Shown here one piece after another: positions 1 to 64,000 of a stretch of 64,000 bases of DNA. Source of the stretch: a virus (taxonomy: Duplodnaviria > Caudoviricetes); the IMG/VR virus record IMGVR_UViG_3300029288_007102, positions 96,001 to 160,000 of that record. The stretch is one strand, 5' to 3'. Below the pieces are notes generated by a model. The model saw only the letters and a list, made by a program, of their open reading frames with translations, was not told where the DNA came from and did no database searches. Positions within the stretch are counted from its first letter, which is position 1; each line of letters begins with the position of its first letter. The translations under genes and the position numbers were made by a program.

Positions 1-24
1 AGTCTTAAAGGAGGTAGAACCCAA

Positions 25-492
25 ATGGCTATTGACCCCACAAACTTGAAGTTAAAATTGTCCCAGAATTTTAGTCTAGGTGAATTTGCGGTTTCTGCGG
101 CCTATCCTGATTTAGCCAGTAAAATTGTTTTTACGGAAGGGGATGTAGTTAAATTATTGTATCTCTGCAAGACGATATTGCAACCTCTCAGAAACTTTTT
201 GGGGGAGGCTATTGTTGTTCTTAGCGGGAAGAGATCTTTGGAGTTAAATACTGCGGTTAAAGGTGCCCCAACGTCTGACCATTTATTTATGGGGTTTTCT
301 TGTGCTTGTGATTTTCTCCCGGTCAAAGGGAGTGATTTGTCAAAAGTTCAACCCTGGTTAACTCAATATCCTAATAGTTTTGGTCAACTGATTACTTATA
401 AAGATAATGGGGGGAATTTGCATTGGTGTCATGTTTCTTTGCCTACTGATAGGCATATTGGGGAGTTTATGACGACAGTTATAGGAGAATAA
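25..492 (+). CDS. Peptidase M15A-family (Peptidase_M15_3) endolysin-like protein
   Basis: LSQNFSLGEF N-terminus, LQPLRN..G..I.V.SGKRS..LN.AV.GA.TSDH...ACD, and C-terminal WCHVS match the M15A zinc peptidase pattern. Confidence 0.8.
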   Translation: MAIDPTNLKLKLSQNFSLGEFAVSAAYPDLASKIVFTEGDVVKLLYLCKTILQPLRNFLGEAIVVLSGKRSLELNTAVKGAPTSDHLFMGFSCACDFLPVKGSDLSKVQPWLTQYPNSFGQLITYKDNGGNLHWCHVSLPTDRHIGEFMTTVIGE

Positions 493-510
493 AAAGGGGG
501 TGAGCAATAT

Positions 511-879
511 ATGAACTGGGATTCAATATGGAATGGTGTGGTAAGTTTTGTAGCCAATAACCTAATACAGATTGCTTTAGTGGTTATAATTGGTTATGCT
601 TGCAAGAAGGGAAGTAAACTTGGGGATTATATCATAAGCAATCAGACTGCTCAGAAGGTTATTTTGATAGCTGATGATATTACTGATGAGATCTTAGCAA
701 GTTGCCCAACAAACAATCTGGCTCAATTTTTGGACAAAGCAGTAGATAAAATAATTTCTGTTACCGGGATTAGTCAAGAAACTGCAACTAGAATAATGAC
801 TGCTGCTTTTATCCGGGCGAATATTAACGGAAAAATTAAGTCGGCAGAGCTTGTTGCCAAAAACAATGTGGTAAAATAG
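511..879 (+). CDS. Putative holin / small membrane protein
   Basis: Single N-terminal hydrophobic helix; directly follows the endolysin-like gene. Confidence 0.45.
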   Translation: MNWDSIWNGVVSFVANNLIQIALVVIIGYACKKGSKLGDYIISNQTAQKVILIADDITDEILASCPTNNLAQFLDKAVDKIISVTGISQETATRIMTAAFIRANINGKIKSAELVAKNNVVK

Positions 880-889
880 ATTTTATAAA

Positions 890-916
890 CGGTAGGCAGA
901 TGATCTCTGCCTACCG
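890..916 (+). terminator. Strong 11-bp hairpin after the lysis genes
   Basis: CGGTAGGCAGA-TGATC-TCTGCCTACCG; no U-tract, so it may be a processing/stability hairpin. Confidence 0.45.
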
Positions 917-1203
917 GATTCGAATGGGGGAATGAACATGTCAAAAGAAAGAGGCACCTATAATCGGAGGAATTGGGTCCAGCGATGGAAAGGTCGGATC
1001 CTTAATGCTGTTGAAAATGAGCAAGAGAAACTGGCCAGACGTTATAATGTGGGGGGTGGTTGGAGGAAACCATTAATCCGGCAAGAAGCAGTAAACCCCG
1101 CCCAATTGATCCAAGCTACTCCCGGCCAATTTAAAGAATCGAAAAAGAAGGGGCTTAAGACTTTATTTGGTTTTTTAAAAAGTAAAGGTAAAAGGAGACG
1201 CTA

Positions 1204-1410
1204 ATGTCCCAAAAAATAACTTATATACATAATAGTAAGGGGATTAAGATCGGATCCGTTGTCTTTAATGATAGTAATCGTTTTTATTATGTTTATGACG
1301 CAAAGGGGGTTAAAATTGGTTATGCTCAAGAGGGGTATGGCACTTGGGATGCGAAAGGGATAAGAGTCTCTATGGAAGCTGTCCCCGGGATGTTATTTAA
1401 GACTGGGTGA
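1204..1410 (+). CDS. Small beta-rich hypothetical protein (paralog of 1780..1965)
   Basis: Shares GYA.EG.GT.DA.G..VS....P..L with 1780..1965; AAGGAG SD. Confidence 0.7.
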   Translation: MSQKITYIHNSKGIKIGSVVFNDSNRFYYVYDAKGVKIGYAQEGYGTWDAKGIRVSMEAVPGMLFKTG

Positions 1411-1418
1411 TTTTATCC

Positions 1419-1451
1419 TTGACAGAGCTCATTTGATTTGTTATATATAAT
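1419..1451 (+). promoter_or_regulatory. Sigma70-type promoter for putative small RNA
   Basis: TTGACA at 1419-1424; 17 bp later a TA-rich TATATATAAT block. Confidence 0.5.
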
Positions 1452-1600
1452 ATGACTAATTCGCAAGAATTGGTTCCTTCCTTATATCACACCCTTTTGA
1501 GTGGCGATAGGATGGTCATAGTGAGGGAAGTTTTAGGGATCTCATCCCCGAGACTTCCCTCCTCTCTTTATAACCCAGGTTTTTACCTGGGTTTTTTGTT
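1451..1600 (+). ncRNA. Candidate structured small RNA
   Basis: No ORF; hairpins CTAATTC-GCAA-GAATTGG and GAGGGAAGTTTT...AGACTTCCCTC; lies between a promoter and a terminator. Confidence 0.5.
1572..1597 (+). terminator. Rho-independent terminator
   Basis: AACCCAGGT-TTTT-ACCTGGGTT followed by T-tract. Confidence 0.8.
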
Positions 1601-1716
1601 TTTTAGATAAATAGAAAAGAAAAACATTATTATTTAATCCGTTTATAGTCCGTCAATTTGTAGTATTTTTCTTATAGAATATAGGGGGTTTTGTTTATTT
1701 TATTTAAAAATAGTTC

Positions 1717-1745
1717 TTGACAAAGTTGACAATATGTGCTATTGT
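1717..1745 (+). promoter_or_regulatory. Sigma70-type early promoter
   Basis: TTGACA-17 bp-TATTGT with extended TGn and an AT-rich UP region. Confidence 0.7.
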
Positions 1746-1779
1746 TATATTAGAAGAGAAAAGAGAGGGGTGATTAAAA

Positions 1780-1965
1780 ATGTTATACAAAACTATTTAC
1801 GGCGGCAAAGGGGAAGTCCAGGCGTGGATCTATAAAGAAGGTAGAGAGTTTACAGTGATAGGTAGTTCAGGGGAAACTCTAGGTTATGCCACAGAAGGTT
1901 CTGGCACATATGATGCAGACGGAAGAATGGTTTCTACGGACTGTGCTCCATCTATATTGGTTTAA
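1780..1965 (+). CDS. Small hypothetical protein (paralog of 1204..1410)
   Basis: Shared motif with 1204..1410; GAGGGGTG SD. Confidence 0.7.
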   Translation: MLYKTIYGGKGEVQAWIYKEGREFTVIGSSGETLGYATEGSGTYDADGRMVSTDCAPSILV

Positions 1966-2187
1966 ATAACTCTTAAAAAAAGGAAGGGGTGGGATAGATG
2001 CTTATAAATAAGAAAAAAGTTAAGATGTATATAAAAGAGCACGGCAAGCACGTAACTCAAATAGATAAGAACTTTTATGATGCTCTTAACCGCAAGTTGA
2101 TCTTGGCTTTAGAAAAGGCCTTACAGGTCAATGCAAGCCGGAAAAGGTTAACCGGGGAAGCCTTACTATTCTAAAAAGAGGTGTGTT

Positions 2188-2961
2188 ATGAGAAAAATGC
2201 AGGAGAAAGTTTTGACCGATTACAGCGATCTGTTCTTCAAAGTAGAAAGAGAAAAGCTCTATACTACAAGTCATATCTATACCGGACAGGATGCTTTGAT
2301 CAACGGAAGCACCGGGAACGTGCTAGGTGTAGTCAGTAGCAAGTATCAGGTAATAGAACATAAAGAAGTCCTGGACAGTTTCTCTAAACTTATGGAGAAA
2401 AGGGATGATATAAAAATCCAGTCTGTCCGGAGCGTTAAGGATGGAGCAAAGTTCTATATGACTGCCGAAATAGACAATAAGATTTCGGTAGGCATTCTGA
2501 AAGATGGTAAACCGGATATTATTAAGCCTATGTTGGTCCTGAGCAACAGTTATGATGAGAGCACTAAGGTTGGCTTTGTAGCCGGGATCTGGCGGTTGGT
2601 GTGCAGTAATGGTGCCTATGTAGGAATTAAGGCTATAAACCTGGTTAGAAAACATCTAGGTGCTGTAGATTTTGATTTTAGCCAGGGATTGGCCGAAGGA
2701 ATTGACTTGGTGGAACGCCGGATGATGCCGAGTATTAAGAGGATGACTCAGACTGCTATAGGGAGTCCTCAGTTTGAACTGATCAAGAAAAACCTGCCGG
2801 AACGTTTGATCAAAAATATTGGTGGAGAGAAAGCCCTTATCGGTAGGACCGAGTGGGATGGTTACAATATGTTCACCAGGCACTTGACCCACGAATATAA
2901 AGGTAGTTTTGAGCGTCAGATGGATTTGAATGGGGCGTTGGTAAGATCCTTTAATATGTAA
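2188..2961 (+). CDS. DUF932-family phage/plasmid protein
   Basis: LGVVSSKYQVI and NSYD.ST.......RLVCSNG motifs. Confidence 0.75.
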   Translation: MRKMQEKVLTDYSDLFFKVEREKLYTTSHIYTGQDALINGSTGNVLGVVSSKYQVIEHKEVLDSFSKLMEKRDDIKIQSVRSVKDGAKFYMTAEIDNKISVGILKDGKPDIIKPMLVLSNSYDESTKVGFVAGIWRLVCSNGAYVGIKAINLVRKHLGAVDFDFSQGLAEGIDLVERRMMPSIKRMTQTAIGSPQFELIKKNLPERLIKNIGGEKALIGRTEWDGYNMFTRHLTHEYKGSFERQMDLNGALVRSFNM

Positions 2962-2968
2962 GAATGGG

Positions 2969-2998
2969 TTGGAGGAGAAGGTCGCCCTTCTCCTCCAA
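2969..2998 (+). terminator. 13-bp hairpin between genes
   Basis: TTGGAGGAGAAGG-TCGC-CCTTCTCCTCCAA. Confidence 0.45.
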
Positions 2999-3040
2999 TA
3001 CCTTAATGTCCAGGTGGAAACCCAAAGGAGAAAAAAAAAG

Positions 3041-3361
3041 ATGAACGAACAAATTGAAAAGATGATTGCAGATTGGGACAAAAATTTTAAGGTTCTTGTG
3101 GAGAGCGACAGGGTGGCTAAGGAGCAGGGGATCCTGGTAGGTCGGTATGTAAGTGAGCCTTTTGCTGATGGCAAGGCGTATTATAAGATAGTGTCAGAGA
3201 GTAAGACTAAAGTTAAAATAGAAGTGGTTACTGGGATCGGTGATGACTGGATCCTGCCGTATTGGGGAAGTAAGACCTCAATAAGTAAGGCCTACGCTAA
3301 AAGACAGATTGAAGGGAGAGAAGCCTTAGAGAAATTATTCAGCAGGAAATCGTCAGTCTAA
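3041..3361 (+). CDS. Hypothetical phage protein
   Basis: ORF 2969..3361 re-started at ATG 3041 after AAGGAG SD. Confidence 0.65.
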   Translation: MNEQIEKMIADWDKNFKVLVESDRVAKEQGILVGRYVSEPFADGKAYYKIVSESKTKVKIEVVTGIGDDWILPYWGSKTSISKAYAKRQIEGREALEKLFSRKSSV

Positions 3362-3371
3362 GGGGTGCTTT

Positions 3372-3950
3372 ATGAAGATTAAAAATCAAACACAATGGCA
3401 GACTAAACAACTCCGTAAAATCTTTATGGCCTGTCTTAATAAGGTAAGGAAGGATGAGAAGGGGAGTTTTAATCCGCAAGAATTTAAACGCATGTCAGAT
3501 CTCCAGATCCTAATTAAGTGGCATAAGACAACTTGGGTAGGTGGGTTTGCCTACTATCATAGTAAGACAATGTGCGTTAAAATGCCCCGGAGAGAGTCTA
3601 TTGTAGGTGGATATCCTGTCTGGAAACGGACGGCGAGCACATTTATCCATGAACTTGGGCATTGCTTAGGGATGCAACATACTGGAAGGTTTTATACCTT
3701 TGAGCAGTATTATGACGAATGGATCAATCAGACTTTTACTCCAGAAGCGTATCCTTTAGAATATTATCCGGAGAAACAAAAATTGGAGATCAAAACCAAT
3801 CTTAGGGAGTCCCGGTATCAGAAGGCATTGAAGTTCCAAGAGCGGGCGATAAGGAAACTTGAGAATGCCCGGAAGGGTCTAAAGAAGTGGACGAATAAGG
3901 TTAAGTATTATGAAAAGGTCTTAGCGGTAGCGAAGGGGAAGGAGCAATAG
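3372..3950 (+). CDS. Zinc metalloprotease-like (HExxH) protein
   Basis: FIHELGHCLG zincin motif; C-terminal coiled coil. Confidence 0.55.
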   Translation: MKIKNQTQWQTKQLRKIFMACLNKVRKDEKGSFNPQEFKRMSDLQILIKWHKTTWVGGFAYYHSKTMCVKMPRRESIVGGYPVWKRTASTFIHELGHCLGMQHTGRFYTFEQYYDEWINQTFTPEAYPLEYYPEKQKLEIKTNLRESRYQKALKFQERAIRKLENARKGLKKWTNKVKYYEKVLAVAKGKEQ

Positions 3951-4691
3951 ATGTCTTGCAGAATTCACTCTAAATATTGCAAAATTAAGGGGTGTAAAGG
4001 GAAATATTTTTCTCTTGGTTATTGCGTGCGTCATTATAGTCAATTTTTAAGGGCTGGCACTCTTCCTGGCCGTAAAAAATGTAAAGTTTGGGGATGCAAA
4101 AGAGGGTGTTATGCAAAAGGATTATGTAGAATTCACTATAGTAGATTTCAGAAGACAGGAACTACTTTTTTGCAGGAATGGGGAGAGGTTTGTAAGGTTT
4201 TTAATTGCAAAACTCCGGCTAGAATATTGGGGTTTTGTGTTAAACATTACGATAGATGGAAAAAATATGGCAATTGTTATAAGAGAAAAGGCGGGGCCCC
4301 TAAAGGAAAAAAGAATTGGAATTGGAGTGGGGGTGTTTCTGAGTATCCACATCATGCAACATTAAAAAAGAATAGGTTAATAAAATTAAAACAAGTTGGA
4401 TGGAAATGCGAGCTTTGTGGTAAATTTGCGTATCAAACTTTTCATAAAAATAAAAATAAGACAGATCATCGAAGGGAAAATCTTTTAGCTGTTTGTACTA
4501 AATGTCTTGGCAAATGTAAAGTTGGATTAAAATATAAATCAGTTTTTTTTAGGATGTACGGATTGACTCTTAAAGAAATGGTGGAAGCGTTTGGTAGAAC
4601 AAACATTTATTATACTTCCTTACATAAGGAAGGAAGACTTAAGAAGTTTTTATTGAAGATAAAAGATGGAGAAATAGAAGAAGGAAAATAA
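3951..4691 (+). CDS. HNH homing endonuclease-like protein with repeated Zn-finger modules
   Basis: Three CxxxxC...GxCxxHY repeats, NWNW.GG linker, CELCG...H....DHRRENL..VC..C. Confidence 0.7.
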   Translation: MSCRIHSKYCKIKGCKGKYFSLGYCVRHYSQFLRAGTLPGRKKCKVWGCKRGCYAKGLCRIHYSRFQKTGTTFLQEWGEVCKVFNCKTPARILGFCVKHYDRWKKYGNCYKRKGGAPKGKKNWNWSGGVSEYPHHATLKKNRLIKLKQVGWKCELCGKFAYQTFHKNKNKTDHRRENLLAVCTKCLGKCKVGLKYKSVFFRMYGLTLKEMVEAFGRTNIYYTSLHKEGRLKKFLLKIKDGEIEEGK

Positions 4692-4707
4692 GTTTTTAAG
4701 AATATCC

Positions 4708-4736
4708 TTGACAAGAGAACGGTTGTGTAGTATATT
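4708..4736 (+). promoter_or_regulatory. Sigma70-type promoter
   Basis: TTGACA-17 bp-TATATT. Confidence 0.75.
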
Positions 4737-4791
4737 GAGAGCAAAGGTAAAAATAGAGAGAGAGAGTGTTAGGGATATATAGGGGGGCAAG

Positions 4792-5463
4792 ATGTTAGAA
4801 AAAGAAATTAAAGAACAACACGAATCTTTTGGTTTAATTAGAATTGGCCGGGGAATGATCTCCGGCGGGGGTGGAACAAACTTATTTGGCAGCAGCATTG
4901 AGCATAGGAGTATTATTACCTTAGAAATCTCAACCGCAGAGATACAAAGAACTTTATCCCAAGATTGGGTTCATAGCAACAAGCAGTTGATAGAGGTAGA
5001 TATGTCTCCTACTCAATTTGCTGATATGGTTACTAGTTTAAATATGGGGGATGGAGTGCCTGTAACGATCCGGAAATTTAATGGCAAGACTATGGAAGAC
5101 TGCCCACATATAAGTAAGAGGAAACAGTTTTCCCAAGAGACAGAAGCACAGATGCAGGATATTGCCAAGATCGTAGATGGGGCTTTAGTCAAAGCTAAGG
5201 TGGTAGTGGAAAAGAAAACCCCGGCGACTAAAGGTGAATTGAAAGAGTTGTTAGATAGCTTGGTAAAATTAAAACAAGAGATAGATAGTAATTTGCCTTT
5301 CATTCATAATCAATTTAATCGCCAGATGGATAAGACCGTTGTAGAGGCAAAAGGGGAAGTTGAGGCGTTTGTTAATAATATAGTAGTGAAGCTGGGGATG
5401 GAAAAACTCCGGGAACAGGTTCCTTTGATAGAAGGACCTGAGAAGAATGAGAAGGCGGAGTAG
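4792..5463 (+). CDS. Conserved hypothetical phage protein
   Basis: Long ORF, SD GGGGG, first gene after the promoter; LFGSSI.H...I.L.I and EVDMS.TQFA motifs. Confidence 0.7.
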   Translation: MLEKEIKEQHESFGLIRIGRGMISGGGGTNLFGSSIEHRSIITLEISTAEIQRTLSQDWVHSNKQLIEVDMSPTQFADMVTSLNMGDGVPVTIRKFNGKTMEDCPHISKRKQFSQETEAQMQDIAKIVDGALVKAKVVVEKKTPATKGELKELLDSLVKLKQEIDSNLPFIHNQFNRQMDKTVVEAKGEVEAFVNNIVVKLGMEKLREQVPLIEGPEKNEKAE

Positions 5464-5627
5464 GAGAAGATTATGATAAAGAAGAAAGAGTTTTATCTTT
5501 ATGGTGCAAAAGGCGACTATCAAGGGATGATCAGAACCTATACCCGGGAAGAAGCATTAGAGCAGGCGTTAGAGAAATTGGGTATCGATCTTACGCTAGA
5601 ACCTCGGGTATAAAAAGGAGAGGAACT

Positions 5628-6104
5628 ATGGCAAGTGTCCATTTTGTGAAAAAAGCTAGAAAAGCAAACAAGGAAGCTGGAATAAAGAAGGGTGAAAGTT
5701 ATTATTGGTGGTCCTTTAAATTCGGCGGGAAACGTTACAGTAAAACTTTACCAAGAGCTTCCCAATTAACACAGTCTGACTTCTTAAGTCAGGCATATAG
5801 TCTGAGTGAACAACTTGAGGATATAACTGTTGATATGGATATTGACGAGATAAGGTCTCAAGTGGAAGATGTTGTTGAACAGATCCGTAGTTTAGGAGAA
5901 GAGCAGGCGGAGAAGTATGATAATATGCCTGAGGGGTTACAGTCTGGTAGTACAGGAGAGTTGCTCCAGGGACGTGTGGATGAGTGTGAAGATTGGGCTT
6001 CTAATCTAGAGAGTGTTGATTTTGGGGACATTACTAATAAAGATACGGAAGTAAAATTGGACTTGATAGAAGAATTAAACAGTTGCGGATATAAAGGGGA
6101 ATAA
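5628..6104 (+). CDS. Hypothetical phage protein
   Basis: ORF with AGGAG SD; acidic C-terminus. Confidence 0.65.
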   Translation: MASVHFVKKARKANKEAGIKKGESYYWWSFKFGGKRYSKTLPRASQLTQSDFLSQAYSLSEQLEDITVDMDIDEIRSQVEDVVEQIRSLGEEQAEKYDNMPEGLQSGSTGELLQGRVDECEDWASNLESVDFGDITNKDTEVKLDLIEELNSCGYKGE

Positions 6105-6647
6105 AATGAAAACGATTTGTATGGTGAAAAGTGATGGGGTCATTGTAGACTTAGTTGTTGCCAAAGATGCCCGGCGGAGATTGCTTCTCCGGTTCTCCCG
6201 GTATCAGAAAGAGATAGAGCGGGAGCATAAATTAACTATGGGTGAAGACTCTATCATCAACAGTCTGAAAGAGATCGTTAAGGAGGAGTTATAATGCCTA
6301 AAACTTATTTTGCAATCCCAATAGCTCTTTTTGCTATCAGTTTTGGAATAAGACTTATGAAACCCGAAGAAAAGTCAGAAACAAGCCAACTCCGGAATTA
6401 TTATATTTTTCTTGATGTTGCATCAATACTTATTGCTTTTATGGCAGGATTTCTTTTATCTGCCATTAATTGGTAGGTGCCTAAATGGATATGACTAAAG
6501 AACAAATAGAGAACTTTCGCAAGGTTTTATATGGAATAGTTGGTGCCTATGCTGGACTTATGAGTGATGAAGAGGTACAGGCATTTAGGGATAAAATGCA
6601 GAAGGACATTGATAGTATGCCTCAAAAGGAGAAGGGGGAGAAAACAA

Positions 6648-7322
6648 ATGAATGAAAAAAAGATGAGAAAGTTAAAGGCAATTTTAATTATTGTTAGTTG
6701 TGTCCTAGCGGTAGTTGCTTGGGCAAAAGTAAGATCTGATTGGGGTTCTCTTAGCATCCAACATTTAAAAACAGAAGTTTTGGTTTATACAGATGGTTTG
6801 CAGACTAAGGGGATTTTTGATAGCCCAATAAAAATGAATAGATATATTCAAGATAAAGTGATTACCGATTCCTCTTTCTTCTTTTTCAGCATTCTTCTTC
6901 CTATTGTATCTGTTTTGATTATTATTAAACAAATTAATAATTTAAGAAGGATTGCGGAAATTAATGACAAGGCGGTAATGATAGTTAATCCGTTTGAAAT
7001 GGTAGGCCAATTAGATGAGAAAAAGTATGGATTTTGGGGAAGAATGAATAGCAGGTTCACTCCAAATGTTTTAGATAAAAAAGATAGAAGACGGTGGTTT
7101 TTGGGATGGATAACTGCCTCTTTAACCGTAGTGATAGTTATTCTTGCAGTTTTATTGCCAATTTCTCCTGCTGTTGCCGTTTTGCTTTCATATGTTTGTA
7201 TAGGAATGTTTGTTATAACCTTATGGTTAAATCCTTGGGCTGCGTTTGCCCTTGCGACTTTATTCCTCATATTTACTAGCAGAGCTCACGATAAGGCACG
7301 AGAAAGGGAAAGCAATGGTTAA
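6648..7322 (+). CDS. Multi-pass membrane protein
   Basis: Several hydrophobic segments; start moved to ATG 6648 after GGGGGAG SD. Confidence 0.6.
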   Translation: MNEKKMRKLKAILIIVSCVLAVVAWAKVRSDWGSLSIQHLKTEVLVYTDGLQTKGIFDSPIKMNRYIQDKVITDSSFFFFSILLPIVSVLIIIKQINNLRRIAEINDKAVMIVNPFEMVGQLDEKKYGFWGRMNSRFTPNVLDKKDRRRWFLGWITASLTVVIVILAVLLPISPAVAVLLSYVCIGMFVITLWLNPWAAFALATLFLIFTSRAHDKARERESNG

Positions 7323-8550
7323 AAAAAAGAAAGCTAAATGGGTCAAACATATAATTAAAGAAGGGGCCCGGTATCATGTTATCTGGTGGGATAACCTGGG
7401 GGCTCATTGCTCGGAACCAAATTGTGAGATTAATAGGCCAATAAAGAGAAGTAAAAAGTCAGCTCCTCTTGGGGATATTTATGGTACCCCGCCAGTTAGA
7501 AAGGTAATAGAAGAACTGGAAAAATTTTCTGTTCTCCAAGAAGTCTTGAAGAGTTTTGGTATTATTCCGTTAAAGGAGACAAAATGAATAATTTAGTAAC
7601 AGTTATGCCAGGGAGATTCTCAGAGAAGTCAAAATGTTCTATCAAGCGATGCAAGAAGAAGGTTAGATGGCTTATTTTTAGTTGGGACGGAAAACCGATG
7701 CTTTCTCGTCTTAGTAAACAGAGCTGTCATAAGCATTTGGCTGTTGTAGTTAAAAAGGCAATGATTGAGGACAAAAAGTTAGGAAACTTTAAGCCTACCG
7801 AGGTAGAACTATTGCGGGCAGAGATCGAACGGTTAAGGAAGGCCCAAAAATGAAAAAAGATTTGATTTTTTGGGTGATAGTCATAATAATAATGTCTGCC
7901 TTTTTTGATCTCCGATTGGAGATGAAGTATAAGAAGTTTATGAAAGAAGTTGATCAGAAGATAGAGAATCAACAAATCTTTAAATCACAGACAGAACTGT
8001 TGACCAACCAAATAGAACTTTCCAAAAAATTAGCATATAATCAAAAGTTAATTTGTTATGCGATCTTGGGGGATGACTTTATTTTAGATCCAGAAGAGAC
8101 AAAAAGATTTAAAGGGACAGAAGATGACAAAGAAAAATGAAGAATTAGATGGATTGGCGATAGTAAAACAAGCAATATTTTGGGTTAAGCAGATAGAAAG
8201 CGATTATTCTATTGAGGGGTTAACCTTAAAAGATAGGCAAGAGTTGAGGGTGGTCCTTTCTGCTGCGACTTTAATGTTAGAACAAGAAACTTTTAAGAAA
8301 AAAAGATGCGATGATATTACTTACAATAAACCTTGGCTTAGAGGTAAAGGTAAAAAATTTATAGTTAGGCAGTATGATGGATTTGACAATAATTGGATAG
8401 ATATCACTAAACCTTTGTCTTTAAAGGAAGCTATGAAAATCTGGAGAGCCCACACTAAAGATGGTACAGAAAAATATTGTTTTGAACACATAGATTATTA
8501 TGAGGTCTTCCCGGCTGGTACAAAAATGCTTTATAGTGCTGAGGGGCAAA

Positions 8551-8982
8551 ATGGTTAAGAAAGAGAGTAAGGCTCAGATAGAATTGTTCCCTGAGTTGAG
8601 CATAGAAGAAGATTATAAAAAACTTAAGAGGTCTTCTGTGTGGGAATTGGACACAAAATTGACCTTTGGTAAATATAAGGGGAAGACTATTAAAGAAGTG
8701 GTAAACAGTGATTGGAAAGGGTACAACTGGTTGGCCTGGGCATCAAAAAATATCAAATGGTTTAGGCTTAGCGATGCGGCTTTTGCTTATTGCAAGAAGA
8801 AGGGGATCCGTTATGCGGCTAAACATGGTAGTTATCTTGAACCAGGAACGTCTGAGGAAGGGTTCTTGCGGGCAACTGGATTGCTTGGTGGCCCAAGGGG
8901 AGAGTGTGCTCAGTTAGCTTACGAAGAAGGTTTAAATGTTGTGGATGAAGATGAATTCATAGATGGGGAGTGGGGCGGATGA
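8551..8982 (+). CDS. Hypothetical protein with FGKYKG motif (DUF3820/ExoX C-terminal-like)
   Basis: LTFGKYKGKTIKEV...Y.W. Confidence 0.55.
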   Translation: MVKKESKAQIELFPELSIEEDYKKLKRSSVWELDTKLTFGKYKGKTIKEVVNSDWKGYNWLAWASKNIKWFRLSDAAFAYCKKKGIRYAAKHGSYLEPGTSEEGFLRATGLLGGPRGECAQLAYEEGLNVVDEDEFIDGEWGG

Positions 8983-9857
8983 AAGAGAGATTTCAAGAGC
9001 GGTTAGGGTTAAATCAAAACAATCGGGTAAGGTTAGGCGAGGTCAATGGCATACTAGAAGAATATGCTGCTGAGGGCTACAGATTGACTTTAAGGCAGCT
9101 TTATTACCAATTGGTATCCAGAGACCTTATACCTAATAATCAACGGGAATACGCCAAATTGAGCAATCTGTTGAAGAAAGGCCGGATGGGGGGAGTGGTA
9201 GATTGGGATATTATAGAAGATCGGATCCGGGCACCATACATTCCTTATTATGTTAGAGATGTTCCTGGTGCTTTAGAGGATACAATTGACCAGTACAGAT
9301 TGAATAGGATGGAAGATCAAAAAGTTTATATAGAGATTTGGGTAGAAAAAGATGCTCTCTCCGGGGTCTTGAAGCCAATTACTTCCTATTATCATATAAA
9401 TCTGATGGTCAATCGGGGCTATAGTTCTTGTACGGCCATGTATGATGCTAGTAAGAGAATTTTACGCAAACAGGGCCACAAACTTTGCTTTATCTTTTAT
9501 TTGGGAGATCACGATCCGTCTGGGTTGGATATGGTAAGAGATATTAGAGATAGGCTTGCAGAATTTGGGGCGGATCCCGATGTAAGACCTATAACCTTGA
9601 CCTCTGAACAGATAAAGAAATATAATCCCCCGCCTAATCCTGCGAAGTTTCAGGATCCTCGGGCAAATGATTATATTGCTAAATTTGGCCGTACTTCCTG
9701 GGAAGTCGACGCCTTAAACCCTAAAACTTTAAATCGATTAGTCCAGGGGGCTGTTGAGGGGCTCTTAGATCGGAAGAAATTTAATGCTAAACTGAAACAA
9801 GAAGAGAAAGATAAAAAGATACTAAGAACTTATGCTGAAAAATTAAAAAATAGTTAA
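8979..9857 (+). CDS. TOPRIM-domain protein (Topo VI-A/DUF2399-like)
   Basis: TLRQLYYQLV winged-helix, EIWVEKDAL, GDHDPSG, WEVDAL; ATGA overlap start at 8979. Confidence 0.75.
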   Translation: MKERFQERLGLNQNNRVRLGEVNGILEEYAAEGYRLTLRQLYYQLVSRDLIPNNQREYAKLSNLLKKGRMGGVVDWDIIEDRIRAPYIPYYVRDVPGALEDTIDQYRLNRMEDQKVYIEIWVEKDALSGVLKPITSYYHINLMVNRGYSSCTAMYDASKRILRKQGHKLCFIFYLGDHDPSGLDMVRDIRDRLAEFGADPDVRPITLTSEQIKKYNPPPNPAKFQDPRANDYIAKFGRTSWEVDALNPKTLNRLVQGAVEGLLDRKKFNAKLKQEEKDKKILRTYAEKLKNS

Positions 9858-10415
9858 CAGTGCTGCTAATTGGGCATTGTTATTAAAAGTGGTCATGTCT
9901 TACTTCCCCTTGGGTTGACCCTCCACAATAAAGGTGGTATGTTAAAATCTACCTCTGAGAACCTTTAGAAGTGGAACAAGGGGTAAAATTATAGGAGGAA
10001 AGATGAAGAAAGAAAATTTAATCAGAGACGAAAATAATTATAAATTTGTAATAGATAGTGATTTTTTGGGGGTTTATGTTAAGCGTAAATCTGATAAGAT
10101 TGTTGGTCGGGTCATTGAACATTGGCAGGGGGATTGTGATAGTATTTTGGTAATACGTTTCCCCGACAAAACAATTGATAAGGTTGACCTTCTTGATTGG
10201 AAAAAGGAGCATAAACCCCATGCGAGATCTATTGCCAGAAAAGATAAATATTTATTTAAAAATTTTAATGGCAAGTGGGTACGGCCAGACAATTGGAGTC
10301 AAATCCAATACATTAATGGGCAATGGATGCGTTATGTTAAAGAAGAATGGGTCCCGCTAGAAGGTTAGTTTACTAAAATTGAATATGAGCAGTATGGGAA
10401 ATAATTCAAGGAAGA

Positions 10416-10496
10416 CTTGAAGTGGTGGAATTGGCAGACATAGGGACTCTAGTCCCGGGCGGAAACGCCGTGTTGGTTCAAACCCAACCTTCAAGA
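10416..10496 (+). tRNA. Class II (Leu-like) tRNA or pseudo-tRNA with shortened anticodon loop
   Basis: Acceptor CTTGAAG/CTTCAAG, D region GTGGAATTGGCAGAC, arm GGGAC-TCTA-GTCCC, long variable arm GGCG-GAAA-CGCC, T arm GTTGG-TTCAAAC-CCAAC; no CCA. Confidence 0.75.
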
Positions 10497-10517
10497 TTTT
10501 TAAAAGAGAGGGATTCA

Positions 10518-11354
10518 ATGTTAAAGAAAGAGCTCCAGGTTTCTGTGCCAGTGGTAAAATGTATTAATAATTGTAAGTTCTGTGTGGCCAAAATGCATTC
10601 TAACCCTTACGAATCTAGATGGGGTTTGAATGTGGATGACTGGTTCGGTAAGGATTATAAGCGGAGAATGTCTTTTGCTAGAGATATTGGGTGTAATGTT
10701 TTGGTTCTTACTGGCATAGGGGAACCACTACAGAATCGGGGGTTCTTAACAATTATTATGGAAATCAACGACCTCCTCCATTCACCTTTTTCGTGGGTTG
10801 AGCTTCAGACTACGGGAGTCTTGCTAAACAGGGAGATGTTATATTGGCTCAGAAAAATTAACGTTTCTGTTATAAGACTCTCTATATCAGATTTGTTTGA
10901 TGAGGGCAGAAATCAAGAAATTGTAGGAATCCCGAAGAAACTACGATTTGATAAAATTGAGTCTTTATGTTATGCGATAAAAGAGCAAGGCTTTAATCTC
11001 CAGCTTGATTTAAATTTAACTTATACTTTCGATTCTTATTCTGTTAAACAGATATTAGCTAAATGTAAAGAGCTTGGGGCAGACACTGTTCTGTTTAGGG
11101 AGTTGTACTCGGATTCCGGTAAGAACCATACTAAACAAGGAATATGGGTAGCTAAAAATAGTATAGATAATGATACTTTGTCGGCTATTGATACGTTTAT
11201 TTTTGAAAGCAAAAGAGCGGGAATAAATAGTGATATCCGATTTGATCAAAATTGTATGGAACCGGAAGAGGAAGGCAAACTTAAACGACTAATTCTCCAG
11301 GTAGATGGTAGATTATATAAGAGGTGGGAAGATCCAAAATCATTAATCTTTTAG
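10518..11354 (+). CDS. Radical SAM protein
   Basis: CINNCKFC CxxxCxxC motif, TGIGEP, ELQTTG; true start ATG 10518 (the listed start lies inside the tRNA). Confidence 0.85.
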   Translation: MLKKELQVSVPVVKCINNCKFCVAKMHSNPYESRWGLNVDDWFGKDYKRRMSFARDIGCNVLVLTGIGEPLQNRGFLTIIMEINDLLHSPFSWVELQTTGVLLNREMLYWLRKINVSVIRLSISDLFDEGRNQEIVGIPKKLRFDKIESLCYAIKEQGFNLQLDLNLTYTFDSYSVKQILAKCKELGADTVLFRELYSDSGKNHTKQGIWVAKNSIDNDTLSAIDTFIFESKRAGINSDIRFDQNCMEPEEEGKLKRLILQVDGRLYKRWEDPKSLIF

Positions 11355-11848
11355 GGGATAGTATGCAAAAGATGAACGGGAAGTTAATACATAAAACGGA
11401 ACTTATTGCGGAGATAATAACTAAGGTACTCTGTAACAAAAAGTGTTCAGAATGCGATTTAACTGGAATGACAGTTGATTATTTTCATCGTTGCAAATGG
11501 AGGATCCCAATCCGCAAGGCGGCTTCCGCTGTCTGGCGGTCTTTGAGAGTAGATCAACCTAGAGTTAAGAAGCTACTGATTGCAGCCAGAAAAAGGGTTC
11601 CTGCTGATTATAGAAAATATCCAGATAGGGTTGTTAGAGCTATAGCTTGTGATATGCCTATATTAATAAAGGAAAAGAAAAATGAGAACAAACAGGCCAA
11701 GCTGTAAATATTATAAGGTGTGTGGATCTGTTGATAATTGTCCGGGATGTATTGGGTATCAAAAGAAAAGGGTGCCCGTTATAGATCAGGTAGAAGAAAT
11801 TGAGGAAGCGGTAAGGCAGAGAAATCTTAGGAAGAAAAGGTAGGTTTA

Positions 11849-13192
11849 ATGAAAATCGAGATAAATGAGCAATTCAAGAAAGCTTTAGATCTAATGGAAA
11901 ATACAAATAAAAACATTTTTATTACGGGCGTGGCGGGTGTTGGTAAAAGTGTTCTTTTGTCTTATTTCCAGGCAATCACGAGCAAACGTTTGGCCGTCTT
12001 AGCCCCTACTGGGGTCGCCGCCCTCAACGTTAAAGGGGAGACGATCCACTCCTTCTTTTGTTTTAGACCTGGGATTACCAAAGAAAAAGTTTGGGAATTA
12101 AAGGTTAGTAATAAGAGAAGAATTTTATACCGTAACCTTCAAATGATAATTATTGATGAAGTTTCTATGGTACGGGCAGACTTGTTTGATTGTGTTGACG
12201 CATTTCTTAAAATTTATGGGCCAGCACCAGGGAAACCTTTTGGTGGGGTTCAAGCTGTTTTTATAGGAGATCTTCATCAGCTTCCCCCAGTAGTTACAGG
12301 CAAAGAAAATTTTATTTTTAAGAGATTCTATGATAGCCCTTATTTTTTCTCTGCCAAAAGTTTTAATAAGTTAAACGTAGAGCTTGTTGAGTTGACAAAA
12401 GTTTATAGGCAGAAAGACCCGGTTTTTATTGATCTATTAAACGCTATAAGGAACAATTGTCTTACGACAGATCAACTTATCTTGCTTAATACAAGAGTGG
12501 GAGCAGAGTTGCCAAGTGATAAGAGTGGTTATTCGGTTTATCTTACTACCACTAACAAAAAAGCTTCAAAGGTAAATGAAGAATCTTTGCGATCTATGGA
12601 GACAAAGATACACACTTTTAAGGCAAAGATTGCGGGGAACATAGATCGGTCTTTTTATCCTACTGACGAGGAACTTCAAATTGGTGCGGGTGCCCAGATA
12701 ATGCTACTAAATAATGATAGTCAAGATCGCTGGGTAAACGGTTCTATTGGAAGAGTTATTAAAATATATACTTTTGATGAGGATTGGACAGAAGCAAACA
12801 TAGATGTCCAATTAGACAATGGAAAGGTTGTTACTGTCGTTCCTCATTCTTGGGAAATTTTCTCTTATTTTTATAATAAAGAAAGGAATATTATTGATGC
12901 CGAAAGGATGGGGTCGTTTAGGCAGTTCCCTTTGAAACTGGCTTTTAGTTGTACTGTTCATAAGAGCCAAGGGAAAACATTCCCTTTGGTAAAATTAGAT
13001 TTAAGCCAAGGGATATTTGCACATGGACAGGCTTATGTGGCTCTAAGCCGTTGTGTGTCGCTAGAGGGATTGTCTTTAGAACAACCCTTTGATCAGAAGC
13101 ATATTTTAACTGATAGGGTTGTAGTTGAGTTTATGAAATGGTTGAGAGGGAAGGAAGAAGCAAATGTTCAGGAAATACGAAAAAACATTTAG
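11849..13192 (+). CDS. PIF1/RecD-like SF1B helicase
   Basis: GVAGVGKS Walker A, APTGVAA, IIDEVSM, GDLHQLPPV, TVHKSQG, YVALSR. Confidence 0.92.
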   Translation: MKIEINEQFKKALDLMENTNKNIFITGVAGVGKSVLLSYFQAITSKRLAVLAPTGVAALNVKGETIHSFFCFRPGITKEKVWELKVSNKRRILYRNLQMIIIDEVSMVRADLFDCVDAFLKIYGPAPGKPFGGVQAVFIGDLHQLPPVVTGKENFIFKRFYDSPYFFSAKSFNKLNVELVELTKVYRQKDPVFIDLLNAIRNNCLTTDQLILLNTRVGAELPSDKSGYSVYLTTTNKKASKVNEESLRSMETKIHTFKAKIAGNIDRSFYPTDEELQIGAGAQIMLLNNDSQDRWVNGSIGRVIKIYTFDEDWTEANIDVQLDNGKVVTVVPHSWEIFSYFYNKERNIIDAERMGSFRQFPLKLAFSCTVHKSQGKTFPLVKLDLSQGIFAHGQAYVALSRCVSLEGLSLEQPFDQKHILTDRVVVEFMKWLRGKEEANVQEIRKNI

Positions 13193-13826
13193 AATATTGG
13201 TTCCGCAGATAGATATTCACGGAAAATATTTTCTGTCTGATCAGGATACTAAGCGATTATTTGGCGGGAAGCTAATTATAACCGAGAAGTTGGATGGGGC
13301 CAATGTAGGTATTGTCCGGCATAAGGATACCTATCGGCTCCAAAAGCGGGGATCCCTGGTAGATCGTTCGGAACATGAGCAGTACAACTTCTTCCGGGAC
13401 TGGGCTTTTAGGAATGAAGATAAGCTGATGAGGCTGCCTAAGGGGACTGTCGCCTATGGGGAATTGATGCGGTGTATTCATACTATACATTATAATAGAC
13501 TGCCGGATTGGGTTTGCTTCTTTGACATCTGGTCCAATCAACATAATGAATATCTCCCTTGGGATGAAACTGTTGAGATATTTAAAGAGATCGGTCTTTA
13601 TACTGTTCCCTGGATAAACTCTTGTGAGGGCGTAAATAGGGGCAACATCTTCAACATGATCCCTAAAATCAGCCTATATGGGTCTGGAGATGCAGAAGGG
13701 GTAGTGGTTAAGAATTATCGCCAACAGCTCCGGGGCAAGGTTGTCCAGGAAAAGTTTGTGAAGGAAATGGAAGAGTCAGATCATTGGAGACAGCAACCTT
13801 TACGATTTAATTCTCTTCGGGGGTAA
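13164..13826 (+). CDS. ATP-dependent RNA ligase (Rnl2-like RNA_ligase family)
   Basis: TEKLDGAN motif I, YGE, FFDI, EGVVVK. Confidence 0.8.
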   Translation: MFRKYEKTFRILVPQIDIHGKYFLSDQDTKRLFGGKLIITEKLDGANVGIVRHKDTYRLQKRGSLVDRSEHEQYNFFRDWAFRNEDKLMRLPKGTVAYGELMRCIHTIHYNRLPDWVCFFDIWSNQHNEYLPWDETVEIFKEIGLYTVPWINSCEGVNRGNIFNMIPKISLYGSGDAEGVVVKNYRQQLRGKVVQEKFVKEMEESDHWRQQPLRFNSLRG

Positions 13827-15152
13827 AATTTGTGAGCCAGATATTGACAGGGCATATTGTTTTATCTGTAGTTGTTGGGATGTTTTTAGGTGTCTTGCCT
13901 ATTTTTAGGGAGAAATACGAGAAGGTATCGTGTAATCTTGGGATATTGACATCGTTAGTGCTAGCGTCGTGTGGGTATTGGATTGGGGCAGGGCTGTTTG
14001 TTATAGCTTTTTCTGTAATCAGAATGTCTATTGAAGGAGAAGAAATGAGTAATAACCCAGAGAAAGACAGGGAGAACATCATAAAGAACTGCTCCAAGTT
14101 GAAGTGGACAATGAAGACTGGGGAGAAGATTGTAGTTTCCAGCATGAAGGATAGCCATATTCAGAACTGCATTAGGATGTTAGAGAGGAATATTGTAACT
14201 AAATTGTTCACTGATATAGGAAATCCTTTTAACGAAGATACTGTAGCGTATGAAACTTTTCAATCAGCATCAGATGAAAACTTTGAGCGGTATGTTCTAC
14301 ACGCTACCCTTTGGATAGATATTTTTAATGCGGAATTAAAAAAGAGAGGATTGGAGGAAGTAAAATGAAAAAAAATAAATGGAAAAAGTCTGTACCTAAA
14401 GAAACAGGGTATTTTTGGTTTTGGGGATATTTATTTGACTCTTCTGCCATAAAAGAACTGGCAATAATTAAAGTCAGAAAAATCTCTAATGGTTATATAT
14501 ATATTTATGGAAGTCATGGAGTTAACCCTAAGGAGTTGACCGGGGTCTTTCTGAGAATAGAAGAGCCTAAAATTAACGCTAGAGGGGGAGTAGAATGACA
14601 ACTAAAACCTCTATTTATTGTAGTTCTTGCGGTGCCTTTATCGGGAACGCTGAAGATTTTTCTCATATGGTTATCCCGGCAGAAGGAATAAAGTGTCCTG
14701 ATTGTGGTACTGTTGTTATTGCTAGCAACGATCCTATATTTTAGGAGATGAAATAAAGGGGGAATAATGCCTAATTATATTGTTGTTACAGAGGAAACTG
14801 ATTGGACGTTGGCAAATAAAGTAAATGCTAAGATCAAAGAAGGGTATAAGCCAGTAGGTTCTGTTAATCATACCGTAAAGAATGATACTTTTCTTGGGAC
14901 TACTATGAACACTAAGGAATCCTGGTCCCAAGCAATGATGAAGGAGTAAACAAATGGGTAAGGTTTTGAGGAAAAAGGCAAAAAGAGATAAGAGAAAAGA
15001 TAGAGATTATGAAATTGTTAGTAAAGAAACTGGACTAACAGTTATAGAATTAAAAATGTTGCTTTTAAAAGGGGCAACTAGTGAAGAGATAATGATGGCT
15101 GCTTGTATTAAAAAGAATAGGTTAGGGACTATTAAAACATAAAGGAGAGAAA

Positions 15153-15452
15153 ATGTATACTTATAAACCGGATAGATGTAAGGTGCCAATAAATGTATAT
15201 GCATTAGAAGGTTCTATAGAACCTAGTGCATTGGAACAGATAGAGAACACTGCCAGCTTGCCTTTTGCTGAAGGTGTAGTCCTGATGCCGGATGGGCATT
15301 TTGGAAAGGGTGCTCCGATTGGCGGAGTCCTAGCTACCTCTGGAGTTGTAGTCGTCAATTTCGTAGGCGTGGATATTGGGTGTTCTGTTTCATCGTATAA
15401 GACAAATTTATTGGCAGAGAGTAAAACAAAATCCGATAGCCTTAAAGGTTAA
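15153..15452 (+). pseudogene. rtcB: Truncated RtcB RNA ligase (N-terminal ~85 aa only)
   Basis: LEQIENTASLP, MPDGHFGKGAPIGGV and VGVDIGC are RtcB hallmarks; ORF stops at 99 aa. Confidence 0.85.
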
Positions 15453-15571
15453 GTTAATGGATATCAAACATAACACACTTCGGGAACGGATGGATGCGTT
15501 AGAGCTGGGAATAAAAATTTATTTAACTAACAAATATAGGAAGGCCTTAAAAGCTTTGACAGGGGAAGAAA

Positions 15572-15967
15572 ATGCCTAAAATTATTCCTATAGAGCAGTT
15601 TGGGAAAGATCATTGGTCAACTTTTGCTTATATCGAATGTCAATGTGTAGACAATGGCGGGGTTGTTAATTCTTCACGGATGAGAACCGATGGGGATCGC
15701 CGTCCTTGGTTTGGTTCTAGCAATTCTGAGAAAAAATATCCTACCAGATTAAAAGGGTATTTTGAAAATTCTGACCTTGCGGTATCTGATCACGATGATT
15801 GGGATTGTGCAATAGACCTAGAGAAAGCAGGGCTTTTAAAGATTGAGGGGACAGGGTTAAGCCCAATCTTTAAGCTTACAGATAAAGGAAAGATTGTGGC
15901 AGCCAGACTTCGGTCTTTTAAGGCGGATGGTGGAAACTTTGCCCAATTTGAGGTGGGGAGCATATGA
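15572..15967 (+). CDS. Conserved hypothetical phage protein
   Basis: FGKDHWSTFAYIE...YPTRL...HDDWDC. Confidence 0.6.
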   Translation: MPKIIPIEQFGKDHWSTFAYIECQCVDNGGVVNSSRMRTDGDRRPWFGSSNSEKKYPTRLKGYFENSDLAVSDHDDWDCAIDLEKAGLLKIEGTGLSPIFKLTDKGKIVAARLRSFKADGGNFAQFEVGSI

Positions 15968-16941
15968 ATCAGAAAACTAAAAAGGCAATAAAGAAATCAA
16001 TTTCCCATTGGGAGAAAATGTTGAAGTGGGCAAGTAAGCAGGATGAGTCAGAAAAATGCAATCTGAATCTAATGGCGGATTCAATAAAGGAAATCTGGAC
16101 GGGAGAGGATTGTCCTTTATGTGATCTTTTTCATGATACTCTTCCGCCAGGGAAAATGGGTCCGCACGTATTTTTGAGTTCTTGCTCTGGATGTCCGTTA
16201 TATGAAAAATATGGTCACTGTGGTGGTTGGAACAAAAATGCCTGGATCTTAGTACATCAATCGGTCTTTTGGGGACAATGGTGTCGCCAGGCCAAGAAAA
16301 TGATTTTTCAGTTAGAGAGGCTATTAAAATGAAAGAGAAAAATTTTATCCCACATACTAGGCCACACGGACGTAGAGAACTTGAAGCAACTATTCGGGGG
16401 ATCAAAAAACAAATCCATTACTGGAAAAGTATTGGCCGGAAAGAATCTATAGATTTTTGGAGTTGGCAGATGATCCAGCGGCAAAGACAATTAAAAGAAA
16501 GGTTTGGTAAAAAGATATGAATGAGAAGGAAATCCCGCAAGCAGTGAAAGAATACCAATGCCCTGGATGTATAAATGGGGGCGACTGTTTTGTCCCAGCA
16601 CCATCAGGAATCGGATGCGGCAAACATTTTTCAGGGACAACTGGTTCTCATATTGGGAGGATCTTTTTAGGTTTACCAAAAGGGTTCAATAGAACCGATA
16701 TGCGTGGCGATACCAAAATTACTATCTTTGAATCCGCTAAACAACAGAATGAACAGTGGGCTTACGATCAATTTGATGTCCCGGTTTGGTATTATAAAAA
16801 GGAGGGGGTTACGTTGATTAGGGGGTTCCAGCCCAGACTCAATCTGTCTTTTATCCACATCATCCTTTCAGGGGATCCGGATGTCTCCCGGGCTTATGAG
16901 ATTACAGATGAATTCTTAAAAGAAATTGATTAGGGGGAGAG

Positions 16942-17571
16942 ATGAAAAAACGTACTTATTTGATCCAGAGATTGTGTTTCCCGGTAAAGCGTCCAGATGG
17001 AAAGTTAAATAAGTTAATGGAAGTCCTCTCCTTTGGTGGGGGTTTTATTCACGGAGGGCTTACAGAGGATGCTATGGGATTGCTCAGACCTATTTTTAAT
17101 TTTGATTATATGGGCTCAGCAGAGTTTGAATGGGGTGCTGTGCCTAAATCTCTTAACGAAATTGCTCATAACAACGAACAATATGTGCGGGGAGAAATCT
17201 TAATAAAAAGTAAAAATACCCCGATTTACTATATTTGCCGAAAGGAAGATGAGACTGATGTTCAAGATCTTATCCAACAGTTAGCGGCAGATCAATATAG
17301 GAATTTGAAAGAAAGATCTATGGTAAAGGAAGTTGTAGATGGAGACTCTTACGCTAAAGACCGTATAGGAGGTTGGTTGGAGATAGATAACCATTTCTTT
17401 TTCTTTACAGACAAGATAATGTTTGAGAAAGTGGCAGAGTTATTCCAAATCAAGGAAACAGACAAGATAATGTTTGAGAAAGTGGCAGAGTTATTCCAAA
17501 TCAAGGAAACAGACAAGATAATGTTTGAGAAAGTGGCAGAGTTATTCCAAATCAAGGAAGAGGTAAAATGA
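16942..17571 (+). CDS. Hypothetical phage protein with triplicated C-terminus
   Basis: FDYMGSAEFEWG motif; TDKIMFEKVAELFQIKE x3. Confidence 0.7.
   Translation: MKKRTYLIQRLCFPVKRPDGKLNKLMEVLSFGGGFIHGGLTEDAMGLLRPIFNFDYMGSAEFEWGAVPKSLNEIAHNNEQYVRGEILIKSKNTPIYYICRKEDETDVQDLIQQLAADQYRNLKERSMVKEVVDGDSYAKDRIGGWLEIDNHFFFFTDKIMFEKVAELFQIKETDKIMFEKVAELFQIKETDKIMFEKVAELFQIKEEVK
17407..17559 (+). repeat. Perfect 51-bp tandem repeat x3
   Basis: ACAGACAAGATAATGTTTGAGAAAGTGGCAGAGTTATTCCAAATCAAGGAA starting at 17407, 17458 and 17509. Confidence 0.95.
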
Positions 17572-18578
17572 AGGATAAAATATTAAAAGAAGTAGGGAAT
17601 ATAATTTCCCCGGTTTATCTGGTAGGGGGTTGTGTAAGAGATCATCTCTTAGGGTTGACCCCTAAGGATTGGGATCTCACTACGCCGCTTTTGCCGGAAG
17701 AGATAGAACACCGGATCCGGGAGGCGGGGCGTAGGCCATATCTTACTGGCAAGCGTTTTGGCACCATAGGGGTTAAAATAGATGGCCAACTGGTAGAGAT
17801 TACCACTTTCCGGTCTGAAACTTATATAAGTGGCTCCAGGAAGCCTCAGGTTCAATTTGTACAAGCTTTGGAGTCTGACCTAAGCCGCCGGGACTTTACT
17901 ATTAATTCTATGGCTATCGGCCAGGATGGCACTATTTATGACCCATTTAATGGAAAAAGGGATCTTGAATATAATATTCTCCGTTGTGTGGGGAAGGCGA
18001 ATGAGCGGCTTAAAGAAGACCCTTTAAGGCTCCTCAGGGCTGCCAGATTTATTTCTCAGTTGGGTTTTGTTATGGATGAAGATGATGAAGATATGTGTCT
18101 ACAGTTAAATTATAAAATCTTGGAAGTCAGTAAAGAAAGATGGGTAATGGAATTAGATAAGCTTCTGATGGGGGAATATGTAGATGAGGGGTTAAATTTT
18201 TTGGCTAGAACGGAGATTCTGCGATATATTCTACCTGAGTTATGGTTGCAGATAGGATATGACCAGAGAAATGAGCATCACACTCGGACTCTTTGGGACC
18301 ACACTGTAAAGGCAGTAGAATCCTGTGACAAGAGTATAGAACTTCGTTGGGCGGCTCTTTTGCATGATATTGCAAAGCCGATAATGGCAAAAGAGAAAAA
18401 AAATAGCCTTGGCCAGTGGAATTATCACAAGCACGATTTAGTTGGGGCGGAAATGGCCTTAAAGCTTGCTTATTATTTGAGGTGGTCTAATGACCGCCGG
18501 GAGACTGTTGTTTCCTTGATCAAGAACCATATGGATGAGGAAAGTCCATTGAAAAAGGCAGATAGGCTGGCAAAGTAA
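17568..18578 (+). CDS. cca: tRNA nucleotidyltransferase (CCA-adding/poly(A) polymerase family) with HD domain
   Basis: VGGCVRD, DWDLTT, EITTFR, DLSRRDFTINSMA, EDPLRLLRAARF, LLHDIAK. Confidence 0.92.
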   Translation: MKDKILKEVGNIISPVYLVGGCVRDHLLGLTPKDWDLTTPLLPEEIEHRIREAGRRPYLTGKRFGTIGVKIDGQLVEITTFRSETYISGSRKPQVQFVQALESDLSRRDFTINSMAIGQDGTIYDPFNGKRDLEYNILRCVGKANERLKEDPLRLLRAARFISQLGFVMDEDDEDMCLQLNYKILEVSKERWVMELDKLLMGEYVDEGLNFLARTEILRYILPELWLQIGYDQRNEHHTRTLWDHTVKAVESCDKSIELRWAALLHDIAKPIMAKEKKNSLGQWNYHKHDLVGAEMALKLAYYLRWSNDRRETVVSLIKNHMDEESPLKKADRLAK

Positions 18579-18768
18579 AGTACTTGTTGTGCGGACAGTG
18601 AGCCGATAAGGAATCATACGGTCTGCAGGCCGTGAGAATGGTGCGAGTCTACCAAGACTGCAAGTCAAACCTTGCCAACAGGTACTTTGAAAATAGGCGG
18701 ATGTATTATCATTGTTCATAACCAGGAATGTTTATGAGCAGGCTTTACGGCCTAGCATCCGCCTATTT
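18577..18768 (+). ncRNA. Two adjacent candidate structured RNAs
   Basis: Closing stems AAAGTACTTGTTG/CAACAGGTACTTT (18577-18688) and AAATAGGCGGATGT/GCATCCGCCTATTT (18691-18768) with internal hairpins. Confidence 0.55.
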
Positions 18769-19337
18769 ACTAATTAAGTATTAGGAGGTATGGTGAACAG
18801 AAAAATAAGAATATATTATTGGAAGTGTGAAGACTGCGGGCTAACTTTTCAACGGATTGCAAAAGGGGAACCTCGTGTTTGCCCGCAATGTAGGGGAAAA
18901 GGGGTAAAAACATTTAAAGGGGAAGAGGTTGTAATAGAGCCTATAAGAAAAAAATGTAAGCAGAAGGCTAATAAATTTTCTTAAACAGGAGGTAAAAAAT
19001 GGCCACAAGCTTTAGGTTAAAAGTGGGTGCCGGATATTGTTCGTTAAAGTCATATGATGAACAGGAAAAATTGATAAAGAAAGCATTAAAGCCTGACCCA
19101 AAAGAGATATTTAAAATTGTAAGGAGGCTTCGCCCTGATTTGAAAGTATGTGATGAATGTGGGGAGAAGCTTAGCTCCTTCGCCAAATACATAAAAGAAG
19201 GTCATACAGGTGCTGGTGGTGGCGGAGGCTGTCGGCAGATCAAAGAAGCGATCCAGAAAGCTAAAGTCATTTATCTTTTACAGGAAGCTCTCAAGGAAAA
19301 TGTTAATATTAATCTAGAGTTTATCAGTTGTTGAACG

Positions 19338-19520
19338 GGCTCTGGTGATGCTCTGCTGGAAGCATTCGGAAGTGTTTGGGCAAGTATAGCGGTTTTTCGC
19401 ACCGATAAGTTGTGGATAAAAGATAGGCCCACAAGAACGATTATACCTCTGCATAGCTACTCGGTGGGACTGTGCCAAACTACTGAAGTCCCAAAGTCAG
19501 TATAAATCTGACCCAGAGTC
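19338..19520 (+). ncRNA. tRNA-like RNA with large pseudoknotted insertion (copy 1)
   Basis: Acceptor GGCTCTGG/CCAGAGTC, D-like GATGCT-CTGCTGGA-AGCATT, T-like GTCAG-TATAAAT-CTGAC; same architecture as 53881-54014. Confidence 0.65.
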
Positions 19521-19540
19521 TTAATTTAAGGAGAAGAATA

Positions 19541-20281
19541 ATGAAATTGAACATGAACAAAGAAATTAAATCACCTTTAGTTGTTGGCTATAAAGGAGAG
19601 ATCGGGTCCTTTATATTACAAGGCTTATTAAAGGTAATACCAAAAGCTTTGAATATATGGTGCTATGATGTGTATGAGGCAAGATCGGAAGTGTTAAACC
19701 GGATTAGAAAGGCTGATGTTATTTTTCTCTGTATACCTATGGAAGAGACAATTACTTGGTTTGAGAAAAATAAAGGTCTGTTAAGAGGGAAAGTTTTAAT
19801 AGAACAATGTTCTCTTAAAACAAAAATATGTTCACACATAAAGAAACAAGAAAAGGAATGGGGCTTTACTTTACTTTCTATGCATATCCTCTTCCGCCCT
19901 TCGGCTACCCCGAATATAGAGGATCGGCGTGTAGCTTTAATTGACGCTAAATCTTGGCCTAATAGTTATAGGGCGTGTATACTGGCAACGACAAATTCTT
20001 CCCCCATTTTATTTTTGACCTGTTTGGAGCATGATATTGTTATGGCTTATCAGCAGGCTTTAGTACATCGTGTGATATTAGTGTTAGATAGATTATCGAG
20101 TGATCTACCAGGGAAAACCTATATTAGTGGCAAGATCTGTGAATTAGCAAAAAGGATAAGATCCGGGGATCCCACTTTGTATTCCTTAATCCAAGAGAAC
20201 GAATCTCTTCCTTTTGCTTTATCAAGGTTTACTGATGAGTTTAGAAATTTTGACATTAAGAAAGAGATGGAGAAAAAGTGA
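19541..20281 (+). CDS. Prephenate dehydrogenase (TyrA)-like protein
   Basis: Rossmann VVGYKGEIG, ADVIFLCIP, EQCSLK, SMHILF, EHD.VMAYQQALVH. Confidence 0.7.
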   Translation: MKLNMNKEIKSPLVVGYKGEIGSFILQGLLKVIPKALNIWCYDVYEARSEVLNRIRKADVIFLCIPMEETITWFEKNKGLLRGKVLIEQCSLKTKICSHIKKQEKEWGFTLLSMHILFRPSATPNIEDRRVALIDAKSWPNSYRACILATTNSSPILFLTCLEHDIVMAYQQALVHRVILVLDRLSSDLPGKTYISGKICELAKRIRSGDPTLYSLIQENESLPFALSRFTDEFRNFDIKKEMEKK

Positions 20282-20730
20282 AAGGCTATTTTGAGATAGG
20301 GATTTGCAACGGGAAGAATACAATGAATGTAGGCACACTCTGGAGATCTGCTTACCAGTTAGGTGCTACGGGTATTTTCACTATAGGCAAAAGGCTACCG
20401 CTCCAGGCTAGTGATACTTATAAGACTTGCCGACAGATCCCTTTGAGGGAATATCTTACAATAGAGCAATTTTTGGAGAACAGGCCATTTGACTGTCAAC
20501 TGATTGGGGTAGAGATGGACGGCAAACCTATATCCGGGTTCACTCATCCAGCCCGGGCTTTATATGTTTTGGGGGCTGAGGATCAGGGGTTGCCACAGAG
20601 TTTGATAGAAAAATGTGATCATATAATAACTCTGGATGCTATACGCAGACCATCTTTTAATGTAGCGGTAGCCGGAAGTATAGTAATGTATCATCGGGTG
20701 TTTAATCTAAAAGGGGTAGGGAATGGATAA
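20278..20730 (+). CDS. SpoU/TrmH-family RNA 2'-O-methyltransferase
   Basis: NVGTLWRSA, LGAEDQGL, SFNVAVAGSIVMY SPOUT motifs. Confidence 0.9.
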   Translation: MKGYFEIGICNGKNTMNVGTLWRSAYQLGATGIFTIGKRLPLQASDTYKTCRQIPLREYLTIEQFLENRPFDCQLIGVEMDGKPISGFTHPARALYVLGAEDQGLPQSLIEKCDHIITLDAIRRPSFNVAVAGSIVMYHRVFNLKGVGNG

Positions 20731-21109
20731 AATAGAAGAGGCGGAAGAGGTTGAAAGAAACAGAAACACTTTATTAAGTAGGTATGCAAAGGTTAAGTTG
20801 ATAAGAAAGCATGATAAAAAGTGTGCAGTCCAAAACCAAAAAGGTTTTACTGATACCCCCTGGTGTTATTTAAAAAAGATTAAGTATAAAGGGGTCTTCT
20901 GGTGGACAGCGAAGTGTGATGACCCACGCTGTAAAGCAAAAGCAATGATAAAGGAGAAATAAAATGAAAAAGAAAAAAGCAATGACTAGAAAAGAAGTGG
21001 AGAACTATTTAAACGATTATGGATGTATTGGTTATCATCCAGATAGATCTCAATGGTTCTCTTGGGATATGCTGGTTGATGCTGTATATAAACTTGTAAA
21101 GGAGAACAA

Positions 21110-21751
21110 ATGAAATTATTATTTTGGAACGTAGATACGCAAAAAGACTTCCTGTTGCCGGATGGGAAACTTTATGTAAAAGGGGCTGAGGAGATTATTC
21201 CTAATCTCCAGAAGCTTACCAATTTAGCTAAGCAATATAATATAAAAGTAGTCAACACGGGCGATCTTCACGAGCCGGGGGATGCAGAGATTCATTCTTA
21301 TCCGGATTACACAACGACTTTCCCTCCTCACTGTATGGGTGGTACTGAGGGAAGTGGTTTTATCCCAGAGACAAAACCGCAAGATGCTGTTTTAGAGTTC
21401 TATCCTGAGTTTGTGGACGATCATGAGCCGAGGCTCTCTATAAAAGAGGCAAGGAATATAATCCTTTATAAGGATAGTTTTGATATATTCTCAGGGAACT
21501 GTTTCACGAAAGTGGTTTTGCGGGAAATCAATCCGGATATGGTGATCGCATACGGTGTTACCAGCGATATCTGTGTAAATTATGCAATTGAAGGTCTCTA
21601 TGAAAGAAAATACCGGATAGCGGTAGTGCGAGATGCAGTTAAGGAGATAAAAACTCAACCGTTTGAAAAGTGGATGGAGATGTGCATAATGCATATAGAA
21701 ACGGCTTCTCTGGAAAAAATGCTGCCCGATCTCCTGAAGGAGAAGAAATGA
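21110..21751 (+). CDS. pncA: Nicotinamidase/isochorismatase-family hydrolase
   Basis: VDTQKDF..PDG.L, D.H, FPPHC..GT.G, K, GVTSDICV (D/K/C triad). Confidence 0.8.
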   Translation: MKLLFWNVDTQKDFLLPDGKLYVKGAEEIIPNLQKLTNLAKQYNIKVVNTGDLHEPGDAEIHSYPDYTTTFPPHCMGGTEGSGFIPETKPQDAVLEFYPEFVDDHEPRLSIKEARNIILYKDSFDIFSGNCFTKVVLREINPDMVIAYGVTSDICVNYAIEGLYERKYRIAVVRDAVKEIKTQPFEKWMEMCIMHIETASLEKMLPDLLKEKK

Positions 21752-22431
21752 TGGAGCAATTAGAACTTGAAATTCAGATGGAAAGAGTTAAATTTAAGTA
21801 TCTCCTTTTAGTGTTTTTGATGGTATTCAATATTTTAACTGCTACTATCTTATGGGTATATGCAGTAAAAACTATGGATCTGATGGTAAGAGATGTGGCC
21901 TGGTATAATACCTGCTGTTTTATAGGAATGATGGGTGTTACAGAACATCAAATGAAAAGAATATTGGAGATAGCCCAATGCCAGAAAATAATGTAATCCC
22001 TAAATGGATCAAATTCGTTCTCATAGAGCAAAAAGAAAAGACAGAGGTTTGGGCGATCCACACTAAAGACTTTGGCACTTTTCTGGGTACGGTAAAATGG
22101 TTTCCTTCTTGGAGAAAATATGCTTTTTTCCCTGACGCATCTACGGTATATGAGCAGGATTGCCTAAGAGACATTGCCAACTTTATAGAAAATGAAATGG
22201 AAAAGAGGAAGAAGAAATGAAGAAGAAGGGCACAAAGAAAAATGCTTACTGGCATCTTATGCACGATCCGAATGAAGATGCAGATGCTTGCACGGCAGCC
22301 TTTAAGGATTTTTTATTAACACGGTATGATTTTATACTTAGGAAACCTACCTATACGGAAATGGATTTTTTTCAATCTGGCTTTAAATTAGGAATGAAGT
22401 GGCGGGAAGAGAAATCGAAGAAGGGGAAGAA

Positions 22432-23451
22432 ATGAAATATAAACCCCCAAAAACAAGATCCAAAATGCTTCCTCAAGAATTGCTAGATGAATTTTTAGAT
22501 ATCGAGCAGGATGGTTTTCTTAGAATGCATGCACAAGAGAGAGAGCAAAGGGCTATAGTCGATGAGCTTAAAAGAAGAGGCTTGGTTCTTTTGGAGTCTA
22601 CCGACCCGAAAAATGATGGCTTTGATTGGGCTATAGGTAAATTTGAGAAAGGTAAAAAACTCTGGCAGAATAATGAGATGATATGTAAAGGAGAAAAAAT
22701 GAGCAGTAAGAGTTGGTATGAAAGGATGAGGGTAAATAAAAGAATATTGACCCCTACATTTTTAACTGAAATGTATTTAAATAAAAAACTTTCTACTTTA
22801 ACTATTGCTCGGCTCTTAAACAACCAATGTTCTGCGACAACTGTCCGCAATTATTTGAATATATATAAAATACCTATTAGGGGTGTTCACGAATTTCTTG
22901 TCCCCCAGCGGACAAAAGAATATTGGACGCCTGAAAAAAGAAAGATACATGGAGAGATACTTAAAAACAGCGAAGCGTACAAAATAGGGATAAAAAACAG
23001 AAAACAAAGTGGTCCGTTAAATGGCATGTTTGGCAGAAAACACACTATTGAAACTAGAAAGAAAAGGTCTAAAGTTCGTACTGGGAAGATTGGAGAAAAT
23101 GCAACCGGATGGAAAGGCGGGAAACAGTCTTTAATTAAAAGAGTTAAAGCTTATATTCATAGGACTCTTAATTGGTATAAGCGAGTATATGCCCGGGATG
23201 GCTTTCGGTGTACTGAATGTGGGGGCAAAGAAAAGATAGATGCTCATCACATAAAGTCTATATCCACCATTGTTAAAGAATTATTAGCGACCTGTGATAT
23301 TGAATTTAAAAACTCAGATGAAAAATATTTATGGTTGATTAAGCAACCAAGAATAGTAGATAAGTATTTAAAGAACGGTATTACCCTATGTAGAAAGTGC
23401 CATAAAGTAAAGCACAAAAATTGGGGAAGTCATTATGGAGGAGGGAATTAG
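22432..23451 (+). CDS. NUMOD3-HNH homing endonuclease, in frame with an upstream small ORF (internal start 22699)
   Basis: GMFGRKHTIETRKK NUMOD3, RDGFRCTECG..IDAHHIK, NGITLCRKCH; AAGGAG SD before ATG 22699. Confidence 0.75.
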   Translation: MKYKPPKTRSKMLPQELLDEFLDIEQDGFLRMHAQEREQRAIVDELKRRGLVLLESTDPKNDGFDWAIGKFEKGKKLWQNNEMICKGEKMSSKSWYERMRVNKRILTPTFLTEMYLNKKLSTLTIARLLNNQCSATTVRNYLNIYKIPIRGVHEFLVPQRTKEYWTPEKRKIHGEILKNSEAYKIGIKNRKQSGPLNGMFGRKHTIETRKKRSKVRTGKIGENATGWKGGKQSLIKRVKAYIHRTLNWYKRVYARDGFRCTECGGKEKIDAHHIKSISTIVKELLATCDIEFKNSDEKYLWLIKQPRIVDKYLKNGITLCRKCHKVKHKNWGSHYGGGN

Positions 23452-23456
23452 AAGTT

Positions 23457-24140
23457 ATGGATAATATGGCGATTGCGAAAAGAATGAAAGACTATGAGCG
23501 GGTAACAGAAATTATGTTGCCCCACCGCATTCCAGTAATCTTAAGAGTAGATGGCCGGGCTTTCCATACTATTACCCGTAAGAGATTTGGCAGAGCCTGG
23601 TCTCTGGAGTTTGTAGAGCAGATGGTCGAAATGGCTAAGGTTGTCCAGAAAGACATCCAAGGATGCGACTTCTGCTATTCTCAGTCTGATGAAGTTTCTT
23701 TTTTGCTTACTGACTATAAGACCATTAGGACTAATGCCTGGTTTGATTATGACCTGCGTAAACTTATATCTATCTCTTCTTCCTTGGCCGCATCCGTATT
23801 CTCCCGGATTTATGGAAAGCCTGTCTGCTTTGACAGCCGGGCGTTCACGGTGCCTCACGATGATGTTTGCAACTACTTTGTGTGGAGGCAGATAGATGCC
23901 ACCAGGAATGCGATTCAGATGGCTGGTCGGGAGCATTTCTCCCATAAGCAGTTGCAAAACGTGAGCTGTAATGAGATCCAAGAGAAATTATTCCAGGAGA
24001 AGAAGATTAATTTCAACGACTACCCGATAGTCCGGAAAAGGGGATTTTGTATTGTTGATGGGAAGCCAGATTTTGCGATTCCTATCTTTAGTAAGGACCG
24101 GGCTTTTGTGGAGAAGTATGTCAATGTGAGGGAGGATTAG
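23457..24140 (+). CDS. thg1: tRNA(His) guanylyltransferase Thg1-like protein
   Basis: RMKDYE, RVDGRAFH, YSQSDEVS, FDSRAF, YFVWRQ.DA.RN. Confidence 0.92.
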   Translation: MDNMAIAKRMKDYERVTEIMLPHRIPVILRVDGRAFHTITRKRFGRAWSLEFVEQMVEMAKVVQKDIQGCDFCYSQSDEVSFLLTDYKTIRTNAWFDYDLRKLISISSSLAASVFSRIYGKPVCFDSRAFTVPHDDVCNYFVWRQIDATRNAIQMAGREHFSHKQLQNVSCNEIQEKLFQEKKINFNDYPIVRKRGFCIVDGKPDFAIPIFSKDRAFVEKYVNVRED

Positions 24141-24526
24141 ATGAAGAAGAAAAAAGTTAAGCCTGGGTACTTGGTATTCCGGACGAACATCCTTAATCCA
24201 GGGGTAATAGGGTATGGCGATGTTTTTACTGAGGAAGCGTTAAAGAAAAGCTGTAAGACTTTTATCGGGAAGCGGGTGCAGTTAGGCCAGTGTGGGGATT
24301 TTGAGATCGATAAAGCAAACACTGTAGGCTATGTTGTGGATGCTTGCTGGGATCCAAACTATAAATATTTAGAATGTGTTTTTGCGATCAATAAGGATCA
24401 TCCTGCAATAAAGACCTTAAGCTTAATAAAAGAAAATGAGAGTAGGCGATCTAAGGAGACCTGGGAAGAAGTTTGCATGAGACATCGCCAAAAGTGGAAA
24501 ACAATTAAGAAAAGAGGAAGGAAGAA

Positions 24527-24904
24527 ATGAAGATGAACTCTGCCCTTTGGATAGCAGTTTTATATGGAGTTTGTGCCTTGGTTTTTTTATTCTTAGGTGT
24601 CAAAGAAGCTATTCGTGACCAAATACCTAATGTCTACGGCCACGACAAAGATGATACCTATGTTGAGATAGGAAGTCTTAACCAGGTTTGTTGGGGAAGA
24701 AGTCTGAAAAGGCTTGAACTACTCCAAAAGGATCCTGAGATTACTGGTGCTAGGATGATGTATGGACTCTACAACGGGACAGGGCATGCTTGGATAGAAT
24801 ATGTGCGGGATGGGTATGTGATTAAATATGACCCCAGTAAAGACAAGATAATTACAATGACCAAGTTGCCAGAGAAGAAGGGGAGAAATGAAAAAGCTCA
24901 GTAA
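24527..24904 (+). CDS. Membrane-anchored transglutaminase-like/cysteine protease-fold protein
   Basis: N-terminal TM helix; C...GHAWIEY...YDP. Confidence 0.4.
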   Translation: MKMNSALWIAVLYGVCALVFLFLGVKEAIRDQIPNVYGHDKDDTYVEIGSLNQVCWGRSLKRLELLQKDPEITGARMMYGLYNGTGHAWIEYVRDGYVIKYDPSKDKIITMTKLPEKKGRNEKAQ

Positions 24905-24999
24905 AGGAAAAATCAATTACCGGAAGACTGAAAGGATCCTGATGAACAGGACTAACAGGAAACTGGCCAAGAAGGCTGTCCGGGAAGGGAAGGAAATCA

Positions 25000-26172
25000 A
25001 TGCCAATTATAAATAGCTTGCTCGATACGGACTGGTATAAAATCTTAATGTCCCAGGTCATCTATTTTAACTTTCTTGATGCTTCGGTTAAGTATAAATT
25101 TATCAACAGGAATAAGGAAGACAAGTTCCCCCGGGGATTTGACAAAAGGTTGAGGAAAGAAATTCGGCATCTAGCCACGCTCCGGTTAACTCAATATGAA
25201 AAAGACTGGTTGTTAAAACAGAACTCTATTTACCCGGAGTTTGTGGACTGGTTTGAAAAATATAGATTTAACCCTAAAGAGGTCAAAGTTAAATTAGTAA
25301 AAGGCGATCTCCAGGTTGAGATAGAAGGATCCTGGTTAAGAACTATTTTCTGGGAAGTGCCTCTCCTGGCTATAATTTCAGAATTGTATTATAAAATGTT
25401 GGGCTGTACTACGGATTGGCCTTATGTTAACAAGATGATGCGGGGGAAAAGGGTAAAATTGGCATTCCCTTTTGCCGACTTCGGTACCAGAAGGAGATTT
25501 TCTTATGATGTTCAGGACAGATTGGTAAAGACAATGAAGGCAGTTTTGTATGAAGATGGGCAGGACCAAATAACAAATCTTCACTTTCTTGGTACGTCAA
25601 ATCCTCATTTTGCAATGAAATATCGAGTAACCCCTATTGGTACCTATGCCCATGAAGCCCCTATGTTCATGCAGGTTTTTGGGTGTATAGAGGCTAGCAA
25701 TAATCACTGGTTAACCCTTTGGCGAGAATTGTACGGGAAACAATATAGCATAATGCTAACTGACACCTTAACTACTGATTATTTCCTTGATCATATGCCG
25801 GGGAAGTTCTTCCGCATGATGGATGGGGTAAGGTTGGACAGCGGTGACCCTATTAAGGTTGGCCAGAAGGTTCTCAATTTTTATAAAGCTCAGGGCATAG
25901 ACCCTAAACATAAGAAGTTTGTTTGGAGCGATAATTTAAACCCGGAGACTGCCAAGAAGATTTATGGACAGTTTAAGGACAAGACAAACTGTATATTTGG
26001 GATTGGAACAAATTTGACAAATGACTGTGGACAGAAACCTTTAAATATGGTGATCAAGTTGGATATGGTCAATGGGCAATATGTTGTCAAATTATCTGAC
26101 GATAAAGGGAAACATACCGGAAATCCGGTGATTATAGCAAGAGTGAAAGAGACTATTAAGAGGATAGGATGA
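25000..26172 (+). CDS. pncB: Nicotinate phosphoribosyltransferase
   Basis: LLDTDWYK, DFGTRRRFS, GTSN, PIGTYAHE, RLDSGDP, GIGTNLTND, KLSDDKGK. Confidence 0.92.
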   Translation: MPIINSLLDTDWYKILMSQVIYFNFLDASVKYKFINRNKEDKFPRGFDKRLRKEIRHLATLRLTQYEKDWLLKQNSIYPEFVDWFEKYRFNPKEVKVKLVKGDLQVEIEGSWLRTIFWEVPLLAIISELYYKMLGCTTDWPYVNKMMRGKRVKLAFPFADFGTRRRFSYDVQDRLVKTMKAVLYEDGQDQITNLHFLGTSNPHFAMKYRVTPIGTYAHEAPMFMQVFGCIEASNNHWLTLWRELYGKQYSIMLTDTLTTDYFLDHMPGKFFRMMDGVRLDSGDPIKVGQKVLNFYKAQGIDPKHKKFVWSDNLNPETAKKIYGQFKDKTNCIFGIGTNLTNDCGQKPLNMVIKLDMVNGQYVVKLSDDKGKHTGNPVIIARVKETIKRIG

Positions 26173-27615
26173 CCATAAAAAAACACAAGCGTTGTTGCCG
26201 CAATTGCGGCTCCTTTTGGAGTTGTCCTAAATATTTTTCTCCACACAATGACTGGAGGGCGTGTAAACTCTGGTGGCCAAAAAAGAGAGAAAGGATAAAG
26301 AAATGAGAATAACGTTCCGGGAGGCACAGAAATTAGGGATCTGGGATAAGATCTCTGAGATCTCAGGGATAAACCCTTGGGCGGCTAATGAGGGGTTGTT
26401 AGACCCCGATGAACCGATAAACATAACCATAAAAGAAAAGGAGAATGAAAGCAATGACAAAAAAGAAAACAAATAAGGTAAAGTTGACTAAAGCCCAAAT
26501 GAATTTCAGGGACAGGGCTAAATTTGTAGAGTTACAGAAGAACCGTTTGGCGGATGCTGCAGAACTTGTCAATGCCTCCTATGAAGCTTTACAGAAAGTG
26601 GGAGCATCTGTTGAGCCCCTCCGCCTGGTCTATGAGACCATCATTGATGTGGCGACAATGTTAGTTGACCAATACTTGATTACCCCTGAGGAGAAAGAAA
26701 GACGGGATTATAAACCGCCAGTAGAAGCGAAAGAAGAAGACAACGAACCTGAAGAATAACCAACTAGAGAGGACAATTTATGAAAATGAGATGTAGAAAG
26801 TGTAAGAGTACAATGACTTACATAAGGATCTCTACCGGAGAACGGGTTTGTCGTCACTGCGGAGATGTAGAAAAGATAAAAGGGTTGGGCACTAAAAAGA
26901 AGAAGGGGGCTGCTGATGTATAAGCCTAAAACGAAAAAGAGGATCTTAGCCAGGCTAATTGCTTTGGCAAAACTGCCAACAGCAGAAGAGATTAGTTTAT
27001 CAATTAGGGAGGAGGCAAGAGAGGGGATAAAAAATGAGATGATCCGCCAAATGGACAGATTCACAAAGAATAAAAATAGATTTTAATTTTTAAAAAGAAG
27101 GGGGTGAGGATGTGGCTAAAATAAGGTATCAGTGTTTGTACAGCAATAGCTGTAAAGACACTCTCTGCCCGCATAGAGAAAAACATGAAGCGATGGTCGG
27201 GAAGGAAGGGAGATGCAATAGTTGTGAGACTCTTTGCAGCAATGGCGGGCAATTTGCCAAGAAGGTTTTTTGTGAAGTAGTGTAACCAATAAGTAGGAGG
27301 GGGAGAATGGGAAAAAGAATTAAGATAGACCGCAAGAAGGCTAATGAAATGAGAGCGAGAGCCAGACATCATGCAAAACAATTGATTCCGTTAGCTGTAG
27401 TTGTTCATGACATTTTATGCAATTTTAATGAAGATTGTTTTGGACAATTCAAAACCGCATTACATTTCCGCACACCCAAAGGGGTCTACAAAGTAAGGCC
27501 TTACGGTAATGGCCACAATAAGTATGTCGGCATAGAGGTTCTTCTAAAAGGGAAAAGACTGGTTGCTTTAAAAATAGATGAAAAACAAATGCAAAAAGAT
27601 TAGAAATTTTTGTGC

Positions 27616-27644
27616 TTGACAATAAAAGAGAAGTATAGTAGACT
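27616..27644 (+). promoter_or_regulatory. Sigma70-type promoter heading the replication module
   Basis: TTGACA-17 bp-TAGACT. Confidence 0.65.
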
Positions 27645-27757
27645 TAACATCGGACAAAAAGCCGAAAGTCATTCTTACTATTTTTCGGTAGCACAGAGAG
27701 TCTAATTTATGACCAGCACCAAAACAAATCACCCATAAAATTAAAAAACCAATAGTT

Positions 27758-27789
27758 CCAGCAGATAGGCCTAATAGCCTGTCTGCTGG
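27758..27789 (+). terminator. 13-bp hairpin in leader (terminator/attenuator candidate)
   Basis: CCAGCAGATAGGC-CTAATA-GCCTGTCTGCTGG followed by T-rich sequence. Confidence 0.5.
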
Positions 27790-28477
27790 CGTTTCTGTTT
27801 CTATTTTTTTTGGTCTTTGATAACCGCCTGACTTGAATCCACTGAAAAGTTTGAATAATTTAATTTAAAGGGAGTTGACTAATGAAAGAGCCTGACAACC
27901 TGTCTGCAAGTCTAACTAGCGATGCCGTTACCGTATGTTTGATCGGGGCAGTGATAAAACAAGCTATTGTAGATTATTTTAATCCTCAGATAAATGGTTC
28001 GGGATACTTCAAATTGAAATATAAAAGAACCGCCGATTACAAAAGAAAGATGATCCAAGAAGACGCAAGGAAATTTTTGTTCACAAAGGATCTTGACCAC
28101 TATTTACAACATTTTGGTTTAACTATCAATATTGCCTATTTACGCAAACTTTTACATAAATGCCAAAATGGGAAATATAGAACAAATTTGTTAGCACCCC
28201 ACCCTGACGTATTAATGAAAAATCTATGGATTTGATTGAGATATTATGAAAATAAAAGATGTATTTAATAAATACAGAAAACTTGTACCCTTCCCTTGGA
28301 ACCAGAAGAAGATAAGGTGTTCCGGGCTGAATCCAAAAAAGTTTGTAAGAGATTTTGCCAAAGACCTTAATAGGTGTGAGGATCAAACAGTTGAGACTTT
28401 GCGGTTTTGTAAGAAAGTAAAAAGCTTAAAATAAATATTTGCCAGTCTATATAGAGTTGGCATATTTAGGATACCGA

Positions 28478-30010
28478 ATGACATTAGAGCTATGCGTTTC
28501 CGGTCAGTATGTATATTTCCGTAATCTTACCAACACCATCGTAGACAAATTAGACGACCACTTTTCGGTGTTTTTTCCGAATTATTGGTTTATGCCTTCT
28601 TTCAAGCAACACTTCTCTGACGGAAAATTTCACTTCTACAACAAGACCTACAACCGTTTACCTGGGGGACTTGTTCCCCTTATTGAAGAATTTTTGATAA
28701 TTGAAAATATCCCATACGAGAAGAGAGATACCCGTCAGATCAAACCTTTGGCAACCGGGGTAGACTTCTCTTTGGTTGGGGCTGAGGAGCGGAGTTACCA
28801 GATTGAGACAGTAAAGACAATCCTTTCTCAGAAGGCCATAATTGCCAACTCTGCCACGAACGCAGGTAAAACTGAGCTGGCCGCAATTGCCATAAAGATC
28901 TATCTGGAAAGCGGCTTTAAGGTCCTTTGGATTGTACATCGGAAGGCTTTAATGCGTCAGACAGCCAAACGTCTTATGCGTAGACTATCTCTTAAAGAGA
29001 GCGACATTGGGCTTATAGGAGATGGTGCTTTTGATCCTGAAAAGCAGCTTACGATTTCCATGATCCAAACTCTATCCCGATTAGCCATTGGGAAAGAGAA
29101 AGCTAATTCCAAAGTGGCAAGAAAATTGTTGGAAGAATGTGATGCTGTAATTGTAGATGAAGTCCATCACGGCAAATCAGATTCTTATTATAAAACCTTA
29201 ATGAAAATGCCTGCTGTTTATAGGCTAGGCTTATCAGGAACTGCCCTGAAACAAAAAGAGTTAGACTTGATGAGGATCAAGGCGGCAATCAGTTCTAATG
29301 TTTGTGTTATCACCAATGATTTTTTGATTCAAGAGGGGTATTCAGCTAAACCGACTATTTATCTGCATACCATTGAAAATATGACTATTGATAAGAAGAC
29401 GCCATCCCGGGATGAATTATTGTATGAAGAAACCGAAGATGAACGTGGCGAACCTCAAAAAGAACTGGTTTTAGACGAAAGAGGAAGGTCGATAGTGGTG
29501 ACGCCGGGCGTTTATCGCATAGGCGTTATAAACAACGATGGATTCAACGAGCAGGTAGCGGACATTGCCAAGAAGGACTCAAAAATCGGCAATGTCTTAA
29601 TTATCGTCAATCGTACTGAACATGGCGAGAATATCCTGGCAAAACTTGATAAAAGATTTAAGGCAGATCTGATATTTTCCGAACTAGGTACCGAAGAGGT
29701 TATGCAGAAGCTAGAGAACTTCCGGACAGGTAAGACAGAGATCTTAATTTCTACGCCTTTGGTTGACGAAGGTTTGGATTTACCGAACATAAAAATATTG
29801 ATCTTGGCAGCAGGCGGTGAATCACCCAGCCAGTTGTTGCAGAGGGTAGGAAGGGGGTTGAGAAAGAAGGGCGGAGACAACCGCTTATACGTCCATGATT
29901 TTATTAACTGTTGCCACCATCTATTGTTGAGCCAATCAATTAAACGATTTGACGAATATGTGAATGAAAAGTTTGAAATAATCCAAGACGGAGTTCGGTT
30001 GGAGGGTTAA
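28478..30010 (+). CDS. SF2 DExH helicase (UvsW/type III restriction Res-like)
   Basis: ERSYQ, ATNAGKT, IVDEVHH, GLSGT, EGLDLP, QRVGRGLR. Confidence 0.9.
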   Translation: MTLELCVSGQYVYFRNLTNTIVDKLDDHFSVFFPNYWFMPSFKQHFSDGKFHFYNKTYNRLPGGLVPLIEEFLIIENIPYEKRDTRQIKPLATGVDFSLVGAEERSYQIETVKTILSQKAIIANSATNAGKTELAAIAIKIYLESGFKVLWIVHRKALMRQTAKRLMRRLSLKESDIGLIGDGAFDPEKQLTISMIQTLSRLAIGKEKANSKVARKLLEECDAVIVDEVHHGKSDSYYKTLMKMPAVYRLGLSGTALKQKELDLMRIKAAISSNVCVITNDFLIQEGYSAKPTIYLHTIENMTIDKKTPSRDELLYEETEDERGEPQKELVLDERGRSIVVTPGVYRIGVINNDGFNEQVADIAKKDSKIGNVLIIVNRTEHGENILAKLDKRFKADLIFSELGTEEVMQKLENFRTGKTEILISTPLVDEGLDLPNIKILILAAGGESPSQLLQRVGRGLRKKGGDNRLYVHDFINCCHHLLLSQSIKRFDEYVNEKFEIIQDGVRLEG

Positions 30011-30011
30011 G

Positions 30012-30635
30012 ATGACAGGTAAAGATTTGGCGATTTTGTCAAAATTGAAGCAAGGGTTTGGAGTTAGACAACAGAAGGAAAGGAATTCTCGGTTAAAGGC
30101 GATGCAGCAAACCTTATCAGAAGAAGATAAGAAAATTTTCTCCCTTTTAGAGTCGTTCTACAACAGATATAAAGAAAAATATAAAGTATCCCCCAAAGAG
30201 TTAGCTTGGTTTGACGAATGCAAATTCGATTTCAGACGTTTTAGGATCTGGAAACAAATGAAAACAATCCATAAAATTTTAGTTCGTCTGGACATAGACC
30301 AAGAAAAATATTTGGGGTTTTTATTTAGAAACACCTGGTACCCAAAAATCTACGCTTTAGCTACCCCATTTTACACTGGACCTTACTTATCTTACTGTAT
30401 GAAAGATGGGACTTTACTCCCGGATGAATCTAAAAAATATTGGGATAAATTTGTCCAAAAAGGATTAAATACTTTCCACTTTAAGACTAGAGAAGATCTC
30501 TACAAAAACAAACCAGATTTTACCGTTTGGTTGCCTGAAGCTTACCTAGCAAAAGATGAGGTTTACCAAACCTTATTTCGCCAAGGAATATTCTCAAAAT
30601 TACCTCCTAAATCTACACACTCTTTAGAGGTTTAA
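30012..30635 (+). CDS. Hypothetical protein in replication module
   Basis: ORF coupled to helicase with GGAGG SD. Confidence 0.6.
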   Translation: MTGKDLAILSKLKQGFGVRQQKERNSRLKAMQQTLSEEDKKIFSLLESFYNRYKEKYKVSPKELAWFDECKFDFRRFRIWKQMKTIHKILVRLDIDQEKYLGFLFRNTWYPKIYALATPFYTGPYLSYCMKDGTLLPDESKKYWDKFVQKGLNTFHFKTREDLYKNKPDFTVWLPEAYLAKDEVYQTLFRQGIFSKLPPKSTHSLEV

Positions 30636-31014
30636 CCTGTGGATAACTCATCAAAACTAACATTTTTCCACTATACCTTTTTCTCGTCGCTGTCTCGTAC
30701 GCACGCACGCACACCCGGGCGGGAGATATAGGTTTTTGTATTTTAATAATTAAAAAATTAAAGCATTAAAGCATTAAATATTAGAATATTTAAAGTTTAG
30801 CAGAATGTTAGTCAAGAAGAGCGGAGAAATCGGCTGAGACGTTTTTTTTGATAGAAAAAGAAGACAGAACCTTAAACCCCTCCGCTCCAAAAAGCCGGAG
30901 CGGAGGGGCCGGTTCCACTGAAGACTTTAAAACTAAACAAAAGCAACTGCTTCAAGAATTACCACAGCTCAAAAAATTCCGCCTGGTTTTGCCGGGCGTT
31001 TAGGGGATATTAGA
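30636..31014. other. Putative replication origin
   Basis: Gene-free gap between helicase genes; perfect DnaA box TGTGGATAA (30638-30646), AT-rich tract with ATTAAAGC repeats, GC hairpin CCCCTCCGCTCC/GGAGCGGAGGGG. Confidence 0.5.
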
Positions 31015-32304
31015 ATGGCTGACCAATACAACTTTGGGGTGGATTTCCAAAAGCAGATCTTGCGGTTCTTGTTGAACAAAGAAAACCTTCACGAATACCG
31101 GGTGTTTATCCAGGCTGAGTATTTTAGCAACGAGATGCACCGGATGATTTATGGACTTATCCAAACGCACTATGAGAAGTATAAAGAAATCCCGGACCTA
31201 GATATTATGCTGGAAGAAGTAAGGATTTCTCAACAGAGCCTAAATAAAGACTATCTGAACTCGGAAATAAAAACTATTTTTGGAATGCGTGAGGAAAATA
31301 ATTTTGCATATATCCGGGATAAGGTTGTGGAGTTTGCCCAGCACCAAGCAATGAAGAATGCGATATTACAATCTGCGGATGCATTGAAAGTAGGGGATTA
31401 TGCTAAAATTAAGCAGTTGATTGCGGAGGCGAATAAAGTAGGGGATGTCCAAGATCTGGGGTTGGAATATTTTACTTCAATGGCAGATGGTTCATTTTTC
31501 CGAGGGCAGGATCATAAAGATACCCGTATCCAGACGTGCTTGGATGAATTAGATAACTATATGGGTGGAGGGTTGGATTATGGTGAGTTAGGAATAATCT
31601 TGGGGTCAAGTAAAAGAGGGAAGTCGATGTTCCTGGTGAATTTAGGGAAGGCGGCGGTATATTGGGGAAAGAAAGTTGTGCATTATACTTTTGAGTTATC
31701 TTTGAAGAAAACGGCTAAGAGGTATGATAGTACATTCTCAGGGATAGAATATAAAAAACTGGATGATGATCCGGTAGAGATTCGTGATCGGGTAATGAAC
31801 ATCATGAACGAGATGGTTGTCAATGAGGCTTTGGTTATAAAGTCGTACCCGACGAGGAGTTGCTCGGTGGATATGATCGCCTCACATTTAGATCGATTAC
31901 AGGCAAAAGGGTTTTATCCGGATATGTTAGTTGTTGATTATGCGGACATTATGAAAGCAAATCGCCGGATTAACGACAGCTTAAGGGAAGAGGCTAGTAT
32001 CTATGAGGATTTGCGGGGTTTATCTATGAGCAGGAATCTTGCTGTTTGGACCGCATCGCAGGCGGGAAGGCAAGCGTTTGGGAAGGATTTGGTGGAAATG
32101 GAGGACACAGGTGGGACGATCAGTAAGATACAAATTGCTGATTATATTATAACTTTGTGTCAAAACAAGGAAGAAAAAGCCTTGGTGCCTCCGGTCATAA
32201 GGCTGTTTGTTGCTGGTGCCAGAGATGTAAAAGACGGAAGTCATATTAGAGTGCAAACAGACTTTGAGAGAATTTCTATAGGGAGTGTTCCTAAAAATGA
32301 GTGA
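31015..32304 (+). CDS. Replicative DnaB-like helicase
   Basis: GSSKRGKS Walker A, YTFEL, VVDYADIM, WTASQ. Confidence 0.9.
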   Translation: MADQYNFGVDFQKQILRFLLNKENLHEYRVFIQAEYFSNEMHRMIYGLIQTHYEKYKEIPDLDIMLEEVRISQQSLNKDYLNSEIKTIFGMREENNFAYIRDKVVEFAQHQAMKNAILQSADALKVGDYAKIKQLIAEANKVGDVQDLGLEYFTSMADGSFFRGQDHKDTRIQTCLDELDNYMGGGLDYGELGIILGSSKRGKSMFLVNLGKAAVYWGKKVVHYTFELSLKKTAKRYDSTFSGIEYKKLDDDPVEIRDRVMNIMNEMVVNEALVIKSYPTRSCSVDMIASHLDRLQAKGFYPDMLVVDYADIMKANRRINDSLREEASIYEDLRGLSMSRNLAVWTASQAGRQAFGKDLVEMEDTGGTISKIQIADYIITLCQNKEEKALVPPVIRLFVAGARDVKDGSHIRVQTDFERISIGSVPKNE

Positions 32305-33237
32305 TCTCTTTGCAACCATAAAAGCAAGATTTCCGGAAGCGTATCTGGATAAACATAACCATGAGATAATTATTACTTGTCCGGTGCAGGGGTGTGGTAA
32401 ACCAAAACATTTTGGGATTAATCAGAAAAAGTTGGTGGTGCATTGTTGGAAGTGTGGATATGGGGGGAAGTTAAGTAAGTTTTTACGGGACTTTAACATA
32501 GAGTTTGACGGGGATCTAACAGCTGAGCCAATGGTTGAGCAGAAAGAGGAAGGAGAATTGGCGACAGTTGCATTCCCGCAGGGGTTTAAATTGTTGCCGG
32601 ATAAGAGCGTAATGGGCGGTTTGGCGATGAATTATCTCTTGAATGTACGCAAGCTCCCGTTGGAGACAATAACGGCTTATAGCTGGGGTATTGCAGTTCA
32701 GGGGCATTTGCAGGGAGGATTATCATCCCGATCTTTGAAGAAGAAAAATTAGTGTATTACCTGGGGCGGTCGTTTCTGGGTGGGATTTACAGGAAAGTGA
32801 AGAACCCGGCAAAATTAGAGCATGGCCAACAGAAGAAGCAGGGGGAAGAGTATCTCCCTAATGGTAAGGCCCAAGTGGTATTTAATATAGATGGGGTATC
32901 CAGGTATGGACGTCGCTGTATTATTACTGAGGGGGTGTTTGACGCCATGCGGACGGGGACCGAAGCGGTAGCGTTATTGGGAAAAGAGATCTCAAATGTT
33001 CAGTTTAACAAATTGCTTGGCAAGAGGTGTGATGAGTATGTGGTGATGTTGGATTCGGATGCTCAAGATACAGCAATGAGATTGGCTGAGAGGTTGGCGG
33101 CGATAGTACCGACCAGGGTAGCAAAAGTTCCGGCACCATATGATCCGGCAGACTATCCAGGAGATATTCGGGATATCCTTGACAAGGCACAGATTTATGA
33201 TTATGATTTAAGTCTGCAATTTATTCTAGGATCTTAG
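32285..33237 (+). CDS. DNA primase (Zn finger + TOPRIM), split by a -1 frameshift near 32681
   Basis: CPVQGC..HCWKCG Zn finger in the first ORF; LGYC..G..AGRIIIP..YYLGR, ITEGVFDA and LDSDA in the -1 frame. Confidence 0.85.
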
Positions 33238-33246
33238 GGGTGGAAG

Positions 33247-34581
33247 TTGGAGCTTATATTAGGAGATTGTCTGGAAGAGCTTAAGAAGTTGCCAGAAAAT
33301 AGTATTGATGCGATAGTTACAGATCCTCCTGCTGGAATTTCGTTCATGTCTGCTGACTGGGATCACAATAAGGGGGGGAGGGATCAATGGGTAAAATGGT
33401 TGAGGGAAGTTATGGGGGAGGCGAGGAGGACATTAAAGCCTGGTGGACACGCTTTGGTTTGGGCCTTGCCTCGGACTTCCCATTGGACGGCTCTTGCTTT
33501 AGAGGATGCTGGCTTTGAGATAAGAGATTGTATTTATCATATTTTTGGCTCGGGGTTCCCTAAAAATTTAGATCTAGGGAAAGCGGTAGATAAACTCCAA
33601 GGGAATAAGAGGGAAGTTGTTGGCCGGAATCCTAATAGCCGGGAAAACTGTGATAAGACTAATACGATTTATGAAAGTGGGACTGTAGGTAAAACAGATT
33701 TTATAACTAAAGGATCTTCTGAGTGGGAGGGTTGGGGGACAGCACTCAAGCCTGCGGTAGAGTGTTGGTGGCTTGTTAGAAATCCGATCTCAGAGAAAAC
33801 CATAGTGGAGAATGTTTTGAAGTGGGGCGTTGGCGGTTTGGCTATTGATAACTGCCGGGTAGGTCTGGAGGGGGAGAAACAGCCGAAAGGTAGTGCTAAA
33901 AGGGTCTATGAATCTAATCAGTGGGCAAAAGAAAAGAAGTATGGAGATAATACAACTACCCCGGAAGCAGGAAGATTCCCGGCAAACCTTGTCCTTGAAT
34001 GTATTTGTAATGAGGTAATAACTGAACCGACAGAAATAAAAGAACCGGAAGAAGTATCTGGTGGGATTTTCTCTCCGTCAACAGGGAAGCCAGCTGGGCG
34101 AACTTATAAAGGGGGAAGACAGATTCACACTAATCCAGAGTGTCCGTGTTATATGTTGGATAGGCAAAGTGGGTTATTAAAAAGCGGGATAATGAAGGCG
34201 GGGCAGAAAAGAAAGAAGAGTCTCGGTCTTGGTGGGTATCACGATCATATGCCTGACGAAGCTTCTGCTGAAGGTACTTATGGGGATTCAGGTGGTGCCT
34301 CTCGGTTCTTTTATCAAGCTAAAGCCTCCCGATCTGAAAAGAATGAGGGGTGTGGAGAGAACAAACATCCTTCTGTTAAATCAGTTTCTTTGATGGAGTT
34401 CCTGGTTAAACTAATTACTAGGGAGGGACAAGTGGTGTTAGATCCTTTTGCGGGTACATTTACTACGGGGGTTGCTTGTGTGAATTTGTGGCGAGATTTT
34501 GTTGGGATAGAAAAAGAGGTAGAGTATTTTAAGATAGGGGAAGCGAGAATGGTAAATGCTATAAACAAAAAAGATTTATAA
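33247..34581 (+). CDS. DNA N6-adenine/N4-cytosine methyltransferase (beta class)
   Basis: GDCLE, IVTDPPAG motif IV variant, HPSVK, VLDPFAGTFTTG motif I. Confidence 0.88.
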   Translation: MELILGDCLEELKKLPENSIDAIVTDPPAGISFMSADWDHNKGGRDQWVKWLREVMGEARRTLKPGGHALVWALPRTSHWTALALEDAGFEIRDCIYHIFGSGFPKNLDLGKAVDKLQGNKREVVGRNPNSRENCDKTNTIYESGTVGKTDFITKGSSEWEGWGTALKPAVECWWLVRNPISEKTIVENVLKWGVGGLAIDNCRVGLEGEKQPKGSAKRVYESNQWAKEKKYGDNTTTPEAGRFPANLVLECICNEVITEPTEIKEPEEVSGGIFSPSTGKPAGRTYKGGRQIHTNPECPCYMLDRQSGLLKSGIMKAGQKRKKSLGLGGYHDHMPDEASAEGTYGDSGGASRFFYQAKASRSEKNEGCGENKHPSVKSVSLMEFLVKLITREGQVVLDPFAGTFTTGVACVNLWRDFVGIEKEVEYFKIGEARMVNAINKKDL

Positions 34582-35389
34582 TTGATGCTTGGCGTGGGGG
34601 TAAAATGAAGGAGTATAAGGTCTATGATAGTTGTTTTGGTCGAAGTTATGATGCGAACATTAAGGAGTGTAAGAATTGTGAGGTGACAGAGGAATGTAAG
34701 TTAAGGCTGATTGAGTATAGTAAGAAGAGGCGGGGTGGCGGCAAAATAGAAGGTTCTTCTAACCCTTTTCGCTTAGGGACAGCGATGTATGTTTGTTATG
34801 AGAATTTAAGGCAAGGTGGGACATTTAAGACTTTAGTTTGCCGGGTTACAGAAGAATTAAAAAAGAGAAAGATAAGGTGTATAAATGTCCCAAAAAGGTT
34901 GAGGGAGGTGTTATATGAGTGTCGTCAAGGAAAGACACATAGAGGGGGAGAATTGATTTATAGTGTTGAAGATAAAATATATAAGGTTGTGGATAAAAAT
35001 ATTTAAGGAGGGGCTATGCCGGATTTTGTGTTTGGGCTTATCGTTGGGATTTGCAGTATAGTGATAGTGTATAGAATCTATGAAAATCATAAAGAGGCAA
35101 AGGAGGAAGAGAAGAAGTGGGAAGAGGAGAAGTTGGAGAGAAAGATCGTAGAGGTTGTGGGGAAGGCTTTACAGACGAGCAACCCTAAAATGAAGATAGA
35201 ATATTTTGGAAGTCTTGGGAGAATTGAGTTTCGTTTTATTAACGAGTTTGTTTCTGCATACAATGGGCTGGTTGAGGAGTTTAAAGAGCAAGAGGAATCT
35301 TTTAATGTTTTACTTGAAGAACTTGGGTATAAAGGAATTTGGCAGAAGGATAAATTTGTATTAATACCGAGTAAAAGAAAAGAGTAATT

Positions 35390-38300
35390 ATGGCTGGTAA
35401 ATTTTGTCATCTTCATGTCCATACAACATTTTCTTTGCTGGATGGCCTAGGTACTCCGGCGAAGCTTGCGGAAAAGGCAAAGCAGCTGGGGTTTACTGCC
35501 CTGGCACAAACAGATCACGGCAACATTGATGGGGCGATAAAATTTTATTCTGCGATGAAGAAGCAGGGTGTAAAGCCAATCATCGGGGTAGAGCTCTATG
35601 TGGTTGATAATCTATATGAAAAGCCGGAGAAAGAGAAACGGTATCATATGTTGGCCCTCTGCAAAAGCAACAACGGCTTTGTCAATCTTATGAAGATGTT
35701 GACCGTATCAAATCTTGACGGATTTTATAGGAGACCCAGGATTGATATGAAACTTCTAGATCTCTATGGGGGGGATCTGATAATTCTCACTGGGTGTAGT
35801 GAGGGGATACTGAAACGGCCAGATGGAATTGAATTGGCAAAAAAATTAAAAAAGAAATATGGTGATGATTTTTATCTAGAGATAATGCCTCATCATTATA
35901 AACCGCAAGTGGAAATGAATAATTTTTTATATAAACTTTCTCGGGAGCTTTCTATCCCTCTGGTTTCCACCAATGATAATCATTATCTAGACAAAGAGGG
36001 CTCGGTGGTCCAGGAAGTATTGCTTGCTATACAAAATAAAGTAGAATGGAAAGATCCTAATCGATGGAAATTTAGTTTTAATGGATTATATATGAGAACT
36101 TACGAAGAGATGTTGTTGGAGTACAAGTCTCAGGGGTCTGACATCCCTTCTAGTGTTATAACTGAATCTTTGGAACGGACAATGGAAATTGCGGACAAGT
36201 GTAATGTGTCTCTGGAGAAAGAGCGGGTGGATCTGCCGCTACCTCCGGCATTGAAGGGGCAAGAAGAAATTCAAGCGTTAATGGATTTGTGTATGGAAGG
36301 GTGGAGGGAAAAATTTCCCTTGATGTCGGGAGAGGAGGAAAAGGTTTATTATGGGAGGTTGGATGAAGAGCTTCAGGCTATTATTAATTTTGGCTATACT
36401 CGGTACTTTCTACTTGTATGGGATGTCCGGCGGTGGGCAAGAGAAAAAGGCATGTTCCTCGGCTGGGGTAGGGGATCGGCTCCAAGTTCTTTTGTCTGTT
36501 ATCTACTCGGAATTACAGGAGTGGACCCGATTAAGTATAAATTGTTGTTCAGTAGATTTATTGCCAAAGGGAGAATCGATCTTCCGGACATTGATCTTGA
36601 TTTCCCGGACACAAAGCGGGATCTAATTAAACAATACTTGCGGGATACTTATGGGGAGAACAATGTGGCAGCCATATCCACATTTATGTATCTGCATGGA
36701 AGATCGGCAATTAAAGATGTGGCCAGGGTCTTTGATGTGCCATTGGTAGAAGTGAATGAGTGTACGAAGGAAATAATCGACTACCCTCCCGGGGAAGATG
36801 AAGGCAGGTCAGAGATCCTGGAATCTTGTGCTCAGTTTGAGACTGTGAAAAAATTTAAGAAGAAGTATCCTCAGGTGATAAAGGTTGCGGCTGAACTTGA
36901 AGGGGAGATTAGGAATAAAGGGATGCATGCTGCCGGGATGGTTATTTCTTCTACTCCATTGAATGAGGGCATTAAATGTGTTCTGCATAAGATGAAAGGT
37001 GAATTAGTAGTTAACTGGGATAAACATGATTTGGACAATGTTGGTTTGATAAAGTTGGATGTTTTAGGATTGAATACGTTAAGTATGTTTGAAATCTGCC
37101 TTGACTTGATTAAGAAGAATCGTGGGGTTGATTTGGACTTATATTCTCTGAAGCCTAGAGACCAGAGAGTATTTGAGGAGTTTAGTAAAGGGGAAACGGA
37201 AGGGGTATTCCAATTCTTAAGCACTGGGCTGTCAAAATATTGTGAGCGGATAGGAATCTCTGATATAGAGGACTTGGTGGCCCTAAATGCTTTACATAGG
37301 CCGGGTGGGCTGAAAAGCGGAACCCTTGAGTCGTATGAGGCCCTCAAGAAAGGGAAAAAGCGTCCGATATATTTATGTGAAGAGTATAAGCAGATTACAG
37401 AGGAAACTTTTGGTTTGGTGATCTATCAGGAACAGATTATGCAGATTTTCCATAGACTGGCGGGCTTTACTTGGGAGCAGGCGGATTCAATTAGAAAGAT
37501 TGTGGCGAAATCCCAAGGGGAAATTGCGTTTAATAAATATAAGACTGAATTTGTTAATGGCTGTCTGGATAAGGGGACATTAAATAGGGAGCAGGCGGAT
37601 GCGTTGTTTAAAACTATGGCGTTCTCTGCGGGGTATAGTTTTAATCGGAGCCATGCTGTTGTCTACACTTTGCTTGGATATTTTTGTCAGTACCTAAAAG
37701 TTTATTACCCGGCAGAGTTTATATTGGCTTCACTGATGACTTCTGATAGCGATAAACAGATAGATTATATCCGGGAGGCACGTAGGCTGGGGATGAAAGT
37801 GGGGACTGTGGATATAAACCGATCTGGGTTGAATTGGGAAATATACGAGAATACTTTACTGCCGGGTTTTTTAATCATTAAAGGGATTGGTGACAAGGTG
37901 GCTTCCAATATTATGGAGTACCGGAATAAGATTGGCGTGTTTACAAGTTTTGATCATTTTCTGGGTTCAGTGGAGAAGAAAGCGGTCAATAAGAAGTCGG
38001 TGGAATCCTTGGTTAAGGCTGGTGCGTTTGATAAGATGGAGACGAACCGAAACATCTTGTTTGCCAAATTGAATGGAGATCCGATAGAGAAGGTGGATCA
38101 ACTTACGGAAGAGGAAAGGATGAAACAGTTGGATGAGGTTATGCCGTTTGAATTTAACCCTGACCCCTTATATATTTACCGCTCCCTCATCAAAGAGCTT
38201 GGGTCTGTGCTTTCGACTGTTAAGATAGTAGAAGCAACAAGGGCGGTAGATCGCCCTAGGTATTTTATAGGGAAGATGTTGAGTGTGGACTTCAGCCGTA

Positions 38301-39115
38301 AAGGGCAGGATGTAACTAGTGTCTATGGGGAGTTTGAAGATGAGAGTGGTTTGGCAAATCTTATATTCAGCTCTAAGGTTTATGGTCATTATAAAGAGAA
38401 GATAGAAAAACTGGCGGGTAAATATATCTTGGTGTTGGCGGGTTATTCTCCGACCAAAGGATCAATGTTGGCGGACAAGTTGTGGTTGTTGGAAGACATA
38501 GTGAATCTAAACTTTGGTAGTGATAAATTGATTTTGCCGTTGATCAAAAATACGGATTTAGATATTGATGGTTGTTCAATTTGTCGGGAGTGTAAACTTA
38601 GAAATAACGCCAGGTCGCCAGTAGGTGTGCAGAAAGGTAAGTGGAATGTTATGATTGTTGGTGAGGCACCAGGGGCAGAGGAGGATAGGTTGGGGGTCCC
38701 ATATATCGGGTCTGCCGGGAAATTATTGAATGATACTTTGGTGAAGTATGATTTGCGTAGAGAGCTTTTTTATGTTTCTAATTGTGTTAAATGTAAGCCG
38801 TTTAATGGTCCAAAAGATCCAAAGACTCCAAGTTTAGATTTGGTAAGGAAGTGTTCTGAGTTGTGGTTAGATAATGAAATTAGGGATATAGCTCCGAAGA
38901 TAATTTTTGCTACAGGGAACACCCCGTTGTATTTTTTTACGGGGAAGGAAACTGGAATCTCGGACAAGAATGCAACAATGCAATGGAATAAGGAATATAA
39001 TTGTTGGATAATTTTCTCAATACACCCGGCGGCTGTGTTATATCATAGGGAAAATCAGATAATGTTCGACCAGGCGGTAAAGATGTTGGCAGAGAAAATA
39101 GCTTATTTATTATAA
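35390..39115 (+). CDS. dnaE: DNA polymerase III alpha (family C) fused to C-terminal family-4 uracil-DNA glycosylase
   Basis: PHP HLHVHT.FSLLDG/TDHG, GRGSA, PDIDLDF, KLDVLGL, YSFNRSHA; C-terminal CRECKL..GEAPG..NCVKC..HPAA. Confidence 0.93.
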   Translation: MAGKFCHLHVHTTFSLLDGLGTPAKLAEKAKQLGFTALAQTDHGNIDGAIKFYSAMKKQGVKPIIGVELYVVDNLYEKPEKEKRYHMLALCKSNNGFVNLMKMLTVSNLDGFYRRPRIDMKLLDLYGGDLIILTGCSEGILKRPDGIELAKKLKKKYGDDFYLEIMPHHYKPQVEMNNFLYKLSRELSIPLVSTNDNHYLDKEGSVVQEVLLAIQNKVEWKDPNRWKFSFNGLYMRTYEEMLLEYKSQGSDIPSSVITESLERTMEIADKCNVSLEKERVDLPLPPALKGQEEIQALMDLCMEGWREKFPLMSGEEEKVYYGRLDEELQAIINFGYTRYFLLVWDVRRWAREKGMFLGWGRGSAPSSFVCYLLGITGVDPIKYKLLFSRFIAKGRIDLPDIDLDFPDTKRDLIKQYLRDTYGENNVAAISTFMYLHGRSAIKDVARVFDVPLVEVNECTKEIIDYPPGEDEGRSEILESCAQFETVKKFKKKYPQVIKVAAELEGEIRNKGMHAAGMVISSTPLNEGIKCVLHKMKGELVVNWDKHDLDNVGLIKLDVLGLNTLSMFEICLDLIKKNRGVDLDLYSLKPRDQRVFEEFSKGETEGVFQFLSTGLSKYCERIGISDIEDLVALNALHRPGGLKSGTLESYEALKKGKKRPIYLCEEYKQITEETFGLVIYQEQIMQIFHRLAGFTWEQADSIRKIVAKSQGEIAFNKYKTEFVNGCLDKGTLNREQADALFKTMAFSAGYSFNRSHAVVYTLLGYFCQYLKVYYPAEFILASLMTSDSDKQIDYIREARRLGMKVGTVDINRSGLNWEIYENTLLPGFLIIKGIGDKVASNIMEYRNKIGVFTSFDHFLGSVEKKAVNKKSVESLVKAGAFDKMETNRNILFAKLNGDPIEKVDQLTEEERMKQLDEVMPFEFNPDPLYIYRSLIKELGSVLSTVKIVEATRAVDRPRYFIGKMLSVDFSRKGQDVTSVYGEFEDESGLANLIFSSKVYGHYKEKIEKLAGKYILVLAGYSPTKGSMLADKLWLLEDIVNLNFGSDKLILPLIKNTDLDIDGCSICRECKLRNNARSPVGVQKGKWNVMIVGEAPGAEEDRLGVPYIGSAGKLLNDTLVKYDLRRELFYVSNCVKCKPFNGPKDPKTPSLDLVRKCSELWLDNEIRDIAPKIIFATGNTPLYFFTGKETGISDKNATMQWNKEYNCWIIFSIHPAAVLYHRENQIMFDQAVKMLAEKIAYLL

Positions 39116-39125
39116 GGGGGGTAGC

Positions 39126-39287
39126 GTGGAAGACAAGCCGAGATATAGAGTAAGATTGACGATTGAGTTGGACGATGTGGCGTTGAGAAATAAGGTTAAG
39201 AGTAAAGCCGCAGCACGTGGCTTGGGGATAAGAGAGGCAGTGATCTTGCTGTTGAAGAAGTGGGTTGCAGGTAAAATAAAAATATGA
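39126..39287 (+). CDS. Small ribbon-helix-helix (ParG/CopG-like) DNA-binding protein, below the ORF-track cutoff
   Basis: MEDKPRYRVRLTIELDDVALRNKVKSKAAARGLGIREAVILLLKKWVAGKIKI; G-rich SD. Confidence 0.6.
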   Translation: MEDKPRYRVRLTIELDDVALRNKVKSKAAARGLGIREAVILLLKKWVAGKIKI

Positions 39288-39305
39288 CCATAAGGGGGTG
39301 ATGTA

Positions 39306-39785
39306 ATGAAGATGAGTGTCAACAAGTTTGACAAGGAACATCTGGAGGTGGAGTTTGCAATGAAGAATGGCATTGAAAAGATGGATGTGTTGGCGGAATT
39401 AAAGATTGACAGTAATAACTTGGATGTAGAGTTAGGGCAACAGCCAAGAAGTTTTTGCTTCTATTCTACTATCCTGGCCGATGCCGAGGATGCTACAGAG
39501 AGGGCGAAGATGAATATGTCTGTAGTGGAAGCGGACTTAGATCAAAAGATAAGGGCAAAGGCGATTGCAGATAAGACTAAGGTGACGGAAGATTCTATTA
39601 CCAATATAATCAAATCTTCCAAGGAGCACATTGAGGCTAAGACTGCTTGGCTTGATTGCAAGCGTGATGAGGGTAAAATTCGGGCTTATGTGGAGGCGTG
39701 GGCTCAGAGAAAGGATATGTTGAAGGCGATAGCGGGAAGGGCAATGTATGAAAAAGATTTAAATGTAATGAAACAAAATACTTAG
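39306..39785 (+). CDS. UvsY-like recombination mediator
   Basis: LKID..NL..EL..QP, coiled coil, A..QRKDML; lies upstream of SSB/RecA. Confidence 0.6.
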   Translation: MKMSVNKFDKEHLEVEFAMKNGIEKMDVLAELKIDSNNLDVELGQQPRSFCFYSTILADAEDATERAKMNMSVVEADLDQKIRAKAIADKTKVTEDSITNIIKSSKEHIEAKTAWLDCKRDEGKIRAYVEAWAQRKDMLKAIAGRAMYEKDLNVMKQNT

Positions 39786-39797
39786 AGGAGGAATGAA

Positions 39798-40730
39798 ATG
39801 GTAGACAATAATGGAGTTGGGATGGACGATGAGATAAGGGAGGTATATGAACGGCTTAACAGGGAGAGTGATACAAATTTTTGGAAGCCGAAAGAAACAA
39901 CCAAGACATTCAAAAATATGATCCGGGTTCTGCCAGGCTGTTTTGGCAACAAGTTTTATAAAGAGATTCACTCGCATGGAGGCATAGTGGAGGGCCAGAA
40001 GTCGGTGGTGTGTCCTTTGATGACATTTAAGAGACCCTGCCCGATATGTGAATTCCGGGATAGTTTACAGAAGCAACTTGGGAAGAATGCTACCAAAGAG
40101 GATCTGGAGTTGATCAAGAACCTTAAACCTTATCGTTATTGGTATATGAACATTTTGGACCGGAACGAAGAAGGTAAAGGTATCCAGGTCTATACTGCCA
40201 ACAAGACAGTGTTTAGCAAGATCCTGGAGTACTATTTTAATAATCAATGGGGTAATAAGCTTAACGATCCTAAAGAAGGGTTTGACTTGGAAGTTGTACG
40301 GCACGGTCAGGGGATGGCTTCTGATTACGATGTAGTGCCGAATAGGATGCCAAGTGTTTTGGATGAGGCTTATTTAGCTCAGGCGAAAGATCTGTCGATT
40401 TATGCCAAGGAAAAGACTTATGAAGAGTTGCAGGAGTTCTTGAGTCTTAGTTCTGGTGAGCCTTCAGCTGAGGCTAATCCTCCTGCGAACGGGAAGGATG
40501 AAGCTAGCCCTTCTAAGCCAAGATGTTTTGGCCAGTATGCAGAGGGTGATCGGTTCTGTGCCCAATGTGGTGTTAAGTTAGAATGCAAACCCCCTAACAA
40601 GGAACCTGTAGCAAAGGAGCCTGCTCAGGCGAAGGAAGCTCCGGTGGATGCTGCTAAGACTGACTCTGCTGTAGAGGAAACAAGAGCAAAATTGATGGAG
40701 AAGTATAAACAGATGAAGAAAGGAAAATAG
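39798..40730 (+). CDS. gp32-like single-stranded DNA-binding protein
   Basis: FWKP...IRVLP, H..C......CPICE, DPKEGFD. Confidence 0.7.
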   Translation: MVDNNGVGMDDEIREVYERLNRESDTNFWKPKETTKTFKNMIRVLPGCFGNKFYKEIHSHGGIVEGQKSVVCPLMTFKRPCPICEFRDSLQKQLGKNATKEDLELIKNLKPYRYWYMNILDRNEEGKGIQVYTANKTVFSKILEYYFNNQWGNKLNDPKEGFDLEVVRHGQGMASDYDVVPNRMPSVLDEAYLAQAKDLSIYAKEKTYEELQEFLSLSSGEPSAEANPPANGKDEASPSKPRCFGQYAEGDRFCAQCGVKLECKPPNKEPVAKEPAQAKEAPVDAAKTDSAVEETRAKLMEKYKQMKKGK

Positions 40731-40731
40731 T

Positions 40732-41784
40732 ATGGTAAAAAAAGCAGATCTGCCTGAGGGGAAGAAGAATATGGATCCTTTAGCTGCCTCCATTGTTAAT
40801 GCTGTCAGTAAGAAGTATGGTGATGGAGTTGTATTTATGGCAGACGAAGCGGATGCCCCTTATAAGATTTCAGCTTTTATTCCTACCGGGAATATTGTGT
40901 TAGATAAGATTTGTGGTGGCGGGATCCCGGTAGGAAGGATTACTGAGATTTATGGGGATTTCAGTACAGGAAAGTCGGCGTTGGCTTACAAGATTCTGGC
41001 TAATACGCAGAAGATGGGTGGGGTGGCAATCTTATTTGATACAGAGATGGCCTATGATGCGGAGTGGGCGGAAAGAGTTTTTGGCCTGGACCCACATAAT
41101 CTTATACCAATGATGGTTGATACCATTGAAGAGTTTGCTGAGCTGGTTAGTTTCACCATAGAAGACGCTAAAGCGAAAAGAGATGGTAGGATAATAACTA
41201 TAGTCTTGGACAGTGTAGCGGCGACCAGCTTCAAAACAGAGATGGACGGTACTAGGGCCAGTGAAATGGGGAAGAGAGGCGGTCTTTGGTCTGAATGGCT
41301 GAGAAAGAATAGCCGGATGATAGCCAAAGAGAAGGTTGCTTTGGTTTTCATTAATCAAATAAGAGATAAGATGAACGTGATGTATGGTGCTAAAACGGAC
41401 ACGCCTGGTGGACACGCAATTAAATTTCACTCCTCTATCCGTTTGAAGATGAAGAATGTGGAAGACATTAAGGATGAAAAGACGAAGGAAGTGATCGGGG
41501 CAAGGATTGAGTTATTTACGGAGAAGAATAAGATTGCCCCTCCTTCTAAGACTGCCACGTTTGTATTAGATTTTGAGAAAGGGATCGGATTGTATGATGG
41601 GCTGTTGGATTATTTATGTAATCGTGGGGTGATTCAACAGGCTGGTGGATGGTACAACTATGGTACTAAGAAGAAATTTAGAAGCTCCGATTTTGAGGAA
41701 GTTCTTAAGGAGTTCCCTGAGCTTTTGGATTTAACCCAGAAAGCAACCGAAAGCGAGTTGAAGAATGAGGAGCCTACTTCTTGA
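40732..41784 (+). CDS. recA: RecA/UvsX recombinase
   Basis: GGIPVGRITEIYG.FSTGKS, LDSVAA, FINQIR, TPGG.AIKF, KNKIAPP. Confidence 0.93.
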   Translation: MVKKADLPEGKKNMDPLAASIVNAVSKKYGDGVVFMADEADAPYKISAFIPTGNIVLDKICGGGIPVGRITEIYGDFSTGKSALAYKILANTQKMGGVAILFDTEMAYDAEWAERVFGLDPHNLIPMMVDTIEEFAELVSFTIEDAKAKRDGRIITIVLDSVAATSFKTEMDGTRASEMGKRGGLWSEWLRKNSRMIAKEKVALVFINQIRDKMNVMYGAKTDTPGGHAIKFHSSIRLKMKNVEDIKDEKTKEVIGARIELFTEKNKIAPPSKTATFVLDFEKGIGLYDGLLDYLCNRGVIQQAGGWYNYGTKKKFRSSDFEEVLKEFPELLDLTQKATESELKNEEPTS

Positions 41785-43138
41785 CGGCAATAATCTGGTG
41801 ATGAGGCATTTTCACCAACATCTTCTTATGGATCCTGAGGGACGGAATATCTCTGGAGTGTTTGGCTTTTTGAAGAGTTTGAGGAAGTTGGTCAAACAGT
41901 TCAGGCCGGATATTATCTATGTATGTTGGGATAGCGGTAGATCTCCCAGGAGAAAGAAGATTTACCCTGATTATAAGAAGCGGGATTTTGATGAGAATCA
42001 AAAATTGCAATATGAGGATGTCGTAAGACAGATGGGTATGCTTTACGACATCCTCAAGTTCTTCCCGGTGGTTCAGTTGAAAGCTAGTAATCCGGTTGAA
42101 GCTGATGATATTATCGCTACCTTAAGCTTGGTTCTTGAAGGAGAAAAGACAATTGTTTCTGCGGATAAAGATTTCTATCAGTTGGTGGGAAAAGATGTTA
42201 TGGTCTATAGTCCAACTAAAGATGTTGTTGTTGAAGAGCACAATTTCCGGGAACAGGTTGGTATTGCTCGGGATCTGTTTTTAACTATGCGGATGTTGAT
42301 GGGAGATAATTCGGATAATATACCGGGGTATGAAGGTGTTGGGGAGAAGACGGCAACTGATATTTTGGTCAATTATGGCGGTCTGGATAGGATTTTAGAA
42401 GCAGAGGCAGAGCTGTGTAAGTCTAGACGGTACAAGAAGATCTTTGAGGATATTGATTTATTGGAGAGGAATAGGCAATTGATGGATTTGCGGTTGGCGG
42501 TTGACGATGTGGGAGAAGAAGTTATGGGAATTTTAGCGAATTATACGCCGGGGATTTTGATGTATACGAAAGAGTTGATTCAACAGGAAACGTTTAATCA
42601 TGGCTTTAAGTCGATCTTTATGGAGTTTGGTGATTGGATCCTGCCTTTTGAGGGATTGTCTACAGAAGTAAAACTTGGGGGGCTGACGATGAAGCAGGGA
42701 ATTGAATGGCAAGTATGTAATTTAGAGCTATCCAAACGCTTATGCGAATTAGGCGTGAAGCAGGAGAGTATGTTTTGGTGGTGTGAATTTACTAAGAAAA
42801 ACGAAACTAATTATACAGACCGAGTTATTACCAACAAAGAATATCAACATAGAATAGATGGGTTGCAAAGGGGAGATGGAGTAGAGTTTCATAAACATCA
42901 AGGAGTTAAATACTACTCCGCCTTCACGGTCGCCGAACTTGGGGCAATGCTGCCAGAGGGTTATGGAAGCATAAAAACTCTACACCGTACATATAGATGT
43001 GGAACTATGGTTGGCGAAAAATTTAGAGAAGCACCATTGCAAAAACAATATCCAGAGGCCGACACTGAAGCTGATTGTAGAGCTGAAATGTTGATATATC
43101 TAATAGAGAATAAATTAGTGGGGGTTAACAAATGTTAA
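41765..43138 (+). CDS. 5'-3' exonuclease / FEN (RNase H-like) with appended C-terminal domain
   Basis: LLDGNN, RKKIYPDYK, EADDII, SADKDFYQL, GDNSDNIPG..GVGEKTA. Confidence 0.9.
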   Translation: MRSLLLDGNNLVMRHFHQHLLMDPEGRNISGVFGFLKSLRKLVKQFRPDIIYVCWDSGRSPRRKKIYPDYKKRDFDENQKLQYEDVVRQMGMLYDILKFFPVVQLKASNPVEADDIIATLSLVLEGEKTIVSADKDFYQLVGKDVMVYSPTKDVVVEEHNFREQVGIARDLFLTMRMLMGDNSDNIPGYEGVGEKTATDILVNYGGLDRILEAEAELCKSRRYKKIFEDIDLLERNRQLMDLRLAVDDVGEEVMGILANYTPGILMYTKELIQQETFNHGFKSIFMEFGDWILPFEGLSTEVKLGGLTMKQGIEWQVCNLELSKRLCELGVKQESMFWWCEFTKKNETNYTDRVITNKEYQHRIDGLQRGDGVEFHKHQGVKYYSAFTVAELGAMLPEGYGSIKTLHRTYRCGTMVGEKFREAPLQKQYPEADTEADCRAEMLIYLIENKLVGVNKC

Positions 43139-44178
43139 TTGCTATAACAGGAGATATTCAGGCAGAGAATTATCGGCAGTATTCTAAAATATTGCCGGAT
43201 GGGATGAGCAGTCGTTTGGCTGACATCAAGAGTGTTTTACAGCAGATGTTGGATTATTGCATCCAGAACAAAGTCTCAGTGTTTGTTATCAATGGGGATA
43301 TTTTTGAGTTCCGGGATAATATAGATGTGATGGTTTATCTGATGGTTTACCGGGCGTTAGAGTTGTTTAAGGCTGCAGGCATTCGGTTATATATTAATTT
43401 GGGGAATCATGATATGTTGCAGGAGGGTGGAGATGATTTTGCTCTTTACCCCTTTTCTAACATAGCAGACGGGATAAATAAAACCTATGCGGCTTGTACG
43501 CTAACCTTGGGTGATGGGAAGGTGTTCACGATGGGTTTTGTGGCTTATTCGGATTCCCCGCAGACTTTAAGAGATAATATTCAAAAGATGGTAGATAAGA
43601 AGTGTGATATTTTATTTGCACATTGTGGGGTAGATGAGGCCAGGGTGGGGCCTAATGATTCTGTCGTAAAGGGGCAGTTGTCTGTTAGGGATCTCCAAGC
43701 TAACCATTTTGACCAGGTCTTTTTGGGACACTACCATTCACCTCAGCAGATCGCTAAGAATACTTGGTATGCCGGGTGCCCTTTACAATTGAATTGGGGG
43801 GATCGTGATGATCACAGGGGTTTCTTGGTTTATGATACTGAGACAAAGCAGACTCAACTTATTCCTACAACCTTCCCTTGGTTTATTGACAGGGGCTTGG
43901 AAGATGTAGCCTCAATGGATCTGACTGGGCATTTTGTTAAGGTGAGAATTGCAAATGAGAATAAGTTGGAAATTTATAATAAAGTAATGGCGGCAGGAGC
44001 CCAATGGTGTACGGTTGTTTCAGGGGAGGCACAGAAAGTGGAGAAGAGGATGGATGTTGATATGTCTACAGATGAAAAGGATATGATTAAGGAGTATGTC
44101 AAGCATATGCCTGCTCAAGATTTAGACAAGGATCTTTTATTAAGTTTGGGAATGGAGATTTATGGCGAAATTAAATAG
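43132..44178 (+). CDS. SbcD/Mre11/gp47-like nuclease
   Basis: GDIQ, NGDIF, GNHD, GHYH metallophosphoesterase motifs. Confidence 0.88.
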   Translation: MLIAITGDIQAENYRQYSKILPDGMSSRLADIKSVLQQMLDYCIQNKVSVFVINGDIFEFRDNIDVMVYLMVYRALELFKAAGIRLYINLGNHDMLQEGGDDFALYPFSNIADGINKTYAACTLTLGDGKVFTMGFVAYSDSPQTLRDNIQKMVDKKCDILFAHCGVDEARVGPNDSVVKGQLSVRDLQANHFDQVFLGHYHSPQQIAKNTWYAGCPLQLNWGDRDDHRGFLVYDTETKQTQLIPTTFPWFIDRGLEDVASMDLTGHFVKVRIANENKLEIYNKVMAAGAQWCTVVSGEAQKVEKRMDVDMSTDEKDMIKEYVKHMPAQDLDKDLLLSLGMEIYGEIK

Positions 44179-46057
44179 GGTTGTTCTGCATAATTTTCAA
44201 TGCTTTCCTGATGAAACTTTCCAACTAGATAACCAAGGGTTATCTTTGATTTATGGTTTTGACGAAACGGGGGATGCTAATGGGGTTGGCAAGTCGGCAT
44301 TAGCGATTGACTCTATTACCTGGGTTATCTGGGGAGTAACCCCTAAAGGTATAGCCGGGGATGATGTTGTGATTGATCAAGGCTCTGGTAAAAATTGTTT
44401 TGTTGAACTTGATTTTGAGCCAGACCCGGAGACTAAGGTTAAAGTTATAAGGTATCGGAAGCATCATGAGTTTAGGAACGGCTTACGGCTTTTTGTTAAT
44501 GACCAGGAACAGACGCAGATGACCCCTACGGAGACGGAGGCTCGGCTCCAGAAGTATATTGGTGTTTCATATGAGGCGTTTATTAATTCTGTCCTATTTA
44601 GCCCGGAGATAACTAATCTTTTCTCTTCTTCTACTGATAAAGAGCGGAAGACTTTGATTGATTCGATCTTGGGTTATGAGTGGGCGGACCAGGCATTAGA
44701 GGTGGCTAGGAAGCGTTTGAAACAGGTTGATGGTGAGGCGGATGGTCTGGCACTTAAAAAGGCGGAGTTAAACAGTAAGTTGGAAGTTTTGTCCAGACAG
44801 AAGAAGGAGGCGGAAGAGGGGCAAGCTAATTTTGAGACAGAAAAGGAAGAAAAGATAAAAAAGTTTGAGGAGAATATCAAGAAACTTAAAGAGCAATTGA
44901 AGGATGTAGATGAGGCTCCGTTAAAGAAAAAATTGGAAGAAGCAAATACTGAGCTGGAGAGTATAGTAAAAACTGAGAAGTCGGCAGCTGAGACCCAGCA
45001 GGCGTTGCAGGGGTTGGAAGGAAGAATTATTGAGTTGGAGACGGCCAAGCAGTTGGCCGAGGAACAGATACAGCTGGCCAGGGAGAACATAAAACTTATT
45101 CAAAATAACGAGGGTGGGTCTTGTCCTCTGTGTGTTAGAAAAATTACCAAGACTGAAGCACCAAAAATGATACAGCATTATGGGGGGGAGGAAGATAAGC
45201 TTAAGGAAAAAGTAAGACTTATTGATGGCGATTTATATAAGTGTTGTAATTTGCGGGATGAGCTTATGGATGTCCTGGAAGAAGATCGGAAAAAGATTAA
45301 TAGACGTTTGGGTGTATTAAACGATAAGGATAGAGTGGTCGCTCAGATTCACGGGTTGGAAACGAAGACCTCTGAGATCAATTTGGCTATTTCTATGTCA
45401 GAGGCAATGACGAAAGACGCCTTAGCAGAAAAGTCTCCGTATAAGGATATGTTAGAGCGGGTAATAAAAGAAGAGGGTGAGGTTGAGAAAAAGATTGAAG
45501 AGGCTCAAGGAGAATTTGATACTCTTAATATTATGAGAAAACATTTAGAGTTCTGGGAGTATGGCTTCGGCCAGGCGGGGATAAAGACTTTTATCTTGGA
45601 TAGTGTTCTTCCTATACTAAATGATCGGGTCAAGTATTATTCTGAGATCTTGACGGATCAGGCTATTGAGGTTAAGTTCTCGGCTCAATCTCTCTTGAAG
45701 TCGGGGGAAGTACGGGAGAAAATAGATCTATCAATAGACAATACCCGGGGGGCCAGTAAGTACAAGGGAAATTCTACTGGGGAGAAGAGGAAGATAGATA
45801 TTTGTATTATGCTTGCCTTACATGATCTTATCAAGATGCGACATAGTGTGAATTTCAATGTGGCATTCTACGATGAGGTGTTTGCCTTCCTCTCGGCTTC
45901 TAGTATACAGAAGGTGATGACTTTACTTAGGGAAGAGGCTAGGACCAAAGATTCTGTGTTTGTGATTAGCCACGATGACAAGTTGAAATCTAGTTTTGAC
46001 CGGGTGATTATGATTAAGAAAGAAGGAAAGACATCTAAGGTTGTAAAGGATTCTTAA
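44162..46057 (+). CDS. SbcC/Rad50/gp46-like ATPase
   Basis: NGVGKS, coiled coil with CPLC hook, STGEK signature, YDE, ISH. Confidence 0.9.
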   Translation: MAKLNRVVLHNFQCFPDETFQLDNQGLSLIYGFDETGDANGVGKSALAIDSITWVIWGVTPKGIAGDDVVIDQGSGKNCFVELDFEPDPETKVKVIRYRKHHEFRNGLRLFVNDQEQTQMTPTETEARLQKYIGVSYEAFINSVLFSPEITNLFSSSTDKERKTLIDSILGYEWADQALEVARKRLKQVDGEADGLALKKAELNSKLEVLSRQKKEAEEGQANFETEKEEKIKKFEENIKKLKEQLKDVDEAPLKKKLEEANTELESIVKTEKSAAETQQALQGLEGRIIELETAKQLAEEQIQLARENIKLIQNNEGGSCPLCVRKITKTEAPKMIQHYGGEEDKLKEKVRLIDGDLYKCCNLRDELMDVLEEDRKKINRRLGVLNDKDRVVAQIHGLETKTSEINLAISMSEAMTKDALAEKSPYKDMLERVIKEEGEVEKKIEEAQGEFDTLNIMRKHLEFWEYGFGQAGIKTFILDSVLPILNDRVKYYSEILTDQAIEVKFSAQSLLKSGEVREKIDLSIDNTRGASKYKGNSTGEKRKIDICIMLALHDLIKMRHSVNFNVAFYDEVFAFLSASSIQKVMTLLREEARTKDSVFVISHDDKLKSSFDRVIMIKKEGKTSKVVKDS

Positions 46058-46801
46058 AATGAGAGTGAAGTTCTTTATGGATGTCGTTCTTCCTTTTGGT
46101 GATGGAATAGTCAGGAAAGGTTGGACTGCGGAGAAGTATACGAATAGGCATACTGGTATTAGTTATATAACAATAGATAAAAGGTATGAGAAATTTTTAA
46201 GGTTATATCTTTTATTTGGGAAGAAATATTTTATGAAAATAGTCCCTATATATGATGAGTCGTTCTTTAGTGGAACTTATAAAAGATATATAAAGGAGGA
46301 TTGATGCAGATTTATTTTGATTCAAAGAAGGCAGTAAGAGGTTTCCGAGAGTGGATAGCTTGGAAGCTGGTAAACCTGGCTAAGTTTATTTATCCGCAAT
46401 CGGAAGATGTAATGTCTTTCCATGTGAGTATGCTGTATGATTATATTATGTACGGGCAGGTGGCTGTACGGGTGAGTCCGGACGAGATTGTTCGGATTTC
46501 CGCAGAAAGGGGTTGGGGATGCTCAAAAAAGAGTTGATTAAATTGTGTCCAATTTGTAAAAAGTATTATTATGCAGATAAGCCTCATGCCGTTAAGTCGG
46601 GAGAGCATTGTCAGAAGGCAATGGAAGAATTCCGTAAACAGAATAATATTCCTTCTTATGAGGTTTGGGATATGACGGTGAATACTGAGTTGGGTATATT
46701 TGTTCCTCAATATAATGCGGAAGAGACGGTGCGGAATTTTATGAGGGTAATGTATGATAAGGTAGAATATCCTTTAGTTCGATGGGAGTTGGGGGGTAAA
46801 A

Positions 46802-47311
46802 ATGATTAGGTGGGTAGGAATTGATAACGGGGTTTCCGGAAGTGTAGCGATATTGGATGATGAGGGGGATTGCCAGTATTATCCTACTCCAATAAAAAAT
46901 GAGCTTAATTATACCAAAACAAAACAGTGGGTGCATCGGGTAGATGTTGTAAAATTGTTGGAGATATTTGAGCCATTAAAGGGTGGTAATGTCATCATCT
47001 TGCTAGAAAGGCCAATGGTTAATCCTGGGAGATTTAAAGCTACAACTTCGGCTTTAAGGGCGTTAGAGGCGACTTTGATCGCTATTGAGTTCTCTGGGTT
47101 GTCATTTGCTTATTGTGACAGCAAAGAGTGGCAGAAGGTGATGCTTCCGGCTGGGCTTGAGAAAGAAGAGTTGAAGAAGGCCAGCTTAGATGTGGCTAAG
47201 AGATATTTCCCTAATATTAAATTAAAGAAAGATGGAGATAGTCTTTTGATCGCTATGTATGCTAAACAAAAATTCCAAGGGAAGGCCTCTGATGATCAAA
47301 AGAAAAGCTAA
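46802..47311 (+). CDS. RuvC-like Holliday junction resolvase
   Basis: VGIDNGVSG, LERP, EWQK, DGDSLLIA. Confidence 0.75.
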   Translation: MIRWVGIDNGVSGSVAILDDEGDCQYYPTPIKNELNYTKTKQWVHRVDVVKLLEIFEPLKGGNVIILLERPMVNPGRFKATTSALRALEATLIAIEFSGLSFAYCDSKEWQKVMLPAGLEKEELKKASLDVAKRYFPNIKLKKDGDSLLIAMYAKQKFQGKASDDQKKS

Positions 47312-47819
47312 AAAAAAAGATAGGTTGCCGGATTTGATAAGGGCGTATGATTTTTTTTTAAGTAATAGGTATAGGGCGTTGGGGAAATTACAAAAAAGTA
47401 AGAATGAGAGTTGTAAGGAATATTTTAGTAAGTATGGATGTATATTGACAGGGTGTAAAAAATGTTGTATGTCTTGTGGGCAGTTTTCTTGTATTCGTTG
47501 GGACAATTGTTTATATTTTGATCAGGTTTTGACGAGGAGGTAAGGATGGCGGAGAAAATTAGGGCGAACGTAGTTTGTCCAAAATGTAAGACTTGTTGGG
47601 GGACACTTAAATTTTCTTTTGATTCTATCTTGACAACGGAGGATATTAGTGTTAAACCTAAATATAAGGAGAGGGTGCGTTTGGTCAATAATGAACTTAT
47701 TTGCCCGGTCTGCGAATATCAATTTAGAATCTTTGATGTTTGGGAAATGATAGCCAAGCAGCTCCCTCAAATAGAAAAGACAATATCTATTCCTACCAAA
47801 AAAAAGAGGAGGTAGATAG

Positions 47820-48365
47820 ATGCTACTTTGTGGGACATTGGATACACAACAGGCTGAAAGATTTTCTAAGTTTAATACATGTGTGGTTAGAGGTCTGTCT
47901 CTCCAGCAAAAACCGATAATAGATAGGTATGCGGAAGGTAAGATAGATGTATGGATGCCTGCGGTAAATATGATTGTAAGATGCAGGGGGAATACAGACA
48001 AAACACAAATCAAACTTAAGTCTTTATTTTATGACTATGGTTTTGTCTTATATGAGACGGATGAAATAAAAAAAGATTTATATGAGCTTTTTGGAAATCT
48101 GTTACATTGTCAGATGTTAAAGGGGTTTTGTTTTTTAGAGAAAGGGCAGATTTCTCAAATTAATGAGGCCATTTATAAGTTGGAAGGAAAACCAAAGGTA
48201 TATTTTGAGGTTGGGGATTTGGTGAATGTGAAGAAGGGGCCTTGGTCTCATTTGACAGGGAAGGTGATTGAGGTGGGGGGAGATAAAGTGAAGGTGGGTA
48301 TATTTGCTATGGGTAGAGTAACCCCTATAGGTTTTAGTATGGAAATGATAGAGAGGGCGATATGA
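47820..48365 (+). CDS. NusG-like transcription factor (C-terminal KOW)
   Basis: FEVGDLVNVKKGPW..LTGKV.EV...KVKV.IF..GR.TP KOW domain; Y.FV in N-domain. Confidence 0.7.
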   Translation: MLLCGTLDTQQAERFSKFNTCVVRGLSLQQKPIIDRYAEGKIDVWMPAVNMIVRCRGNTDKTQIKLKSLFYDYGFVLYETDEIKKDLYELFGNLLHCQMLKGFCFLEKGQISQINEAIYKLEGKPKVYFEVGDLVNVKKGPWSHLTGKVIEVGGDKVKVGIFAMGRVTPIGFSMEMIERAI

Positions 48366-49154
48366 GCAACTTATATCTTAATATCCGGTTTGGGAATTAT
48401 CATTTCCAGGTTGGGGATCCGCATTGGTATAGTATCCGCTGGGTGTTTAATGGGGTTCATATAAAGAACCTTAAAAGGTTTGAGATATATCAATTTTTTA
48501 ATTTAGTTTAGGGGGGGGGGGCAATGATTACAGATAACCCGGAGTTTTTGGAAAAGAAGGTGAAAGAGGATATTGTTAAATGGTGGGGAAAACCATTAGA
48601 TGATGAGTCCTTCCCTTTTCATCTTTCTTTTATATATCATCCAACTGAGGTGCCGTTGTCGGAGATTTACTCGGATGATTCTTCTTTATGGAAACAATGG
48701 GGGTTAGTTAAAGTTTGGGCGAAGCTGAAAAATAAAATCCCAATGTTGATAATTTATAACTGTGAGGGTCCTATTGTTTATTTCTGTTTTACTTATAATG
48801 ATGAGATCGCAACAGTGGCCGGAGAACACTTCCCAAAATTTGTGGCATATAGTTTGGTGATGAAGGGGATGCCAAATTTGTGCTCTGTGTTTTTGTTATA
48901 TGATCTGTTGGCTTTAGATAAAAAACTATTTGAGGGGTTGAAGCCTCACGAAAGGGAATAAAAATGACAGAAGGGAAAATTGAAGTCTATTATGAGTTTA
49001 TAGATGGTTCGCCAATGGTGCCGAAAGATAATTCGGACTGGGCTAAGATTAATAAAGAGGTTATGGATATAGCTAAAGCTATGCAGAGTACAGGGATAAA
49101 AAAAATGGAATTGAAGGTGCCTGGTGTAGAAAAGGTTCTTGAGGACAAGAAACC

Positions 49155-49718
49155 GTGAAGATAAAAACTTTAAAAAATTGGATAAGGATCAGGACGGTTA
49201 TAAATGGTTTGGCCTTTGTTTTTTTGGTGTGTGTTGGTATGGTTATGGTTGATGCGGCACTTGTTGCCAAACAGACATTAAAGAAGATTGCATTGGAGAT
49301 AACCTTTATTGGACCAGAAAATCTGGAATATTTAGGGGAATATGATACTACGGCTTATTCTGATCGCTTTAAAGAGACGACGGGTAAGCCTTCTATAGAA
49401 ATTATTGAACAGACAGGTAAGGGGGAAAAGAAGACGATTCTTCGGGAACGGAGTGATGAGAGATTGTTTACGGCAAGTGGCCTTCCGGTTGATGAGGAAA
49501 CGATAGCTGTCAGTAGAGATATGTTAAGATCTGGGGAGTTTTATTATGGGGAGAAGTTGTGGGTGCCACAATTACACAAAAGTTTTACGGTAAAAGATAA
49601 GATGGGATTAGATAAATATGGGAGAGAGATAGCCCGGCGGTTGGATGTTTTTTCTTTTAATAGAAAATATGTAGATAGTTTTGGGTTGAAAAAATTAAAA
49701 ATATATAAAATAAGATGA
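49155..49718 (+). CDS. Membrane-anchored 3D-domain (lytic transglycosylase-like) protein
   Basis: TTAYS, TASG, IAVSRD, V.D.M, RLDVF. Confidence 0.7.
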   Translation: MKIKTLKNWIRIRTVINGLAFVFLVCVGMVMVDAALVAKQTLKKIALEITFIGPENLEYLGEYDTTAYSDRFKETTGKPSIEIIEQTGKGEKKTILRERSDERLFTASGLPVDEETIAVSRDMLRSGEFYYGEKLWVPQLHKSFTVKDKMGLDKYGREIARRLDVFSFNRKYVDSFGLKKLKIYKIR

Positions 49719-49743
49719 GAGATGTTATTTTTAAATAATTTGC

Positions 49744-49772
49744 TTGACAAGGAGATGGTTGTATAGTAGTAT
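49744..49772 (+). promoter_or_regulatory. Sigma70-type promoter for hairpin array/TerD operon
   Basis: TTGACA-17 bp-TAGTAT; spacer resembles the promoter at 4708. Confidence 0.65.
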
Positions 49773-49799
49773 AGTTGTATCAAAGATAAACAAAAGTTT

Positions 49800-50139
49800 A
49801 GGCATCGGTGGTTCCTATTATATCGTGGAATCAGCCCTTCGGGGCTGAGCAAATTACCACCCGCCTTTTTTTTATAATGATGGGCACAAGGGGTTCCTAA
49901 CAAAAAAAAGACTAACACTCTTCCTAATACCCCTCGCTCTATAATATTTGGGCATAAGCGGTTCCTAACATAAAATCCCGTTAAGATTCTACTGCTCGCC
50001 CTACTAATTAAAAGGCATAAGCCGTTCCTAACAATTTCAATTGGTGAAAATATACGGCTCGCCTTCTATTAAAAGGCATATAGAGGTTCCTAACAAAAAT
50101 CAAGCCCTTCGGGGCACCTGCGATAATACCTCTCGCCTT
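49800..50139 (+). ncRNA. Array of five structured RNA repeats
   Basis: Units GGCA-(2-3 nt)-6-bp stem-TCCTAACA(variable loop)T-stem'-C-GCC at 49800, 49882, 49950, 50012 and 50073, with covarying stems. Confidence 0.85.
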
Positions 50140-50164
50140 ATTTTGAATGAAAAGGAGAATGAAA

Positions 50165-52087
50165 ATGGAATCCACGATCAGACTGTTCAAAGCTTTACCT
50201 ATCACTAAGAAGGGGAAAAAGACTAACAAATCCTTATTGACGCAAACTGTCAAGAAGGGTTTTATTTTTGCCCCAGAGGTTGTCGCTAATTATAGTGAAG
50301 CGGAATTGCAGACTCTCGTTAAGGTAGTAGAGGAAAACCTTGGGCTGTCTGCAGACAAGATGAATAATGCGTTTCATAAGTCCTGGGGGAAAGTGGCGAC
50401 AGCCAGCATAGAGCAGCTAGTTGCCGAACAGATCGTGCATTATATGACTACCTATGGTTTTGAACGCTTGGGTATATATAATAAGGATACAGTATATATC
50501 CCTACTGAGAAGTTGAAGATCCCCAAGATAGATGTAGAAAAATTCCCCTTGATGGTTGTTAAGGGGTATACCAAAGTGGAGCTGAAATATAAGCTGATTG
50601 TTCTTTTGAGTTCCGGGGTTGCCCTGAAAGAAGATACCAAGAGGGATGTCGTTGATGTAGCATTGTTTATTGGGCTGACAGAGTATGATATTTCCTTGAT
50701 CAGGAACAAGGAAGTTAGGGTGGCCTTGTTTGATTACCTTGGGATGATCCCAGATAATCCTATTGAGTTTCTGCGGTTTATGGTTTATAAATCTATCAAT
50801 AAAACTCTGTTGATCAAAGACAGGGCAACCATTGCTGAGATAAAGATGAAGGACAATCTGGCGGCTCTTCGGTTGCTTGAGCAGTACCGGGAGAAATATG
50901 GCCTGAGTAGATTGGCGGAGATCTTCTATCGGTTTAAACCTTTGTTCCTGGCTTTTAGGTCTAACAAGAGTTTGAAGGTTATTATTAATAAGGTAAGGAA
51001 GCTTGCCCTAACTAACCATAAACCTATGGTGGAAGATTACTTGAATACCATTACTGCTTTGATCAAAAGAGGTGAGGAGATCGATAAGGCTAAATTAAAA
51101 TCTGAACTGAAAAGGGTAAACACTTTTAGGAAGATTCGTCTGGCTTACGCCTTGAACTTCCGGCTGACCGATGCAGGTTCCATTTTGTATAGGGTGAGGA
51201 ACGGGAAGAGTTTTGCTACTGGGTTTAAGTTCGACGGGCAGAAAGAGGCAAAAGGTATTTTGAAGATTGTTCTTAAATCCATTGCCAAGGACATTGCAGA
51301 GAATGTGGCGGGGAAGAAGGTTTATCTCCCCTCTAATATACAGTATGCTTTACCTGCGACAGAGAAGCAGTTTACTGGATATTTTCCTAGTGGCTCTTAT
51401 GTGTCTGTCCCTAAGGACATGATTTTTGGAGTACATTGGACGAATGTTGGTGATAGTAAAGGACTGTATAGTGATGGCCGGGTTGACCTAGATCTGTCTT
51501 TGATTTCGGTAGATGGGAAATTTGGTTGGGATAGATCCTACCGAAATGAAGAAGGCAGTATTTTATTCTCCGGAGATATGACTGACGCTCCTAAACCTAA
51601 TGGGGCGACGGAGCTTTTTTATGTAAAGCGGCAAGAGAAAATGGCTGCCATTCTAATGGTGAACTTCTTCAATGGTGGGGATTTTAGTGAAAACAAACAA
51701 GATGTCCCTTTTGATATTATCGTAGCGAAGGAACAGGCTAAAAACTTTAAGCAAAATTATATGGTTGATCCTAACAATGTGGTGGCCATTTCTAAGTCTG
51801 GCATTAAGGCTCAGCAGAAAGTATTGGGGTTGTTAGTGTCTACCCCCGAGGAAAGTAGATTTTACTTCGCAGAGTCTTATCTTGGCAAAGGGATAACTTC
51901 CAGGGAAACGGAATACGTTGCGGCTACTCGGCAATATTTCTCTGATTTCTATAAGAACCCCATTAGTTTGAATGAAATCTTGGAAGAGGCTGGGGTTAAA
52001 TTTGTAAAAGACCCGGAGAAAGCGGATATTGACCTCTCTCCTGAGAAGTTGGAGAAGGATACTATTTTGTCGCTGTTGGCGGCATAA
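50165..52087 (+). CDS. Large alpha-helical (ROT/TROVE-like) protein with C-terminal TerD-like domain
   Basis: C-terminal FGVHW....RVDLDLS..GW....ILFSGDMTDAP..GATE TerD pattern; helical N-region; AAGGAG SD before ATG 50165. The TROVE-like assignment is inferred from known architecture. Confidence 0.6.
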   Translation: MESTIRLFKALPITKKGKKTNKSLLTQTVKKGFIFAPEVVANYSEAELQTLVKVVEENLGLSADKMNNAFHKSWGKVATASIEQLVAEQIVHYMTTYGFERLGIYNKDTVYIPTEKLKIPKIDVEKFPLMVVKGYTKVELKYKLIVLLSSGVALKEDTKRDVVDVALFIGLTEYDISLIRNKEVRVALFDYLGMIPDNPIEFLRFMVYKSINKTLLIKDRATIAEIKMKDNLAALRLLEQYREKYGLSRLAEIFYRFKPLFLAFRSNKSLKVIINKVRKLALTNHKPMVEDYLNTITALIKRGEEIDKAKLKSELKRVNTFRKIRLAYALNFRLTDAGSILYRVRNGKSFATGFKFDGQKEAKGILKIVLKSIAKDIAENVAGKKVYLPSNIQYALPATEKQFTGYFPSGSYVSVPKDMIFGVHWTNVGDSKGLYSDGRVDLDLSLISVDGKFGWDRSYRNEEGSILFSGDMTDAPKPNGATELFYVKRQEKMAAILMVNFFNGGDFSENKQDVPFDIIVAKEQAKNFKQNYMVDPNNVVAISKSGIKAQQKVLGLLVSTPEESRFYFAESYLGKGITSRETEYVAATRQYFSDFYKNPISLNEILEEAGVKFVKDPEKADIDLSPEKLEKDTILSLLAA

Positions 52088-52090
52088 CAA

Positions 52091-52366
52091 GTCCAAGGCA
52101 CCGTACATCCACTTAAACGTGAGGTGGGTAGGTGATAATACAGCTAAAAAGAGGCGTTGATCCTAAGCCAAACAGTGCTGAGAGGGTTGGTAAGGGGAGT
52201 CTCTCCTTGTGACATTTAAAAGAATTGCTCCCGCCAGGGGATTGCTTCCCGGGACGCTTATCGGAGGAGGCCTGGAGAACGATAAGACCTGACTTGCTCG
52301 GGACAGATGCGAGAAGCATAGCAGACATTAGCAAGTGGCTTGACGAGCCCGGAGAGACGGGCACTT
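52091..52366 (+). ncRNA. Candidate ~275-nt structured RNA
   Basis: GC-rich gene-free gap; ends can pair (GTC-C-AAG/CTTGAC); terminal hairpin GCCCG-GAGAGA-CGGGC. Confidence 0.5.
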
Positions 52367-52388
52367 AGAAATAAGGGGAAGAAGAGAG

Positions 52389-53477
52389 ATGGCCAAAATA
52401 GATTTGGTTGAGATGCATAAGAGAAGAGATCTTCGTTTAGTTACCCGCAAGAAACACCCTACATTAGATTTATATATCTGGAACTATACACCTGAATGTC
52501 AATATAGCCGGGCTTGGGATGAGTACACCAAGATGGCTAGAGGATTGATTACTGATGGTGAAGGGAATATTGTTGCCAGACCTTTCAGTAAATTTTTCAA
52601 TTTAAATGAAGCAGAAGAAACGAAGATAGAAAACTTACCATTAGAGATCCCGGAGATAACGGAGAAGGTTGACGGGAGCCTTGCCATACAATATTATGAT
52701 GGTGGAGATAGGGTTTGTATTGCTACCCGGGGAAGTTTTGAGTCTGAACAGGCAATCTTTGCTACAGACTGGCTTTACCGAAAAGGGTATGTTAAAAATG
52801 CTTTTAAAGAAGAATATACTTATTTATGGGAAATAATATATCCACAGAATCGTATAGTTGTTTCTTATGGTGATTTTTCCGGCTTGATCTTACTTGCTGT
52901 TGTTGAAATTGAAACTGGCAAGGAGATAGATCATGTGCAAGAGGCACAAATATTAGGGGTGAGATCTTCGCAAAGAATAAATAAAACAGTTGATGAGTTA
53001 GTGAGTATTTGCAAAGACACTTCTATAAAAGGTACAGAGATGGAGGGCTTTGTTCTTAAATATAGTAATGGCCTGAGGGTTAAGACAAAGACGGAAGAGT
53101 ATATGAGACTTCATCGGATGATCACCCATTTTTCTTCTAAGGTTATTTGGGAGATCCTGGCTAAAGGGGAGACCATTGCGGTTTATTTGGAGCAGGTACC
53201 GGATGAATTTTTCCAATGGGCAAAGGAGAAGGAGAGAGAACTTAAAGATAATTATGCGGGAGTTTATGCTACTATTATATTAGGTTATAATGATGTAAAG
53301 GATCTTCCTACCCGGAAAGACCAAGCCTTAAGGATAATGAAGGATTATAAGGCGGTCTCTGGTGGAATATTCAGTTTGTTGGATGATAAGCAGAGTAACT
53401 TGAATGATTATATCTGGAAGATGATTAAGCCGGAATATGAGTTGCCGTTTAAGGATGTTAACCGGGAGGCAGAGTGA
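52389..53477 (+). CDS. T4 Rnl1-like RNA ligase
   Basis: ARGLI, RPFSKFFN, TEKVDGS motif I, ATRGSF, EIIYPQNRIVV, EGFV, K.K..Y. Confidence 0.88.
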   Translation: MAKIDLVEMHKRRDLRLVTRKKHPTLDLYIWNYTPECQYSRAWDEYTKMARGLITDGEGNIVARPFSKFFNLNEAEETKIENLPLEIPEITEKVDGSLAIQYYDGGDRVCIATRGSFESEQAIFATDWLYRKGYVKNAFKEEYTYLWEIIYPQNRIVVSYGDFSGLILLAVVEIETGKEIDHVQEAQILGVRSSQRINKTVDELVSICKDTSIKGTEMEGFVLKYSNGLRVKTKTEEYMRLHRMITHFSSKVIWEILAKGETIAVYLEQVPDEFFQWAKEKERELKDNYAGVYATIILGYNDVKDLPTRKDQALRIMKDYKAVSGGIFSLLDDKQSNLNDYIWKMIKPEYELPFKDVNREAE

Positions 53478-53880
53478 AGCGGAAGAAGAATTACTTTAAG
53501 CCTCTAAAAGGTTTGTCGGATGGGGTAACTGTATTCTTGGCCAGGCTAGATGAAGAAATGAAATCCCCGTCGTCAGAGAATAGGGGAAGGGTGATAGCAA
53601 AACTTTGCAATGATCTTGACATGCTTAACGATACGATAAGGTATGGCTATCTTGGTGTGGATTACAGGAAAGATAAAAAATGATAGAGAGATATTTAAAC
53701 TTATAGTCAGGGGGGGGTGGTTCCTTTGGGAGAAAAATCGAGAGAAGTGAGAAGAAATAACGACGGTTCCCGTACAGAGAAAGTAAAGTATGATGATGGT
53801 AGTGGGCATGATAAGACTACCAGGAATGGCGATTTTGTGTCATACAAAAAATATAAAGGGAAATAAATGTTGGTTATTTT

Positions 53881-54014
53881 TGATAGGTGTGGTGGTCTGG
53901 CGAAACCATCGTTAACACTAGTGCGAGTTGAGAGCCTCGCCCGTAAACATTAAAATGTGTGTCTGCTACTAGCGGCTGAAGGACACAAAGTAGGTTCGAA
54001 TCCTATGCCTATCA
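53881..54014 (+). ncRNA. tRNA-like RNA with pseudoknotted insertion (copy 2)
   Basis: Acceptor GATAGGT/GCCTATC, D-like GGTGGT-CTGGCGAA-ACCATC, canonical T arm GTAGG-TTCGAAT-CCTAT. Confidence 0.7.
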
Positions 54015-54026
54015 AAAATATTATAA

Positions 54027-54097
54027 CTGGGTGAGGTGTTGCGGTAGCATTTGCGGCCTGGGACCGTAAGGGGAAAGTTCGACTCTTTCCATCCAGA
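54027..54097 (+). tRNA. tRNA-Pro(TGG), non-canonical
   Basis: CTGGGTG/CATCCAG-A acceptor, TGCGG-CCTGGGA-CCGTA anticodon arm, GAAAG-TTCGACT-CTTTC T arm; C1:G72 and A73; no CCA. Confidence 0.8.
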
Positions 54098-54345
54098 AAG
54101 TTTAGATTGGCTGGCTATAAGACGGAGAATCTCACGCAGTAAGATATCTACTTGTAAATAGCTTTCCAAGAGAGGGTATCCAGCTAGTCTATTAAAGGAT
54201 GTTTCTATGAACTGTGAAGGTTGTGGAGTATTGTTTGGCGATCTTGGTGAGGGGTATTCTTGTGACACTTTCTATGAGGACGGTAAGGTTGTGGAGAGTA
54301 TAACTTGTGATATTTGTGGGTTCACAAAAACACATGAAGTCTTAT

Positions 54346-54421
54346 CCCCGGCCTGTAGTGTAAATACCTAGGCTAGCACGGCCACAGGCAAGAGCAGGCT
54401 GTAATGTCTGCCAGGCTGGGG
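54346..54421 (+). ncRNA. Anticodon-less tRNA-like RNA
   Basis: CCCCGGCCTG/CAGGCTGGGG stem, TA-GTGT...GCAC D arm, vestigial GCC-ACA-GGC, GCAGGC-TGTAAT-GTCTGC. Confidence 0.55.
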
Positions 54422-54441
54422 TTAAAATAAGGAGATAGATA

Positions 54442-55461
54442 GTGATTGAAAGAGAAATGGCGGAAGCCAATAAAATATTAGTAATCAGAACCGGGTCGCA
54501 TATGTATGGGACTAATCTCCCGAATTCTGATGAGGATAAGATGGGGGTGTTTATAGCTGACGAAGATTACTATCTTGGGTTGAAGACGGTAGAAGAAGTG
54601 GATTTTTCTGTACAGGAGAAGGATGAAAGAGGAAAGAATACAAAGGATGCTCTGGATTATAAGCTTTACGAGTTTAAGAAGTATATAAAGCTTGCTTGTG
54701 ATTGTAATCCGAACATCATAGAAATGTTGTATGTCAATGAACCAAACATTCTTTTTATCAATGATTTTGGGAAGACGTTATTGGAGCATCGGGAATTGTT
54801 TCCTAACCAGAGAGCTTACTATAAGTTTATTGGGTATGCCCACTCTCAGAAGCATAAGATGATTATAAAGGGGGATCATTACAGCCAAATTATGGCAGCC
54901 CATGCCTATTTGAAGGAGCTGCCAAACCGGGCCATAATGAAAGACTTTGAGAAGAAAGAGCTTCCGTTTTTGGTCTACAACAAGAATGCTTTTATTGAAG
55001 TGGGGGATATGAGGATCCCTACAAATACCACTGCCAAGAAGGCGACGGCTTTGCTGAAGGGGAGAATTGACCGCTTTGGTAATAGGACTGAGCTGATTAG
55101 TAAGTACGGTTATGATCTCAAGTTTGGTTCGCATTTGGTTAGGTTATTGGTTGAGGGGATAGAGTTGTTGAAGACTGGGGAGTTGCAGTATCCTATAAAA
55201 GAAAGGCAGCTGATCCTGGATGTCCGGCAAGGCAGATATACTCTCAAACAGGTATTTGATATGTATGATGAGTTGAGTAAGGAGATAGACTCAGTGTTTG
55301 CCAATACTAAGCTGCCGCATCACCCGGATATAAATAAGATAAATGATTTTTTGAAAAATATTGTTAAAAAGAAATGTGGTTTCCCAGTTAAAAGTTTCAG
55401 TAAAAATTGTGTAAGATGGATAGAAGGGGTATTAAATTTGCTAAAAGGGGGAAGATTGTAA
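54442..55461 (+). CDS. Pol-beta-superfamily nucleotidyltransferase (Nuc-transf type)
   Basis: GSHMYGTN.PNSDEDKMGVF, NPNIIE, YD.K..SHLVRL. Confidence 0.8.
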   Translation: MIEREMAEANKILVIRTGSHMYGTNLPNSDEDKMGVFIADEDYYLGLKTVEEVDFSVQEKDERGKNTKDALDYKLYEFKKYIKLACDCNPNIIEMLYVNEPNILFINDFGKTLLEHRELFPNQRAYYKFIGYAHSQKHKMIIKGDHYSQIMAAHAYLKELPNRAIMKDFEKKELPFLVYNKNAFIEVGDMRIPTNTTAKKATALLKGRIDRFGNRTELISKYGYDLKFGSHLVRLLVEGIELLKTGELQYPIKERQLILDVRQGRYTLKQVFDMYDELSKEIDSVFANTKLPHHPDINKINDFLKNIVKKKCGFPVKSFSKNCVRWIEGVLNLLKGGRL

Positions 55462-57118
55462 TGCCATCATCAGAGCAGGTATCAGAAGGAAGAAAAGAGA
55501 AAATTGTTTTTGTCCGGGGGTTGCTTAAAGAAACTCCGAAGCTGAGGGCGACAGATATTTATGTCGCAGTTAAGACGAAATTTGGTAGTGGTATTGATGG
55601 AATAATGGTAAGAAAATTAAAACAGGAAGTGGATCCTAGTTATGTGGGGAAGAGGAGAAGGACGACAGGGAGAGTCTTCCCTGACGCTTTGGATGGGACA
55701 GGAAGATTGCCTGGAGAGATCGACCTTAAGAGGAGAGTTGATGTAAACACTATGTATTTTTCTTTTAGGAAGGTTGGGGCAACAGACAGCCAAGCTCGGG
55801 CTGCTGTATTAGATGCTACTGGAATAAGGCCGCTGGTCTTTGAATTTAAGAAGGAGCAGCTAGAGCAAGCCCAAGAGGATTTATCTAAATACAGACTTGC
55901 CTGTTTTAATCTTAACAAGAAGGGTGAGATCGTTCGGGTGAATCCGGTGAGGGTAACGGTCCAAGAGAAAAGGGGGCGGAAGAAGGAGAGTGAAAGGGCA
56001 CCCCAGCAGAATTAATTAAAAGTATCTTAGTAAAAGGAGAAGTGATGAGTGAAAGAGATTTTCGTTCTTTAGGGGAAGGCGATTTGCTTAAATGCATAAG
56101 GTTTATCCCAACGGGGAAAGATAAGGGGTATATCTTTTTAGATATAGAAGATAATATTGTTAAAATTTCTGAAACTGTTATTACGGCTTCTGTGCGAGTA
56201 GGGGATACCTTTGCGGTGTTGTCGATCAAAGAAGATGGTATGCCTTTATTTAAAAAGCTTTTTTCTGGGCAGACAGATAGGATAAAAAAGGTTTACCCAA
56301 AAAAAGAGTTGGCTATTACTTTGTATGCCTTTGCGGAGAATGAGGTTAACACGGCGGCCTATAAGCGTATGGATACAATAGACGAGGCGGTAGAGTTCTT
56401 TAAACAACTTTTGAATAAGCCGGAAATAACCATTATTAATGTTAGGAAGTTAAAACTAAAGGTTGGCGAAGAGAAGGGGATCTGATGCCAGAAGATGATG
56501 TTTTAGAGCGAGTAGCAAAGGTGTTGGCTAGGAAGAAATTACTTGAGGAGTATTCTAAGGCAATATTGTGTGTTAGAGAGACTTTTACCGAATTAGGTAA
56601 AATTTCAATGTCTGGTCAAGATTATATTAAAAGCTTTTCTAGCCTATTGGTGGTGTTAGGGCAGACGGCTGATCGGATGATTTATTTTTTAGGCAAACCT
56701 TTAGAGGAAGTACCGCTTATACAGTTTGATGGAGAATTGAAACGAATGGTGGATTTGAATGGGATTTTGGATGCGGCAAAGAAAAAGTTGAAATAATGAG
56801 GGGGGGGTATATGGAGGGGGAGAATGTAGACCAAAGGGGTTCTGTTCAAAAATATTTAGGGATAGATGATATACGGGCCAAGATAATACAAGATTTTATT
56901 ATAAAAGTATTTGGCGAGAATCTCTCTTTGGTTGAGATTTTTAAGAAGATAGAAGACAATAGTGAATTTGTAGACAAAGAGAAAAATTATGCATATTTCG
57001 CTAGCGGATCTTTTGTGACTTATAAGAGTTTAGTGCAAATGTTTAATGAGATGGCGTCAATGATGAAGATTGTTAACGAAGATTCTAATAGGCCATTAAA
57101 TTAAAGTAGGTGGTTTAG

Positions 57119-57457
57119 GTGGCAAAGAGAAGTAGAGAATTTATTCTTCCTGATATAGTTTGGGATAAATTGGATGAGACTAAGTCTGTTTTCTATTTTG
57201 AACCAGATGAATTGTATGAAAAGAAAAAACTTGCATCTCGCAGAATAAAAGAGTTGTTGGAGACTGATTTTTTTACAGGTCGGCAGAAAGATATTGTTCA
57301 TTTAATGGTATATGAAGGGAAGAGCCAGCGGGATATTGGGGGGATTTTGGGGGTGCCAAGAACTACAATAGAAAGGCAGATTTCGGCAATTATCCGTAAG
57401 CTTAAAAAATATTTTGACAAAATAAATCTTTTTGATCAGGAGATATTAGAGAAATAA
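57119..57457 (+). CDS. Sigma70 region-4-like HTH protein
   Basis: FTGRQKDIV.L..YEGKSQRDIG.ILGV.RTTI. Confidence 0.7.
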   Translation: MAKRSREFILPDIVWDKLDETKSVFYFEPDELYEKKKLASRRIKELLETDFFTGRQKDIVHLMVYEGKSQRDIGGILGVPRTTIERQISAIIRKLKKYFDKINLFDQEILEK

Positions 57458-57469
57458 TTCGGAGGGGAT

Positions 57470-57712
57470 ATGGGGATAAGGGCTTGTGTTGAGTGTGATT
57501 ATGTTAGCGATAACGATTTGTTGCCTAGTGATGGGAGATGTAACGAGTGTCATGGGACGGGTTGTGAGCAGGATGTTGTTGATGCTTTAGCGGAATCGTT
57601 CAGTGGTCAAAGCCAGGACTGTAAGAGATGTGGCGGCACTGGAGAATGCCCGGCATGTGAAGGAAGGGGTTTTATCGATACAGGAATTCTTGATGCAGAA
57701 GAGGGAGAGTAA
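57470..57712 (+). CDS. DnaJ-type zinc-finger small protein
   Basis: Repeated CxxCxGxG. Confidence 0.6.
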   Translation: MGIRACVECDYVSDNDLLPSDGRCNECHGTGCEQDVVDALAESFSGQSQDCKRCGGTGECPACEGRGFIDTGILDAEEGE

Positions 57713-57964
57713 AGAATTAAAAATAAGGAGGGAGATGAATAGGTGTGGAAAAAGATTGTTAGGGTGGTTTGCGGTTGGTTAGGGCATAGTGATTGGAAAT
57801 TTATTGAATTTGTTTATAGTGATAAGAAGATTAGAGGGTGGTTTGTTATTGTAGGAGAGAAACAGCGTTGTAGTGGATGTGGAACAGAGAGAATTAAGAA
57901 AACATAATTGGGGCAGGTCAGGTAAAGGGAGATAGGGTTTAATAATTTGTCTTCATATTTTTAC

Positions 57965-58360
57965 GGTACGGTCTGGTAAGGATAGGTGTGGAGAGGTCTG
58001 GTGGGGTAAGGTAGGGTTTTAATTTGACATTATTTCTTTTTACGGTAAGGAGTGGTGTGGCCGGGTACGGTGGGGCAAGGTAAGGTAGGGTGAGGTTTCA
58101 ATTTGAATTTATATTTTTAGGGTACGGTCCGGAGCGGTTGGGCAAGGCCGGGTGCGGTAAGGTCTGGTGTGGCAGGGTTCGGAACGGTACGGCATGGTGA
58201 GGTACGGTATGGTTGGGTTTGGTCAGGTGCGGTAGGGTTTTAATTCTTATGGTTTTATAAACTGGTGTGGTGAGGTGTGGTTAGGTTGGGTCGGATTATG
58301 TATGGTAGGGTCAGGTACGGCAAGGTGCGGTAAGGACAGGTTTGGTAGGGTAGGGGTTTT
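57965..58360 (+). repeat. Four arrays of phased GGY-NN pentamers (candidate guide RNAs)
   Basis: 57965-58019 (11 units), 58044-58098 (11), 58121-58240 (24), 58264-58353 (18); AT-rich linkers; shared GGTTT-AAT-like ends. Confidence 0.92.
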
Positions 58361-58387
58361 AAAATAAAATTGTGAGGAGGCAAGAAA

Positions 58388-58915
58388 GTGGAAAAGGTAA
58401 AAGTTATGATTAAGGGGACAGCACCATTATTGCAACACAGGTATCCGATGGAAGAGCACCCCGAGGAAAAAAGCAAGAAGGTTAAAAAGATTTATCCGGC
58501 TCAAGATGAATGTGAGAAAAGTCTTTATATGGATGATAAACTGAAGATCTATCAACCAGCGGAACACATCTATAGTTGTATTATAATGGCCGGGAAAAAC
58601 TTTTTATACGATAAACGGAAAATGTATGCCTCGGTATTAAAAGGGATGATCCTGGTAACCCCTTCGGCCATTTACCATAAGGATCAGAACTGGGTTATAG
58701 ATCGTAGGCCAGTGGTAATAAATAGGGCTAGGATCGTAAGAGCAAGGCCTAGGTTTGACAACTGGGAATTGGAGTTTGAAATTGAATATGATGAGGAAGT
58801 AATCAGTGAGTTCAAATTGAAAGAGATCGTAGACTTTGCCGGGAACAGAGTCGGCCTGGGGGACTTCCGCCCACTGTTTGGTCGGTTTATTGTTACTGAA
58901 TTCAAGAAGGCGTAG
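58388..58915 (+). CDS. Stand-alone RAMP/Cas7-like RNA-binding protein
   Basis: N-terminal V.V.I.G.APLLQH strand, IYQP..HI, R.RPRF..W.LEFEI, C-terminal Gly-rich loop AG.RVGLGDFRP.FGRF; GAGGAGG SD. Confidence 0.7.
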   Translation: MEKVKVMIKGTAPLLQHRYPMEEHPEEKSKKVKKIYPAQDECEKSLYMDDKLKIYQPAEHIYSCIIMAGKNFLYDKRKMYASVLKGMILVTPSAIYHKDQNWVIDRRPVVINRARIVRARPRFDNWELEFEIEYDEEVISEFKLKEIVDFAGNRVGLGDFRPLFGRFIVTEFKKA

Positions 58916-58920
58916 CATTA

Positions 58921-59442
58921 ATGGACAAGTTCCGTGCGGATTTAATTAAATTTATAGATCACTCTAATATGATAGAGGGGGTAGAGGACAAAGATGAGAT
59001 CCCCAACTCTATTGCCGCTTGGGTACACCTAAGTGGTAAATCCCAGTTGAGTAAGGCTGCGATATTATATGCCCATTATTGCATTCTCCAGGACCTTAAC
59101 CCTAGGATTGCCGGGAAGATTCGTACTTGTGATGTTGTTGTTGGTGGAAGAGTATGCCCTAAATATCATAAAGTTAAAGGGATGTTGTACCGCTGGATTA
59201 GGAAGTATGAGGATGGAGTGAAGACTGAGGAAGAGGCTGTCAAGGCTCATGTAGCATTTGAGAAGATTCATCCCTTCCAAGATGGTAATGGGCGGGTAGG
59301 TAGATTGTTGTGGTTGTGGATGAGAGAAAAGGCAGGATTGCCGTTTAAATATATTGATGTTGCACAGAGGTATGAATATTATGATTGGTTCAAAGAGAGG
59401 GGGACTGTAAGTGAGGAAGATGTATATAGATGGTCCAGCTGA
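58921..59442 (+). CDS. Fic-domain protein
   Basis: SNMIEG and canonical HPFQDGNGRVGR. Confidence 0.92.
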   Translation: MDKFRADLIKFIDHSNMIEGVEDKDEIPNSIAAWVHLSGKSQLSKAAILYAHYCILQDLNPRIAGKIRTCDVVVGGRVCPKYHKVKGMLYRWIRKYEDGVKTEEEAVKAHVAFEKIHPFQDGNGRVGRLLWLWMREKAGLPFKYIDVAQRYEYYDWFKERGTVSEEDVYRWSS

Positions 59443-60987
59443 TCAAGGTGAAGGGGTATATTCTTTAGTTTTGGATGATGGGGAATTGTTGGCCACCCAT
59501 TTTTGTAGCAGCTCGGGGTTTGCCAAAGGGGATTTAGAGGCAGAGAGGCCTGAGAGGCAAGATGAATGGAAGAAGAGATTTGGGGAATACGAGGTTCTTT
59601 TTATTGGCGAAGACGATATGACTAGAGATAAACTGATAGAATTGAATAAAAATATTGTGGCGAACCTTGCTTCTAAAGGGGTTAAGGATGAAGACGGCAG
59701 CCGAGATTCGGGAAAAATATAATAAACTTATAGAGAGAGATCTTGCCAGGTTGCAGAAGAGGTGTAAACATCCTACTAAAATTTGGTGTGATCAACAGTG
59801 GGCTCCAGCACATAGTACTGGCAGGGATGTTTTGGTTTGTGATTGTTGTGGTAAGATTTTGGAAGAACGCCAGGGGGGGTCTAGATAATGCCTGATATTA
59901 CTGTAGTAGGGGTAAAGAGAACAAATGGTAAAGAGGAAGAGGTTCAAATTGCTATATATTTGCGGCCAGGAACAACGAATATGACATTTGTTGTTGAGGG
60001 GTCTGAATACATCTTCCCCACTTGTGCGATTGTCGGTTTGATGGCGGGATATAAGAATGGGTAAATAAGGAGGGCTAGTGGCGATCATTAAGATTAAGGC
60101 TCCTATATGGAAAACCCCCCGCAGTGTGGGTGTTGCAGAGTTTAGGATGACGGAGCCAATAGTTAGGATTCAGATAGAATATAAAGAGAAGAGTGGGGAG
60201 AAGCTTTACCCTGGAATATATTCGATTAGCCGGGAAACGGCTATGACTTATCCAGTGCAGGTGCTGCCTCAAGGAATACGATTAAGGATTATCCCTATAG
60301 AGGATTTAGTGATGGTGAGGATAGATTAATGATAACTTGTTTAGGGAAGAAGTATGTTGAACGGCATCCAAAGAAAAAGTCTTGGAGTTATCATTTTACT
60401 TATATAGAGAGTGTTAATAAACCTAATGGGTCTTCTTTAACTAAAGAGTGTCATTATCATAGTAAGTCTTTCCTTGACTATCGGGAATGTTTGCGGGTGG
60501 CAACGATACATTATGTTGATATAAAGCAGATTATGGCACGCCAAAGGAAGGAAAAGTAGATGATAGATTTGATCTATTGTGGATATGAACACTATGATGA
60601 ATGTAAAAAGGAATTGCAGGTTGGTTTCCCTGATTGTGCAATTGAAGATACTTCTGATGATATTCATGAAGGAAGATTTCAGATAGAAGTTCCTGATGAG
60701 AGAAGGAAAGAGTTACTGATGTTTTTGTTGGAGAATGGATATTATAATATTTCGCTGAAGCTTCAATTGATGTCTTATGAGGAGAAGGGGGTTAAAGAAT
60801 TGGAAGGGTTGATGGAAGAGTTGGCGACGAAGAAGAAGGGGATAAATGAAGTGTAAATTTGAGGAGAAAAGGAATGATGTTGAGGATTGGTGTTCTATTC
60901 ATCATCAGTTCTTGGCGGGCACTACTTGTGTTGGTTGTCCGGATTATATAGAAGAAGAAGTTGTAAAAAAAATAGTGGGGAGGAAAA

Positions 60988-62301
60988 ATGTTTAGTCTAG
61001 CGACAACGGTGTTGGGTGTAGTTGCGGGTTTGTTTCTTGTTGGGGTTCTATTGGTAATTTTGGGTTTGAGGTTTATAATTGTTCCTGCCAACGAGTGCCA
61101 TGTGAGAATAATGTTTAACAGTATCTCTTATTTTTCTAAAAGGGAAGGGAAGTCTTCTTATTGGAAAATCCCTATTATTACTAAAGTACATAGATTACCC
61201 CTTTCTAACTTAGCTGTTCCGGTTAATGACATTAAGCTTAATGATAAGAATATGGCTAAGTTTGTTTGTGATGTTGTTTGTTTTATTACAATCAAAGATC
61301 TTCCTTTGGCGGTTGAGAGGTTGATGTTGACGACTGCCCAGGAAGAACTGGGGTTTGACTTTTCTAAATTGGCGGAGGATTTCCGGGCGATCATTGAAAG
61401 TGTTGGTAGGACTACTGTTACCAAGAGTAGTATCTTAGAGATCTATATGAACAGACAGATTTTGGATGATGCTATAACCAAAGAAGTGCAATCGGTATTC
61501 CCGAAATGGGGCGTAGAGTTGATAGATCTTGAATTAAAGGATTTGAAAGATGCCCAGGAGAGTACTATTATCCAAGACATTGAACGGAAGGTTGCTTCTG
61601 AAATTCGGAGAGATGCGGAGATAATGGTCGCTACTACGAATAGGGAGGCTGAAGTTGCCAAGGCTGAGGCTGAGGAGACCTACCGGAAAAGACAGATAGA
61701 AAAAGATAAGCAGATAGGTATTTCTGAACAGAAAAAGAAACAGGAGATTGCAGACGAAGAAGCTACGGCTAATATGAAAACGATAGAGGCCATAAGAAAG
61801 ATGGAGGTTGGTGGAGCGGAAATCGCTAAACAGATCGTGGAGCAGCAGGCTCAAGCGGAAAAGATAAGAGCCGTAACGGTTGCAGAAGGCGAAGCAAACT
61901 CTGTTAAAATCAGAGCTGATGCTGAGAAGGCGAGACTTACCGCTCAAGGTGAAGGTGAAGGAAAAGCCAACAATGCCAGGCTGACTGGTGAAGCGGAAGG
62001 TCTTTCTAGGAAGGCTGACGCCTTAAAGAAATATGAAGAGGCGGCGAAGTTGTCTCTACTGCTTGATACTTTAAAACCTATTGCCGAGAATTTCGCCAGA
62101 GCGGCGGAAAAGATAAAGATTGACCAGGTTGTAGTCGTTGATGGTGGTGGTGCGGATAGTTCTTTGAAGAGGACTATGACGGCTATCCCCGGAGCAGCAG
62201 CGGAACTTTTTAATACTTTAAAAGTGGCGACTGGGATTGATCTTAAGGCTTTGATTGAGGGAGCCTTGACGAAGCAGACAAAGACGGAAATACCTAAGTA
62301 G
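60988..62301 (+). CDS. Flotillin/SPFH-domain membrane protein
   Basis: N-terminal TM, SPFH core, AEA-rich coiled coil. Confidence 0.85.
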   Translation: MFSLATTVLGVVAGLFLVGVLLVILGLRFIIVPANECHVRIMFNSISYFSKREGKSSYWKIPIITKVHRLPLSNLAVPVNDIKLNDKNMAKFVCDVVCFITIKDLPLAVERLMLTTAQEELGFDFSKLAEDFRAIIESVGRTTVTKSSILEIYMNRQILDDAITKEVQSVFPKWGVELIDLELKDLKDAQESTIIQDIERKVASEIRRDAEIMVATTNREAEVAKAEAEETYRKRQIEKDKQIGISEQKKKQEIADEEATANMKTIEAIRKMEVGGAEIAKQIVEQQAQAEKIRAVTVAEGEANSVKIRADAEKARLTAQGEGEGKANNARLTGEAEGLSRKADALKKYEEAAKLSLLLDTLKPIAENFARAAEKIKIDQVVVVDGGGADSSLKRTMTAIPGAAAELFNTLKVATGIDLKALIEGALTKQTKTEIPK

Positions 62302-62315
62302 ATGGGGGAGAATAG

Positions 62316-62654
62316 ATGAATGGATTCCTAGCTTTGATCTTTGGACATTTCATCGCCGACTGGGCGTTGCAGAACGACTTTGTGGCACAAAATAAAGGTA
62401 AGGTTTGGTTTGTTATGTTTGCTCATTGTATGATCTGGACTGGCGTTATTTGTTTCCTCTTATCTTATATGGAAGTCTTTGCCTGGTGGAAGTTTTGGTT
62501 TCTGCTCATAGGCCACTGGTTTGTGGACAAACATAAGACAAGTAATCTGCGGCCTGAGGATTCTGGGGTAGATGCTTACGATTGGAATATGCGATTGTTG
62601 TATGGGGACCAGGCGTGGCACATCTTGCAGGTGATTGTTGTAGGATTGTTATAA
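62316..62654 (+). CDS. DUF3307-family membrane protein
   Basis: GHFIADW.LQ, H..I, HWFVD, DQAWH. Confidence 0.8.
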   Translation: MNGFLALIFGHFIADWALQNDFVAQNKGKVWFVMFAHCMIWTGVICFLLSYMEVFAWWKFWFLLIGHWFVDKHKTSNLRPEDSGVDAYDWNMRLLYGDQAWHILQVIVVGLL

Positions 62655-63087
62655 GGGTGGGGGAATGAAGACGATCTATAAAAAATATAAAATCCCTTTT
62701 GTGTTTTATGGAGAGGTTGTGATAGAGGCTGAAGGGAACTCTGATGCAGAAGATTATGCGTGTGGCATAATTATGAATGCTTTTGCCCGAGCTAAAGGAT
62801 CTGTAGATCTAATGGCGATTACTCTGAATAGTTATAAGAGTGAAGAGGCGGTAGAATTAAAAGAAGAGGATATAAAAGGGAGTGAGAATGAAAAATAATT
62901 GTTTCCAATGTGAGTTCAAAGAAAGTATCCCAGGAGATTGTCATATTAGCTGTAAGAATCCGGATCCTAATATGAGGGGGAATTTGCACGGAGTGAGGAA
63001 TGGTTGGTTTATGTATCCCTGGAATTTCGACCCGGTGTGGGCAGAAGTTAAGTGTAAAAATTATAAAAAAGTAAAGGGAGGGAAGTA

Positions 63088-63801
63088 ATGTCTTTTAAGA
63101 CTATTCCGTTACTGAGAGGGTTCTCGGAGATAGAAAGATTGTACGGAGAGATCACGGCAAGAAAATCTATTATCTGTGGTGGGTATGCCAGGTATTGTGC
63201 TTCCCCTGCGGAAAATCCTGAGAGGCCGGGGGATGTGGATGTTTTTCCTTTAGAGGAAACTGCCTTTCAAGAGGTCAAGGCATTCCTCTTAGTCGAGGGG
63301 TTTGAAGTTAGGCACGAGAATGAAATCTCTCTTACCTTTAAGAAACACAAGGATCCAAAGTGGGTAGCTTGCCCAACCATCCAATTGATCAAGCCTATGG
63401 TTGAAGGCAAGGTCGTAACCTTGGGTGATATGGAAAAGATCCTGGAGAACTTTGACTTTACAGTTGTCCGGGCGGGGATTGTTTCTCCTAAAGAGGTTCT
63501 GGTGGATGAGGACTTTGAACAGGATGAGAAGAGGAGAGTTCTTGTCTTTAAGAATATACATTGCCCGATCAGTTCAACCTTCCGGGTGATTAAGTATACC
63601 CAGAGAGGTTATTGGATCCGCCCGCTTGAAGTATTGAAGCTGTTCTTGGATTGGGAGAGCCGGGGTATTGAGTACCGTCGGGAAATAATAGAGTTGTTTA
63701 AGAAGTCGGAGAGTTTTGACTCTACTAAGCCTGAGGGCGAACAGGGTGGGCTTACCAAAGAAGAGATCCAGGATCTGGAAAAGTTGATGAGGATAGATTG
63801 A
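63088..63801 (+). CDS. Nucleotidyltransferase-like protein
   Basis: ICGGYAR, GDVDVF, IQLI, FDFTV, R..KY..RGY. Confidence 0.65.
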   Translation: MSFKTIPLLRGFSEIERLYGEITARKSIICGGYARYCASPAENPERPGDVDVFPLEETAFQEVKAFLLVEGFEVRHENEISLTFKKHKDPKWVACPTIQLIKPMVEGKVVTLGDMEKILENFDFTVVRAGIVSPKEVLVDEDFEQDEKRRVLVFKNIHCPISSTFRVIKYTQRGYWIRPLEVLKLFLDWESRGIEYRREIIELFKKSESFDSTKPEGEQGGLTKEEIQDLEKLMRID

Positions 63802-64000
63802 TGAAGAATAAAAGAGTGTCCAAATTATTCACCCAGAAAGAGATGGCTTGTATCTATGCGGGGTTGATCCAGTCAGCAGAGACGGGTTTTAGGGATACTT
63901 TTGATTTTGAGCGGTTGAATGATTTAATTAAAAAGAATTGGTCGTTTAAAGAATTGATGATAATAAAGAGGGAGGCTTGGGGGATAAGAAGTAAGTTGAT

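Follow-up and report, generated by a model that had tools for sequence, protein, structure and literature searches.

Two small intergenic loci in a phage genome share a tRNA-shaped architecture, and we give an even chance to the reading that they are a pair of non-decoding tRNA-shaped RNA genes in which a stem-and-pseudoknot module with a variable domain takes the place of the anticodon arm. The stretch of DNA that was analysed (64,000 nucleotides, hereafter the window) comprises bases 96001-160000 of an IMG/VR virus record of 183,208 bp that is classed as a provirus and is 87% complete. Both copies are intergenic and lie on the coding strand. Copy 1 (19338-19520, plus strand, 183 nt) occupies the gap between the plus-strand ORFs 18999-19334 and 19541-20281, starting 3 nt after the preceding stop and ending 20 nt ahead of the following start codon; the Shine-Dalgarno sequence of the following gene begins ~8 nt past its acceptor 3' strand. 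Copy 2 (53881-54014, plus strand, 134 nt) is separated by 12 nt from the ordinary tRNA-Pro(UGG) gene downstream of it (54027-54097, plus strand), an arrangement as in a tRNA precursor. The two loci would be paralogous (or convergently shaped) small-RNA genes built on a tRNA frame.

Architecture of the two elements

An earlier note on this DNA had proposed that two loci differing in sequence share the order of their elements, and every element that it listed is present where it had been placed. From 5' to 3', the common order is an 8-bp acceptor, a 6-bp D stem, a 7-nt linker, a 6-mer, a variable domain, a stem referred to here as S, the dinucleotide AA and a T arm, followed by the 3' strand of the acceptor. 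In copy 1 (all features on the plus strand), the acceptor 5' strand (19338-19345) forms 8 bp with the 3' strand (19513-19520), G19338:C19520 would be a -1:73 pair, and CCA is not encoded. The D-like arm (19347-19366) has the 6-bp stem GATGCT/AGCATT and the 8-nt loop CTGCTGGA, which contains GG. The linker CGGAAGT (7 nt) joins the D stem to GTTTGG (19374-19379), the 5' strand of a long-range helix that starts 7 nt past the D stem and has CCAAAC (19475-19480) as its partner. The variable domain (19380-19464) is 85 nt long with its own predicted hairpins, and stem S (19465-19493; TGGGAC/GTCCCA) closes a 17-nt loop that holds CCAAAC and, at 19483-19487, CTGAA. After AA comes the T arm (19496-19512), GTCAG-TATAAAT-CTGAC, whose loop is of the T54/A58 type without U55 and C56.

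Copy 2 is built in the same way, again on the plus strand. Its acceptor 5' strand (53881-53888) pairs with the 3' strand at 54007-54014, which ends just ahead of the tRNA-Pro gene, and flanking T and A runs could lengthen the helix to ~12 bp. The D-like arm (53891-53910) has the 6-bp stem GGTGGT/ACCATC and the 8-nt loop CTGGCGAA, and the 7-nt linker GTTAACA leads to CTAGTG (53918-53923), the 5' strand of the long-range helix, 7 nt past the D stem and with TACTAG (53967-53972) as its partner. The variable domain (53924-53957, 34 nt) contains the hairpins GCGAG/CTCGC and ACAT/ATGT, and stem S (53958-53987; TGTGTC/GACACA) encloses an 18-nt loop with TACTAG and CTGAA (53976-53980). The T arm (53990-54006), again after AA, is canonical (GTAGG-TTCGAAT-CCTAT), and copy 2 has a canonical GG...TTCGAAT elbow. 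The stem before the T arm is thus present as the earlier note had it, with a length of 6 bp instead of 5 bp and AA after it.

Two further sequences in the window touch on these features. A promoter-like TTGAGA-17-TAAAAT site (10 of 12 matches) lies at 53928-53956 inside the variable domain of copy 2; because comparable sites occur by chance about once per 5 kb on either strand, it is probably fortuitous, and we rejected it as an internal promoter. Elsewhere, at 10416-10496, the anticodon loop of an odd tRNA is collapsed (GGGAC-TCTA-GTCCC), and the anticodon stem of this tRNA is identical in sequence to the S stem of copy 1.

Base pairing and tests against chance

All 31 base pairs in the five helices are standard in both copies; 14 pairs differ between the copies on both sides, 5 differ on one side and 12 are identical. 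Within the long-range helix, 4 of the 6 pairs are changed on both sides, one is changed on one side and one is identical, so the earlier description of this helix as completely compensated was overstated. Unpaired motifs are kept where the stems differ, namely the CTG that opens the 8-nt D loop and the A that ends it, a TG after the S stem, the CTGAA with which the S loop ends and the AA before the T arm. The variable domains (85 versus 34 nt) are unalignable, and MAFFT failed to align the full copies.

The frequency of such frames was determined with two descriptors. A loose descriptor, which asks for the acceptor, the D stem and a T hairpin of whatever kind, matches often, ~40 times per genome. 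The full descriptor also requires T54/A58 and G53:C61 in the T loop, an insert of 20 nt or more and, directly against the T arm, a stem of 5 bp. It matches the real genome twice, both times on the plus strand and both times with the long-range helix, as compared to 0.1 matches per genome in 30 first-order Markov genomes (0 of 30 with the long-range helix) and a single chance match in 2.37 Mb of other viral DNA, which lies antisense within an ORF. The shared tRNA-shaped architecture of the two loci is therefore real and beyond chance, which bears out the earlier proposal of tRNA-shaped loci with one common architecture.

The long-range helix as a candidate pseudoknot

In the fold that we propose, the S loop may pair with the 6-mer located 7 nt past the D stem, and this pairing would create an H-type pseudoknot whose first loop is the variable domain of 34-85 nt. 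When the S stem was held fixed and the loop and 5' part were shuffled, a 6-bp match to the S loop appeared anywhere in 33-55% of shuffles and at the shared offset (5-9 nt past the D stem) in 4-5%. The fold energies are unremarkable (z = -1.9 for copy 1 and -1.3 for copy 2), the energy of the proposed fold plus the duplex lies ~2 kcal/mol above that of the nested minimum-energy fold, and thermodynamic prediction favours other D-region pairings. Of the conserved pseudoknot family that had been suggested earlier, the frame stands, whereas the helix remains a candidate at p ~0.05, a value set by there being only two members (n = 2), with no third member found and the nearest relatives lacking the elements.

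Comparison with tRNA, intron-bearing tRNA and tmRNA

In both copies the acceptor, D and T arms follow cloverleaf order and satisfy a descriptor that calls for an acceptor of 7 bp, at least 4 bp in the D stem and, in the T arm, 5 bp closing a T54/A58 loop. A canonical anticodon arm (a 5-bp stem one base past the D stem, a 7-nt loop, U33 and a purine at 37) is absent from both. The stem that precedes the T arm has a 17-18-nt loop and stands 98 nt (copy 1) or 47 nt (copy 2) from the D stem; in line with the earlier view that the anticodon arm has been replaced, neither copy offers a 5-bp stem closing a 7-nt loop that could present an anticodon. With a putatively knotted insert in place of the anticodon arm, the RNAs are therefore probably unable to read codons. 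Neither copy matches the tRNA model RF00005 at E<=10 (threshold 29 bits; the adjoining tRNA-Pro scores 39.9 bits), and neither is called by default ARAGORN.

These findings bear on an explanation that we consider quite unlikely, in which the loci are real tRNA genes with an unusual short intron or insert that an endonuclease and a phage RNA ligase remove to leave a decoding tRNA. When introns are allowed, ARAGORN reports copy 2 as a tRNA-Ser(GCU) whose intron would be 48 nt long, with CGTTA/TAGCG as the stem and C-U-GCU-A-C as the loop; the phage encodes ligases of the Rnl1 and PF09414 types, and huge phages have been reported to have oversized, insert-bearing tRNA genes. However, the copy 2 call is unspecific, since 47 distinct deletion variants pass as tRNA, the anticodon being ACT, GCT or TGC, and the spliced 'tRNA-Ser' has a 15-nt variable region without a serine-type stem. 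For copy 1, none of the single-deletion variants tried (a start x length grid, 55-134 nt) was called a tRNA. Contiguous excision from either S loop never leaves a 7-nt loop with U33, the relatives L127 and L132 lack the whole of copy 2 and copy 1, respectively, and not merely an intron, and the model accounts for none of the features common to both copies. Thus, the excision of an intron to leave a normal tRNA, which the earlier note had raised as an alternative, fails for copy 1, while copy 2 is callable only in an unspecific manner.

The elements resemble tmRNA, in which a tRNA-like acceptor and T arm are joined to pseudoknots. Nevertheless, the earlier exclusion of tmRNA holds: there is no ARAGORN or Rfam call and no tag frame, the 3:70 pair is U:A in both copies and not G3:U70, the D stem is kept, and the elements measure 134-183 nt as compared to ~390 nt for the tmRNAs of sister phages. 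No tmRNA was called in G000, while the sister phages G003 and G005 have one each. These two genes (14460-14851 in G003, contig L094; 87080-87472 in G005, contig L117) specify 27-28-residue tags ending in ATI and sit inside clusters of ~30 tRNA genes. A 121-nt tRNA-like sequence is also located inside a tRNA cluster of G005 (86771-86891, minus strand).

Relatives and strain variation

Rfam release 15 contains no match to either copy, at the gathering threshold or at E<=10, consistent with the earlier statement that the family was not one that could be recognised. Similarly, blastn against 50,697 phage records returned no match and no close relative among cultured phages. Scanning IMG/VR for CTGAA-N5,6-AAAGTNNGTNNNAATC gave 70 matches, all of which we take to be chance because none has a 5-bp T stem. 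A covariance search had been recommended by the earlier note; run with a model of the 3' module (R1) on 0.93 Mb of relatives, it recovered the two copies and no third member, the next best hit having E = 0.1.

The closest relatives are metagenome contigs with 80-89% protein identity, which were reached via the flanking proteins, and no orthologous element is found at their syntenic sites. The 85%-identical contig L127 carries the ligase gene, a 70-aa ORF, tRNA-Pro and the RlaP gene, with 94 nt as compared to 750 nt in the window; tRNA-Pro is kept at this site and copy 2 is absent. On contig L132, copy 1 is absent and a 111-aa ORF is directly followed by an isochorismatase gene, a junction which indicates that copy 1, the prephenate dehydrogenase-like (PDH-like) gene, the SpoU gene and a 79-aa ORF together make up an accessory cassette of 1.8 kb, the left edge of which is occupied by copy 1. 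A third odd RNA (18577-18688) is missing from contig L130. It is part of a segment (18577-18807) in which a cloverleaf-like RNA abuts the stop codon of the CCA-adding enzyme gene and is followed by a long inverted repeat; the two make up a 226-nt stretch that the 89%-identical L130 lacks. Both elements are accessory, strain-specific insertions, and they are dispensable, as the closest relatives do without them. More distant relatives were fetched whole (G001-G006, with 43-62% identity in the PDH-like protein; the RNA ligase of G001 has 49%), and ARAGORN, the descriptor and covariance model R1 found no second example of the architecture in them. Orthologues for a covariation test are absent from what could be searched.

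The 99.9%-identical strain L129 differs from the window at 2 of 2356 bases, both of which are in RNA stems and keep pairing via G:U. C53948T converts a C:G to a U:G pair in the ACAU/AUGU hairpin of the copy 2 variable domain, and T54039C converts a U:G to a C:G pair in the D stem of tRNA-Pro. With one data point each, these differences fit structural constraint.

The distribution among relatives also fits an explanation in which the loci are tRNA pseudogenes in decay, or scars left by recombination, in accessory regions prone to indels; they would be functionless, and alike because they descend from one duplicated ancestor. Both elements and the 18577-18688 RNA are absent from the syntenic sites of relatives with 80-89% identity, the T loop of copy 1 is degenerate, and neither the covariance model on relatives nor the IMG/VR motif detected conservation outside this phage. 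Decay should, however, break helices at random, whereas the five helices stay fully paired even though 19 of 31 pairs differ, the unpaired motifs are retained, and the sole polymorphism seen in copy 2 preserves a pair. On balance we hold decay to be unlikely. Descent from a particular tRNA of the clade was considered separately and rejected, the best identity being ~55%.

A second tRNA-frame family in sister phages

Sister phages contain a second family of elements on a tRNA frame, with members at 5041-5224 of G003 (L094 5041-5224), at 87407-87525 of G003 between gp32 and uvsX (L098 8607-8725), at 45829-46047 of G002 (L112 6429-6647) and at 7426-7586 of L141. Their common features are a GCTG acceptor, a D hairpin of 5 bp that closes an ATGAA loop, and a T arm of the form G-N-AGG TA[AT]AAAT CCT-N-C, and their stems covary around centres that are unalignable and range from ~50 to 160 nt. 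The element referred to as G003b has a stem and then AAA before the T arm. In the corresponding gp32-uvsX gap, G004 has a terminator-like hairpin. The family shows tRNA frames with exchangeable centres to be recurrent in this clade. A long-range helix at a shared offset is found in none of its elements, so the pseudoknot is not a general feature of such frames; the earlier note had expected homologues to retain it, and this related family does not.

Gene neighbourhood and possible function

Many genes for tRNA repair and maturation, including end repair and ligation, surround both copies. In the window they encode a PF09414 RNA ligase (13164-13826), a CCA-adding/HD enzyme (17568-18578), a SpoU methylase (20278-20730), a Thg1 homologue (23478-23855), an Rnl1-type RNA ligase (52389-53477) and RlaP (54442-55461), and such RNA-repair gene sets in jumbo phages have been described as answers to host RNases (PMC7824862). 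The next gene after copy 1 is the PDH-like gene (19541-20281, plus strand). Its product is a 'prephenate dehydrogenase-like' protein of the Rossmann type; it has more than 240 relatives, for the most part on contigs of large phages and frequently beside RtcB. In the closest PDH relative, the PDH-like gene is preceded by a 390-nt non-coding, strongly structured stretch (L081 5474-5861; z = -3.3), the first 97 nt of which fold as a four-way junction.

The positions of the elements also fit cis-acting, tRNA-like processing or stability signals ('t-elements'), at which RNase P and 3' nucleases would cut polycistronic transcripts and from which the excised RNA would be roleless. Copy 1 tightly fills its gap, copy 2 abuts tRNA-Pro, and the tRNA-frame element of G003 fills the gp32-uvsX gap that in G004 holds the terminator-like hairpin. 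Yet a processing signal would need only the acceptor and T arms, not a central module with CUGAA and the long-range helix, and the PDH-like genes of 11 other phages are without such a leader; we judge this explanation decidedly improbable. The same comparison with 11 phages led us to discard a conserved leader of the PDH-like gene, and sRNA-type target complementarity of the variable domains was also discarded, as only chance-level 12-mers were found.

Non-coding mimicry of tRNA is also displayed by YrlA and Yrn1 RNAs (Chen et al. 2014, PMC4201824), which have an acceptor-like helix in addition to D and T arms, serve as substrates for tRNA enzymes and occur in RNA-repair neighbourhoods, including those of phages (PMC4201824). 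If the two elements were RNAs of this kind, their partner would be a Ro60/TROVE protein of the phage whose gene lies 1.8 kb ahead of copy 2. YrlA RNAs occur within 4 kb of Ro60 on the same strand, phages included (PMC4201824), and some jumbo phages have TROVE proteins inside their RNA-repair gene sets (PMC7824862). The 646-aa protein encoded at this distance nonetheless has no Pfam match at E<=10 and no TROVE match in PDB sequences, and its structural neighbours in the Atlas are MXAN_6230/SCO0854 RING-domain proteins; no verified Ro60 gene is near. Moreover, the Ro60-binding motif GNCGAAN0-1G (as defined in PMC4201824) is absent from both elements and their flanks, and the arm order of D then T with open acceptor ends differs from that of YrlA. 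L127 keeps the region of the 646-aa gene without copy 2, and a different conserved hairpin array directly upstream of this gene in three phages is its likelier partner. A Y-RNA identity is thus very improbable. The array (49800-50139 in the window; 77880-78170 in G003, contig L097; 39710-39990 in G004, contig L107) has 4-5 units, each with GGCAUA, a 6-bp variable stem, UUCCUA... and CGCC, and its stems differ yet pair across phages.

Returning to non-decoding tRNA-shaped RNAs, the reading that we favour, the RNAs may be excised from longer transcripts by tRNA-processing enzymes, with RNase P acting at the 5' end, a 3' nuclease trimming the other end and the phage CCA-adding enzyme completing it; the phage's own enzyme is invoked because no CCA is encoded. 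The mature RNA would act through proteins that recognise the tRNA body and not the anticodon. Its most likely role may lie in the tRNA damage/repair conflict that is served by the two RNA ligases, RlaP, the CCA-adding/HD enzyme, Thg1 and SpoU. We infer both the processing by tRNA enzymes and the role in this conflict only from shape and neighbourhood. As a guess, the RNAs could be putative competitors or decoys for a host tRNA-targeting enzyme, or adaptors for a phage enzyme; the nuclease decoy and the substrate of the CCA or ligase enzymes that the earlier note had suggested are putative roles with support from the gene neighbourhood.

A broader proposal, which we put forward tentatively and think possible rather than probable, is that the tRNA frame serves large phages of this clade as a natural scaffold. 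The acceptor, D and T arms would secure processing, CCA addition and stability, a pseudoknot-locked module in place of the anticodon arm would carry an interchangeable cargo domain, and the RNAs would engage tRNA-binding enzymes, as decoys or as adaptors, where host defences that target tRNAs clash with phage RNA repair. The two copies would then represent one architectural type, defined by the S stem, CUGAA and the long-range helix, and the elements with the ATGAA loop would represent another.

Relation to known phage RNAs

Knowledge of anticodon-less phage tRNA look-alikes goes back to the T4 species 1 and 2 RNAs (rnaC, 139 nt, and rnaD, 119 nt), which, like the elements described here, are small phage RNA genes located beside tRNA genes and are annotated only as small, stable RNAs without a stated function. 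In rnaC, a canonical T arm (CCGGG-TTCGAAT-CCCGG) lies close to the 3' end and a closing helix joins the two ends; the centre is large and structured, and an anticodon arm is missing. However, the predicted fold of rnaC has no 6-bp D stem, no S stem with AA, no CUGAA and no equivalent long-range helix; inspection reveals no common sequence motif, so homology cannot be claimed, and as regards membership of the species 1/2 type the comparison covered the position beside a tRNA gene (copy 2) and the T arm.

A second parallel is provided by the Lak megaphages, whose oversized tRNA genes contain 'enigmatic introns' with an unknown splicing mechanism (Devoto et al., bioRxiv 10.1101/356790). In both cases tRNA-shaped genes of large phages are far longer than a tRNA, with inserts that are present or absent between related genomes, and the Lak phages likewise carry a T4-type RNA ligase and CCA addition (bioRxiv 10.1101/356790). 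The Lak genes differ in that a tRNA scan in eukaryote mode recovers their isotype and anticodon and that intron-less alleles exist (bioRxiv 10.1101/356790), whereas copy 1 yields no tRNA after any deletion tried and the relatives of this phage lack the whole elements.

On our best reading, the pair joins this poorly understood class of phage tRNA look-alikes as a variant of the T4 species 1/2 and Lak kind. The oversized tRNA genes of huge phages continue to be classified as tRNAs whose introns are unexplained. The full pairing of the two elements despite change at most stem positions, together with their tRNA repair neighbours, strengthens the argument that RNAs of this kind constitute a functional class and are not broken tRNAs, and the pair offers a concrete fold for experimental testing.

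What the first reader, a model, noticed from the sequence alone, without database searches (positions are those of the whole stretch)
49744..52087. Five covarying hairpin RNA repeats upstream of a TROVE-like/TerD protein
Seen: after a sigma70 promoter, five units (49800-49866, 49882-49939, 49950-50001, 50012-50065, 50073-50139) share one fold. An outer GGC/GCC stem leads to an asymmetric loop (A+2-3 nt opposite a single C), then a 6-bp stem that differs in each unit yet always pairs: GGTGGT/ACCACC, AGGGGT/ACCCCT, AGCGGT/ACTGCT, AGCCGT/ACGGCT, AGAGGT/ACCTCT. A conserved single-stranded UCCUAACA follows (UCCUAUUA in unit 1), then a variable loop. G-U pairs and cUUCGg tetraloops (units 1 and 5) fix the + strand. 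Established: helical ROT/TROVE-like + TerD fusion proteins are proposed RNA-processing components, and Ro60/TROVE binds bulged-helix Y RNAs. Inference: an array of small RNA ligands or guides for the downstream protein, i.e. a ribonucleoprotein system organised like CRISPR or type III toxin-antitoxin loci.
Basis: partly seen in the sequence, partly recalled or inferred. Interest (0 to 1): 0.88.

Follow-up and report, generated by a model that had tools for sequence, protein, structure and literature searches.

The report
Y-RNA-like array with TerD-domain partner protein
A large phage carries five small folded RNAs sharing one conserved "handle" directly in front of an uncharacterised 640-residue protein; this RNA-protein pair recurs in hundreds of phages and bacteria beside RNA ligases and tRNA genes, so it looks like an undescribed counterpart of the Ro60/Y-RNA particle.

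Summary
Five units at 49798-50142 (+) share one fold: a 4-5 bp GGC/GCC stem, a 3-4 nt loop opposite one C, a 6-bp covarying stem, then invariant UUCCU. A covariance model built from them finds only these five in the 183-kb phage genome. It finds 335 more copies in 160 loci that encode homologues of the downstream protein. All lie on the gene's strand and almost all directly upstream.

In relatives the same handle closes a YrlA-like tRNA mimic (Rfam RF02553, 35-49.5 bits, below the cut-off of 69). It also replaces the anticodon loop of tRNA-shaped RNAs.

The protein is not detectably TROVE: no Pfam hit, hhalign probability 0.1 against a real Ro60, and structural Z of only 4.6-5.8. Its C-terminal domain has a TerD fold (Z 9.4).

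RNA ligases recur beside the module: Rnl1 and RlaP here, and RtcB in 14 flavobacterial and 2 phage loci.

Best reading: a Ro60/Y-RNA-like particle built on a different protein, probably acting in tRNA/RNA damage control. Binding and function are inferred, not shown. CRISPR-like and toxin-antitoxin-like readings are not supported.

This scan reached the same conclusion before on other DNA (five earlier reports). I found no published description.

The parts
49744..49772 (+). Sigma-70-type promoter-like site TTGACA-17-TAGTAT, about 28 nt before unit 1
   Evidence: 10 of 12 matches; sequence. A consensus match only; transcription was not shown.
49800..49866 (+). Unit 1: handle (AGGC/GCCU, AUC opposite C, GGUGGU/ACCACC, UUCCUAUUA) with an apical 7-bp hairpin capped by UUCG, followed by U8
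   Evidence: MFE -27.4, z -3.0; 63.5 bits, E 1.9e-13
49882..49939 (+). Unit 2: minimal handle RNA (GGGC/GCUC with one G-U; AGGGGU/ACCCCU) with an A-rich open loop
   Evidence: 71.7 bits, E 1.7e-15
49950..50001 (+). Unit 3: minimal handle RNA (GGGC/GCCC; AGCGGU/ACUGCU with one G-U)
   Evidence: 64.5 bits
50012..50065 (+). Unit 4: minimal handle RNA (AAGGC/GCCUU; AGCCGU/ACGGCU)
   Evidence: 61.3 bits
50073..50139 (+). Unit 5: handle RNA (AAGGC/GCCUU; AGAGGU/ACCUCU) with an apical GCCC-UUCG-GGGC hairpin; it ends 25 nt before the start codon
   Evidence: 62.7 bits
50152..50157 (+). Shine-Dalgarno AAGGAG, 7 nt before the ATG at 50165
   Evidence: Read directly
50165..51364 (+). Residues 1-400 of the 640-aa protein P0001: mostly helical domain with no recognisable fold. 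Residues 62-127 are highly conserved (FHKSWxK, EQxxHYxTTYGF) but modelled with low confidence
   Evidence: (pLDDT 86.5)
51392..51949 (+). Residues about 410-595: TerD-fold beta-sandwich with conserved DLDLS and FSGD..T....G..E motifs
   Evidence: 2qz7_B Z 9.4, 141 aligned, rmsd 3.4; 2kxt Z 8.9; Foldseek probability 1.0; invariant columns
51950..52087 (+). C-terminal helices of P0001 and the stop codon
52389..53477 (+). Context: T4 Rnl1-type RNA ligase, 300 nt downstream
   Evidence: PF09511, 6e-21; phrog_562, 7.7e-65
54027..54097 (+). Context: tRNA-Pro(UGG)
54442..55461 (+). Context: RlaP (RNA-ligase-associated Pol-beta) nucleotidyltransferase
   Evidence: PF10127, 1.1e-20; phrog_388

Best explanation
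The locus encodes a ribonucleoprotein module that works like the Ro60/Y-RNA particle but uses a different protein. One promoter transcribes five small RNAs and the mRNA of a 640-aa protein made of a novel helical domain plus a TerD domain. Each RNA carries the same handle: an outer GGC/GCC stem, an A-N-A loop opposite a bulged C, a 6-bp stem, and single-stranded UUCCUA. The protein most likely binds that handle one-to-one after the units are cut out of the leader. In relatives the handle sits at the anticodon end of a tRNA-shaped body, either in YrlA-like topology or in tRNA topology. The particle therefore probably presents or mimics tRNA. It probably acts with the neighbouring RNA ligase (Rnl1 here, RtcB elsewhere) and the RlaP nucleotidyltransferase in surveillance or repair of damaged tRNA/RNA. 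In a phage that would counter host RNA-cleaving defences. The five units here are minimal forms: handle plus a short variable loop. Shown: RNA structure, covariation, RNA-gene linkage, the TerD fold, the recurring RNA-repair and tRNA context, and the YrlA-like relatives. Inferred: co-transcription, processing, physical binding and the repair role.
For: The structure and its covariation hold in the window and in 135 distinct units from relatives. Invariant handle bases are C-A-N-A, G-U-U-C-C-U, the bulged C and the following G.

Linkage. There are 207 model hits in 80 IMG/VR loci, all on the gene's strand, nearly all within 0.5 kb upstream and a few just downstream. There are 128 hits in 80 loci from cellular assemblies at 31-55% protein identity, again all on the + strand directly upstream. 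In five phage genomes that are 91-100% complete (1.1 Mb in total), all 12 hits lie within 1.6 kb of the gene. The own genome has only these five. The cultured cyanophages S-CRM01 and S-CBWM1 carry the pair as well.

Y-RNA link. Long units contain a T arm, a capped acceptor and a D arm, and match Rfam YrlA over its full length at 49.5, 42, 39, 35.9 and 34.9 bits. The handle also replaces the anticodon loop of tRNA-shaped RNAs in Chryseobacterium and in phage arrays, which score 50-62 bits on the tRNA model.

Context. Rnl1 and RlaP flank the module here. In Chryseobacterium gregarium the order is RtcB, RNAs, protein, RlaP. RtcB lies directly upstream in 14 Flavobacteriales loci and in phage loci L005 and L006. 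tRNA genes lie within 4 kb in 21 of 80 viral loci. No canonical TROVE protein is found in the own genome or in the five other phage genomes.
Against: There is no direct evidence of expression, processing or binding. The protein has no detectable similarity to Ro60. The five window units lack the tRNA-like domain and do not hit YrlA at all. The YrlA hits in relatives are below Rfam's gathering score. RNA-repair neighbours were detected in only a minority of viral loci by the crude tblastn used: Rnl1 in 2 of 80, RlaP in 3 of 80 and RtcB in 2 of 80. The repair role is therefore contextual, not universal. One planctomycete locus has a true Ro60 next to the module, so the two are not simple substitutes.
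Confidence: 0.6

Rival explanations
1. Cis-regulatory leader. The hairpins are operator sites in the gene's own 5' UTR. The protein binds them to repress its own translation, or to attenuate transcription, and the RNAs have no separate life.
For: The units lie on the same strand directly before the gene, and the last one ends about 25 nt before the start codon. Unit 1 is followed by U8.
Against: In some loci the units lie downstream of the gene (L033, L072/L076, L031, L004, L078, S-CRM01) or 0.4-1.6 kb upstream (L021, L024, L070). One unit in S-CBWM1 lies among tRNA genes 2.5 kb away. Some units are full tRNA or YrlA mimics. Up to 7 copies is excessive for an operator. UUCCU stays invariant in cyanophage and Bacteroidota loci whose genes have no Shine-Dalgarno sequence, which argues against anti-SD pairing. 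No terminator-like site was called.
Confidence: 0.12
2. Decoy or sponge. The RNAs, with or without the protein, titrate a host factor that recognises tRNA, such as an anticodon nuclease. They act as bait, not as a repair scaffold.
For: Relatives carry tRNA-shaped RNAs whose anticodon loop is replaced by the handle, so they would be uncleavable tRNA look-alikes. The module sits in phage tRNA clusters. The phage context is one of conflict with the host.
Against: The module is also chromosomal in Chryseobacterium, inside an RtcB-RlaP operon, where a decoy against the cell's own nucleases makes less sense. The five window units have no tRNA-like body. The strict linkage to one protein argues that the protein is the main partner.
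Confidence: 0.13
3. Type III toxin-antitoxin-like pair. The protein is a toxic RNase that cuts the repeat transcript into units, and the units then neutralise it.
For: The order is promoter, RNA array, then gene, as in ToxIN.
Against: The units share only the handle (63% mean column identity) and are not exact direct repeats. No nuclease fold or family was detected. No terminator lies between array and gene. The module sits in RtcB/RlaP operons and tRNA clusters. PADLOC was not searched.
Confidence: 0.07
4. RNA-guided system. The variable apical loops are guides that direct the protein to complementary nucleic acids.
For: Each unit has a constant handle and a variable region, and several units occur per locus.
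Against: The variable regions have a median of 25 nt, are AU-rich, and are often self-paired hairpins with GNRA or UUCG caps or whole tRNA-like domains. None of the five matches the phage genome beyond 11 nt, which is the chance expectation. No nuclease or helicase domain was found.
Confidence: 0.04

Closest known systems
Bacterial Ro60 (Rsr) with Y RNAs YrlA and YrlB, as in the Salmonella rsr-yrlBA-rtcBA operon and mycobacteriophage Ro60 loci (Chen et al. 2014, PMC4201824; Rfam RF02553)
   Same: One to several small RNA genes lie within a few kb of one protein gene, on the same strand. Each RNA has a closing stem with an asymmetric internal loop that carries the conserved motif. In some RNAs a tRNA-like domain (T arm, capped acceptor, D arm) replaces the apical part. 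A CUAY element follows the handle helix. The module sits next to RtcB and other RNA-repair genes. Minimal partners without the tRNA domain exist, as with YrlB. The protein is a large helical domain followed by a metal-binding-type domain.
   Different: The protein has no TROVE or vWA signal by sequence, profile or fold. Its C-terminal domain is TerD. The handle motif is GGCAUA-RGNRGU-UUCCUA, not GNCGAAN0-1G. Arrays reach 7 units. Most units are 50-70 nt with no tRNA-like part. The handle also occurs capped inside otherwise tRNA-ordered RNAs. The phages carrying the module lack Ro60.
TerD-family proteins of tellurite-resistance (Ter) operons (PDB 2kxt, 2qz7, 3ibz)
   Same: The C-terminal domain has the same beta-sandwich fold (Z 8.9-9.4), and DLD and SGD..T motifs are retained where TerD binds Ca2+.
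   Different: Pfam TerD is not hit. The domain is fused to a 400-aa helical domain. No other Ter genes are nearby. The context is RNA, not membrane or metal stress.
Type III toxin-antitoxin loci (ToxIN)
   Same: A promoter, then an array of small structured RNAs, then a protein gene on one strand.
   Different: The units are not identical repeats. No endoribonuclease fold was found. There is no terminator between array and gene. The neighbourhood is RNA repair and tRNA genes.

Membership tests
Ro60 / TROVE proteins | TROVE domain (Pfam PF05731) detectable in the sequence | tested here: not met
   P0001 and 25 family members have no Pfam hit even at E<=1. A six-frame search with PF05731 finds nothing in the own genome or in five other phage genomes carrying the module, while control genomes score. 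hhalign of the 70-sequence N-domain profile against a genuine Ro60 from L100 gives probability 0.1.
Ro60 / TROVE proteins | HEAT-repeat ring fold like the solved Ro60 structures | tested here: inconclusive
   Ro60 chains appear only among generic helical matches: 1yvp_A Z 5.8 with 68 residues aligned at rank 33, and phage Ro60 9l5y_B Z 4.6 with 191 aligned at rmsd 6.6, rank 46. Foldseek against the PDB and the Atlas search show no Ro60 or TROVE match.
Ro60 / TROVE proteins | C-terminal vWA domain with a MIDAS site | tested here: not met
   The C-terminal domain matches the TerD fold (Z 9.4 and 8.9; Foldseek probability 1.0) and not vWA.
Y RNA / YrlA (Rfam RF02553) | Score at or above Rfam's gathering cut-off of 69 bits | tested here: not met
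   The window units give no YrlA hit even at E<=10. The long units of relatives score 34.9-49.5 bits over the full model, with E from 2e-8 to 4e-4.
Y RNA / YrlA (Rfam RF02553) | tRNA-like domain (T arm, capped acceptor stem, D arm) above the closing stem | tested here: not met
   It is absent from all five window units, which have open loops or simple hairpins. It is present in units of L001, L032, L057, L106 and S-CRM01.
Y RNA / YrlA (Rfam RF02553) | GNCGAAN0-1G motif near the 5' end, proposed as the Ro60 contact | tested here: not met
   The equivalent position reads GGCAUARG in 135 units. This agrees with GNCGAANG at 4 of the 6 specified positions (G1, C3, A6, G8) and differs at the central GA. 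The motif is quoted from PMC4201824.
Y RNA / YrlA (Rfam RF02553) | Encoded within about 4 kb of the partner protein gene, on the same strand | tested here: met
   All hits are on the gene's strand, nearly all within 0.5 kb, in 77 of 80 viral loci and throughout the 80 loci from cellular assemblies (128 hits). There are no hits elsewhere in six whole phage genomes. The partner is not Ro60.
TerD domain | TerD beta-sandwich fold with acidic Ca2+-binding motifs | tested here: met
   The fold matches 2qz7_B (Z 9.4), 2kxt (Z 8.9) and 3ibz (Foldseek probability 1.0). D441-L-D-L-S445 and F468-S-G-D471...G480..E483 are invariant in 25 sequences. The Pfam TerD model does not hit, so this is a divergent member. 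Ca2+ binding was not tested.
Type III toxin-antitoxin (ToxIN-like) | Array of near-identical direct RNA repeats processed by, and inhibiting, the adjacent endoribonuclease | tested here: not met
   The units share 63% of columns, and only the handle is conserved. No RNase family or fold was found. Processing and toxicity cannot be tested with these tools.
CRISPR-like guide array | Constant repeats that alternate with unique spacers matching foreign or own targets | tested here: not met
   The variable parts lie inside each hairpin, are 16-88 nt and are often self-structured. There are no matches beyond chance in the phage genome. Host genomes were not searched.

The most novel reading that the evidence does not exclude
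A second, evolutionarily independent Ro-like particle. A widespread protein family (over 1,400 clusters at 50% identity) with a new helical RNA-binding fold plus a TerD domain has its own Y-RNA lineage. The handle of these RNAs docks at the anticodon end of tRNA mimics. The arrays of minimal handle RNAs may act as adaptors that recruit RNA ligases and RlaP to damaged tRNAs, or may gate the protein's access to them. That would be a general tRNA-damage response shared by large phages and by bacteria of several phyla.
Probability: 0.4. Interest if true: 0.85.

Novelty: new variant of a known kind. Interest (0 to 1): 0.78.

Why it matters
Ro60/Y-RNA particles are the only well-studied case in which a dedicated small RNA adapts a protein for RNA quality control. 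In bacteria they sit in RtcB repair operons whose substrates are still unclear. Here YrlA-like RNAs pair with a protein that is not Ro60, across large phages and cellular genome assemblies assigned to several phyla (many are MAG contigs that may be viral). That would mean the tRNA-mimic-plus-handle design is more general than the TROVE family. It also gives a function to a large family of 'hypothetical' phage proteins, and explains why some tRNA-shaped RNAs in phage arrays carry 45-nt 'introns'. Culturable systems exist for direct tests: cyanophage S-CRM01 on Synechococcus LC16, and Chryseobacterium gregarium DSM 19109.

Tried and rejected
- **Rfam.** A search at gathering threshold and one at E<=10 over the array gave no meaningful family for the five units.
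- **Protein family searches.** Pfam, PHROGs and PDB sequence searches with P0001 or its profiles returned nothing.
- **Fold searches of the N-terminal domain.** PDB Foldseek, VIA-align wide, the ESM Atlas and BFVD returned only the protein's own family or generic helical matches. Absence of a Ro60 match is recorded here and does not count as proof of a new fold.
- **DNA similarity.** blastn of the region against GenBank phages gave no match.
- **Conserved neighbours.** Eight upstream and five downstream ORFs of the window have no counterpart in the other 80 viral loci, so the mobile unit is array plus gene only.
- **Guide hypothesis.** The longest matches of the apical loops in the 183-kb genome are 10-11 nt, against about 11.6 expected by chance.
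- **Anti-Shine-Dalgarno pairing of UUCCU.** Rejected, because UUCCU stays invariant where the gene has no SD, as in S-CRM01 and Chryseobacterium.
- **The GC-rich spacer at 52088-52388 as part of the module.** It has no Rfam hit and is not conserved in any related locus.
- **A crude regex hit at 40868-40940.** The covariance model does not support it.
- **Closest homologue (P0002, 86% identity).** No DNA was available, so orthologous loops could not be compared.
- **Burroughs & Aravind 2016 (NAR).** The paper could not be read, because it is not held.
Full report
**Observation**

The window belongs to a 183-kb IMG/VR virus record classed as a provirus; the window is bases 96001-160000 of it. 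Between a promoter-like site (TTGACA-17-TAGTAT, 49744-49772) and an ATG at 50165 lie five units. That ATG has a good Shine-Dalgarno sequence (AAGGAG, 7-nt spacing).

The units are at 49800-49866, 49882-49939, 49950-50001, 50012-50065 and 50073-50139. They align with invariant GGCA, G..GUUCCUA, AC..C.CGC. Folded separately, each adopts the same minimum-free-energy shape:
- an outer stem of 4-5 bp;
- 3-4 nt opposite a single C;
- a 6-bp inner stem;
- a large loop that begins UUCCUA.

All 50 pair cells are standard pairs. Four pairs carry compensatory changes. Sliding the partners by 1-3 columns reduces pairing to 33-58%. G-U pairs and UUCG-capped hairpins fix the + strand.

**More than chance, and tied to the gene**

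A covariance model of the five units (R1) finds only these five in the window and in the whole phage genome.

The downstream protein P0001 (640 aa) has no Pfam or PHROG match. It nevertheless belongs to a large unnamed family. There are over 2,000 hits among the candidates scored in the 90%-identity collection and 1,427 clusters at 50% identity.

In 80 IMG/VR loci that encode homologues (41-63% identity), R1 finds 207 units. All are on the gene's strand and nearly all lie within 0.5 kb upstream. Exceptions:
- units just downstream in L033, L072/L076, L031, L004 and L078;
- units 0.4-1.6 kb upstream in L021, L024 and L070.

Units were found in 77 of the 80 loci. The three without a hit have the gene at the contig edge.

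In five phage genomes that are 91-100% complete (1.1 Mb in total), all 12 hits lie within 1.6 kb of the gene. In 80 loci from bacterial and archaeal assemblies (31-55% identity), 128 further hits show the same pattern. Many of those contigs may be viral DNA binned into MAGs.

The two cultured cyanophages with a homologue at 29% identity, S-CRM01 g174 and S-CBWM1 gp22, also carry units.

On 135 distinct units, 99.5% of cells pair and 8 of 10 pairs show compensatory change. The covariation score is 0.625 against 0.228 for shuffles. Because that alignment was fitted to the model, its pairing counts lean towards the structure. Arrays hold one to seven units.

**What the RNA is**

The conserved part is a handle: rGGC-A-N-A, R-G-N-R-G-U, U-U-C-C-U-A, then A-C-Y-N-C-Y, C, GCCy. 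The apical part is free to vary, with a median of 25 nt and a range of 16-88 nt.

In the longest units the apical part is a permuted tRNA: a T arm (GGTTCGAWT), a capped acceptor-like hairpin and a D arm (TAGCTCA..GGTAGAGC). These units match Rfam YrlA (RF02553) over the whole model:
- L057, 49.5 and 34.9 bits;
- L106, 42 bits;
- L032, 39 bits;
- S-CRM01, 35.9 bits.

These scores are significant but below the gathering score of 69. YrlA is the tRNA-mimicking Y RNA bound by bacterial Ro60. Its genes lie within 4 kb of rsr on the same strand (Chen et al. 2014, PMC4201824).

The architectures correspond. Both run helix, asymmetric loop, helix, CUAY, then the tRNA-like domain. At the position of YrlA's proposed Ro60-contact motif GNCGAAN0-1G, this family reads GGCAUARG.

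A second topology also exists. In Chryseobacterium species, and inside several phage arrays (L010, L016, L026, L027, L004, L099), a tRNA-ordered RNA of 110-115 nt scores 50-62 bits on the tRNA model. Its anticodon loop is replaced by the same handle, this time capped on the outer-stem side.

Two circularly permuted ways of attaching the handle to the anticodon end of a tRNA-shaped body argue that the handle is a discrete docking module. The five units of this window are minimal forms: the handle plus an open loop or a simple hairpin. In that they are comparable to YrlB, which lacks the tRNA-like part.

**What the protein is**

A full-length AlphaFold model (pLDDT 77) shows a mostly helical N-terminal 400 residues and a beta-rich domain at about 410-595. 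The beta domain is a TerD fold:
- 2qz7_B, Z 9.4, 141 residues aligned, rmsd 3.4;
- 2kxt, Z 8.9;
- Foldseek probability 1.0.

It has invariant DLDLS and FSGD..T....G..E motifs.

The N-terminal domain was modelled alone with 70 diverse sequences (pLDDT 86.5). It matches nothing convincingly:
- best Z 7.1, over about 75 residues;
- Ro60 1yvp_A at rank 33 (Z 5.8, 68 residues);
- phage Ro60 9l5y_B at rank 46 in the full-model search (Z 4.6, 191 residues, rmsd 6.6).

The Atlas and BFVD searches return only its own family. That includes proteins of Campylobacter virus IBB35 and Lactobacillus phage LpeD. A profile-profile comparison with a genuine Ro60 found in locus L100 gives probability 0.1.

Membership in TROVE is therefore not supported by sequence and is inconclusive by structure. 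The vWA domain of Ro60 is replaced by TerD.

Residues 62-127 hold the most conserved motifs (N67, H71-K-S-W74, Q89, H92-Y93, T95-T-Y-G98) yet are modelled with low confidence. They may order only on RNA, which is an inference.

**Context**

Only the array and the gene travel together. None of the window's other flanking ORFs recurs in the 80 viral loci. What recurs is a theme.
- Here the next genes are a T4 Rnl1-type RNA ligase (300 nt downstream), tRNA-Pro and an RlaP nucleotidyltransferase.
- In Chryseobacterium gregarium DSM 19109 the order is RtcB, a tRNA-shaped handle RNA, three minimal units, the protein, RlaP, SIR2.
- RtcB lies directly upstream in 14 Flavobacteriales loci and in phage loci L005 and L006.
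- Rnl1 follows the gene in L057 and L058, and RlaP lies within 4 kb in L033, L046 and L047.
- In S-CRM01, S-CBWM1, L001 and others the module sits inside tRNA gene clusters. In all, 21 of 80 viral loci have a tRNA gene within 4 kb.

This is the neighbourhood in which Ro60 and its Y RNAs sit in Salmonella (rsr-yrlBA-rtcBA). RlaP was named for its association with RNA ligases (PMC7824862). The own genome and five other phage genomes that carry the module have no TROVE protein. One planctomycete locus has a true Ro60 1.8 kb away on the other strand.

**Mechanism**

Most likely the promoter drives one transcript, the units are excised from the leader, and each binds one copy of the protein through the handle. 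The resulting particle acts with RNA ligase and RlaP on damaged tRNA or other RNAs. In a phage this would counter host RNA-cleaving defences.

The compensatory divergence of the inner stems between neighbouring units may keep tandem copies from mispairing. That too is an inference.

Shown here are the structure, the covariation, the linkage, the TerD fold, the kinship with YrlA-like and tRNA-like RNAs, and the recurring context. Not shown are transcription, processing, binding and any activity.

Rivals:
- **Autoregulatory leader.** Weakened by downstream and distant units and by the tRNA-mimic units.
- **tRNA decoy against host nucleases.** Possible for phages, less so for the chromosomal RtcB operons.
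- **ToxIN-like pair.** No identical repeats, no RNase fold, no terminator.
- **Guide array.** Loops are short, structured, and without targets beyond chance.

**Novelty**

Full-text searches for combinations of TROVE, TerD, RtcB, RlaP, Ro60, Y RNA, phage and YrlA found no description of this pair. The jumbo-phage survey treats ROT/TROVE proteins and TerD separately.

The scan itself has met this system before on other DNA. Five follow-up reports reach the same reading. I reproduced their main claims independently before seeing them, and I do not count them as evidence.

I class the finding as a new variant of a known kind: a Ro60/Y-RNA-like particle with a different protein and a different handle.

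Noticed in passing
window 52088-52388: A 300-nt ORF-free spacer between the gene and the RNA ligase. Its GC is 51% against 40% for the window, and it folds to -86 kcal/mol. It has no Rfam hit and no counterpart in any related locus or elsewhere in the genome.
   Followed up: partly
L166 (Synechococcus phage S-CRM01, NC_015569) 3291-3437, minus strand: The annotated ORF g173c (48 aa) lies entirely inside the RNA array upstream of g174, on the opposite strand. It is probably not a real gene.
   Followed up: partly
L010:3808-3922, L016:3802-3912, L026:3836-3949, L027:3774-3889, L004:5957-6067, L099:2797-2906, L148:2637-2745: tRNA-shaped RNAs of 110-115 nt pass Rfam's tRNA cut-off (50-62 bits), but the anticodon loop is replaced by the capped handle. 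ARAGORN found no tRNA gene in L148, the one of these loci it was run on individually. Annotation pipelines could call such RNAs intron-containing tRNAs or pseudo-tRNAs.
   Followed up: partly
L100 (Bythopirellula sp. MAG, OZ245849) 6681-7865, minus strand: A genuine Ro60 (TROVE plus vWA_Ro60) lies 1.8 kb from the module on the other strand. No canonical YrlA was detected within the locus. The two systems can therefore coexist.
   Followed up: partly
window 10416-10496: ARAGORN calls a tRNA-like gene with an undetermined two-base 'anticodon' (ct). Earlier notes list several non-canonical tRNA-like RNAs in this phage next to tRNA-repair genes.
   Followed up: no
L005:6335-7087 and 7374-8204: In one phage locus the module is followed by QueC (7-deazaguanine / queuosine pathway) and a DUF5591 protein, and is preceded by RtcB. 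This is another nucleic-acid modification link.
   Followed up: no
L148:6551-7381 and L147: A SIR2-family gene follows RlaP in the Chryseobacterium RtcB-RNA-protein-RlaP cluster.
   Followed up: no
L006:5913-9899: The gene after the module is a DnaE-type polymerase interrupted by an intein.
   Followed up: no

Follow-up and report, generated by a model that had tools for sequence, protein, structure and literature searches.

A tRNA-like element with a predicted folded module in place of the anticodon arm, encoded in a phage tRNA-repair gene island

Known tRNA look-alikes and the phage element

The presence of tRNA genes in phages is commonly ascribed to codon supply or to the replacement of host tRNAs destroyed by defence nucleases. 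In the tRNA cluster of phage T4, beside tRNA genes, lie the genes of two stable RNAs, RNA C (species 1, 139 nt, gene rnaC) and RNA D (species 2, 119 nt, gene rnaD), whose function has been unexplained for fifty years. Gene rnaC carries a canonical T arm, CCGGG-UUCGAAU-CCCGG, near its 3' end, preceded at a distance of 3 nt by a hairpin, and has no usable anticodon arm. Over-long tRNA-shaped genes also occur in the Lak megaphages, where "enigmatic" tRNA introns were described (Devoto et al. 2019, PMC6784885). YrlA (RF02553) is a non-decoding mimic of the D/T elbow that is processed by tRNA enzymes, with RNase P handling and CCA addition in M. smegmatis, and its gene is frequently found in an RNA-repair neighbourhood (Chen et al. 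2014, PMC4201824).

Here, a 134-nt element on the plus strand was analyzed, located at 53881–54014 of the window, i.e. the whole 64,000-nt stretch of DNA under analysis, which corresponds to bases 96001–160000 of a 183-kb IMG/VR virus record. The genes of the window are all on the plus strand, and the DNA has a G+C content of about 40% and is strongly skewed towards G over C. By comparison, the element can be seen as a tRNA look-alike, and in this it resembles T4 RNA C and RNA D, the Lak genes and YrlA. By analogy it is best read as a non-decoding tRNA mimic of the T4 RNA C/D kind, a likeness on which membership cannot be claimed. The sizes are similar, the T4 genes too lie beside tRNA genes, and by eye they share its T arm and overall layout, but no sequence similarity to rnaC or rnaD was detected by blastn, the acceptor-like stem of rnaC is mismatched, and neither the D arm nor the a/a' design described below was seen there.

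The other systems differ from the element in further respects. In common with the Lak genes, it is passed over by bacterial tRNA finders and called as an interrupted tRNA under intron-aware settings; it departs from them in that no excision yields a convincing tRNA, and its paralogue yields none. YrlA is circularly permuted, with both its ends placed in the stem that takes the place of the anticodon arm, has a Ro60-binding motif and is encoded next to a Ro60 gene, all of which the element lacks. The tRNA-like domain of tmRNA provides another parallel, being an acceptor/T minihelix that closes a larger structured RNA with a pseudoknot (putative in the element), but the element is 134 nt long, has a full D stem and has no G3:U70.

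Architecture of the element and of its paralogue

The element is closed by an 8-bp acceptor stem, in which the 5' strand UGAUAGGU (53881–53888) pairs with GCCUAUCA (54007–54014). Pair probability is 0.95–1.0 in seven of the eight pairs and 0.54 for the terminal U-A (U53881-A54014), and an identical stem is drawn by ARAGORN. In the canonical 7-bp reading, the acceptor starts from G53882 (G53882-C54013) and A54014 is the discriminator. The leader UAUUUU (53875–53880) can pair with the trailer AAAAUA (54015–54020), which follows the acceptor 3' strand directly (54007–54020 for both) and leaves CCA unencoded. Such pairing lengthens the closing helix to 13–14 bp, and helix plus flanks were recovered by a repeat search as a perfect 13-nt inverted repeat (53875–53887 / 54008–54020). 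After a 2-nt link, the acceptor is followed by a D arm (53891–53910), read from the sequence as a 6-bp stem GGUGGU/ACCAUC with an 8-nt loop CUGGCGAA, whose probability is just 0.19 in a plain fold. Near the 3' end, at 53987–54006, an AAA spacer precedes the T arm GUAGG-UUCGAAU-CCUAU (53990–54006), which has the T loop UUCGAAU and directly abuts the acceptor 3' strand. The acceptor stem and the canonical T arm GGTTCGAATCC named in a preliminary description of this DNA are present in the sequence in this form, the exact GGTTCGAATCC being found once in the window, and the element has the spacing of a canonical 7-bp acceptor, D arm and TΨC-type T arm.

Between D stem and T stem lie 79 nt (53911–53989), an insert that bears out the roughly 80 nt said in that description to occupy the place of the anticodon arm; a tRNA has about 22 nt between these stems. 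The insert opens with a 7-nt linker, GUUAACA (53911–53917), equal in length to that of the paralogue (CGGAAGU), at a site where a canonical tRNA has 1 nt. It continues with strand a of the putative pseudoknot, CUAGUG (53918–53923), which is complementary to 53967–53972, and with hairpin H1, GCGAG-UUGAGAGC-CUCGC (53923–53940; base-pair probability 0.84–0.89), the GCGAG/CTCGC hairpin already pointed out. A second hairpin, H2, ACAU-UAAA-AUGU (53947–53958; 0.47–0.63), abuts stem b/b' (53959–53986), in which GUGUC (53959–53963) and GACAC (53982–53986) form 5 bp with a probability of 0.9 and enclose an 18-nt loop containing UG, strand a' UACUAG (53967–53972) and CUGAAG (53976–53981). The candidate loops of this anticodon-side module thus measure 8, 4 and 18 nt, and no 5-bp stem with a 7-nt loop is found 1 nt past the D stem. 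With such a module predicted to fold from the 79 bases at the anticodon-arm site, the element would almost certainly be unable to read codons. The D stem, the inverted repeat of the flanks, hairpin H2 and stem b/b' had gone unmentioned in the preliminary description.

A paralogue of 183 nt, copy 1, is located on the same strand at 19338–19520, 34 kb from the element, and has the same architecture with a larger variable domain and the T loop UAUAAAU. In order, it has an acceptor of 8 bp, a G-U link, a D stem of 6 bp that closes the 8-nt loop CUGCUGGA, a linker of 7 nt, the strand GUUUGG, two hairpin domains (one of them much larger), a 5-bp stem GGGAC/GUCCC, an AAA spacer and the T arm. The loop of GGGAC/GUCCC measures 17 nt, starts with UG, holds CCAAAC and ends with CUGAA(G). 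Order of parts and spacer lengths are equal in both copies, and CUG..G.A, UG, CUGAAG and AAA-G are loop motifs common to the two. The ends of copy 1 differ from those of the element and carry no flank extension of the closing helix.

The differences between the copies fall preferentially in the stems. Standard pairing holds in both copies for each of the 30 proposed pairs, of which 14 have both bases changed and 5 have one; five helices are intact and free of mismatches in both, with compensatory changes in each helix. The D arm of copy 1, for example (GAUGCU-CUGCUGGA-AGCAUU), is related to that of the element by one double and two single compensatory changes. Identity is 62% (23/37) in unpaired core columns versus 47% (29/62) in paired ones, and from stem b through the AAA spacer 19 of 31 columns are identical. 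Loops that are conserved while their stems compensate are what a structured RNA under selection would be expected to show, as far as two sequences can suggest it. A covariance model of the 3' half (R1) retrieved only the two copies from the 183-kb genome, with 68 and 67 bits (67.2 for copy 1). The earlier designation of the element as copy 2 of a family is upheld by this shared order of elements, spacers and loop motifs and by the double changes, for a proposed c1/c2 family that has n = 2 with both copies in one genome.

Strands a and a' covary, being CUAGUG/UACUAG in the element (five Watson-Crick pairs and one G.U, a complementarity already noted as CTAGTG/TACTAG) and GUUUGG/CCAAAC in copy 1, with the flanking loop motifs fixed. 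The duplex energies are −6.4 and −9.3 kcal/mol, respectively, and in copy 1 the helix can be extended to 8 bp with one bulge. When the loops were shuffled, a Watson-Crick helix at least as long appeared with p = 0.12 for the element and p = 0.034 for copy 1, and matches were far commoner once G.U pairs were allowed. Nested folding favours the b/b' hairpin and has no means of representing a/a'. An a/a' pseudoknot is plausible on this modest statistical support, its chances being roughly even. The earlier description of the RNA as pseudoknotted is plausible on these grounds, which come from two sequences.

The resemblance of the outer parts to tRNA was assessed with a descriptor comprising T loop, 5-bp T stem, adjacent 7-bp acceptor and D stem within a total length of 84–284 nt. 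In the 183-kb genome it matched the element and two poor AT-rich sites, and shuffled genomes gave 0.27 matches each; a looser descriptor that omitted the T-loop sequence was unspecific. Acceptor, D arm and T arm are tRNA-grade, beyond chance. The fold stability of the element as a whole is unexceptional (z = −1.27 versus shuffles), which counts against its being a stable tRNA mimic, the reading preferred below. Unremarkable folding energies are usual for real tRNAs.

Comparison with standard tRNA and RNA-family models

The element was not matched by the tRNA model RF00005 even at E ≤ 10, and across 53700–54500 and 18300–19700 Rfam, both at gathering thresholds and at E ≤ 10, found tRNA-Pro alone, with no ribozyme, group I intron, tmRNA or YrlA. 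Nor was it called by ARAGORN under default settings, in a tmRNA search or with introns allowed. With Rfam and default ARAGORN silent, yet acceptor, D and T parts tRNA-grade, the view that this is a tRNA-like RNA rather than an ordinary tRNA is sustained.

A tRNA-like domain combined with extra structure is also what defines the appeal of a Y RNA (YrlA-like) or a miniature tmRNA-like RNA: YrlA-type RNAs are known in phages (PMC4201824), and an acceptor/T minihelix around a pseudoknot-bearing insert recalls tmRNA. Both identities are scarcely credible. Searched with the YrlA model (RF02553), the genome scores at most 10.7 bits, where the gathering score is 69, and does so at a site other than the element, whose topology is unpermuted and in which a GGUCCGA-like motif is absent. 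No TROVE/Ro60 gene (PF05731) was matched in the 183-kb record, and a 646-aa neighbour protein gave no TROVE or TerD match in Pfam, or TROVE match in a PDB sequence search. As for tmRNA, ARAGORN and Rfam are silent, no SmpB gene was found in the phage genome, the acceptor pairs read U-A, G-C and A-U from the top, with no G3:U70, and 134 nt is far below tmRNA size.

When introns were allowed and the threshold was lowered, ARAGORN returned a weak tRNA-Ser(GCU) in which position 31 is followed by a 48-nt insert. The element could accordingly be read as a decoding tRNA-Ser (anticodon GCU or ACU) from which an intervening sequence of 48–50 nt is removed post-transcriptionally, with Rnl1 as a possible resealing enzyme; the gene of an Rnl1-type ligase is located 400 nt upstream, and the Lak phages offer a precedent (PMC6784885). 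An excision scan, in which each contiguous segment of 30–75 nt was deleted and the remainder submitted to default ARAGORN, gave calls for 40 of 1587 variants, nearly all of them Ser(ACU) or Ser(GCU). T stem and acceptor also resemble those of Ser-type tRNAs of T4 and a related phage: the T stem of T4 tRNA-Ser is UAGG/CCUA, as in the element, and a Ser(GGA)-like class II tRNA of the related phage record G002 (20.2 bits) has a T stem and an acceptor strand GCCUAUC nearly identical to those of the element.

The products of these excisions, however, are poor tRNAs. Their anticodon stems are weak, being either CGUUA/UAGCG with a G.U pair or 6-bp stems with a mismatch and two G.U pairs, and the spliced molecule has a 15-nt variable region that is unable to pair with itself and, being stemless, is unlike that of any tRNA-Ser. 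The element as encoded departs from class II tRNA-Ser likewise, having no canonical 7-nt loop on a 5-bp anticodon stem, 7 nt instead of 1 after the D stem and no self-paired variable arm. The insert position is non-canonical, its 48 nt are far below the size of a self-splicing group I intron, no ribozyme was shown by Rfam, and the search of the phage genome for a tRNA splicing endonuclease (PF01974) gave only a sub-threshold match (12.9 bits) that lies on the opposite strand and is interrupted by stop codons. None of the 2156 excision variants of copy 1 was called, so that the intron reading does not account for what both copies share, their common architecture being left unexplained. We regard an intron-bearing tRNA-Ser as improbable; the resemblance of T stem and acceptor hints at a class II, or Ser-type, ancestry of the top half of the molecule.

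Distribution, gene surroundings and possible role

The same phage is present in two other assemblies, one of which differs within the element by the single SNP given below. The nearest relatives are without both copies, an absence that counts against the mimic reading. In the relative whose RlaP is 89% identical (locus L014), tRNA-Pro alone lies between the small ORF and RlaP; the element is missing, together with the 49-codon ORF upstream of it and 330 nt downstream of tRNA-Pro. Copy 1 is absent from a relative with a 70%-identical version of the gene upstream of it, and no such RNA was seen with relatives (43–62% identity) of the gene that follows copy 1. No family member was found with the covariance model in 16 related large-phage records and 12 loci, where the matches were ordinary or divergent tRNAs or coding sequence. 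Pattern scans covered IMG/VR and 185,579 species genomes: a pattern of D loop, gap and T loop gave no tRNA-shaped match, and scans with CUGAAG...AAAGU...AAUC, with the D-arm consensus (IMG/VR and GTDB genomes) and with the exact T-arm/acceptor word (GTDB genomes) gave nothing or chance matches, none of them tRNA-shaped. Blastn of 53000–55500 against 50,697 phage records returned no match. The c1/c2 family, as far as can be seen, appears confined to a single phage lineage. A T-arm-like hairpin with the copy 1 loop UAUAAAU, at locus L035, was rejected, its acceptor partner being missing.

Presence in one phage and absence from its 89%-identical relative, taken with the perfect inverted repeat at 53875–53887 / 54008–54020, might also be expected of a MITE-like, tRNA-derived miniature mobile insertion with 13-bp terminal inverted repeats. 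This is very improbable. The inverted repeat is the acceptor helix plus six A-U pairs, the ends of copy 1 differ and lack the extension, further copies were not found in the genome or in the searched collections, a target-site duplication is not evident, and the insertion relative to L014 is larger than the element, taking in the 49-codon ORF too.

Absence from the nearest relatives would likewise suit a functionless element, either a tRNA pseudogene in decay or a tRNA gene broken up by an insertion. Standard tools do not recognise it, its folding z-score is unremarkable, a sigma-70-like promoter match (TTGAGA-17-TAAAAT, 10/12) lies inside it, and RtcB is reduced to an N-terminal fragment in the phage, so some gene decay is under way. 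The structure nevertheless argues against decay, and we give this explanation little credence: five helices are free of mismatches in both copies, including the perfect 13-nt closing repeat, and damage to one arm only, with a common non-trivial replacement in two paralogues, is unlike random decay. The sole SNP seen within the element, C53948U in a second metagenome, replaces C-G by U.G in H2 and so keeps the pair.

Both tRNA-like copies sit within a tRNA-repair gene island of the phage. The upstream neighbour of the element is a gene for an Rnl1-type RNA ligase (52389–53477, plus strand; PF09511, E = 6e-21; phrog_562, E = 7.7e-65), and its downstream neighbour encodes RlaP, an RNA-repair pol-beta nucleotidyltransferase (54442–55461, plus strand; PF10127, E = 1.1e-20; phrog_388, E = 2.2e-67). 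Near copy 1 are genes for an Rnl2-like ligase (13164–13826), a CCA-adding enzyme with an HD domain (17568–18578), a SpoU methylase (20278–20730) and Thg1 (23421–24140). Relatives of the phage regularly have tRNA genes immediately upstream of RlaP, so that co-expression of tRNA-shaped RNAs with repair enzymes appears to be customary in this group of phages. The element itself starts 15 nt after a small ORF and ends 12 nt before a canonical tRNA-Pro(UGG) without encoded CCA (54027–54097, plus strand; called by ARAGORN, 39.9 bits in Rfam), at the distance given in the preliminary description. A 54-codon ORF beside the element has zero homologues among 1.84 billion proteins.

This tight packing, with the genes all on one strand, would also suit a cis-acting processing or stability signal, that is, a tRNA-shaped module that draws RNase P and 3' nucleases to the long phage transcript, which they would cut, thereby freeing tRNA-Pro and splitting mRNAs, and of which only acceptor, T and D parts are selected, the anticodon region being left to drift. 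Copy 1, similarly, follows a stop codon immediately, with 20 nt separating its end from the start of the next gene, and conservation is best in acceptor and T arm. However, the loop motifs on the anticodon side (UG, CUGAAG and AAA) are conserved along with the spacers, the helices there covary, and close relatives do without the element at the same sites; a purely cis-acting signal is, in our judgement, unlikely.

Our preferred explanation is that the element is a gene for a tRNA-derived, stable, non-decoding tRNA mimic that serves as bait or competitor, or as a partner or substrate of repair enzymes. Taken as a whole package it falls a little short of an even chance, and we hold with more confidence to a selected non-decoding tRNA mimic than to any specific role. 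The parts that end-processing and repair enzymes read, namely the acceptor/T-arm stack, the T loop and the D arm, are kept. The mimic reading is supported by the fact that neither the element nor tRNA-Pro encodes CCA, while the phage has a CCA-adding enzyme. Against it counts the 13–14-bp closing helix, which would pair leader with trailer and make an unusual RNase P substrate.

On this preferred explanation, the 12-nt spacing, likened in the preliminary description to a polycistronic tRNA precursor, suggests that the element would be co-transcribed with the downstream tRNA-Pro. It would be excised by host RNase P and 3' nucleases and would receive CCA from the phage's own CCA-adding enzyme. 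The resulting look-alike would then act through its tRNA-like top half, the folded module barring it from decoding. In this form it could bait or compete for host defence nucleases that target tRNA, or be a partner or substrate for the phage's tRNA-repair enzymes. Such a decoy or partner role is the most likely one given the gene neighbourhood, which is the one line of evidence that points to it. A bolder proposal, possible but rather doubtful, is that c1/c2 found a new class of "self-locked" RNAs, in which an H-type pseudoknot would bury the former anticodon region and leave acceptor, T and D parts readable, and which would bait host anticodon nucleases or other tRNA-directed defences, or organise tRNA repair, alongside the ligases, the CCA-adding enzyme and Thg1. 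The class would be one case of a broader tendency, convergent among big phages, to encode anticodon-less tRNA bodies.

An element fit for trimming, CCA addition and repair but without a readable anticodon fits neither of the usual explanations of phage tRNA genes; it points to tRNA mimicry as a possible tool in phage-host conflict or in RNA repair. As a second, differently built example of the RNA C/D-like kind, placed in a repair-gene island, it would offer a concrete handle. There is also a lesson for annotation, in that genes of this kind escape standard tRNA finders or are mistaken by them for intron-bearing tRNAs.

The sequence beyond tRNA-Pro bears on the further suggestion that the element heads a cluster of odd RNAs, which was sustained in part. 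The segment 54098–54206 folds no better than shuffled sequence (z = −1.2), and 54340–54441 forms a long hairpin (z = −2.3).

tRNA-shaped RNAs in the window and in a related phage

A strongly structured RNA (window 18577-18692; z = -4.8 for folding energy against shuffled sequences) begins where the gene for the CCA-adding enzyme ends, at its stop codon. A stem of 13 bp closes the RNA, which carries a T-arm-like hairpin, GCAAG-UCAAAC-CUUGC, as well as a second hairpin, ACGGUC-UGCA-GGCCGU, of 6 bp with a 4-nt loop. Relaxed ARAGORN forced a tRNA-Cys with an 11-nt insert on this stretch, which looks like a further tRNA-shaped RNA lacking a usable anticodon loop.

A class II tRNA body of the Leu type, with a good fold (z = -3.1), was found at window 10416-10496. 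Its anticodon arm, GGGAC-UCUA-GUCCC, has a loop of 4 nt that includes CUA, and ARAGORN returned 'tRNA-???' with an anticodon of 2 bases. The GGGAC/GUCCC stem is identical to stem b/b', the 5-bp stem preceding the T arm, of copy 1.

In the related phage record G002, a 91-nt class II tRNA resembling Ser(GGA) ends at position 1541 of locus L028 (172139 of the record), its start lying about 50 nt before the hit at 172099 of the covariance model of the 3' half of the copies. This tRNA, for which no call was made by ARAGORN, has a variable arm of 8 bp and an odd T loop, UUAGAUU, and is nearly identical to the element (copy 2, window 53881-54014) in the T stem and acceptor.

The element and its downstream neighbors

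The variable module of the element includes a sigma-70-like promoter match (window 53928-53956; TTGAGA-17 nt-TAAAAT, 10/12). Judging from this motif, transcripts could begin there, shortly ahead of stem b; the match may be a chance product of AT-rich sequence.

The window's tRNA-Pro shows a U13-to-C change (54039) in a second metagenome, improving a D-stem pair, and in the close relative L014 the T loop of tRNA-Pro(UGG) (2405-2475) is unusual (GGTCCAACTCC). Between tRNA-Pro and the RlaP gene, the stretch at 54098-54206 is closed by a 12-bp helix, UAGAUUGGCUGG/CCAGCUAGUCUA; it folded no better than shuffled sequences (z = -1.2) and is missing from L014. A long hairpin at 54340-54441, closed by CCCCGGCCUG/CAGGCUGGGG (z = -2.3), is likewise missing from this relative, whose RlaP is 89% identical. 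The hairpin has the RlaP ribosome-binding site as its 3' limit and overlaps the 3' end of a 54-codon zinc-ribbon-like ORF, for which no homologues were found among 1.84 billion proteins.

Intergenic gaps and an RtcB remnant

A gap of about 275 nt (window 52088-52364) without a plus-strand ORF separates a 646-aa gene from that of the Rnl1 ligase, and gave no Rfam match at the gathering threshold. In L035, from a related 56-kb phage contig, a visibly helix-rich non-coding gap of about 390 nt (5473-5862) lies upstream of the homologue of the gene that follows copy 1 (window 19541-20281); no Rfam match was obtained at E<=0.1. In relatives, a homologue of this same gene adjoins a full RtcB of 405-412 aa. 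In the window, RtcB is encoded only over its first ~83 positions (15237-15488; 64.6 bits), with stop codons around.

Follow-up and report, generated by a model that had tools for sequence, protein, structure and literature searches.

The locus described here consists of a tract of pentameric repeats, a stand-alone RAMP gene (vipr) that directly follows it, and a Fic/DOC gene downstream (Table 1). It lies within the window, by which we mean the whole 64,000-nt stretch of DNA analyzed, and belongs to a virus record of 183,208 bp that carries phage replication genes and thereby provides a viral context. Judged from its sequence, the putative cassette comprises four vrRNA arrays, corresponding to five or six guide modules, and a truncated remnant, all situated in the leader of a single vipr gene.

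Table 1. Features of the vipr locus, with positions counted from the first letter of the window
Feature	Position	Strand	Description
Truncated vrRNA remnant	57911..57945	+	GGGCA GGTCA GGTAA, then tail-like TAGGGTTTAAT; begins immediately 3' of the 54-aa ORF stop codon
vrRNA 1	57965..58019	+	11 units; NN AC CT AA TA GT GA CT GG AA AG, then GGTTT
vrRNA 2	58044..58098	+	11 units; NN AA GT GT CG AC GG AA AA AG GA, then GGTTT
vrRNA 3a	58121..58180	+	12 units; NN AC CC GC TG AA CG GC AA CT GT AG TC; in-phase fusion to 3b
vrRNA 3b	58181..58240	+	12 units; NN AC AC AT GA AC AT TG TT CA GC AG, then GGTTT
Block 4a	58264..58303	+	8 in-phase units, 2 degenerate (GATTA, TGTAT); NN GT GA GT TA TG CG TA AT
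vrRNA 4b	58304..58358	+	11 units; NN AG CA AC AA GC AA CA TT AG AG, then GGGTT; in vipr leader
Ribosome-binding site	58374..58380	+	GAGGAGG, 7 nt before the GTG start; same layout in the closest relative, L005 (ATG start)
vipr	58388..58915	+	175 aa, GTG start; stand-alone RAMP with a single RRM core, thumb hairpin at ~103-123, G-loop at 152-166 (AGNRVGLGDFRPLFG)
Fic/DOC gene	58921..59442	+	173 aa; motif HPFQDGNGRVGR; Pfam PF02661, E 2e-15; 5-nt gap after vipr

Several genes and elements surround the locus. Just upstream of the cassette, positions 57119-57457 encode a 112-aa product with little beyond the helix-turn-helix of sigma-70 region 4 (PHROG sigma-factor families; Pfam E 2e-7), too short for a complete sigma factor; its conservation in a VIPR-less relative marks it as a backbone gene. 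Between this gene and the arrays, two cysteine-rich ORFs of 80 and 54 aa occupy positions 57470-57907, the longer of which carries CxxCxGxG-type zinc-finger motifs resembling the DnaJ central domain and is absent from L005 and from another syntenic relative, L017. Elsewhere in the window, a DnaE-type Pol III alpha replicase (35390-39115; PHP, NTPase, finger and HhH regions) bears a C-terminal domain of the uracil-DNA glycosylase superfamily at residues 1086-1233, and close cultured relatives of the phage polymerase were not found. Three perfect tandem copies of a 51-nt unit (17407-17559) make up the one long-period repeat of this type in the whole 183-kb record. ARAGORN reported a normal tRNA-Pro(TGG) at 54027-54097 and, at 10416-10496, a tRNA-like gene with a two-base anticodon left undetermined. 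A near-identical copy of the genome, P0065, lies on a 188-kb contig.

The repeat tract was parsed into in-phase pentamers, with the sequence read for positions 57500-59300. The four arrays contain 65 pentamers, or 64 without the last unit, GGGTT, and 62 of these 64 start with GG, the exceptions being GATTA and TGTAT at 58294-58303. The third position is T in 51 units, C in 7 and A in 6 (n=64), so that GGA accounts for 9% of units; these counts exactly reproduce those given in the original prediction. The free variation that it had claimed for positions 4 and 5 is confirmed by the entropies of the five pentamer positions (0.11, 0.11, 1.03, 1.91 and 1.98 bits) and by the presence of all 16 dinucleotides at NN, and its description of the tract as non-coding agrees with the lack of any plus-strand ORF of at least 40 aa over 57911-58387. 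Indeed, a period of five means that the tract cannot be coding. Base composition predicts some 2e-8 occurrences per window of 11 GG units in one phase; such arrays are confined to this locus within the 183,208-bp genome, and shuffled genomes yield runs of just 5-7 units. VIPR arrays were defined as at least four tandem YNNGG/GGYNN units that are intergenic, flank vipr and run on its strand. The arrays found here have 11-24 units each and lie 30-430 nt upstream of vipr in the same orientation.

The arrays end in GGTRR-GGTTT-TAAT and are separated by AT-rich spacers of 22-24 nt, such as the 24-nt TAATTTGACATTATTTCTTTTTAC that follows vrRNA 1. The remnant shares both the ending GGGTTTAAT and an AT-rich spacer with the intact arrays. 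This ending is kept across the clade and, unlike the structured tail of Escherichia phage SUSP1, forms no stable fold, the folding of the tails being no better than that of shuffled sequences (z -0.9 to +1.0). Rfam has no match in 57000-59500, and hammerhead-interspersed arrays are therefore absent. Neither intrinsic terminators nor convincing sigma-70 promoters were found by scanning the spacers; from the flagged promoter candidate TTGGTA-17-TAAAAT, transcription would begin inside the ribosome-binding site. Positions 58121-58240 form 24 units and positions 58264-58358 form 19, each in a single phase throughout.

The reality of the ORF at 58388-58915 follows from 64 homologs that align from its first residue. 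Its sole clear match among PDB sequences is 36pp_D, 'SUSP1 Vipr protein' (phmmer E 1.8e-15, residues 5-169), and in the reciprocal tblastn search SUSP1 Vipr has a single match in the 183-kb genome, namely this ORF (E 2e-18). By tblastn, the product is about 30% identical to a hypothetical protein of SUSP1 and to 124 other phage records, mostly Felix-O1-like. The ORF falls into phrog_4652 (E 4.5e-28), to which no function is assigned there; Pfam contains no family for it, and no Cas family was matched in Pfam or PADLOC. The predicted fold resembles Csm3, Cmr4 and type VII Cas7, as is expected of a RAMP protein and as the fold comparison with Cas7-class proteins proposed beforehand had anticipated. 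The helical-bundle region (residues 22-34) is shorter than in SUSP1 Vipr and poorly modeled.

The residues that read GGY in SUSP1 Vipr are known from cryo-EM (H17, R138, D177, W178, R179 and E71; bioRxiv 10.64898/2026.04.26.720920,.720927). In the phmmer alignment, these correspond to H17, R120, D159, F160, R161 and E59, with the tryptophan replaced by phenylalanine. Among 34 homologs, R120, D159, R161 and P162 never vary, H17 hardly does and E59 is also strictly or almost strictly kept, while the aromatic position 160 varies. The SUSP1 pocket residues C173 and T175 become V155 and L157, and the alignment of K33 is not confident. Since the SUSP1 contact residues align with it and are conserved in the family, the glycine-rich loop GLGDFRPLFGRF singled out by the original prediction is the true G-loop. 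The proposal of a RAMP protein is thus supported by homology to SUSP1 Vipr, by the predicted fold and by the retention of most GGY-contact residues. The family is large: a clade profile searched against metagenomes at E <= 1e-3 retrieved 8,012 clusters at 50% identity, the nearest Atlas clusters of Vipr are 88-100% viral, and a pattern search of prokaryote genomes found no Vipr relatives. The roughly 8,000 clusters are several times the 2,664 sequences of the discovery paper.

[quoted passage not shown] Vipr is a stand-alone RAMP that polymerizes on GGY/NN vrRNAs with one protomer per repeat, sequesters GGY and offers NN to double-stranded DNA with one skipped base per unit (10.64898/2026.04.26.720920,.720927). 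The published outcome is the silencing of transcription of rival phages and satellites, and the pattern that defines vrRNAs is a conserved scaffold combined with variable guide positions (2026 preprints). The same literature proposes VIPR as the ancestor of CRISPR RAMPs. The discovery paper also mentions nuclease-type vap genes, with a vap gene being typical and its universality not stated. The likeness to VIPR that the original prediction had put forward is therefore borne out, as the class exists in the 2026 literature and the locus displays the features by which it can be recognized in sequence.

We consider it very likely that the locus is a minimal VIPR cassette on a 183-kb uncultivated phage and a member of the published class. 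A class 1 CRISPR-Cas effector is a poor description of the gene, which is accompanied by neither a repeat-spacer array nor partner cas genes; the fold alone is common. The earlier claim that cas1, cas2 and CRISPR arrays are lacking from the window was upheld and now extends to the whole 183-kb record: searches that recover both genes in control genomes found neither of them anywhere in the record, the window included, and TRF detected no CRISPR-like array over the same range. The hallmarks of type II VIPR (the SUSP1 / P. fulva clade), vap1 and a pseudoknotted vrRNA tail, are likewise not found at the locus.

To place the locus among its relatives, nine homolog loci (L001-L009) encoding Vipr proteins 33-72% identical to that of the window were compared with one array caller, which as a control recovers the published one upstream and three downstream vrRNAs of SUSP1. 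Co-oriented GGY-NN arrays flank the vipr homologs in six of the nine loci (L001-L005 and L008), the homolog in L007 is flanked by GGA-NN arrays, and no arrays were clearly seen by this caller in L006 and L009. Arrays thus adjoin vipr homologs in seven of nine loci, and the linkage on which the original prediction had staked its case is present. They accompany even homologs with identities as low as about 40%, always on the strand of the gene and before and/or after vipr; L004 carries a 48-unit run. As in the window, the arrays in relatives abut the vipr ribosome-binding site.

The closest relative, L005, encodes a Vipr 72% identical to that of the window and has syntenic flanks and the same four-array layout, which permits a position-wise comparison of guides. 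Over four arrays, conservation of GG amounts to 96-100%, against an identity of 21-50% at NN: the respective values are 22/22 and 9/22 for vrRNA 2, 23/24 and 5/24 for vrRNA 3a, 24/24 and 7/24 for vrRNA 3b, and 22/22 and 11/22 for vrRNA 4b. This pattern bears out the view that the tract is not a microsatellite, since the scaffold is conserved while NN varies, which slippage would not produce. Block 4a is the inverse of every other array, with NN identical at 16/16 positions and GG at 12/16. The units of the block whose GG has decayed are not the same in the window and in L005. The alignment further reveals that a 24-nt tail and spacer between 3a and 3b is present in L005 and deleted in the window, which identifies the 24-unit array as a fusion of two guides and suggests that guides can fuse by spacer loss.

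Two additional loci, L017 and L018, are syntenic with the window and contain neither arrays nor vipr. The genes held in common are the sigma-region-4-like gene (70%), the 54-aa zinc-ribbon gene (70%), Fic (60%) and DUF3307 (95%). Because these loci keep the flanks and lose both the arrays and vipr, the two components form one presence/absence cassette of about 1 kb. This suggests that arrays and vipr together constitute a self-contained mobile cassette, present or absent in otherwise syntenic phages.

These comparisons also weigh on a quite different account, in which the gene would be what is left of a CRISPR-Cas effector, an orphan Cas7, and its neighbor an unconnected G-rich microsatellite or G-quadruplex regulatory tract placed there by coincidence. 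The predicted fold does match Csm3, Cmr4 and type VII Cas7, and GG-N3 repeats could conceivably form two-tetrad G-quadruplexes. Against this stand the match of the sequence to Vipr rather than to any Cas family in Pfam or PADLOC, the recurrence of strand-matched arrays beside homologs as distant as about 40% identity, the joint loss of arrays and gene, and the retention of the scaffold amid NN variation that slippage would not give. We regard the orphan Cas7 as extremely unlikely, and a VIPR cassette remains the reading adopted here.

In L007, arrays made almost purely of GGA-NN (35 of 37 units; L007:3951-4040 and L007:7446-7540) lie around a Vipr homolog, P0038, that is 43% identical to that of the window. 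The P0038 G-loop, AGREGGLGD, has Gly where the window protein has V155 and SUSP1 has C173. L047, a relative of P0038 with 64% identity, has Val at that position together with GGT arrays. Going by these sequences, with one locus of each kind, the exchange of Gly for Val or Cys at position 155 may represent a position-3 specificity switch. At L008:4565-4897 and L009:4557-4844, a small nuclease of the Vsr/DUF559/MTES_1575 type follows, or slightly overlaps, a Vipr homolog of 33-40% identity. This nuclease fits the nuclease-type vap genes of the discovery paper.

The Fic gene adjoining vipr is of the short class-II-like kind; its N-terminal SNMIEG resembles a Fic inhibitory helix, and its active site, HPFQDGNGR, is intact. 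Among PADLOC defense models it matches SoFic and PDC-S04 (E 1e-16 to 1e-17). The corresponding motif of L005 reads HPHRDGNGR, and there the gene begins after a 2-nt gap. It could be asked whether Fic is a novel kind of accessory to VIPR, acting as an effector that AMPylates once the guide complex has recruited or licensed it: it occupies the exact slot of vap1 in SUSP1, its pairing with vipr is kept in L005, its catalytic motif is complete, and it fits defense-type models. However, the same gene (60% identity) is found within the same syntenic block in L017 and L018, which lack vipr and arrays, and Vipr homologs of 56-65% identity have other neighbors or none. The vipr-Fic pairing is seen in a single phage lineage. 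Neighbors vary among close Vipr homologs generally, and Fic is not beside those of 56-65% identity. Fic is not related to vap1, and no vap1 homolog is present in the 183-kb genome. Owing to its presence in the VIPR-less L017 and L018, Fic as a vap gene was largely rejected, and we judge an accessory role very improbable. Its identical syntenic place in loci without vipr and arrays indicates instead that Fic is probably a phage-backbone gene outside the VIPR system.

The mechanism proposed for the locus is carried over by homology from SUSP1, whose Vipr is about 30% identical, and all of its steps are to be read in that light. The arrays would be transcribed with vipr or from just upstream of it, and the short U/A-rich junctions (GGTTT-TAAT...) would serve as sites of cleavage or termination, with ends near GGTTTTAAT. 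One Vipr protomer would then bind each pentamer, with H17, R120, D159 and F160 gripping G1 and G2, and with Y3 seated in a pocket to which E59 and R161 contribute. The NN pairs left exposed would base-pair with double-stranded DNA of the form NNxNNx..., skipping one base per unit, and transcription would be blocked by the filament so bound. The targets would most likely be rival phages or satellites.

Targets were sought with the published 1-nt skip rule. Within the 183-kb phage genome, the best self-match was 16/20 with the 1-nt skip and 15/20 with control skips, so that none exceeded chance; the discovery paper likewise reports no self-target above chance for its own loci. The window guides had no match of at least 80% in the loci of relatives, and cross-targeting of all guides against all loci was not above controls. 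The original prediction had also envisaged gapped matches to the NN strings in phage or host genomes. This expectation did not hold for exact patterns, to which the searches of large collections were confined and which make for a weak negative: the 9-unit patterns of vr1, vr2, vr3a and vr3b had no match in IMG/VR, the ten-unit patterns of vr1 and vr3b none in the metagenome set, and the ten-unit pattern of vr2 none in 185,579 prokaryote species genomes. Shorter seeds of eight units produced four matches for 4a and 27 (about 13 independent) for 4b, which were rejected as targets because they fall in unrelated genes with mixed codon phase and do not extend beyond chance. Block 4a had no match of at least 14/16 in the phage genome or in the compared loci.

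That no rival-phage target emerged from any collection searched could be taken to mean that the natural job of such a VIPR-like ribonucleoprotein is the control of host genes or of phage timing rather than the silencing of rivals. The NN of block 4a is kept across phages whose Vipr proteins are 72% identical, as would be expected if the guide pointed at something conserved, for instance a host gene. Nevertheless, no site in the 183-kb record stands out beyond chance at 16/20 versus 15/20, the one guide compared with the 185,579 prokaryote species genomes has no exact match there, and the natural targets in the literature are satellites and prophages (2026 preprints). Host-gene or timing control is improbable in our assessment.

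A further possibility concerns the clade as a whole, which could represent a stripped-down form of VIPR, without an accessory and with nearly tail-less guides, that combines block 4a as a frozen guide or regulator with a position-3 code set by residue 155. Taken together, we consider this combination unlikely. As to its parts, the block at 58264-58303 may act either as a guide that the two phages have in common, directed at a conserved target, or in the regulation of the cassette itself. The G-loop residue 155 may set the reading of position 3, with V or C accompanying GGY and G occurring in the sole GGA relative; if this were true, mutually orthogonal VIPR codes would result.

Each well-documented natural VIPR locus helps to define which parts of the system are dispensable. 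The present one points to VIPR possibly working without a vap gene or a structured tail. It leaves the known picture of the mechanism unchanged, and its details are useful rather than surprising.

Among known systems, the locus is most instructively compared with the type II VIPR of Escherichia phage SUSP1 (PDB 36pp). Their Vipr proteins are homologous (about 30% identity; E 1.8e-15) and have in common the residues that contact GGY (H, R, D, aromatic, R and E), and both systems have 11-12-unit GGY-NN vrRNAs on the strand of the gene and upstream of vipr, in phages without cas genes. They differ in that vap1, which begins 3 nt after vipr in SUSP1, has no homolog in the whole genome here, and in the placement of the arrays: in the window every one of them precedes vipr, while in SUSP1 a single array precedes the gene and three follow it. 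Window tails measure about 24 nt (22-24) and are AT-rich and unstructured; those of SUSP1 are 50-60 nt long, structured and pseudoknotted. The window Vipr is 27 residues shorter, chiefly in the helical-bundle region, and 9% of the array units are GGA, even though purines are said to be kept out of the SUSP1 pocket. Long continuous ('staggered') vrRNA arrays are mentioned for some VIPR loci in the legend of fig. S18 (bioRxiv 10.64898/2026.04.26.720920/.720927). The in-phase runs at 58121-58240 (24 units) and 58264-58358 (19 units), each with more than one guide, resemble them as far as that legend describes them, although the 24-unit run of the window differs in having arisen through spacer loss between separate vrRNAs. 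Compared with the Cas7-class RAMPs Csm3, Cmr4 and type VII Cas7, identity is just 11-17%. Unlike Cas7 in class 1 CRISPR-Cas systems, the window protein occurs without CRISPR repeats, cas1, cas2, cas10 or a second RAMP, and its period is 5 nt with two exposed, in contrast to 6 nt with five exposed in the Cas7 class.
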